Shown one piece after another: positions 1 through 64,000 of a stretch of 64,000 nucleotides of DNA. The stretch's first letter is position 1, and each line of letters begins with the position of its first letter. The stretch spans positions 49,675 through 113,674 of the forward strand of contig JAJNBL010000003.1 in the NCBI GenBank assembly GCA_021156175.1. The letters are read 5' to 3'. Under the pieces are notes generated by a model. The model saw only the letters and a list, made by a program, of their open reading frames with translations. It had not been told where the DNA came from and did no database searches. The translations under genes were made by a program, and so were the position numbers. The stretch is from Rickettsiales bacterium. GTDB taxonomy: Bacteria; Pseudomonadota; Alphaproteobacteria; Rickettsiales; JAJNBL01.

Positions 1-863
1 AGGATTATATTTTGCACATTATCCCCAAAACCTTCGCCGATGCGTTTACTGGGGAGGGGGATCTTTTGCAGATTTTACTGGTGGCGATATTGTTTGGCAT
101 CGCGATGACGCATGTGGGGGAGGTCGCAAAACCAGTTATCACGCTGATTGAGTCGCTATCAAAAATATTCTTCAAGATCATCTCTATGGTCATGACGTTA
201 GCGCCAATCGGTGCGGGGGCGGCAATGGCCTATACGATTGGAAAATTTGGTGCGGAATCCTTGCAGCAATTGGCGGGATTCGTGTTCCTGTTTTATGCGA
301 CATGTGCCGCTTTTGTGTTCATTGTGTTGGGAGTCCTTGCGCGGATTTGTGGCTTTAGTCTGTTCAAGTTTTTGCGCTACATCAAAACAGAATTAATCAC
401 GGTGCTTGGGACATCCTCGAGCGAATCGGTGATCGTTCAACTCATGCATAAATTGGAGAAACTCGGTTGCCATAAAACAGTGATCGGGATTGTCGTGCCG
501 GCGGGCTATTCGTTTAATCTGGATGGGACGAATATTTATTTATCGATGGCGGTGTTGTTTGTTTCGCATGCGGTCGGTATTGACTTGAGTTTACAGGAAC
601 AATTGACAATTCTGGCGGTGGCGATGTTGACCTCCAAAGGTGCATCGGGAGTGACGGGATCGGGCTTTATTACGTTGGCGGCGACGCTCGCCGTTGTGCC
701 TTCAGTGCCCGTGACGGCACTCGCGCTCATTTTAGGGATCGATCGTTTCATGAGTGAAGCGCGCGCGGTTACGAATATGATCGGCAATGGCGTTGCGGCG
801 ATTGTGATTAGTAAATGGGAGAAGGCGCTCGATGAGGAAAAGTTGCGTGCGGAGTTGGGGTAA
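1..863 (+). CDS. dctA: C4-dicarboxylate/amino-acid:cation symporter (DAACS family, DctA-like), 5' end outside window
   Basis: The frame is open from the window edge. The translation carries DctA-type blocks [42 protein letters not shown] and [21 protein letters not shown]. Confidence 0.88.
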
Positions 864-868
864 GGGCG

Positions 869-1393
869 CTACTCCTCACTTGCATAAACTAACCTCCTTC
901 CTTCTATCCGCCTCGCGCAAGGAGTCAAGGTTGCTTTTTCTATCCTTCCTTTTCCCATAATGTGAAAGACTTGCTTTCCCTCGGTGATAAGGTAATCGGC
1001 AATGATCCGACGATGGCATCGCCACCAAACCGCTTCAGCACACATTATCGCACAAGTTTGTTTACGACCAATTTGGCGTAAACGTTTCAATCCACAGCAA
1101 AACGGTTCTGTCATCGCATAATCCGCATAGTTCCGAAAGCTTTCATTATGCCAATAGGTATTAGAAGATTCAGGATTTTTTCTTCTGAGGCCGCCTAGTT
1201 CTTGGATATGCTCATAGCCTATATCGTGTTTTGCAAGAAAGCTGGGCAGGGTATCTTGATTATATTGCGGATTGGTACGGGAGCGTGGGATATGTCGGAC
1301 ATCAATAACCATCGTAACGCTAACCGATGTGAGCAGTGCTAAAAATTCTTCTAGCGAGCGTGTGGAATGGCCGATGGTGTAAAATGTAGACAT
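869..1393 (-). CDS. DUF488 family protein
   Basis: 174-aa ORF. The N-terminus TIGHSTRSLEEF...VIDVRHIPRSRTNPQ and the C-terminal block CAEAVWWRCHRRIIADYL fit the DUF488 pattern. Confidence 0.75.
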   Translation of the reverse strand: MSTFYTIGHSTRSLEEFLALLTSVSVTMVIDVRHIPRSRTNPQYNQDTLPSFLAKHDIGYEHIQELGGLRRKNPESSNTYWHNESFRNYADYAMTEPFCCGLKRLRQIGRKQTCAIMCAEAVWWRCHRRIIADYLITEGKQVFHIMGKGRIEKATLTPCARRIEGRRLVYASEE

Positions 1394-1483
1394 ATTACGC
1401 AGCTTCGCATTGATTTCATATCGGCATCATACCATTATCTACTTTTATCATTATTATACAATGTTATAAAAGGAAATTGTGTC

Positions 1484-2014
1484 ATGAAAAATGCCCTTCT
1501 TATTGCGCTGATTGTTGCGCTCCTTCCCCTTACCGCATCGGCGAATGGGTTCACGGAGGATTGTATCCTTCATCCGAATGAGCTTGAATCCACCTTTATT
1601 ATTACCGATCCTTCGATTAAAGATTCGATCAAAGAGGTGAGTCCCGTGCGGCATGATCGCCATACTCGCCATTTGTCGCATACGATAGAATTTCCATCAG
1701 GGGAACGGGTGATTTATTTGGTTGGCGGATGTATGCATTATGGGTTCAGCTACACCTTCACCCGTGTGCCGGTGGTGTTGAAAAAAGATGAAGTATTATT
1801 TGATATTATTCGTGATGAAGCCCGGCTATTGCCGATAGGCAAAGGAAGCGAACGCGAGCGCTTAGATAAGATTATTGATACGCTCGAAGTGGCATCAGCC
1901 GATAAGCAAAATTGGATCACACCCAAGCGCCTCTATGCGGATTTTGGCGATGCGAATGTGTCGTTGGAGCTTAAGCCGGATGGGTTTGCGATCAGTTATG
2001 ATTTTCCACTGTAG
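1484..2014 (+). CDS. hypothetical exported protein
   Basis: An internal ATG at 1484 gives the signal-peptide-like start MKNALLIALIVALLPLTASA. No recognisable domain. Confidence 0.6.
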   Translation: MKNALLIALIVALLPLTASANGFTEDCILHPNELESTFIITDPSIKDSIKEVSPVRHDRHTRHLSHTIEFPSGERVIYLVGGCMHYGFSYTFTRVPVVLKKDEVLFDIIRDEARLLPIGKGSERERLDKIIDTLEVASADKQNWITPKRLYADFGDANVSLELKPDGFAISYDFPL

Positions 2015-2016
2015 CT

Positions 2017-2586
2017 TTACTCCACTAACGTAATATCATGCACATGCACATCCCTTGCGCCATGCTTGGTTAGAGTGTCTCGAGCGATTTGTTCTTTCTC
2101 AAGGTCGGGGGTTGCCACCCAGAGCAATAGCCCCCCAGCATCGAGTTGTTTTTGGAAAAAATTAGCATATTCATCTCCCAAAAGTTTCGCAAGTAGACCG
2201 CCGAGTGCAGCGCCTCCCACCCCTCCCATAATAGCCGTAGTGACAAGTGCTCCGGGCGGAGTAAATGCACCAGCCGCTAGTATTGCGGCGACAACTCCGG
2301 CATACATCGTTCCTCCTACAAGTGCGCCCTGGGCGATGCCTAACTCTTGTGGTTTTACTTTTATGGAACGGGGAGTTTCGGGGTTATCTTCCAACTCTTC
2401 GGGCTTGATATGCGGTTGGCCGAAATGTTCTTCGACAGCCCCTTCGCTTCCTAATACGCTAATGTGACGACGCTCGAACCCCTGTAATTCCAGTTCGTCG
2501 ATTGCTGCTTGCATTTCATCAAGGTTGTTAAATACGCCGACGGCTTCACGTACTTTGTTAGTTGCTTCGATGGTTTGTTCGGACAT
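2017..2586 (-). CDS. hypothetical membrane-associated protein (Gly/Ala-rich hydrophobic core, YflT/stress-protein-like termini)
   Basis: 189-aa ORF with a central GALVGGTMYAGVVAAILAAGAF...GGVGGAALGGLLA hydrophobic stretch. The antisense ORF 2066..2467 is its shadow. Confidence 0.6.
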   Translation of the reverse strand: MSEQTIEATNKVREAVGVFNNLDEMQAAIDELELQGFERRHISVLGSEGAVEEHFGQPHIKPEELEDNPETPRSIKVKPQELGIAQGALVGGTMYAGVVAAILAAGAFTPPGALVTTAIMGGVGGAALGGLLAKLLGDEYANFFQKQLDAGGLLLWVATPDLEKEQIARDTLTKHGARDVHVHDITLVE

Positions 2587-2736
2587 GCGCTTCTCATAAC
2601 ACAGTTATCTTTGTTATAAGTTTAGGCGGGGACGCGCTAAAAATGCTATATTCTTTTTAACTGACTATTTTCGTTAATGATTTCTTCATAATTGTATTTC
2701 TATAACGAAGACAGAAATTCTTCAAAGGAGGTTCAA

Positions 2737-3201
2737 ATGAAGAAATCTAGTGCGACTAAAACTAAAAAGAAAACGGTAACTAAGAAGCCGGTAACCAAAA
2801 AGCCAGCAGCTAAAAAGAAATCGGCCGTTAAGAAGCCGGTAGCCAAAAAGAAATCGTCGAAACCCGTTGCGGCGGTAATCAGTCCTGTGAAAGAGACATT
2901 GACGAAATCTGCACTTCTCAACCTCATTGCCGAAAAAAATAACATCACGCGTAAACAAGCAAGCGAAATTCTCGCTACGATCGAAGGTGTGATGTTGGGT
3001 TCTGTTCATCCACGTGGTGTTGGTGAATTCATTCTCCCAGGCCTGTTAAAAGTGACCTTACGTAAGGTGCCTGCTCGTAAAGCTGGTACGCTCATCCGCA
3101 ATCCTGCGACCGGTGAGATGATGAAAGGTAAAGCAAAGCCAGCTTCTGTCCGGGTAAAAGTTCGCCCTCTCTCGAAGTTGAGAGCTGCTGCAATTAACTA
3201 A
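2737..3201 (+). CDS. HU/IHF-family DNA-binding protein with about 50-aa Lys/Pro/Ala-rich N-terminal extension
   Basis: ATG 2737 is preceded by aaggagg. The C-terminal 95 aa fit the HU fold (ILPGLLKVTLRKVPARKAGTLIRNPATGEMM...VRVKVRPLSKL). The N-terminus is KKKTVTKKPVTKKPAAKKKSAVKKPVAKKK. Confidence 0.85.
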   Translation: MKKSSATKTKKKTVTKKPVTKKPAAKKKSAVKKPVAKKKSSKPVAAVISPVKETLTKSALLNLIAEKNNITRKQASEILATIEGVMLGSVHPRGVGEFILPGLLKVTLRKVPARKAGTLIRNPATGEMMKGKAKPASVRVKVRPLSKLRAAAIN

Positions 3202-3250
3202 AGTTTTTTTCGGCTCTGTTTTAAACGACAGAGCCGAACCTTATTCTCTG

Positions 3251-4231
3251 TTACACCCCATGATATCCCCTAAACCACTCCACAAACTTCGGTAATCCTA
3301 CATCAATTGACGTTGTGGGCTTAAAGCCTAAATCACGGGTGGTTTCAGTGATATCGGCGTAGGTTTCCTTCACATCGCCATCTTGCATGGGTTTGAGTTC
3401 AATAATCGCTTTTTTTCCAACCGCATTTTCGAGCACTTCTATAAAACGTAACAGCGGTTCGGCTTGGTGATTTCCTAGGTTATATACCTTATGCGGAACG
3501 CCGGACGCAGCTGAGGGCGCGCGTGTGCGGGTAGCCAAGACACCTTGGACGATATCATCGACATAAGTAAAATCGCGCTTCATATCGCCTTGGTTATAGA
3601 CCTGAATCGGCTTGCCATCAAAGATTGCTTTCGTGAAGCTATAGGTCGCCATATCGGGACGTCCCCACGGGCCATAGACAGTGAAGAAACGTAATCCAGT
3701 CATCGGAATGCCATAGAGATGGCTGTAACAATGCCCCATCAGCTCATCGGCTTTTTTGGTGGCGGCATAGAGGGATACAGGCGAATCAACGGGATCATTC
3801 ACGGAAAATGGCAACTTGGTGTTGCCTCCATAGACGGAACTGGAGCTCGCATAAACCAGATGTTCGAGCTTGGGTAAATGATGCCGTGCGAGTTCTAAGA
3901 TAACCATCTGGCCGATGATGTTGCTTTCGATATAGGCAAGCGGATTCTCAAGCGAATAGCGCACGCCCGGCTGTGCGGCTAGGTGAATGATGTGGGTGAT
4001 TTCCGGATGGTTGCGCGCAAGCGCTTCCATTGCGCTGCGGTCGGTGATATCGATATGGCGGAAGAGAAAATTTTTGTGGGATTCAAGCTGCGAAAGGCGC
4101 GCTTTCTTAAGTGCGACATCGTAATAGCTGTTGAGGTTATCCACGCCTACGACTTTTTCGCTTCTAGCAAGCAGCGCTTCTGCGACATGATAACCGATAA
4201 ATCCGGCAGCTCCGGTGATGAGGGTGGTCAT
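3251..4231 (-). CDS. NAD-dependent epimerase/dehydratase (UDP-glucuronate 4-epimerase-like, extended SDR)
   Basis: Start taken at ATG 4231 (MTTLITGAAGFIGYHV Rossmann motif). The catalytic motifs SSSSVYG and YAATKKADE (YxxxK) are present. The longer ORF to 4336 runs through a palindromic repeat. Confidence 0.85.
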   Translation of the reverse strand: MTTLITGAAGFIGYHVAEALLARSEKVVGVDNLNSYYDVALKKARLSQLESHKNFLFRHIDITDRSAMEALARNHPEITHIIHLAAQPGVRYSLENPLAYIESNIIGQMVILELARHHLPKLEHLVYASSSSVYGGNTKLPFSVNDPVDSPVSLYAATKKADELMGHCYSHLYGIPMTGLRFFTVYGPWGRPDMATYSFTKAIFDGKPIQVYNQGDMKRDFTYVDDIVQGVLATRTRAPSAASGVPHKVYNLGNHQAEPLLRFIEVLENAVGKKAIIELKPMQDGDVKETYADITETTRDLGFKPTTSIDVGLPKFVEWFRGYHGV

Positions 4232-4274
4232 GGGGTGTTCCTTAGTAGTTTTTAACCCTTGTACTTGTAAACGT

Positions 4275-4407
4275 AAGGTAGAGTGACTGGAAGAGGTCGC
4301 CATCGCGAGGAACGAAGCGATCCAGCCGTCCAACACATTGATAGGCTGGATTGCTTCGTCGTTTCACTTCTCGCAATGACGACCTCTTGTGGAGTTACTA
4401 CCTCTTT
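4275..4407. repeat. ORF-less copy of the GIY-YIG-associated palindromic element (MITE/REP-like hairpin)
   Basis: The left arm 4275..4326 and right arm 4345..4407 are inverted repeats separated by 18 nt. Both arms match the arms flanking the GIY-YIG ORF at 24905..25328 (aagaggtcg.catcgcgagg...cgaagc.atccag / ctggattgcttcg...tcgcaatgacgacctcttgt). Confidence 0.7.
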
Positions 4408-4477
4408 TCCTAGCTTTTATCTATAACTGAACTTATCATAACGAAGACTTCACTGCTCACAATAAAAAAGGTTTCGC

Positions 4478-5008
4478 ATGACACAACGGCATTTTCTTTC
4501 CTACCGCGGCATCACGCCACGCATCGCCTCTACTGCATTTATCGCCCCTTCCGCCGATGTAATCGGCGATGTTGAGATCGGTGAAGATTCGGGAATCTGG
4601 TTTCATTGTGTGATACGCGGAGATGTCCAGAAAATTCGAATCGGTGCGCGCACTAACATTCAAGATGGCACCGTCATTCATGTGTCGCGCAACGATGGTC
4701 CGACGCATATTGGCAATGGCGTAACGGTGGGGCATAAGGCGCTGCTGCATGCTTGTACGTTAGAGGATGATTGTTTTGTGGGGATGGGCGCGATTGTGAT
4801 GGATGGTGCAGTGGTAGAATCTGGTGCGATGGTGGCTGCGGGTGCGCTGGTTCCTCCGGGGAAACGTGTGCTTGCAGGACAAATTTGGGCGGGGAATCCT
4901 GCGAAATATTTCCGCGATTTAAAACCACAAGAAACGGCGTATATTCCGATCTCTGCGCAGAATTATGTTGATCTCGCTCGGGAGTACCAGTTAGGTAAGT
5001 CATTGTAA
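4478..5008 (+). CDS. gamma-carbonic-anhydrase-family / hexapeptide-repeat protein (YrdA/PaaY-like)
   Basis: 176 aa with left-handed beta-helix hexapeptide periodicity (IGDVEIGEDSGIWFHCVIRGD...IGARTNIQDGTVIH...IGNGVTVGHKALLHAC). The last 33 codons are duplicated at 6455..6562. Confidence 0.85.
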   Translation: MTQRHFLSYRGITPRIASTAFIAPSADVIGDVEIGEDSGIWFHCVIRGDVQKIRIGARTNIQDGTVIHVSRNDGPTHIGNGVTVGHKALLHACTLEDDCFVGMGAIVMDGAVVESGAMVAAGALVPPGKRVLAGQIWAGNPAKYFRDLKPQETAYIPISAQNYVDLAREYQLGKSL

Positions 5009-5032
5009 ATTTTTAACCAGAAGTATTGCGTA

Positions 5033-6088
5033 ATGGAACGTAAAAAACTAACTGCAAGTTTTGTAGAGAGTCTAACTCCTCCTATTCGAGGAGAAAAATG
5101 GATTTCAGACACTATTTTGCCAGGATTTGGCATCAGATTATGGGGAGGTAAGACACAGGGTAAATCCTTTGCAATACGAGTTAATATAGGAAGTAAAAAA
5201 ATTATACGTAGAACCCTTTCTCCTGCAAAAGGCGTTTTTCTCAAAAGTGCAAGAATCGAAGCCGAAAGAGAAATAAAAGACCTAAAAATGGGAATTGAAA
5301 GGTATTTGTTGAAGCAGAAAATTAAAAGTATGACTTTTGCAGAATTAGCCGAGTACGCCTTGCAGAATCAAGAAAATGCTAATAGATCAATACAATATAT
5401 CGATGATAACAGGAAGCGCTTTGACAAGTTCACTCCAATCCTATTACAACAAAAGAAAGCAATAGATGTTACGGCAAACGAAATAGAATCACTTCTAAAT
5501 GCCATTGAATATAAACCTGCCCAGCAAAAGAATCTTCGTTCCTTTATTCATTATATGTTTCTGTTAGCTGAAAATATAACGTCTGAAAGACGTTTCTCTG
5601 TTGTGCTTTACTATTTAAAGCAAATAAAAATATATACCAAAAAATATGAGGAACTTGCTTCAGCACCCGAATTAACGAAAGATGATTTCAATAAGTTATT
5701 CAATATTCTAGAGAATGAACAAGCTTATGTTCAAAAAGCAAGTTTTATTCACTTACTTTTCTTATCTGGCCTAGATCCTTGTCCTAGTAGATTACTTAGA
5801 GCAACTTGGGATGAATTTGATATACCGCAGGAAAATGATTCTGCGAGGGTGCTTTGGATGCCAAAAGGAAAAACAAAAGAGAAACTCTTACGTAGTGGTG
5901 CAACTAAATTACTGCAAAAAATAAAAAAGCGAAATGAGACCGATTTCCCAGATAGTCCCTACCTCTTTCCTTCTAGTATTGCGTGGAAAACTGGACATAT
6001 CACTAGCTATGAAAACTATTGGGGATCTATACATGCCAGAACAGGACTACCCTCAATCTCCTTATACAATTTAATTTTCCTTTATTAA
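5033..6088 (+). CDS. tyrosine-recombinase (P4-type) integrase, probably truncated/degenerate
   Basis: The N-terminus KLTASFVESLTPPIRGEKWISDTILPGFGIRLWGGKTQGKSFAIRV fits the Arm-type DNA-binding (DUF4102) pattern. The ORF stops (..LYNLIFLY*) where the HxxR...Y catalytic region would be expected. Confidence 0.55.
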   Translation: MERKKLTASFVESLTPPIRGEKWISDTILPGFGIRLWGGKTQGKSFAIRVNIGSKKIIRRTLSPAKGVFLKSARIEAEREIKDLKMGIERYLLKQKIKSMTFAELAEYALQNQENANRSIQYIDDNRKRFDKFTPILLQQKKAIDVTANEIESLLNAIEYKPAQQKNLRSFIHYMFLLAENITSERRFSVVLYYLKQIKIYTKKYEELASAPELTKDDFNKLFNILENEQAYVQKASFIHLLFLSGLDPCPSRLLRATWDEFDIPQENDSARVLWMPKGKTKEKLLRSGATKLLQKIKKRNETDFPDSPYLFPSSIAWKTGHITSYENYWGSIHARTGLPSISLYNLIFLY

Positions 6089-6454
6089 GATAGTTATAGC
6101 AATAAACGCTCCTCGGTTTAATTCAAAAATGTCCAAGGTGACGGTATTGTACCCCAAAAGAAATTTTATTCTATTGAATCTAAAAGGATAATGTGGGTAC
6201 TGTGGCAGATTTCTCAATTTTAAAAATCTGTATTCTTTTCAAAACATCGCTAATTTTAATACAGGTACTTGGCCAGGACCTTTCATAACCAACAAGGAAA
6301 ATGATTTATGAGAATAAAGATTGAGACTACTGAATGTGAAATAAGGAAAAGAAAAGCTTTTTTCTTTATATCGCGTTATTTCACCTTTTTGTCGTTATTT
6401 TAAAGGTGATTATAAACAAGAAGGGTGCTTCAAATAATAGGGGCACCCTTCCAT

Positions 6455-6562
6455 TTCCGCGACTTGAAACCTCAAGAAACGGCGTATATTCCGATCTCTG
6501 CGCAGAACTATGTGGAACTTGCGCGTGAGTATCGTTTGGCACAAAAAAATACAACCATCTAA
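6455..6562 (+). pseudogene. displaced 3' fragment of the gamma-CA-family gene (attR-side copy)
   Basis: It encodes FRDLKPQETAYIPISAQNYVELAREYRLAQKNTTI*, colinear with the tail of 4478..5008. It has no upstream start. Confidence 0.8.
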
Positions 6563-6651
6563 TTAATAAATTAGAATTGTCTCTTGTTGCCCGCTGTGTT
6601 ATAGGTAATTCCTAGGAATTATCGTAACGATGAAAGCAGCGGAGACATGTT

Positions 6652-7392
6652 ATGTCAAAAAAATCTTCAGAAGAAAAAACACAGAATACTGTATCGGAAT
6701 CAAGTTCACCAAGCGCTTCAGAAGCGAGGAAAATGTGGAAAGAAAAGGTAGCAAGTAATCCTACTATTCCCCCCATTTCTCCAAAAAAAGAAATCAAGAA
6801 AGAGAGCACAGGTTCTTCACAAGAACAATCGACCTCTTCGGAGTTGGATGATCTGAAGGCAATGTTGCCAAAAGATATAACTTTTCCATGGGAAGAACGT
6901 CCCAAATTGAAAGGGCTGGATTTAAATCCAGGAGATCTAAATACGATCAAACTTACAGAAGCGCTTGAATCGTTACTCGACGAGGACAATTTCAAAACAA
7001 AGGCACGGGAGAGGGATAAAAAACCGGCTGCAAAGCCTAGTGCAGAAGAGGTGTTTTCGACTTCTCTTCCTGAAAAAAAACCATTGCAGGAAGCTTCTGC
7101 TCGCGCCCATAGTCGTTCGGATCATCGTCGTAATCCACAAAAGGTTGATGTTGCAAAAGGGGCTGAATTTGCGGATAAGGCTCTTCCCAAGCCGACTTCT
7201 ACCCCTGAATTATTGATGCCTCCTGCAAAGAAAGAGTCCAAATTCCCGCGCTCGTTAAGTTCCAGTGATGTGACAGCGAATACTTCTTGGGTAAAAAAGA
7301 CCGCGGATTCCAAAGAACCCAGCAGAGGTGGTGGGCGCTCTAGAGGAACGTCAATTGGTCAGCAACGGCAAGTAATAGAGAAAAAAGACTAG
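6652..7392 (+). CDS. hypothetical Ser/Lys/Glu/Pro-rich (likely disordered) protein
   Basis: 246-aa ORF of low-complexity composition with no recognisable domain. Confidence 0.5.
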   Translation: MSKKSSEEKTQNTVSESSSPSASEARKMWKEKVASNPTIPPISPKKEIKKESTGSSQEQSTSSELDDLKAMLPKDITFPWEERPKLKGLDLNPGDLNTIKLTEALESLLDEDNFKTKARERDKKPAAKPSAEEVFSTSLPEKKPLQEASARAHSRSDHRRNPQKVDVAKGAEFADKALPKPTSTPELLMPPAKKESKFPRSLSSSDVTANTSWVKKTADSKEPSRGGGRSRGTSIGQQRQVIEKKD

Positions 7393-7591
7393 TTACCCCT
7401 TGCATTTACAAGGCAAATAAGGTAAAAAGACCGCTCTTCTTTCTATATATATAGTATAGGAGGGGGAAATTCGCACGCAGGTTTAAGGGGATCTCCTCCT
7501 TTTCGAGTGCTGGTTGAAGTTGCTGTTAAATAAGCGATTTTTCCGGTGACGCCTGCGAAGGTATAACCGATAAAACAAGAGAGTATTATAT

Positions 7592-8533
7592 ATGAACGCT
7601 CCGGCTAATCTTCCTGCTTTTTCTATGCGCGAACTCCTGGAATCAGGGGTGCATTTTGGTCACAAAACCGCGCGTTGGAACCCACGTATGGCGCCTTATA
7701 TCTATGGCAGCCGTAATGGTGTACATATCATTGACCTCCAACAAACCGTGCCACTTCTTCACCAAGCACTGCAAAAAGTGCATGATGTTGTTGCAAAAAA
7801 CGGCCGTGTATTGTTCGTTGGTACGAAGCGTCAGGCATCTGAAGTATTGGCTGATGAAGCAAAGCGTTGTGGTCAGTATTATGTGAATCACCGTTGGTTG
7901 GGTGGGATGCTTACCAACTGGAAAACCGTATCAGCTTCTATTCGTGTATTGAAAGACATCGAATTACAGCTGGCGGATGAGAGTCTGCGCCTGACGAAAA
8001 AAGAGAAATTGGGCTTGAGCCGTCAACATGAGAAACTTCAACGTTCTTTGGGCGGTATCCGCGAGATGGGCGGTGTTCCTGATCTTCTCGTTATTATTGA
8101 CACGAACCGCGAAAACCTTGCGATTTTGGAAGCACAGAAACTTGGTATCCCAGTGATGGCGATCCTCGATACGAACAGCGATCCTGAAGCTATCGATTAT
8201 CCAGTTCCTGGTAACGATGATGCGACTCGTGCGATTGCATTCTACTGCCGTCTTTTGGCGGATGCGGTGCTTTCTGGTATCGAAAAAGCGATGGTTTCTG
8301 GTGGTGCTGATATCGGTGCGCGCTCTGAAATCTCTGGTGAAAATCTCCGTACCGTAAAAGGTGGCGGGAAACTAGACCACGCGAAAGCGAAGAAAGGTGC
8401 TGGTGCTCCTGCGAAGAAAGCAGACGCTGCTTCTTCTGAAGAAGGTGATGCTAAGAAAAAAGCTCCAACCGTTACCAAAAAACCAGCTCCGAAAAAGCCT
8501 GCAAAAGCAAACGATGCGGGCGAAGCTGCTTAA
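7592..8533 (+). CDS. rpsB: 30S ribosomal protein S2 with Lys/Ala/Pro-rich C-terminal tail
   Basis: S2 blocks are present ([37 protein letters not shown]) and tsf lies downstream. The protein is 313 aa, versus roughly 240-260 aa as I recall for typical S2. Confidence 0.95.
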
Positions 8534-8545
8534 TTGATCTGAATT

Positions 8546-8585
8546 AGGTACCCTTAAGCATTAGAGCTTGGGGTACCTTTTCTTC
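8546..8585 (+). terminator. rpsB-tsf intergenic hairpin (attenuator/partial terminator candidate)
   Basis: The stem aggtaccc (8546..8553) / gggtacct (8571..8578) is followed by tttcttcc. Confidence 0.4.
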
Positions 8586-8623
8586 CAAATAGTATAACTC
8601 AATGAGAAATAAAGGGAAAACCT

Positions 8624-9547
8624 ATGGTGATTTCAACCGCACTTATTAAGGAACTTCGTGAAACCTCCGGTGCCGGCATGATGGATTGCAAAAAGGCGCT
8701 GACCGAGAATAATGGCAATATTGAAGAAGCAAAAGATTGGCTCCGAAAAAATGGTTTGGTGAAAGCAGCGAAAAAAGCTTCCCGTACCGCGGCGGAAGGC
8801 TTGGTGGCGCTTGCGACCAAAGGCACGACCGGTGTTGTGGTGGAGCTTAACTCTGAGACCGATTTCGTGGCACGTAACGACAAATTCCAAGCATGCGCGA
8901 GCACGATTGCTCAAGCAGCGCTTGCTGTGGATGGTGATGTTGAGGCTTTAAAGGCTGCGAAATTCCCCGGCAGCAGCCGAAATATTGGCGATGAAGTTTC
9001 TGAACTCGTCGGCACGATCGGTGAGAACTTGAACCTGCGCCGTTTTGGCAAGCTTTCTGTGAAACAAGGTTCGATTGTGAGCTATATCCACAATGCGATT
9101 GCTCCGAGACTTGGAAAAATCGGGGTATTGGTGGCGCTTGAGTCGTCTGCTTCTGCGGATAAACTCGAAACCATTGGTAAGCAAATTGCGATGCATATCG
9201 CGGCTGCGCGTCCTGAATCATTGAACGCAGATGAGTTGGATCCTTCGCTGGTTGAGCGTGAGCGCGTGATTTTCCGTGAGCAAGCAAAAGCCTCTGGCAA
9301 GCCAGACAACATCATCGAAAAGATGGTTGAAGGCCGTATTAGCAAATATTATGGCGAAGTAGTGCTCTTGGAGCAGGTATTCGTGATTGATGGAAAAACC
9401 AAAGTATCTGATGCCGTGAAAGAAGCGGCTAATGCTGCGGGTGCGCCAATTACGGTTACCGGTTACCTCCGTTTCGAACTGGGTGAAGGCATCCAGAAGG
9501 AAGAAACGGATTTCGCGGCGGAAGTTGCGGCAGTTGCTAACAGCTAG
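8624..9547 (+). CDS. tsf: elongation factor Ts
   Basis: The UBA-like N-terminus [20 protein letters not shown] is present, the full length is colinear with EF-Ts, and the gene follows rpsB. Confidence 0.95.
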
Positions 9548-25920: not shown

Positions 25921-27420
25921 TTACACAAACCGTGCGGCCCCTTCGGCTGCACGCATCAGCGCTTTTGCTTTATTGACGGTTTCTTCAAATTCTTTTTCTG
26001 GATCGCTATCGGCGACCACACCGGCGCCGGACTGGACATAAAACTTCCCGTCTTTGACTAAGCCTGTGCGAAGTGTAATGCAAATATCAACCGCGCCGCC
26101 CGCACCGAAATACCCCACACCGCCTGCGTAGAAGCTGCGTTTTTCGGGTTCTAACTCATCGATAATTTCCATCGCGCGAATTTTTGGCGCACCTGAAACG
26201 GTGCCTACCGGGAAGCTCGCTTTCAAGGCATCTATCGCGGTGCAGCCTTTCTTCAATTTGCCTTCCACATGGGAGACGATGTGCATCACATGCGAATAAT
26301 ATTCCACGCCAAATTGTTCTTTGACGTTCACCGAACCCACTTCTGCAATCCGACCAATATCATTACGGCCAAGATCAAGCAGCATTAGATGCTCCGAGCG
26401 TTCTTTCGGATCATCCAGTAAATCTTTGGTGAGTGCTTCATCTTCCGCTTTATCCGCACCACGCTTGCGTGTACCTGCGAGTGGGCGGAGGATGATGATG
26501 TTGTCCTGTTTTTTTAGCAAAATCTCAGGGCTTGAGCCCACGAGTGCAAAATTTTCCATTCCCATATAAAAGAGATAGGGTGAAGGGTTGAGATGTCTCA
26601 GCGAACGATATAGTGCAAACGGCGGAAGGTGGAAATCTCCGGTGAAACGCTGTGATGGCACGACCTGGAAGATATCACCGGCCAGGATATATTCCTTCGC
26701 TTTCTTCACCATCTGGTGGAAGCTTTGTGGCGTCATATTGGAATTAAACGTCAGGTCTTTGACTGGCGCTGGAGATTTACGGTAATCTCGTGGATCAAGC
26801 GGCGAACTTAAGCGGCTAAGCACCGGTGCAATCCGTGCAAGTGCGCGCTCATAGGCATGTTCAGGAACTTCATTACGATTGAGGCGGATTGGCGTAATCA
26901 CCGTCATCGTATCTTTGACCGAATCAAATACTACGATAATTTGCGGACGGATGAAGAGGCTGGTGGGGATGCCAATCGGATCAGGATTTTGATCCGGAAG
27001 CTTTTCCATCAAACGCACCATATCGTAGCTGAGATAACCAAAAAGGCCAGACGCCATCGGAGGTAAATGCTCAGGAATCGTGAGGGAAGATTCATCAATC
27101 AGTCCTTGCAGCGCAGCTAATGGCTCGCGGTCACAAGGCGTGAATTTTTCTGGGAAATCGATCGGGTTACGGTTAATTTGTGCGCGATCGCCCGTGCAAC
27201 GGTAGATGAGATCCGGCATAAAGCCAATGATCGAATAACGGTCGCGGCGTGCGCCATCTTGTACGGATTCGAACAAGAAATGGTAGGGGCTTAAGCCCAT
27301 AAGTTTTAGCATCGCGGAGACGGGTGTTTCAAGGTCAGCCGGGAGGGTGACGTAGGCGAGTGGTGTCTCGCCCCGTTTGTGTTGGCTCAGGAAACTGTTC
27401 AAATCGGGTGTAATATGCAT
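25921..27420 (-). CDS. trpE: anthranilate synthase component I
   Basis: Start taken at ATG 27420. Chorismate-binding blocks LAGTRKRG, GAPKIRAMEIIDELE and FYAGGVGYF are present. Confidence 0.92.
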   Translation of the reverse strand: MHITPDLNSFLSQHKRGETPLAYVTLPADLETPVSAMLKLMGLSPYHFLFESVQDGARRDRYSIIGFMPDLIYRCTGDRAQINRNPIDFPEKFTPCDREPLAALQGLIDESSLTIPEHLPPMASGLFGYLSYDMVRLMEKLPDQNPDPIGIPTSLFIRPQIIVVFDSVKDTMTVITPIRLNRNEVPEHAYERALARIAPVLSRLSSPLDPRDYRKSPAPVKDLTFNSNMTPQSFHQMVKKAKEYILAGDIFQVVPSQRFTGDFHLPPFALYRSLRHLNPSPYLFYMGMENFALVGSSPEILLKKQDNIIILRPLAGTRKRGADKAEDEALTKDLLDDPKERSEHLMLLDLGRNDIGRIAEVGSVNVKEQFGVEYYSHVMHIVSHVEGKLKKGCTAIDALKASFPVGTVSGAPKIRAMEIIDELEPEKRSFYAGGVGYFGAGGAVDICITLRTGLVKDGKFYVQSGAGVVADSDPEKEFEETVNKAKALMRAAEGAARFV

Positions 27421-27537
27421 AAGACTGCAAGTATACGAGGTTTTAAAAAGAACGCTACAGGATTTATAGGATTGCGCGAGTGGAAAATTTTCCTGTATGG
27501 TTGCGCTCTCACTTTTCTGTTCAACCTGGCGGTATCT

Positions 27538-29631
27538 ATGAAGTATATTTCTTCCTTGCGCGATGCTTTCTGGCATGATCGGATGCGCTGGGTGTTGTGG
27601 ATGCCGGTGCTAATGGGAATTGGCATTGCGGTATATTTCCTGTTGCCAACAGAGCCTCCTTTTTGGCCAACCGCTCTGCTGGGGGGAGTTACGTTATCGG
27701 CGTTTCTCCTATTAAGACAGAAACTTCCTGAGCGATTTGTTTGGCGCTATGTGATGCTCGGGATTGCATTGGCTTCGTTTGGATTTGGCGCTGCGCAATT
27801 TCGGACGTATTCTGTCCATACTCCAATGATTGTCAAAGAAACCGGCGCGGTGCGGATCGAAGGAAAGGTGGAATATGCGGAAACCATCGCCAAAGGCAAA
27901 CGATTTGTGGTCGTTCCTTCGTTTATTGAACGTTTAGACCAATCCCAGCTCCCAAATAAAATCCGTGTTACCCGCAACGGCAAGACGGATACGACCCAGA
28001 TTGGGGATAAAGTAGAATTCTTAGCCGTGCTGAGGCCGCCACCGCCGCCAGTATTGCCCGGAGCGTATGACTTTGGACGTTATGCGTATTTTCAGCAAAT
28101 CGGTGCGGTGGGATTTGTGGTGAGCCCAATAACGGTACTTGAGCAGGGCGGGGAAAAACTTTCCTCCGTTTTGTCTTGGGTTGAAACATTGCGTGAAGGA
28201 ATAGCGCAACGAATATGCGACAGATTAGAGAAAACTCCGGCAGAAATTGCTTCGGCATTATTAGTTGGGAAGCAGCAGGGAATTCCACAAAGATCGATGG
28301 ATGCAATACGCGCTTCGGGACTTGCGCATTTACTTTCGATATCCGGGCTGCATCTGGTGATGGTGACGGCAATGATCTTCTTTACCGTACGGGCGTTGCT
28401 CGCGTTGTTGCCTTCGATCGCAGTGCGGTATTCGATCAAGAAATGGGCGGCCGTGGCGGCGTTGGTTGGAGCGGGATTTTATCTTTTACTCTCGGGTTTG
28501 CCGCCTCCGGCGCAGCGCGCATTCTTCATGAGCGGAATTATCCTTTGTGCAATTTTGATTGATCGCGTACCACTCCCGATGCGAAGTATCGCACTGGCGG
28601 CTATCCTGATCTTGCTGTGGCAGCCGGAGAGTATGCTGGGGCCGAGCTTCCAAATGTCCTTTGCTGCGACGGCTGCGCTGATTGCGATTTATGAGGGGAA
28701 AGTCGGGTTTGATGAGAAGGACTATTTTATCCAACAGCGCCCGCCAATTTGGAAACGTATTGGCCGAAATATTGGAGGAACGGCGCTTGCCTCAATCGTT
28801 GCGGGCTTAGCGACCGCGCCCTATGCGCTTTATCATTTCCATCGTTATCCGCTATATAGTGTGCTCGCGAACGTGGTCGCGGTGCCGCTGACGACTTTTA
28901 TTATTATGCCGCTTGGGATGTTGGCGCTCCTTCTTATGCCTTTTGGGTTGGAAGGTTTCGTGCTTGTGCCGATGGGATGGGGCATTCAAGGTGTAATGAT
29001 AGTTGCGGAGCGAACAGCTTCCTGGCCATGGGCGGTGCAATCCATTCCTGCGATTTCGATGCCTGCGCTTGGGTTTATGACCTTTGGAATGTTGTGGCTG
29101 GTATTATGGCAGGCGCGCTGGCGGTATATCGGGGTTGGCATTTTTGCGGGTGGAATGTTAGTGGCGTTTCTCTCTTATCGCGTGCCGGATATGCTGATTC
29201 GTATGGAAGAAGGCGAGCCGTTTATCGCGGTTAAATCCGATGATGAGGATATGGTCGTGGTGGCAGGGAATGCGCCGGGGTATGTTGAGCAAACCTGGGA
29301 TGAATATTATGGCTTGGAGGCACCGAAGAAAGGGGATATTAAGCCATCGTCTCTCTTTTCTTGTGATGCGCGGGGATGTGTTTATCGTGTGGATGCGGGA
29401 AGTATCGCGGTGACGGATGATATGTCGGCTTTGCGAGAAGATTGCGGGGAGGTTTCAGCTCTGATTTATACCGGATTTGTGCGGTTACCGAGATCGTTTG
29501 CGTGCGAGAATACCCAAATTATCCAGCGTTATGATCTTGCTCGGGGAACGCATAGTCTTCGTTTGAGAGGAGATGGGGTGGATATTGAAAGCAGTGCAGA
29601 CGCACGGGGGAGTAGACCTTGGACGCAATAG
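27538..29631 (+). CDS. comEC: ComEC/Rec2-family competence membrane protein
   Basis: Start taken at ATG 27538. The protein is multi-pass and carries the ASGLAHLLSISGLHL competence-domain block. Confidence 0.85.
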   Translation: MKYISSLRDAFWHDRMRWVLWMPVLMGIGIAVYFLLPTEPPFWPTALLGGVTLSAFLLLRQKLPERFVWRYVMLGIALASFGFGAAQFRTYSVHTPMIVKETGAVRIEGKVEYAETIAKGKRFVVVPSFIERLDQSQLPNKIRVTRNGKTDTTQIGDKVEFLAVLRPPPPPVLPGAYDFGRYAYFQQIGAVGFVVSPITVLEQGGEKLSSVLSWVETLREGIAQRICDRLEKTPAEIASALLVGKQQGIPQRSMDAIRASGLAHLLSISGLHLVMVTAMIFFTVRALLALLPSIAVRYSIKKWAAVAALVGAGFYLLLSGLPPPAQRAFFMSGIILCAILIDRVPLPMRSIALAAILILLWQPESMLGPSFQMSFAATAALIAIYEGKVGFDEKDYFIQQRPPIWKRIGRNIGGTALASIVAGLATAPYALYHFHRYPLYSVLANVVAVPLTTFIIMPLGMLALLLMPFGLEGFVLVPMGWGIQGVMIVAERTASWPWAVQSIPAISMPALGFMTFGMLWLVLWQARWRYIGVGIFAGGMLVAFLSYRVPDMLIRMEEGEPFIAVKSDDEDMVVVAGNAPGYVEQTWDEYYGLEAPKKGDIKPSSLFSCDARGCVYRVDAGSIAVTDDMSALREDCGEVSALIYTGFVRLPRSFACENTQIIQRYDLARGTHSLRLRGDGVDIESSADARGSRPWTQ

Positions 29632-29664
29632 AAGAGTGTTTTGTCAGCTTAAGCCTAGAGTTAG

Positions 29665-29712
29665 GCGGAGTCGAAGGGTCTTCAATAGAAAAGATACTTC
29701 GACTCCGCTTTC
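29665..29712. terminator. hairpin between convergent comEC and entericidin-like gene
   Basis: 12-bp stem gcggagtcgaag / cttcgactccgc followed by tttc. Confidence 0.55.
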
Positions 29713-29741
29713 TCTGCGTTCAGTATGGCATAGTTACCAGG

Positions 29742-29882
29742 TTAGTTGTGGCGTGCACCACTACGTTCCATTTTGCCGCCCACTTTTTGGACGTCACGGC
29801 CTAAGCCTTCCCACATGTTGCATGCAGAGATTGCCATGAGGACGAGTAATCCCGATACAATAGAAATCACAGTTTTCTTCAT
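29742..29882 (-). CDS. entericidin (EcnA/B)-family small lipoprotein, 46 aa
   Basis: Hand-translated; the gene is below the ORF-track cutoff. The product is MKKTVISIVSGLLVLMAISACNMWEGLGRDVQKVGGKMERSGARHN, with an ISAC lipobox followed by the G.G.D....G pattern. Confidence 0.75.
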   Translation of the reverse strand: MKKTVISIVSGLLVLMAISACNMWEGLGRDVQKVGGKMERSGARHN

Positions 29883-29975
29883 AAATCCTCCAATAAATAG
29901 GATGTTGTGTTATTGTTCGATGATAGCTTCTATGCTATACGTGCGTACCATATCGTTTTTTTGGAGTCAGTGCAA

Positions 29976-30734
29976 ATGCCTCGTACCATTTCCCGTCCGC
30001 TTATTGGAATCACGCTTGATTGGCAAGAAAAAGGAACCTTCTCACGGCTCCCGCATTACGCGCTGCGCGAACATTATTTCGCCTGTATTCATGCGGCCGG
30101 TGGTTTGCCGGTGGCGATTCCACATAATGCCAAAGCGATTCCGGATTATCTTTCGCTCGTCGATGGATTGCTTGTGCCGGGAGGTGATTTCGGGCTATTG
30201 GCTAAATGGTATATCGATCCCAATGAGCCGAAGCCGTATGCAGCGTCGCCTCGATTAGAATTTGATATGGCAGTGATTAAAGGGGCGCTTGCTCGCGAGA
30301 TTCCGCTGCTCACCGTCTGCGCAGGGATGCAAATTATGGGCGGAATGATGGGATGTAAGTTGACGGCAAACATCAATAATTATTGCAATACGTCAATTGA
30401 GCATCATCAGGAAGCACGGCGCGGGGAATATGTGCATCCGGTAAATTTAGTTCCGGGTACGCAGCTTAAAAAGATTGTGCGGGCAGGGGAAAGCTTTGGT
30501 GTGAATACTTGCCACCGTGAGGCGATTGTCCAAGTGCCAAAGAATGGCAAAGTGGTCGTGAATGCGGTTGCGCCGGATGGGATTATTGAGGGGATTGAAT
30601 TGCCCGACTATAAATTCGCTCTGGGGTTACAGTGGCATCCGGAGTTCTTCTATGAAGACGATAATCCGCATTTGAGGATATTTAAGGCGCTGGTGAAGGA
30701 GGCGAAAGGAAGGGGCAATAGATTAATTTCTTGA
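29976..30734 (+). CDS. gamma-glutamyl-gamma-aminobutyrate hydrolase family protein (class-I GATase / peptidase C26)
   Basis: Start taken at ATG 29976. Blocks IGITLD, LLVPGGDF, the nucleophile context LLTVCAGMQIM and GLQWHPE are present. Confidence 0.85.
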   Translation: MPRTISRPLIGITLDWQEKGTFSRLPHYALREHYFACIHAAGGLPVAIPHNAKAIPDYLSLVDGLLVPGGDFGLLAKWYIDPNEPKPYAASPRLEFDMAVIKGALAREIPLLTVCAGMQIMGGMMGCKLTANINNYCNTSIEHHQEARRGEYVHPVNLVPGTQLKKIVRAGESFGVNTCHREAIVQVPKNGKVVVNAVAPDGIIEGIELPDYKFALGLQWHPEFFYEDDNPHLRIFKALVKEAKGRGNRLIS

Positions 30735-30799
30735 TATAATTGTCAATATACTATATATTCCCGCTAATTATTGAGCTAATTAATGGGAGCCTGCCGCTT

Positions 30800-31750
30800 A
30801 TGTCAAAAAATACGTATCCGAATCTTTTACCAAATCACTCAATTATGCCTTTGTTGGAATCTGTTGAGAAAAATGCAGATGTAACGGCAAAGCGCGAGTA
30901 TCATGAAAATACTAGGGAAGAAGGCCTGTCTATAATAAAAACACAAAAACGTGGTTTTGCTACATGGGCTACGTTTACCGTTTTGGTGTCGTGTGCAGCT
31001 TTTGTCCTTGTATGGAAGTTTCCAGAAATGATATCCCAGATGGGTGTATGGGGATATGTTGTAACCGGATGTGCTATAGCGTTTCAGGTTGCTGGTGCAG
31101 CTCTTATGGCAGAAAGTGTGCTATCTTTAAGGAAAAACTTAAACGCACTTGAAACACGTGAGCCTCAGCTCTCTCAAACCCCAGGCCATGAAGCTTGTGT
31201 CCGATTTAGTCAATTGAGCCAGAATGCTGGAATTCCAGAAAAATGGGAGAGAGATGTCGCGTTGGCGCATGAGATAGTAACAGAGGCGCTAAACAATAAT
31301 CGATCCAAGCGTTCTGTAGAGGGATGGCATCAGTTGGAAGCTATCAACGCAGTTTCTGAGTTTTTATATGAAGCTCGTAATGGGAATAGGAAAATCAGGG
31401 GTGAGGAGAAAGCGAAGTTAGTAGAAATAATTACCCAAGATCTTTTTTCAGATGATAAGGATGATCTTAAGTTTAATGGTAAGGAGTTTACTATTGCAGA
31501 CACTTCGTCAGAAAAGAATTTTACGCCGTATGAGTATTTTAAAGCTAAATTGGGAACACTATCTTTAGACGAAAATGAAAAACAATCCGTATCTCTATCT
31601 GTATTAGACACAGGAAAACTTATCGCGAGCAGTCGAAATCCTTCTTCTAGTTCTTCTGCTATCACTAGCTCTATCTCTCGTTCCTCATCATTCGTAGAGA
31701 ATCTACAGAATGAAGGTGATATAGAAATGGGGATATACCCGACTTATTAG
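30800..31750 (+). CDS. hypothetical membrane protein (two adjacent TM helices, Ser-rich C-terminus)
   Basis: Start taken at ATG 30800. The hydrophobic pair is FATWATFTVLVSCAAFVLVW...VWGYVVTGCAIAFQVAGAALMA. Confidence 0.55.
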   Translation: MSKNTYPNLLPNHSIMPLLESVEKNADVTAKREYHENTREEGLSIIKTQKRGFATWATFTVLVSCAAFVLVWKFPEMISQMGVWGYVVTGCAIAFQVAGAALMAESVLSLRKNLNALETREPQLSQTPGHEACVRFSQLSQNAGIPEKWERDVALAHEIVTEALNNNRSKRSVEGWHQLEAINAVSEFLYEARNGNRKIRGEEKAKLVEIITQDLFSDDKDDLKFNGKEFTIADTSSEKNFTPYEYFKAKLGTLSLDENEKQSVSLSVLDTGKLIASSRNPSSSSSAITSSISRSSSFVENLQNEGDIEMGIYPTY

Positions 31751-31783
31751 GCAATTTCTCTCCTTCTTTCCTGAAATAAAACT

Positions 31784-31834
31784 ACCGTTCTACGGTTTTT
31801 TTCCTATGATAAAAGAAAACTGAAACCGTAGAAC
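31784..31834 (+). promoter_or_regulatory. alternative hairpins upstream of queE (candidate expression switch)
   Basis: A small hairpin accgt-tct-acggt plus T7 is present. The sequence gttctacggttt (31787..31798) is also perfectly complementary to aaaccgtagaac (31823..31834), which abuts the queE ATG. Confidence 0.35.
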
Positions 31835-32509
31835 ATGTTCGGCAAAAACCCCAAACGCAAAGCCCTGATGGGTGATGGTCAGATCTTGGAAGTTCAGGAG
31901 ATATTCCCGACCTTCCAAGGCGAAGGCCCGTATGCCGGTTGGCCTGCGGTGTTCATCCGCTTAGGCGGATGTAATTTGGCATGCGATTTTTGCGATACGG
32001 AGTTTGAGAGCTTTAAAGAGCAATCGCTCGCATCCGTACTTCAAACAGTCCAGAAATTAGCCAAGAACCCGGATGGTCAAAGGGTGCGGACACTTATCGT
32101 TATTACCGGAGGCGAACCTTTCCGCCAGCCGATTTCCCCTTTATGCGATGCGCTTCTCGATGCTGGATTCATGGTGCAGATCGAGACAAATGGGACGTTA
32201 TACCGTCCGCTGGATGAGCGCATCAATATCGTCTGCTCTCCCAAGAATACCGGGAATTATGCTCCTATTCGGGAGGACTTGCTCGCGCGCGTTTCGGCGC
32301 TGAAATTTATTGTATCGACAAGCAAAGCGGAATACAGGCATGTGCCGGATGTGGGGCAGGGACAATATAACATTCCTGTGTATGTCCAGCCGATGGATGA
32401 GTATGATCCCGTGAAAAATAAGGCGAATCTGGAATATGCGGTGCGGCTGGTAGAGCAGTGTGGTTATAGGCTTTCCTTGCAACTCCATAAAATAGCAGGC
32501 GTACCATGA
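31835..32509 (+). CDS. queE: 7-carboxy-7-deazaguanine synthase
   Basis: The radical-SAM cluster motif [10 protein letters not shown] is present and queC follows with a 4-nt overlap. Confidence 0.9.
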
Positions 32510-33195
32510 AAAAACCCTGTGTTGTACTCCTAAGTGGCGGACTAGATTCCACAACGGTTCTCGCGATGGCGAAGGCGGAAGGCTATCTCCCGTATACGAT
32601 GAGCTTTGCCTATGGCCAGCGGCATGCGCATGAAATCACTGCGGCCAAGCGTGTCGCCGAGGCGATGGGGGTGGGCACACATAAAGTCGTGGAGATTAAT
32701 CTCGCAGCATTTGGCGGCTCCGCGCTAACTGAAAGTACCATTGCGGTGCCCAAAGATCGGCATGCGAAGGATATGGGTGCGGATATCCCCGTGACGTATG
32801 TACCGGCCAGAAATACGGTATTTCTTTCCTTTGCGCTCGCGTGGGCTGAGGTTTTAGGCGCTTTTGATATTTTTATCGGCGCGAATGCGGTGGATTACAG
32901 TGGCTATCCTGATTGCAGGCCGGAATACTTGCAAGCCTTTGAAAAAATGGCTAATCTTGCGACGAAGGCAGCAGTCGAGGGGCGTGGGAAAATTCGCATT
33001 CATGCGCCGCTGTTAGAGCTTTCCAAAGCAGAGATCATCCAAAAAGGAAAGGCGCTGGGAGTCGATTATGGCTTGACATCAAGCTGTTATGATCCTACCC
33101 CAGAAGGTAAGGCCTGCGGACATTGTGATGCCTGCCAATTGCGCTTGAAAGGATTTGAAGCGAATGGGTGGAAAGATCCAGCTTTGTATGCTTAA
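32506..33195 (+). CDS. queC: 7-cyano-7-deazaguanine synthase
   Basis: The PP-loop [12 protein letters not shown] and the C-terminal zinc cysteines CGHCDAC are present. Confidence 0.93.
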
Positions 33196-33234
33196 GTAAA
33201 ACTATAGTAACAATCACTGCGTATACTACTTTTT

Positions 33235-33822
33235 ATGATCACATCCATGCCTCGCGATATTTTTGAGCGTTTTCCTGTCCTCGATGCAGGCGAGGGGATC
33301 GTATTGCGCGAGCTTGTGCGGGAAGATGCGCCGGCGTTGTTTGAGTATATCTCCCACCCGGAAGTGCAGCGCTTTATTTCCGATGAAGATATCCCACGGA
33401 CTCCTCCAGAAGCCATCCGTGAGACTGAATATTGGGGCGGATTGTTCCATCAGCGGCAGAGTATTTATTGGGCGATTGCGGATAGGGAAACGAATCACTT
33501 GATTGGAACCTGCGGATTTAATTTCTGGAACCGGCTTCATAAGAAGGGCGAAATCAGTTATGATTTGGCGCGCCCGTTGTGGGGGAAGGGAATTATGACA
33601 CGCGTGCTGGAGAAAATGATCCAGTTTGGGTTTGAAGAGATGCAAATGCATCGAATCTCTGCTACGGTATCTCCAGAAAACCCTGCTTCGATCCGAGTGC
33701 TGGATAAGCTCGGCTTTAAGCATGAAGGCTGTATGCGCGAATATAAAATCGTGCATGGTGGCTGGGAAGATGCGGTGATGTACGCAATGTTGGCTCATGA
33801 ATATGAAGCAAGGAAGAAATAA
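33235..33822 (+). CDS. GNAT-family N-acetyltransferase (RimJ/RimL-like)
   Basis: The acetyl-CoA-binding block WGKGIMTRVLEKMIQFGF and the motif HRISATVSPENPASIRVLDKLGF are present. Confidence 0.85.
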   Translation: MITSMPRDIFERFPVLDAGEGIVLRELVREDAPALFEYISHPEVQRFISDEDIPRTPPEAIRETEYWGGLFHQRQSIYWAIADRETNHLIGTCGFNFWNRLHKKGEISYDLARPLWGKGIMTRVLEKMIQFGFEEMQMHRISATVSPENPASIRVLDKLGFKHEGCMREYKIVHGGWEDAVMYAMLAHEYEARKK

Positions 33823-34239
33823 GTGCGGTCTATAGTGCTTGCTTTAGGTCTGTGGATGTTTGGCACCTTTTTGCCGGTGTTTGCTTTGCCTGTGGATGCG
33901 CCTCTCGAAGATCCCAAGCTTGAGAGCCAAGCGGTTGAATTATCAAAAACTATTCGTTGTGTCGTGTGTCAGGGTGAATCAATTTATGATTCCAACGCGG
34001 TGATTGCTCAGGATTTACGGAAGCTGATCCGTGCGCGTTTGTTAAGTGGTGAGAAACCACAAGATATCCGCGATTATATCGTATCGAGCTATGGTGATTA
34101 TGTGTTACTTTCCCCGCCGTTTAAGGAATCTACCTATCTTTTATGGCTCCTGCCGCTATTTTTCCTCATGATAGGGGGCGGGGCTTTTTATCTTTGGGTT
34201 CGCGGGAATGAGAAGGCGAAGCCTACAATTTCCGAATAA
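33823..34239 (+). CDS. ccmH: cytochrome c-type biogenesis protein CcmH/CycL
   Basis: GTG start. A signal peptide, the IRCVVCQGESIYDSNA (CxxC) block and a C-terminal TM helix are present. Confidence 0.85.
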   Translation: MRSIVLALGLWMFGTFLPVFALPVDAPLEDPKLESQAVELSKTIRCVVCQGESIYDSNAVIAQDLRKLIRARLLSGEKPQDIRDYIVSSYGDYVLLSPPFKESTYLLWLLPLFFLMIGGGAFYLWVRGNEKAKPTISE

Positions 34240-34554
34240 GATTTCCTTTCCTCCTGTTTATCAATAGCTTGTCACAATCATTCCTTAGCATATTTCCACT
34301 ATAGTTTGCCCTGTATATTTGCGTAAATAGGCATGGGTTCACTGTGACCATATTCAATCGGTCGCCTTCCAAGAAGCGCAGGCGAAGCAGCAGGAAGCGC
34401 ATCGTCAACAAAAGGTTTTTTCCAAGTAGAAATATCAATAAATCAGTGTCTTATAGAAAGAAGTGGAACAACTATATAAGGAGATGAAGGACGTTCAAGC
34501 CGCCTTATCGTCCGAAAGTCGTAGCGAAGGCAGTCTCATGAAGAGCAGCGGAAG

Positions 34555-35076
34555 ATGGAGGTGGATCAGGAGGAAATGATCCAAAATACCAGGAAAGAAC
34601 GGGATGGTCTTGCAAAACAGGTGGAAACTCAACGCAAACAGATCCATCAAGAGCAAATTGAATTACTCAATCAGGAAGAAAGGAATCTAGGGGAACTTAT
34701 TGAAAAAGCGAAAGAAGAAGAGTTACAGCAGCAATTTGAAGGACGTACTAGGTTAGAAATCACCTTTAAGGTCGAGGAAGAAAAGCGTAAACGTGCAGAA
34801 ACTACTCGTAAAGAAGCAGAAGAATTGATGAGCCGTGCTCGAGAGAAACAGCGTTTAGTCAAAGAGTTGGAGCGGGAAGTGGAAGCGGAAACTTTGGGTG
34901 AAGTTGCTGCCATACACAAAAAAGCCCATGAGCAATTTAAACAGGTAAAAGAACAGAAGCACGAAGTGGCCAAAAAGATACAGGAAAAATTGCGCGACTT
35001 TATCGAGTTTGAGCGCAAACATCGGTCTAGTAATTCAGACACGGAAGAAAGAACTAACGTTAATTTCCTCGTATAA
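34555..35076 (+). CDS. Glu/Lys-rich coiled-coil protein, possibly the 3' part of a decayed larger gene
   Basis: 173 aa with heptad-like charged sequence. Similar coiled-coil coding fragments lie in other frames at about 34370..34555. Confidence 0.45.
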   Translation: MEVDQEEMIQNTRKERDGLAKQVETQRKQIHQEQIELLNQEERNLGELIEKAKEEELQQQFEGRTRLEITFKVEEEKRKRAETTRKEAEELMSRAREKQRLVKELEREVEAETLGEVAAIHKKAHEQFKQVKEQKHEVAKKIQEKLRDFIEFERKHRSSNSDTEERTNVNFLV

Positions 35077-35464
35077 AGGCGCGATCATTTTCAAATATAC
35101 GATTGCGGGTTTGTTCCAGATGTAGCTTTTGTACATGGGAAAGCTCATCTTCTTTTCCTCCCACAAGTTTATCGAATATGTTGGATGCCTGATCGGATAA
35201 GGTTCGTTGAATGCTTTTTAAAATAGGATATTCATCATGTGACAGTTCCTCTAAGGTTACTGCACCCTTCATGCGCCATGCACCGGTGCATGTCTGAGCA
35301 AAGCCAGGAATAGGCATATCTGCGTTTGTGCATAAATCAGAAAAAGTGGCAATGAATTGTTCATTTACTTCTTTGCCGCTTCGTAAGGCTCGTAGCGTAT
35401 TTTGCAGAAAGATATTAATCTCTCTATCTTCGTGCAGATCATTATCAATAGGTTCTGTAGGCAT
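35060..35464 (-). CDS. hypothetical protein (134 aa)
   Basis: ORF only, with no motif. It overlaps the convergent ORF by 17 nt. Confidence 0.45.
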   Translation of the reverse strand: MPTEPIDNDLHEDREINIFLQNTLRALRSGKEVNEQFIATFSDLCTNADMPIPGFAQTCTGAWRMKGAVTLEELSHDEYPILKSIQRTLSDQASNIFDKLVGGKEDELSHVQKLHLEQTRNRIFENDRAFIRGN

Positions 35465-35542
35465 AATAATACTCTATCCTGGTTTTTCCTTGTGAGGAAT
35501 CTACCGGGATAGAGTAAAGATGTCAATTTCTATGGGGAGATG

Positions 35543-44744: not shown

Positions 44745-46751
44745 GTGGATCGGATGTCCTTATCTCTTGTGAATAATGCAGCATCAACAGACAAAGCGAA
44801 TACGGAACAGGCATTGGTCAGTGTGATCATGGTGTCGTATCAGACTGGGCCGATTCTTTGGCAGGCACTGGAGTCGGTACTCTCCCAAAGTTTTTTAAAA
44901 GAATTGGTGATTGTCGATAATGGGAATCCGTATGATATTACGGAACGCTTATGGTCGCTCTCTCGCCAGGATGCACGGGTAAAACTGCTGACGGGACATG
45001 GGAATATCGGCTTTGCTGCAGCGTGCAACAAGGGCGTCGAAAAAGCATCGGGAGATTATATTTTGCTCCTGAATCCGGATTGTTTGATCAGTCCTGGTGC
45101 ACTAAAACGCGTTGTCGAAGCGCTTCAAGCTTCACCGGATTATTGGGTGGCGGGTGGTTCGATTACGAATGTCGATGGAACGGAACAAGCGGGTAGCCGC
45201 CGGAATATTCTGACGGCGAGTGTTGCGCTGGTGGAAAGCTTCAAACTCTATCGCTTTTTGCCAAATGCCTGGTTGCCGCGGATGAATTTTCATCATCGGC
45301 CAGCGCCCGATCGCCCGATCCAGGTGCCTGCAATTTCCGGTGCCTTTATGATGATGCCGCGCGAGATTTATTCCCGTGTGGGAAAAATGGATGAAGGGTA
45401 TTTTCTCCATGTAGAAGATCTGGATTTCTGCCTTTCGATCCAAAAAGCGGGCGGGAAAATCCTCCATGTGCCGGATGTGAAAGTAATTCATTATCGCAGC
45501 ACGAGCGATGTCTCCAATACCTTTATCGAGAAGCATAAAGCGGAAGGATTTATCCGCTATTTTCGCAAACATTTTGCGGATGCCTATTTCCCTGGATTTA
45601 TTCCGCTGATGAGTGTTGCTATTTATGCGCGTTATGCGGTGCGTGTGGCCTCGGATCGTTTAGCGCAATTGAATGTCCGTCGGTTTATCGCGAAACGTGC
45701 GCGCAAAGACCGTCCGTCAGAAGAAGTCCTACGCCAGCAATTTTTATCCAGTTGGCCGCAATTTGTGAACCAGTCTCCAACCTTTAACGGAGATAACCAC
45801 GCGCTTATTCGGGACAATGGCCCCGTGCTTTTAGGTGGCGGGACAGGGCAGGTGGGCTTAGCGATTTTGCGGCGGTTGCTTGCGTCGGATACTGAAACCA
45901 TCGGTTTATATCACTCCAAGGTGATTGATTTCTCGCATGAGAAACTGAAATGGATTTATGGCAATCTTCAATATCCCGATGGGGTTGATTTGCGTCGCCA
46001 TCAGCCAAAGACTTTGATTTATACCCCGGCATTGTGGTATCTCCCCGATCATTTGGAAAAATTTGCAGCGGCCGGAGTGAAGCGCCTGATATGTTTTAGT
46101 TCGACCTCGATCCAAGGCAAGGCCAATTCGCACAATGATTATGAGCGCGATTTGGTTTTGAAATTCCAAGAAGCGGAAGAAAAAGTCAGCCGCATGGCGG
46201 ATCGGTTGGGAATCGCTTGGACGATTTTCAGGCCTACCTTGATTTACGGAATAGGGTTTGACCGCAATATCAGCAGTATCGTGAAGTTCATCAAGACGTT
46301 TAACTTTTTCCCTGTCTACCAGGAAGCAAAAGGCTTGCGCCAGCCAGTGCATGCGGACGATCTTGCGAAGGCGGTGATTTCGGTGCTCAATAACCCTGCG
46401 ACCTTTGGCAAATGTTATACGCTTTGCGGTGCCGAGCAATTGACCTATTATGAGATGGTGGGACGTTTGTTTGATGCACTTAATATGCCTCGGCATATTG
46501 GCTCATTACAGCTTTTGCCCCATATGATTGATGCGTATTCCTTGCTTATGCGAGCGCCTGAAACTAACAGCGAAATCGCACGTCGGATGAACCATGATCT
46601 CGTGTTCGATGATACTGCTGCACGACAGGATTTTGGGTATCGTCCGCGTCCGTTTTTAAGTGCGGGCGTTCAAGATATCTTTCCGGATTTTTATCCTACC
46701 CAAGGGAAAAAATCGGACAATAATTTCTCTGCCTTTATTAAGACGGCGTGA
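44745..46751 (+). CDS. fusion protein: family-2 glycosyltransferase (N) + NAD-dependent epimerase/dehydratase-like Rossmann domain (C)
   Basis: GT2 blocks VSVIMVSYQ, VDNGN, GFAAACNKG, LLNPDC and HVEDLDFC are present. The C-terminal half has LLGGGTGQVGLAILRRLL. The start is GTG 44745 or ATG 44754. Confidence 0.8.
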   Translation: MDRMSLSLVNNAASTDKANTEQALVSVIMVSYQTGPILWQALESVLSQSFLKELVIVDNGNPYDITERLWSLSRQDARVKLLTGHGNIGFAAACNKGVEKASGDYILLLNPDCLISPGALKRVVEALQASPDYWVAGGSITNVDGTEQAGSRRNILTASVALVESFKLYRFLPNAWLPRMNFHHRPAPDRPIQVPAISGAFMMMPREIYSRVGKMDEGYFLHVEDLDFCLSIQKAGGKILHVPDVKVIHYRSTSDVSNTFIEKHKAEGFIRYFRKHFADAYFPGFIPLMSVAIYARYAVRVASDRLAQLNVRRFIAKRARKDRPSEEVLRQQFLSSWPQFVNQSPTFNGDNHALIRDNGPVLLGGGTGQVGLAILRRLLASDTETIGLYHSKVIDFSHEKLKWIYGNLQYPDGVDLRRHQPKTLIYTPALWYLPDHLEKFAAAGVKRLICFSSTSIQGKANSHNDYERDLVLKFQEAEEKVSRMADRLGIAWTIFRPTLIYGIGFDRNISSIVKFIKTFNFFPVYQEAKGLRQPVHADDLAKAVISVLNNPATFGKCYTLCGAEQLTYYEMVGRLFDALNMPRHIGSLQLLPHMIDAYSLLMRAPETNSEIARRMNHDLVFDDTAARQDFGYRPRPFLSAGVQDIFPDFYPTQGKKSDNNFSAFIKTA

Positions 46752-48004
46752 GGAATGTTTTTATCATGCATCCTGTTTTTCGAAGACTGAGTTTTCCTGT
46801 TTCCTTGTTGTTGGGGCTGCTGATTAATGTCCTGCTGGTCATAGGAGCGTACCATTTTCTGCCGCGCGCTTCCTGGATTGAAAATGAGGTAAAGGAACTC
46901 AGTGCTGCATCGGGGGTGCCGCTGAAGTGGCATGTGACAGAAGCGGGAATCAATAGGCTCAACGCAGAAAATATCGAAGTGGGTGAGCCTCCCTACCTCC
47001 GGCTTGATACTATTGAGATCACGCGCGAAGACACAAATTTACATATCAAAGCGATGTCGGGAGAAATGCAAATCCTTGCACAAGTGCCACTGCTTTCCTA
47101 TGAAACGGATGGGATAAAAGTCGATATTCCGGAAGTAACGTTCATGACCGGTGCGATGCAGCCGGATCGGATTATTCCCTTGCTGCATCGCACTCTACAA
47201 GGCGTGGGAGGAAGCATTAAAGCTTCCGGTATCGTGTGGTTGACGTCGGAAGGGAAGGTCACCACCAACATGGAAGTCGCGTTGCGCAGTATATCCGGCG
47301 AGATGCAGGGAAATGTGTTTGAAGGAGTGGATGGGGATATCCGTCTTCGTCAGCTTTGGCCACCACAAACCGAACCCAAACAGGAAATCCGCATTGCGCA
47401 TTTAGAATCCGGCTTACCGCTTGATAAAGGTATCATCATCTTTTCGCTAGAGCATCCGAAACTGATGCTGGATTCCATGCAGTGGCAATGGGGCGATGGG
47501 CTGCTCGAGACGAAAAATGTTGCGCTTGATTTTGATCATCTGGACGATATCGCTTTTACGTTCACGGTGAAAAATATTCCGCTGCAAGAGATTGTACAAC
47601 TCGATAGTAGCGAATTTTATTCCGACGGTGCGATCAGTGGAAAAATTCCTGTTCATATCAAGCAAGGAAAGGTGATTATTAAAAACGGCATACTCGAAAC
47701 GCCTTTAGCGGGGATCATTCGTTATAATCCCACGACCTTCCCAGGCATGGATAACCCGCATGTGGCGCTGGTGTTTTCGGTGCTCCAGAATTTCTTTTAT
47801 CAGCGCGTAAAGATTACCCTCAACAGTGACGAGGCTGGAATCGTGAAAGCACATATGGCGCTTTCGGGTAAAAACCCGGATGTGTATGCGGGAAGGCAGG
47901 TCGATTTAAACATTCGGTTGGAGGGAAACATTTTTGACTTGCTAAAGTCGGGGATGGATACCTATAATCTCCCCGATAAGATTATTCAAGGATTAGGATT
48001 ATGA
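46748..48004 (+). CDS. ydbH: YdbH-like (AsmA-family) protein, short form
   Basis: An N-terminal TM anchor is present and the gene lies directly upstream of ynbE-ydbL, as in the E. coli ydbH-ynbE-ydbL operon. It is only 418 aa. Confidence 0.65.
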   Translation: MRNVFIMHPVFRRLSFPVSLLLGLLINVLLVIGAYHFLPRASWIENEVKELSAASGVPLKWHVTEAGINRLNAENIEVGEPPYLRLDTIEITREDTNLHIKAMSGEMQILAQVPLLSYETDGIKVDIPEVTFMTGAMQPDRIIPLLHRTLQGVGGSIKASGIVWLTSEGKVTTNMEVALRSISGEMQGNVFEGVDGDIRLRQLWPPQTEPKQEIRIAHLESGLPLDKGIIIFSLEHPKLMLDSMQWQWGDGLLETKNVALDFDHLDDIAFTFTVKNIPLQEIVQLDSSEFYSDGAISGKIPVHIKQGKVIIKNGILETPLAGIIRYNPTTFPGMDNPHVALVFSVLQNFFYQRVKITLNSDEAGIVKAHMALSGKNPDVYAGRQVDLNIRLEGNIFDLLKSGMDTYNLPDKIIQGLGL

Positions 48005-48183
48005 TGCGTTCGCTTTACCTACTGCCAGTGCTTATGCTGGTTGCTGCTTGTACTCCTACAGTAAAAGTCGAAGCGCCGGATAAGCCGATCGTAATCGACC
48101 TCAATGTAAAAATTGAGCATAAAGTAAAAGTGGAAATTGACCGTGACCTCGATAAGGTCATGAAAGACGATAACCTGTTCTAA
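48001..48183 (+). CDS. ynbE: YnbE-family lipoprotein
   Basis: 60 aa with lipobox LVAAC. The sequence TPTVKVEAPDKPIVIDLNVKIEHKV matches the YnbE pattern. Confidence 0.85.
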   Translation: MMRSLYLLPVLMLVAACTPTVKVEAPDKPIVIDLNVKIEHKVKVEIDRDLDKVMKDDNLF

Positions 48184-48194
48184 TAGGAGTATTT

Positions 48195-48533
48195 ATGATA
48201 TCGAAACTGAAATTGGCTGGCCTTGCCGTTGCTCTGATGCTCTTGGCGCCTGCGGCATACGCGATTGATATTGACTCTGCGAAAGCGAAAGGTTTGGTGG
48301 GCGAGCGTCCAGATGGTTATTTAGGGGCCGTATCTTCCTCTGCCGATGCAGAAACGAAAGCGCTGGTGGAAGAAATCAACACGAAACGCCGTGCGAAATA
48401 TCAGCAAGTGTCTCAAGAAAATAATCAGCAACTGCGCGTCGTAGAGAAAGTTGCGGGTGAGAAGGCGATTAAAGAGCACGTATCTCCAGGTGAATACTAT
48501 ATGGATGCGTCTGGTAAGTGGGTGAAGAAATAG
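48195..48533 (+). CDS. ydbL: YdbL-family protein (DUF1318)
   Basis: A signal peptide plus GLVGERPDGYLG...INTKRRAKYQQVSQENN...PGEYYMDASGKWVKK are present. Confidence 0.85.
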   Translation: MISKLKLAGLAVALMLLAPAAYAIDIDSAKAKGLVGERPDGYLGAVSSSADAETKALVEEINTKRRAKYQQVSQENNQQLRVVEKVAGEKAIKEHVSPGEYYMDASGKWVKK

Positions 48534-48535
48534 CT

Positions 48536-48913
48536 TTACCAAGCATCCAGGTGATGCTCCATGCGGAAGCGTTTCCCCACTGTTGCAAGATCAAATCGGC
48601 AGTCTTTTCCATTTAAATGTGGGAAGCGGGCGAGGAAATAATTTCCCGCCTGGCGAATCCGTTGTTGCTGGTGGGATGTCAGCACTTCGTGAAGTGTCTG
48701 CTCATTACGGCGGGCTTTCACTTCAATAAAAATGAGGGTGTCACGCTTCCTGGCAATGAGATCAATCTCGCCGACCGGTGTTTTGTATCGCCGAAAAAGA
48801 ATCCGATAGCCCTTTAGCACTAGCCGAAAAATCACCCAATATTCCGCGAGAATGCCGAATCGGTAAGATTGATGTTTCTTGCTTCGATGTTTTGGCTCCC
48901 TTCTACCCATCAT
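48536..48913 (-). CDS. yraN: YraN-family endonuclease (UPF0102)
   Basis: The block GEIDLIARKRDTLIFIEVKAR is present. Confidence 0.85.
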   Translation of the reverse strand: MMGRREPKHRSKKHQSYRFGILAEYWVIFRLVLKGYRILFRRYKTPVGEIDLIARKRDTLIFIEVKARRNEQTLHEVLTSHQQQRIRQAGNYFLARFPHLNGKDCRFDLATVGKRFRMEHHLDAW

Positions 48914-49792
48914 TTATTCTTTCTTCTTTAACTCGAGCGCGCGTGCGTAAATCACTTTCTTGGGCTGTTGGGTCAGCGATGCGACATGCGCTGCGGCATC
49001 TTTCAGGCTCATCTGCTCCATCGCTTTTAAGAGCAAGCTATCGACTTCTTCCTCATTAAGCACGAGAGGTTTGGCTGGCTCAATGATAATCACGATTTCG
49101 CCTTTCACTTCTTCGCGGCTGCCGAAAATCGCAACTAATTCTTCCAGCGTGCCAGGACGGACTTCTTCATAGGTTTTGGTGAGTTCGCGCAAGACCGTTG
49201 CTTGTCTGCTTGGCCCCAATACCGCAACCATATCTTCTAAACTTTCTACCAACCGACGTGGCGATTCAAAGTAAATAAGTGTCACGGGCCAGCCGGCAAC
49301 TTCTTCAAGCTGTGTACGGCGTGCACCGGATTTATTTGCAAGGAATCCTTCAAACAAAAATCGATCGGTGGGAAGACCTGCAAGCGTGAGTGCGGTCATC
49401 ACCGACGAAGCGCCGGGTAATGAAGTCACGGGATAGCCTGCGGCTTGTGCTTCGCGGACGAGTTTATAACCCGGATCCGAAATTAGCGGCGTTCCTGCAT
49501 CGCTGACGAGTGCAACAGAGCGACCTTCGGCCAAGTGCCAAAGGATCGTTTGCAATTCGCGATCTGAGCTGTGATCGTGATACGGAATCATCCGGCCTTT
49601 GATGCCGTGATGGCGCAAAAGTTTATCAGTCATGCGTGTATCTTCGCAGGCAATGACTTCTACGGCAGTCAATACTTCAAGCGCGCGTAAAGTAATATCC
49701 TTAGGATTTCCAATGGGAACGGCGACGATATAAAGCCCAAGAGGGAGTTTACTTCTTGGGGCGTTTGCGTTAGAGTGACCCTCGATGTCCAT
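48914..49792 (-). CDS. rsmI: 16S rRNA (cytidine1402-2'-O)-methyltransferase
   Basis: Start taken at ATG 49792. The blocks LYIVAVPIGNPKDITLRALEVL and SDAGTPLISDPGYKLV are present. Confidence 0.9.
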   Translation of the reverse strand: MDIEGHSNANAPRSKLPLGLYIVAVPIGNPKDITLRALEVLTAVEVIACEDTRMTDKLLRHHGIKGRMIPYHDHSSDRELQTILWHLAEGRSVALVSDAGTPLISDPGYKLVREAQAAGYPVTSLPGASSVMTALTLAGLPTDRFLFEGFLANKSGARRTQLEEVAGWPVTLIYFESPRRLVESLEDMVAVLGPSRQATVLRELTKTYEEVRPGTLEELVAIFGSREEVKGEIVIIIEPAKPLVLNEEEVDSLLLKAMEQMSLKDAAAHVASLTQQPKKVIYARALELKKKE

Positions 49793-49850
49793 GAATGCTA
49801 GATCTCCCATAAAGAGCGCGAAAAACTTACTATACGAAACAGAGGTACAA

Positions 49851-51191
49851 ATGCAACCCGTAACAGCACGTCGTTTTCTTTCCTTCTTCTTATGCGCTGC
49901 GGTGATCCTGCTCATGAACGCTTGCGGTGGGACGGATATCAGCAGTCCTGGAAAGCCTGTCGCGCTAACCCAACAAACGATTCCCGCTTCGGGCGATTAC
50001 TCTTCTCCTCCGTCAGGAGATGTTACAAGCAGTGCAGCATTAAGTTCGCTCAATTTCCAGGGTAAGCCTGTAAAAGTCGCGATCCTCTTGCCGCTTTCGG
50101 GGGCTTATTCTGAGATCGGAAAAGCGATGCTCGATGCCGCGCAACTTGCGTTATTTGATATCAATGTACCGAATCTTTCATTAATGCCGATTGATACCAA
50201 AGGAACGGCATTAGGTGCTACGCGTGCGGTGAAGCAGGCGATTGATAATGAAGCAAAGCTGATTCTTGGTCCGCTCTTTAGTAACGAAGCGAAGGCCGTG
50301 GCGCCGATTGCGTATGAAAAAGATATCAACGTTATCTCCTTCTCGAACGATGAATCACTCACAGGGCAGGGGATTTTCTTGCTCGGGCATGCGCCAAAAG
50401 AGCAGGTAAAGCGTATCACCGATTATGCGCTTGAGCAGAATATCTTCTTCTTTGCTGCATTGACGCCAAACGATACCTATGGTGCGATGGTGGCGCGTGC
50501 GCTGCGTGATGAAGTGCAAGGGAAGGGGCATGTGACCAAAACAGATTTCTATATGCCAACGAAAGCCTCCATTGGCGAAAATGTCCAACGCACGGTGAGC
50601 TCGCTTGCTCGGATTTCTAAGCGTCAGCTTAAAGATTGGGACTCTTCAAAAAACAAAAAAGCGGCGGACGGCACGGCTGCTCCTGTTGCAGGAGAAGAAG
50701 TTGCAGGGCCGGATGGTAAAGGGTTGTTGATCCCAGAAGGCGGTGCAAAACTCGAGCAATTGCTGCGTCCGTTGACTTTATATAATTTACGTGCGAGTGG
50801 CATTCGTTTGCTGGGGACTGGTCAATGGGAAGAGGCGAATGTAGAAAATCGTGAGATGCTAGAGGGCGCGTGGTTTGCGAGCACACCATCTTCGCAGCGG
50901 CAACGCTATGAAGGGCATTTTAAGGAAGTGTATAGCTACACACCGCCGAGAATCAGCAGCCTTGCTTATGATGCGGTTGCGCTTTCTGCGGCATTAGCAA
51001 CAGTTCCAGGTTCTCCGGATTTCAGCCATGTGGCACTGACGACTAAGCGTGGATTTGTGGGGGTGGATGGTATTTTCCGCCTGGATGCAAATGGTGTGAC
51101 CGAGCGGGGTCTGGCAATTATGGAAATTACACCGGAAGGAACGAGAGTTATTGATCCTGCGCCGACGAGTTTCTTAGATGTGCGTCGATAA
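49851..51191 (+). CDS. LpoA/LppC-like periplasmic-binding-fold lipoprotein (penicillin-binding-protein-activator family)
   Basis: Start taken at ATG 49851. Lipobox LLMNAC and VKVAILLPLSGAYSEIGKAMLDAAQLAL are present. The gene is divergent from rsmI, as lpoA is in E. coli. Confidence 0.7.
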   Translation: MQPVTARRFLSFFLCAAVILLMNACGGTDISSPGKPVALTQQTIPASGDYSSPPSGDVTSSAALSSLNFQGKPVKVAILLPLSGAYSEIGKAMLDAAQLALFDINVPNLSLMPIDTKGTALGATRAVKQAIDNEAKLILGPLFSNEAKAVAPIAYEKDINVISFSNDESLTGQGIFLLGHAPKEQVKRITDYALEQNIFFFAALTPNDTYGAMVARALRDEVQGKGHVTKTDFYMPTKASIGENVQRTVSSLARISKRQLKDWDSSKNKKAADGTAAPVAGEEVAGPDGKGLLIPEGGAKLEQLLRPLTLYNLRASGIRLLGTGQWEEANVENREMLEGAWFASTPSSQRQRYEGHFKEVYSYTPPRISSLAYDAVALSAALATVPGSPDFSHVALTTKRGFVGVDGIFRLDANGVTERGLAIMEITPEGTRVIDPAPTSFLDVRR

Positions 51192-51284
51192 TTAAAGTTA
51201 GGACATACTTACTTTTATTAACCCAATTTTAGTCTGTTTGCTTTATTCATCGATAGAGTAATAGTAGGGTGTAAAAGGTGTTCT

Positions 51285-51812
51285 ATGTTCCGGCGTTTTT
51301 TCTCAAAAGGGGAAGCACACCAGAATGTTACGATTCTCAAGGTCGCGGCTCCTGTCCGCACGTCCATTGATATTTTTAATGTTGCACTGGATAAATGGGA
51401 GAAGGATAAAGATCCTCTCGCGCCGGTATGGCTGAATTATGGTACTCCCGAGGCCGCCCAGGAAGGCTTAAAAGAGCTTCGTCGGGAGCACCAATTATCC
51501 GATATTCAGACGCTTGCTTCGGTGGTTATTGTTTCCGGAGAGGATGGGCGAAAATTAATCTCCGCCATTCGCAGGCTCCAGAGCAACTACCATCTCGAAC
51601 ATTTGGCGTATCAAAGTGTGAAACGTCATCTTAAAAAATCCAAAAAGAAGAATGGTCTAATAGCGGTCGAATATCCTTCGGAATCCGATGCAATTGCGGG
51701 AAAACGTACGCTTGCCCATCGTTATGGTATGTATGATATCTTACGCCAGGATCATACCTTATTGTTTACCGTCCAGAATGCTAAGCTTTTGCTTGCATCC
51801 CATGGCTCCTAG
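51285..51812 (+). CDS. hypothetical protein (175 aa)
   Basis: ORF only. Confidence 0.45.
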   Translation: MFRRFFSKGEAHQNVTILKVAAPVRTSIDIFNVALDKWEKDKDPLAPVWLNYGTPEAAQEGLKELRREHQLSDIQTLASVVIVSGEDGRKLISAIRRLQSNYHLEHLAYQSVKRHLKKSKKKNGLIAVEYPSESDAIAGKRTLAHRYGMYDILRQDHTLLFTVQNAKLLLASHGS

Positions 51813-52260
51813 TGCGAGCGCTTCCCTTCTTCCGATAATTTGCCAAAGCCTCCAGCCCCCGTTCCAGCGGTGCAATATGCAAGGGAGATTTGAGATGGAT
51901 GCAGACATCGCTGACCGTTTTTTCTACCCCTTCTTCTTTCAAAATACGACACAGTAGCAAATATTCCCGATTTCGCGCGGCAAGCCATAAGGGATCATAA
52001 GGAGAAGACGAGCTCCCTGCGATATGTTCCGCATTATAGGCTTGTACGCGTGGAACACCAAATCGTAGGCTATAAAGCCAGCGAAGCCGCATGCCTGCTT
52101 GATGTTGAGTGCTGCTAATCAACCCTTTATGATGTAGAAAATCCAGTGGTTCAGCGGTGATATGCTGCGTGCGCTTTTCTTGCAATTCGGGTGTGCCTAA
52201 GTCGCGTGAAGCACGACGCAAGCAAGGGCGCCCGCGTTTACGGTGTAGCATCATAGTCAT
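51781..52260 (-). CDS. hypothetical basic protein (159 aa)
   Basis: ORF. The motif EPLDFLHHKGLISSTQHQAGMRLRWLY..PRVQAYN loosely recalls proteins of alphaproteobacterial mobile elements. That is recollection only, not verified. Confidence 0.45.
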   Translation of the reverse strand: MTMMLHRKRGRPCLRRASRDLGTPELQEKRTQHITAEPLDFLHHKGLISSTQHQAGMRLRWLYSLRFGVPRVQAYNAEHIAGSSSSPYDPLWLAARNREYLLLCRILKEEGVEKTVSDVCIHLKSPLHIAPLERGLEALANYRKKGSARTRSHGMQAKA

Positions 52261-52314
52261 TCCTCCTTGAATAATCGTGAATTCCCCTCCCGTTGGATTG
52301 GGAGGGGGAAGCGT

Positions 52315-52743
52315 TTACATTATATGGGTACTCATCGCGCGCGAAGCAGAAGAGGGAAGAGGGGAGTGGTTTGATATGTGTTGAGAGTTCGTTGTCCTTG
52401 TAAGAGGTCGCCGCCGCCCGATGTAAGATTTTTTTCGATATTCTGTCTTATCAGAAACGCGCTTTCTCCAAGAACGTGTATCTTTTAGTGCACGCTCAGT
52501 ACGTTGGATCACATAGTGAGGGTTGAGATCCGCCAGCGCACATACGACGAGGAAATCTGAAGACGTTCCAGAAAGCCATGCTTTTGCACGTCCGCGTTCG
52601 ACCTGATCCCGAGATTTGGATGAGGCGGAAGTCGCATCAAGTACGGCTTGTGCAATGACGGCACGCCACAAAGCGCGTTCGCCACAAAAACTTTCCGTAG
52701 ATTCATCAATCACGTGACCTAATTCTATAGTTGAATATTGCAT
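52315..52743 (-). CDS. hypothetical protein (142 aa)
   Basis: Start taken at ATG 52743. The motif is ERALWRAVIAQAVLDA...AKAWL...DFLVVCALADLNP. Confidence 0.45.
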   Translation of the reverse strand: MQYSTIELGHVIDESTESFCGERALWRAVIAQAVLDATSASSKSRDQVERGRAKAWLSGTSSDFLVVCALADLNPHYVIQRTERALKDTRSWRKRVSDKTEYRKKSYIGRRRPLTRTTNSQHISNHSPLPSSASRAMSTHIM

Positions 52744-53111
52744 CAATATACCCTTTTTGGTTGTACCTGATCCTATAAAAATAACAGCCTTCCTCCAAAA
52801 GCTGCTGAGAGTAGGGTTTGCTGCCCTGATGTGAATGGAAAATAACACTAATTATTTGGATTCAGCAAGCACTTTATGCAACTACTGATATAATTGTTGT
52901 TGTTATGTGTAATTATTGGTTGTTATTTGTGAAATATCCTAATGGTGTTAGGTTAAATAAGAAATGGAATGAGGCATGGAGATCAGAGACATAATTTCAT
53001 TGTAGCGGAGCGTGAGTATGGGGGGAAGTAGGAAAGTTAGGGGATGCTCGATACATTTACCCCCTGTTAACTTGTTTTCGGGCATAACAGTAATATAAAG
53101 AGGTACATATT

Positions 53112-53840
53112 ATGCGATTTTCCCGCTCCCAGAAGGGCTTTTCATTAATAGAGCTTGCTATCGCCCTTACGGTCATTGGCATACTTACAGCCGGAGCGCT
53201 TACAGGGCAGCGCATGATCGAGACGGCGAACCTTCGTTCGGTCATTACCGATCTTCAAGAATATCAAGGTGCTTTTAAAATATTTAAGACCCAATATGGA
53301 GCGTATCCGGGTGATATTAGCAACGCCCATTCTTATTGGGATAATGGTGCAAATACGGTATGTGGCACGGCGGCGCAATGCAATGGTGATAAAAATGGGA
53401 AAATCGAGTTAGGATCAGCGGATAATGATCGGGAAGTTCAGCGTGCATGGCAGCATCTTTCTCTCGCCCAGTTTATTGAAGGCCGATATAGTGGTTTGGG
53501 ACCTCGGTGCGCCGCGGGTTCTCAGCCAACGGGGCCGATTGATGGGTCTACCTATTTATTTGGTGTGGCGACGACTGCAGTTTTTGGAAAATATGGAAAT
53601 AGTATAGAATTTGCAGGAATTAGTTCCTGCGAAGGCCCCATCCTGATACCATCAGATGCAAAAGAGATCGACAAAAAAATCGATGATGGAGTTGCGAACA
53701 CAGGCTTACTCTTTGCAGTCGATGGAGTAGGACAGTCGGCAGCTGCCTGTTCGCAAGCTATCGGGCATGCAACCGGTGCCAACTATTCGACTTTGAGCGA
53801 TACGGCGAAGCGTTGCCGGTTGTACTTATGGCTGGAGTAG
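53112..53840 (+). CDS. prepilin-type N-terminal cleavage/methylation-domain protein (pilin/pseudopilin-like), orphan
   Basis: The N-terminus MRFSRSQKGFSLIELAIALTVIGILTAGAL is the class-III signal motif. Confidence 0.8.
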   Translation: MRFSRSQKGFSLIELAIALTVIGILTAGALTGQRMIETANLRSVITDLQEYQGAFKIFKTQYGAYPGDISNAHSYWDNGANTVCGTAAQCNGDKNGKIELGSADNDREVQRAWQHLSLAQFIEGRYSGLGPRCAAGSQPTGPIDGSTYLFGVATTAVFGKYGNSIEFAGISSCEGPILIPSDAKEIDKKIDDGVANTGLLFAVDGVGQSAAACSQAIGHATGANYSTLSDTAKRCRLYLWLE

Positions 53841-53855
53841 TAGAGCGTTTTTGCT

Positions 53856-64000: not shown

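Follow-up and report, generated by a model that had tools for sequence, protein, structure and literature searches.

The window (the whole 64-kb stretch of DNA that was analysed) contains an intact gene of the gamma-carbonic anhydrase (gamma-CA) family, an integrase-like open reading frame (ORF) located immediately downstream of it on the same strand, and a second copy of the 3' end of the gene beyond this ORF. The coordinates of these and other features are given in Table 1. The protein encoded by the first gene matched the NCBIfam gamma-CA model NF050158 (E = 6.6e-52) with 175.6 bits against an equivalog cut-off of 250. More than 7000 homologues of this protein were found, and the sources (NCBI and JGI) name them as gamma-CA family.

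Table 1. Features of the gamma-CA-family locus in the window
Feature	Position	Strand	Basis
Divergent haplotype tract around the islet, 3.06 kb	3662–6720		comparison with L012
Gamma-CA-family (hexapeptide-repeat) gene, 176 aa, intact	4478–5008	+	Pfam Hexapep, E = 1.8e-16
ATTTCCGCGA, left homology edge, probable attL-side crossover segment	4908–4917		homology to copy B ends abruptly leftward
Substitute gene tail, probably supplied by the element (P' arm mimic of the gene 3' end), ending in DLKPQETAYIPISAQNYVDLAREYQLGKSL and stop	4918–5008	+	comparison with L012
35-nt identity block	4928–4962 = 6473–6507		exact match of both copies
24-nt spacer from the substitute stop codon to the start codon of the integrase-like ORF	5009–5032	+	CCAGAA.TATTGCG shared with the L006 spacer
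Integrase-like ORF, 351 aa, with arm-binding, core-binding and catalytic-like domains	5033–6088	+	Pfam, BLASTP, fold
TGTCCAAG, family-conserved motif just past the stop codon of the integrase-like ORF, putative arm-type site	6130–6137	+	related loci
CAGATTTCTCAATTTTAAAAATCTGT, conserved palindromic block	6206–6231	+	AATCTGT invariant in a 5-locus alignment; in 8 loci
CTTGGCCAGG, conserved near-palindrome upstream of the small ORF	6268–6277	+	family comparison
Small ORF, 31 aa (MRIKIETTECEIRKRKAFFFISRYFTFLSLF), preceded by AAGGA	6308–6403	+	position of the 60-aa HTH gene of other members
Hairpin with a 12-bp stem, abutting the attR junction	6420–6451	+	dG -21 kcal/mol
ATTTCCGCGA, attR-side copy of the probable crossover segment	6453–6462		repeat and L012 comparison
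Stranded original gene 3' end, 35 codons and stop, ending in ..EYRLAQKNTTI	6455–6562	+	match to L012

A self-BLASTN search of the window revealed a 79-nt direct repeat (4908–4986 and 6453–6531; 89% identity, E = 1.7e-23), in agreement with the preliminary description, according to which the gene tail at 4910–5008 recurs at 6455–6562. The two copies, A and B, are spaced 1545 nt from start to start, and neither a third tail copy nor a second copy of the integrase-like gene was found in the 64 kb. Copy A is the 3' end of the intact 176-aa ORF (4478–5008) and reads ..NYVDLAREYQLGKSL before the stop codon, while copy B (6455–6562) is translated to ..NYVELAREYRLAQKNTTI and a stop codon, both tails being in frame. 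The 35-bp core was identical in the two copies exactly as described earlier; the differences around it (5 nt in the first 20 common codons) were all synonymous, and the C-termini differed (..EYQLGKSL in copy A versus ..EYRLAQKNTTI in copy B). For the entire tail, pN was 0.13 and pS was 0.60. Of the 120 best-matching gamma-CA homologues, no other had the ending ..EYQLGKSL, and this tail peptide queried alone returned no candidates. The GC content was 0.31–0.38 over positions 4951–6600 (about 0.33 between the copies) versus about 0.50 upstream. Given the 11% divergence between the copies and their location in a contig of 522 kb, an assembly duplication, which had been mentioned as a possible source of the repeat, is excluded.

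An uninterrupted allele of the gene, which had been predicted to end in ..LAQKNTTI, was found in a sister-metagenome contig (L012). This allele (P0008) encodes 179 aa ending in ..EYRLAQKNTTI and contains no insert; its neighbour genes are syntenic with those of the window, and the gap to the next gene is an identical 90 nt. Two tails without intervening DNA, an arrangement that the preliminary description had also considered, were not observed in this relative, whose gene is single and uninterrupted. Copy B, which has no start codon of its own, shares the C-terminus of the L012 allele and is 95.5% identical to its gene tail, compared to 81% for copy A. The last 30 codons and the stop codon of the gamma-CA-family gene in the window are provided by the DNA lying between the uninterrupted part of the gene and copy B (hereafter, the islet). 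The recombinase-like ORF adjoins the putative att site, its start being located 24 nt past the substitute stop codon. The in-frame repeats, the integrase homologue and the uninterrupted allele support the earlier reading of the locus as an attL-int-attR layout within the 3' end of a protein-coding gene, here one of the gamma-CA family.

Comparison with L012 also revealed that the DNA flanking the islet within the tract 3662–6720 is about 6–15% (about 10%) diverged, with 2 mismatches in 1–3661 and none in 6721–7186 outside the tract. Since the islet is located in this 3.06-kb diverged tract, the difference between the window, which has it, and L012, which does not, is read from the alignment as the replacement of an allele or as a change of strain within the assembly, and not as proof of a recent integration. 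The islet and its flanks would have been exchanged jointly by homologous recombination, or the metagenome assembly could switch between strains here; in either case, the resident allele would not be the target of a fresh integration of the islet. The single empty site that was found is located on the diverged haplotype (L012).

The 35-nt block had been taken for the crossover point, which is probably not the case. At the A/B differences located just to the right of 4908–4917 (positions 4918, 4921 and 4927), the empty-site allele of L012 agrees with copy B, and the crossover probably occurred at the left homology edge (ATTTCCGCGA, 4908–4917), outside the block. Because this placement is based on three sites within a tract of about 10% divergence, its likelihood ratio is only about 3–10. 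The replacement of the gene tail can be read directly from the sequence, and from this layout we infer the crossover position, the chemistry of integration and the participation of the integrase-like protein family in it.

The Pfam profile Phage_integrase (PF00589) matched the ORF with E = 6.7e-5 (residues 214–330, profile positions 3–111 of 172) and a score of 23.2 bits, below the gathering cut-off of 27.1; three of seven members of the clade described below were matched by this profile at E ≤ 1. The BLASTP search aligned residues 1–347 with an annotated plasmid site-specific integrase of 399 aa (E = 1e-12). Modeling using AlphaFold2 led to a model with a pLDDT of 92.3. Foldseek ranked two structures of lambda Int highest among the matches to it (1z1g and 1z1b, with E = 1e-5 and a probability of 1.00), and Cre, Tn1549 Int, XerH and XerA came next. 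The three-domain fold of tyrosine recombinases is present in the predicted model, and the recombinase homology proposed in the preliminary description was borne out. The attribution to the P4 type held only as a distant homology: Arm-DNA-bind_3 (DUF4102) matched the N-terminus with E = 0.0066 and a score of 17 bits (cut-off 27), the top clade member reached E = 5.4e-5, and all Pfam domain scores were below the gathering thresholds. In addition, residues 1–88 of the ORF align with the N-terminus of a plasmid integrase carrying Arm-DNA-bind_3 at E = 3e-18.

In the pairwise alignment to the 399-aa integrase, PSR--LL was found opposite ARRSE and PKGKTK opposite PDSKTG; the Arg-I column varies across the alignment of the wider family. 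The ORF keeps the three-domain fold and, probably, the Arg-I and beta-hairpin Lys residues. HxxR, the second His/Trp and the nucleophilic Tyr are all missing. The ORF ends 4 residues beyond the position aligned with the canonical THGIRH, and the 66 residues that follow this motif in the canonical 399-aa integrase have no counterpart in it. Translation of 6040–6460 in three frames revealed no catalytic remnant, a tblastn search of 6000–6600 with full-length relatives and two canonical integrase C-termini gave noise only, and the codons beyond the TAA of the ORF would extend the protein by only 10 residues. The early stop of the ORF, here placed at the HxxR position, had been suspected in the preliminary description, and no catalytic remnant was found in 6089–6450. 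Lacking these residues, the 351-aa protein alone is probably unable to cut DNA, and so, short of the action of a canonical integrase, the islet copy in the window most likely cannot move.

Close relatives of the ORF (366–417 aa, 37–47% identity) were found in different genomes. All of them end 0–65 aa (most of them ≤40 aa) from the HxxR position and do not contain HxxR and Tyr; the pattern of the clade at this position is L-x-x-L-(I/V)-x-(N/R)-(Y/H), followed by 0–65 unconserved residues. The truncation is thus not a private lesion, since it is shared by the entire closest clade. Purifying selection was found in all three domains of one pair of clade members (pN/pS 0.16–0.20), and the invariant columns of the family alignment are located mostly in residues 20–74, i.e., in the N-terminal DNA-binding domain. 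The integrase-like genes follow different housekeeping genes in different genomes (gamma-CA, mfd, thiC and galE-like), and their start is located 23–54 nt after the upstream stop codon in the window, L002, L005, L006/L013 and L008. A matching 1.5-kb architecture was found in L002, where it is placed between galE and manC. Comparison of the upstream 200 nt with the downstream DNA (BLASTN-short and tblastx) did not reveal tail duplications near the relatives L002, L003, L005, L007 and L008, most of the contigs being short.

In the loci L003, L005, L007 and L015, the integrase-like gene is followed by a 60-aa ORF with a weak Pfam pointer to a sigma-70 region-4 helix-turn-helix (HTH). This ORF was considered as the C-terminus of a split integrase and rejected, as its BLASTP comparison with a canonical integrase gave no C-terminal match. 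Stop-codon recoding was also rejected: the clade members terminate in TAA, TAG or TGA. No relatives were found among phage records or viral contigs; two further loci were found in GTDB genomes and three in JGI metagenome contigs, and the plasmid search returned solely canonical integrases with 22–25% identity. The ORF is annotated as "hypothetical", and the family is missed by Pfam and NCBIfam. We tentatively propose, as a possibility that is some way from probable, that the ORF constitutes, together with relatives from about 100 representative clusters (E < 1e-30), an unannotated clade of integrase-fold proteins that has lost the HxxR...Tyr end and is maintained by selection. Its members would form elements of 1.5–2 kb that are located directly behind the stop codons of housekeeping genes and consist of the integrase-like gene and a single small ORF. 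They would be either satellites borrowing a canonical integrase for catalysis or att-site-binding proteins that now spread by homologous recombination with their flanks only.

The 360 bp downstream of the ORF had been described as AT-rich non-coding DNA. Their GC content is low, but they are not filler, as conserved motifs, the 31-aa ORF and a hairpin are located here. An exact copy of TGTCCAAG was present no more than 100 nt from the stop codon in seven of the ten related loci having downstream sequence, and no enrichment of this motif was found elsewhere in the window. The 5-locus alignment shows no variation in the motif TGGCCAGG, which occurs in seven loci. The 31-aa ORF resembles a 36-aa ORF at the equivalent position in L002 (pairwise E = 0.005), and an analogous hairpin is located at the right end of L002. 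For the hairpin in the window, a z-score of -3.2 was obtained, with equally good folds in none of 200 shuffles. A scan of the spacer upstream of the integrase-like ORF found no promoter-like site, and an Rfam scan of 4300–7600 gave no matches at threshold in the islet. A remnant of the 60-aa HTH gene was also sought in the window, and the only match (14 aa at 6190–6231, E = 2.6) was unconvincing. In its sequence features, the islet is a match to the minimal form of the integrase-like family.

Very likely, a minimal integrative islet of 1545 bp, spanning about 4918 to 6462, entered the 3' end of the gamma-CA-family gene by site-specific recombination of the tyrosine-recombinase type. The attP of the islet would have borne about 90 nt mimicking the last 30 codons of the gene, and crossover at the 5' edge of this mimic (ATTTCCGCGA) would have kept the gene open and nearly unchanged, with 20 identical residues followed by a new end of 12 residues. 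The original tail would have been displaced by 1545 nt and would survive downstream as a dead remnant. The order within the islet is the tail mimic, the 24-nt spacer, the integrase-like gene, the conserved motifs, the small ORF, the hairpin and attR. As a counterpoint, a protein without HxxR and Tyr hardly explains the original arrival of the islet.

Several other explanations were considered. The repeat as a local duplication, a transposon target-site duplication or an assembly artefact, rather than an att structure, is extremely improbable: the bare existence of a direct repeat speaks for it and nothing more, and it was rejected given the divergence of the copies and the single-tail allele of L012. 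The differences between the copies (11%, mostly synonymous) do not correspond to a fresh duplication, the homology of 79–100 nt stops precisely where the gene does, one copy is directly flanked by an integrase homologue, just one tail is present in the empty-site allele and the contig is 522 kb long. It is quite unlikely that the islet is the stump of a larger genomic island, in which an internal deletion took the cargo and the 3' end of int and left attL, a broken int and attR. A distant family member (L005) is indeed located beside a relaxase, MobC, HipA and a helicase-caspase gene, another (L015) is located beside an XRE-type gene and others, and the ORF in the window stops 12–65 residues short of the ends of its closest relatives, with only 10 extra residues encoded after its TAA. 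However, the close relatives at 37–47% identity all stop near the HxxR position in different genomes, without HxxR and Tyr, and independent deletions would not do that. In addition, the region after the stop codon retains the family order of motifs, the small ORF and the terminal hairpin, L002 has an equal 1.5-kb layout between two host genes, and no catalytic remnant was found by three-frame translation and tblastn.

The lack of catalytic residues can be viewed in two other ways. The islet could be a self-sufficient mobile element of 1.5 kb whose integrase-like protein is still an active recombinase, acting through non-canonical residues or a partner subunit. The purifying selection in three domains, including the catalytic-like one, and the conservation of the arm-binding domain and downstream motifs are in favor of this, as are the positions of the genes 23–54 nt behind the stop codons of different housekeeping genes in different genomes, which imply repeated site-specific insertions by the family. 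We nevertheless regard an active enzyme as unlikely: past the last helix, no member of the close clade has a conserved Tyr, HxxR or His/Trp, and the wider family varies at Arg-I. A flanking recombination tract accounts for the single presence/absence polymorphism that was found, and we know of no tyrosine recombinase that works without the tyrosine segment. The protein could also be a domesticated, catalytically dead DNA-binding protein of the integrase fold, a regulator or site-binding factor for whose function the islet is kept. It is under purifying selection, with the strongest conservation in the N-terminal DNA-binding domain (invariant columns mostly in residues 20–74), the repressors YopR (8bpz) and SroF (9rgl) are among its structural matches at low rank, and co-transcription with the host gene is plausible because of the 24-nt distance to the host stop codon and the spacer with no promoter-like site. 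This role seems doubtful given that the gene is patchily distributed and missing from a near-identical sister haplotype, that it is located in low-GC foreign DNA, that family members occupy different loci in different genomes and that there is no evidence of a regulated target.

The family under study is conserved. Its members are located behind different housekeeping genes, at att-like junctions, and do not have the residues defining tyrosine recombinases. Should these proteins still mobilise DNA or need a helper integrase, they would represent minimal or satellite integrative elements of a new kind. Should they be dead, the islet would illustrate how an element that has lost its own mobility can persist and be spread, along with its flanks, through homologous recombination.

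In P4-type islands at tRNA 3' ends, int adjoins attL, and the stretch of the target gene between the crossover point and the end of the gene is also present in attP, by which the gene is restored. A sublocation rule for islands at tRNA genes was reportedly formulated by Williams in 2002. The islet is similar to P4-type (Arm-DNA-bind_3/DUF4102) islands in that its integrase-like gene is located beside attL and encodes a three-domain protein homologous to DUF4102 integrases (BLASTP, E = 1e-12). Unlike the islands at tRNA genes, it has a protein-coding target, Pfam scores below the gathering thresholds and no HxxR...Y segment. YopR and SroF, both from SPbeta-like phages and the latter with a described integrase-like fold (bioRxiv 10.1101/2025.11.27.690993), combine the tyrosine-recombinase fold with a lack of recombinase activity and serve as DNA-binding proteins. 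Their match to the ORF is weak (E = 0.03, Foldseek ranks 49–50), and the likeness is one of structure; unlike the ORF, they are phage master repressors located away from att junctions.

The closest parallel in layout is the cryptic prophage e14 (and phage 21) in icd of E. coli, where, according to the account in PMC13626634, citing Hill et al. 1989 (PMC210168), icd runs into element DNA that gives it a near-synonymous tail, and icdC at the far end of e14 is the displaced C-terminal fragment of icd (PMC13626634). The islet likewise occupies the 3' end of a housekeeping gene, with a substitute tail and a stranded original tail. The e14 element is 15 kb long, has a working integrase and is excised on SOS induction, whereas the islet is 1.5 kb long, carries no cargo, has a gamma-CA-family target and encodes an integrase-like protein without the catalytic C-terminus. 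A layout with a replaced tail and a stranded original is already textbook knowledge from e14 and icd, and what is new is the gamma-CA-family target in a Rickettsiales-like genome; the unusual feature is the combination of a tiny islet with an integrase-like protein that, as in all close relatives, has no catalytic end.

The direct repeat bounding the islet, an insert in a gamma-carbonic-anhydrase (gamma-CA)-family gene, comprises 79 nt at 89% identity with a spacing of 1545 nt. Its two copies (A on the left, attL side; B on the right, attR side) matched each other at E=1.7e-23 in a BLASTN search within the 64-kb window, where no third copy was found. The repeated gene tail with a 35-nt identical core, reported in the preliminary description, is real. 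Copy A forms the 3' end of an intact ORF of 176 aa, which encodes a hexapeptide-repeat protein of the gamma-CA family (Pfam Hexapep, E=1.8e-16; NCBIfam gamma-CA, 175.6 bits, under the equivalog cut-off), and thousands of its homologues are labelled as gamma-CA family by the source databases. Copy B is an in-frame fragment without its own start codon. Both tails code for the same 20 residues (FRDLKPQETAYIPISAQNYV), with five nucleotide differences that are all synonymous, and then part into ..DLAREYQLGKSL (tail A) and ..ELAREYRLAQKNTTI (tail B). GC content drops from ~0.50 to 0.31–0.38 between the two copies.

An uninterrupted allele ending in tail B was sought in relatives and found. The closest public homologue of the gene (protein P0008, 93% identity) is 179 aa long, just as predicted for the gene body plus tail B, and ends with ..NYVELAHEYRLAQKNTTI. 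It is encoded by contig L012 from JGI 3300044648, a sister sample to the window's source 3300042904. In L012 the neighbours on both sides are as in the window, the insert is absent and the next gene starts 90 nt past the stop codon, matching the 6562–6652 interval of the window. Copy B is 95.5% and copy A 81% identical to the tail of this allele. From the ending of P0008, the absence of the insert in L012 and these identities it follows that tail B is the original gene end and that tail A arrived with the insert of 1545 bp. Foreign low-GC DNA is inserted in the last 100 nt of the gene, and the attL-int-attR layout proposed for it is supported by the empty allele and the two tails.

The homology between the copies begins abruptly at ATTTCCGCGA (4908–4917 = 6453–6462), and on the attR side the DNA to the left of it is unrelated element DNA. 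At the A/B differences between ATTTCCGCGA and the 35-nt block (4918, 4921 and 4927), the empty-site allele reads as copy B. On the simplest reading, copy B from 6463 on would be host DNA throughout and copy A from 4918 on element DNA throughout, and integration by att-site recombination would have involved an exchange in or beside ATTTCCGCGA, at the gene-proximal edge of homology. By our own estimate, a crossover there is from a few times to about an order of magnitude better supported than one inside the 35-nt block, which is modest because the tract is ~10% diverged. The host sequence at the crossover segment (GCGAAATATTTCCGCG) is nearly palindromic. Recombination core sites are often near-palindromic, and in tRNA-targeting islands the exchange likewise occurs at the gene-proximal edge of homology.

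When the window and L012 were aligned with the islet taken out, two mismatches were found at positions 1–3661 and none at 6721–7186; the islet sits in a 3.06-kb tract with 6–15% divergence and an indel in this otherwise near-identical sequence. Overall, ~4.1 kb outside the tract differ at 2 sites, versus ~10% divergence inside, and the gamma-CA gene body alone gave dS=0.42. Either the tract is a sharply bounded product of recombination, or the metagenome assembler changed strains here; in the first case, homologous recombination with a diverged relative would have brought in (or removed) the islet together with its flanks. In either case, the presence of the islet in one assembly and its absence from the other is no evidence for recent integration by the islet itself. 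The pattern fits a recombinase-dead element fixed in place and travelling with its flanks. The intergenic stretch between the epimerase and gamma-CA genes contains an imperfect palindrome of 98 nt (42-nt arms, 74% complementary). L012 carries other, shorter DNA there, which makes this stretch an indel hotspot within the tract. The 246-aa ORF between the stranded tail and rpsB is of low complexity, rich in Lys/Ser/Pro, and belongs to no family in Pfam or NCBIfam; about 70 nt at its start fall inside the tract and differ heavily from L012. Directly upstream of rpsB, a weak match to Rfam RF01815 (rpsB leader/sRNA; 24.9 bits vs gathering score 40, E=0.044) probably marks an S2 autoregulatory leader that has diverged.

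The int-like ORF (351 aa) begins 24 nt past the substitute stop codon. Its protein matched Pfam Phage_integrase at E=6.7e-5, under the gathering score (residues 214–330, profile 3–111 of 172), and Arm-DNA-bind_3 at E=0.0066, with no match in NCBIfam. BLASTP aligned residues 1–347 with a plasmid protein of 399 aa annotated as a site-specific integrase (E=1e-12) and having complete Arm-DNA-bind_3, SAM-like and Phage_integrase domains. For the AlphaFold2 model (30 family sequences as input, pLDDT 92.3), the best Foldseek matches were full-length lambda integrase chains (E=1e-5), then Cre, Tn1549 Int and Xer proteins. These matches establish a genuine three-domain integrase homologue, in which the tyrosine is missing, as are HxxR and the second His/Trp. 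The BLASTP alignment ends at THGIRH of the plasmid integrase, with 66 residues remaining in the canonical protein versus 4 in the window protein. Nothing resembling the missing catalytic end is coded in any frame downstream of the gene, which agrees with the earlier remark that the ORF stops before its catalytic region.

Close relatives form only six clusters in a set of 5.8 billion proteins (27–47% identity), and an exhaustive profile search added two more, with a wider family that counts 101 representatives below E=1e-30 and 270 below 1e-10. All close relatives have 366–417 aa and end 12–65 residues past the end of the window protein; these extra residues are unconserved, and the HxxR position reads L-x-x-L-(I/V)-x-(N/R)-(Y/H). 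The short C-terminal end characterises the clade and is no lesion peculiar to the window copy. In the wider family (~420 aa) the C-terminus is non-canonical (R-[YF]..N-x-P-S-Y...V-S-K) and likewise left uncovered by the Pfam model; Arg-I is not invariant there, and the invariant columns are mostly in the N-terminal DNA-binding domain. In the pair from loci L005 and L015 (71% identity), synonymous sites are saturated and pN/pS is 0.16–0.20 in each of the three domains, so clade members are not pseudogenes; it rises to 0.47 in the last 20 residues only.

The 360 bp downstream of this gene, previously called non-coding, are instead part of the element, with ordered conserved motifs, a small ORF and a hairpin. 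The order common to related loci is TGTCCAAG, a palindromic block, (C/T)TGGCCAGG, a ribosome-binding site and the small ORF, and the motifs may be arm-type or regulatory sites. In four loci (L003, L005, L007 and L015) the small ORF encodes a strongly conserved 60-aa HTH protein (dN/dS 0.05–0.07), whose only family match is a weak one to Pfam sigma-70 region 4. This protein (MPTLKDLSRAEIAVIKARILRGDKYEDIASDYRINQGRIADLKFGR.., 58–60 aa), always found after the int-like gene and the conserved motifs, could be an excisionase or regulator. The int-like proteins of the window and of locus L002 rank among the most similar (47%), and in place of the HTH gene both loci have a 31–36-aa ORF, alike in both (pairwise E=0.005) and followed by a strong hairpin abutting the right end of the element. 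The L002 element, also ~1.5 kb, occupies the gap from a galE-like gene to manC. Given the kept motif order, short ORF, hairpin and size of the L002 element, the window islet is the minimal form of the family and seems not to be a random stump.

Positions of the features in the window and in loci with int-like relatives
Feature	Position	Remark
Gamma-CA-family ORF	4478–5008	
Direct repeat, copies A and B	4908–4986; 6453–6531	
Identical 35-nt block	4928–4962; 6473–6507	
Copy B fragment	6455–6562	
Int-like ORF	5033–6088	
TGTCCAAG	shortly past int-like stop codon	common to related loci
Palindromic block	downstream of TGTCCAAG	end AATCTGT; common to related loci
(C/T)TGGCCAGG	after palindromic block	common to related loci
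Small ORF, after a ribosome-binding site	6308–6403	common to related loci
Hairpin	6420–6451	dG -21 kcal/mol, z=-3.2
HTH gene	L003 9544–9726; L005 11490–11672; L007 4124–4300; L015 3565–3747	
Gene upstream of int-like gene		gamma-CA-family, window; mfd, L006 and L013; thiC, L008; galE-like epimerase, L002; CGNR zinc-finger gene, L005
Diverged tract	3662–6720	
Intergenic region with palindromic element	4240–4400	arms 4291–4332, 4347–4388
Low-complexity ORF	6652–7392	
RF01815 match	7472–7585	
rpsB	7592–8533	
Second low-GC islet	12088–14043	
GGCCGTGGGCACCA repeats	12162–12175; 14030–14043	
Pentapeptide-repeat ORF	12333–13880	minus strand

In five settings the int-like gene follows a gene on its own strand, starting 23–54 nt past that gene's stop codon, which fits a family targeting 3' ends of protein genes; a stranded tail is demonstrable in the window only, because most other contigs are short. 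The 24-nt window spacer has CCAGAA.TATTGCG in common with the L006 spacer, suggesting that the substitute stop codon would belong to the element side. This spacer has no promoter-like site according to a consensus scan, and the int-like gene may be co-transcribed with the host gene. On the 12.7-kb L005 contig, genes for a relaxase, MobC, a 1035-aa helicase-caspase fusion, HipA with an HTH protein, and the CGNR zinc-finger protein precede the int-like gene (1–9977); this contig may represent a mobilisable element, or else a circle that was excised and assembled linear. A second low-GC islet in the window (0.31–0.37 vs ~0.47) looks like a remnant of one targeting a tRNA 3' end: the final 14 nt of tRNA-Leu(taa), GGCCGTGGGCACCA, are repeated exactly, and between the repeats there is a single pentapeptide-repeat ORF (515 aa) and no integrase.

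We consider the overall reading probable; within it, the view that the islet cannot move by itself is only slightly favoured, and at present it would be immobile without a helper integrase. Pfam and NCBIfam miss this conserved tyrosine-less integrase-like clade, which together with the tiny size of the islet is worth modest follow-up, and present evidence calls for no new category. The type of layout is already known; the target gene is new. It is like that of prophage e14 and icd, where the gene runs into the element and a C-terminal tail is stranded at the other end: E. coli icd "extends into" e14, and the C-terminal pseudogene icdC lies at the far end of the prophage (PMC13626634, citing Hill et al. 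1989).
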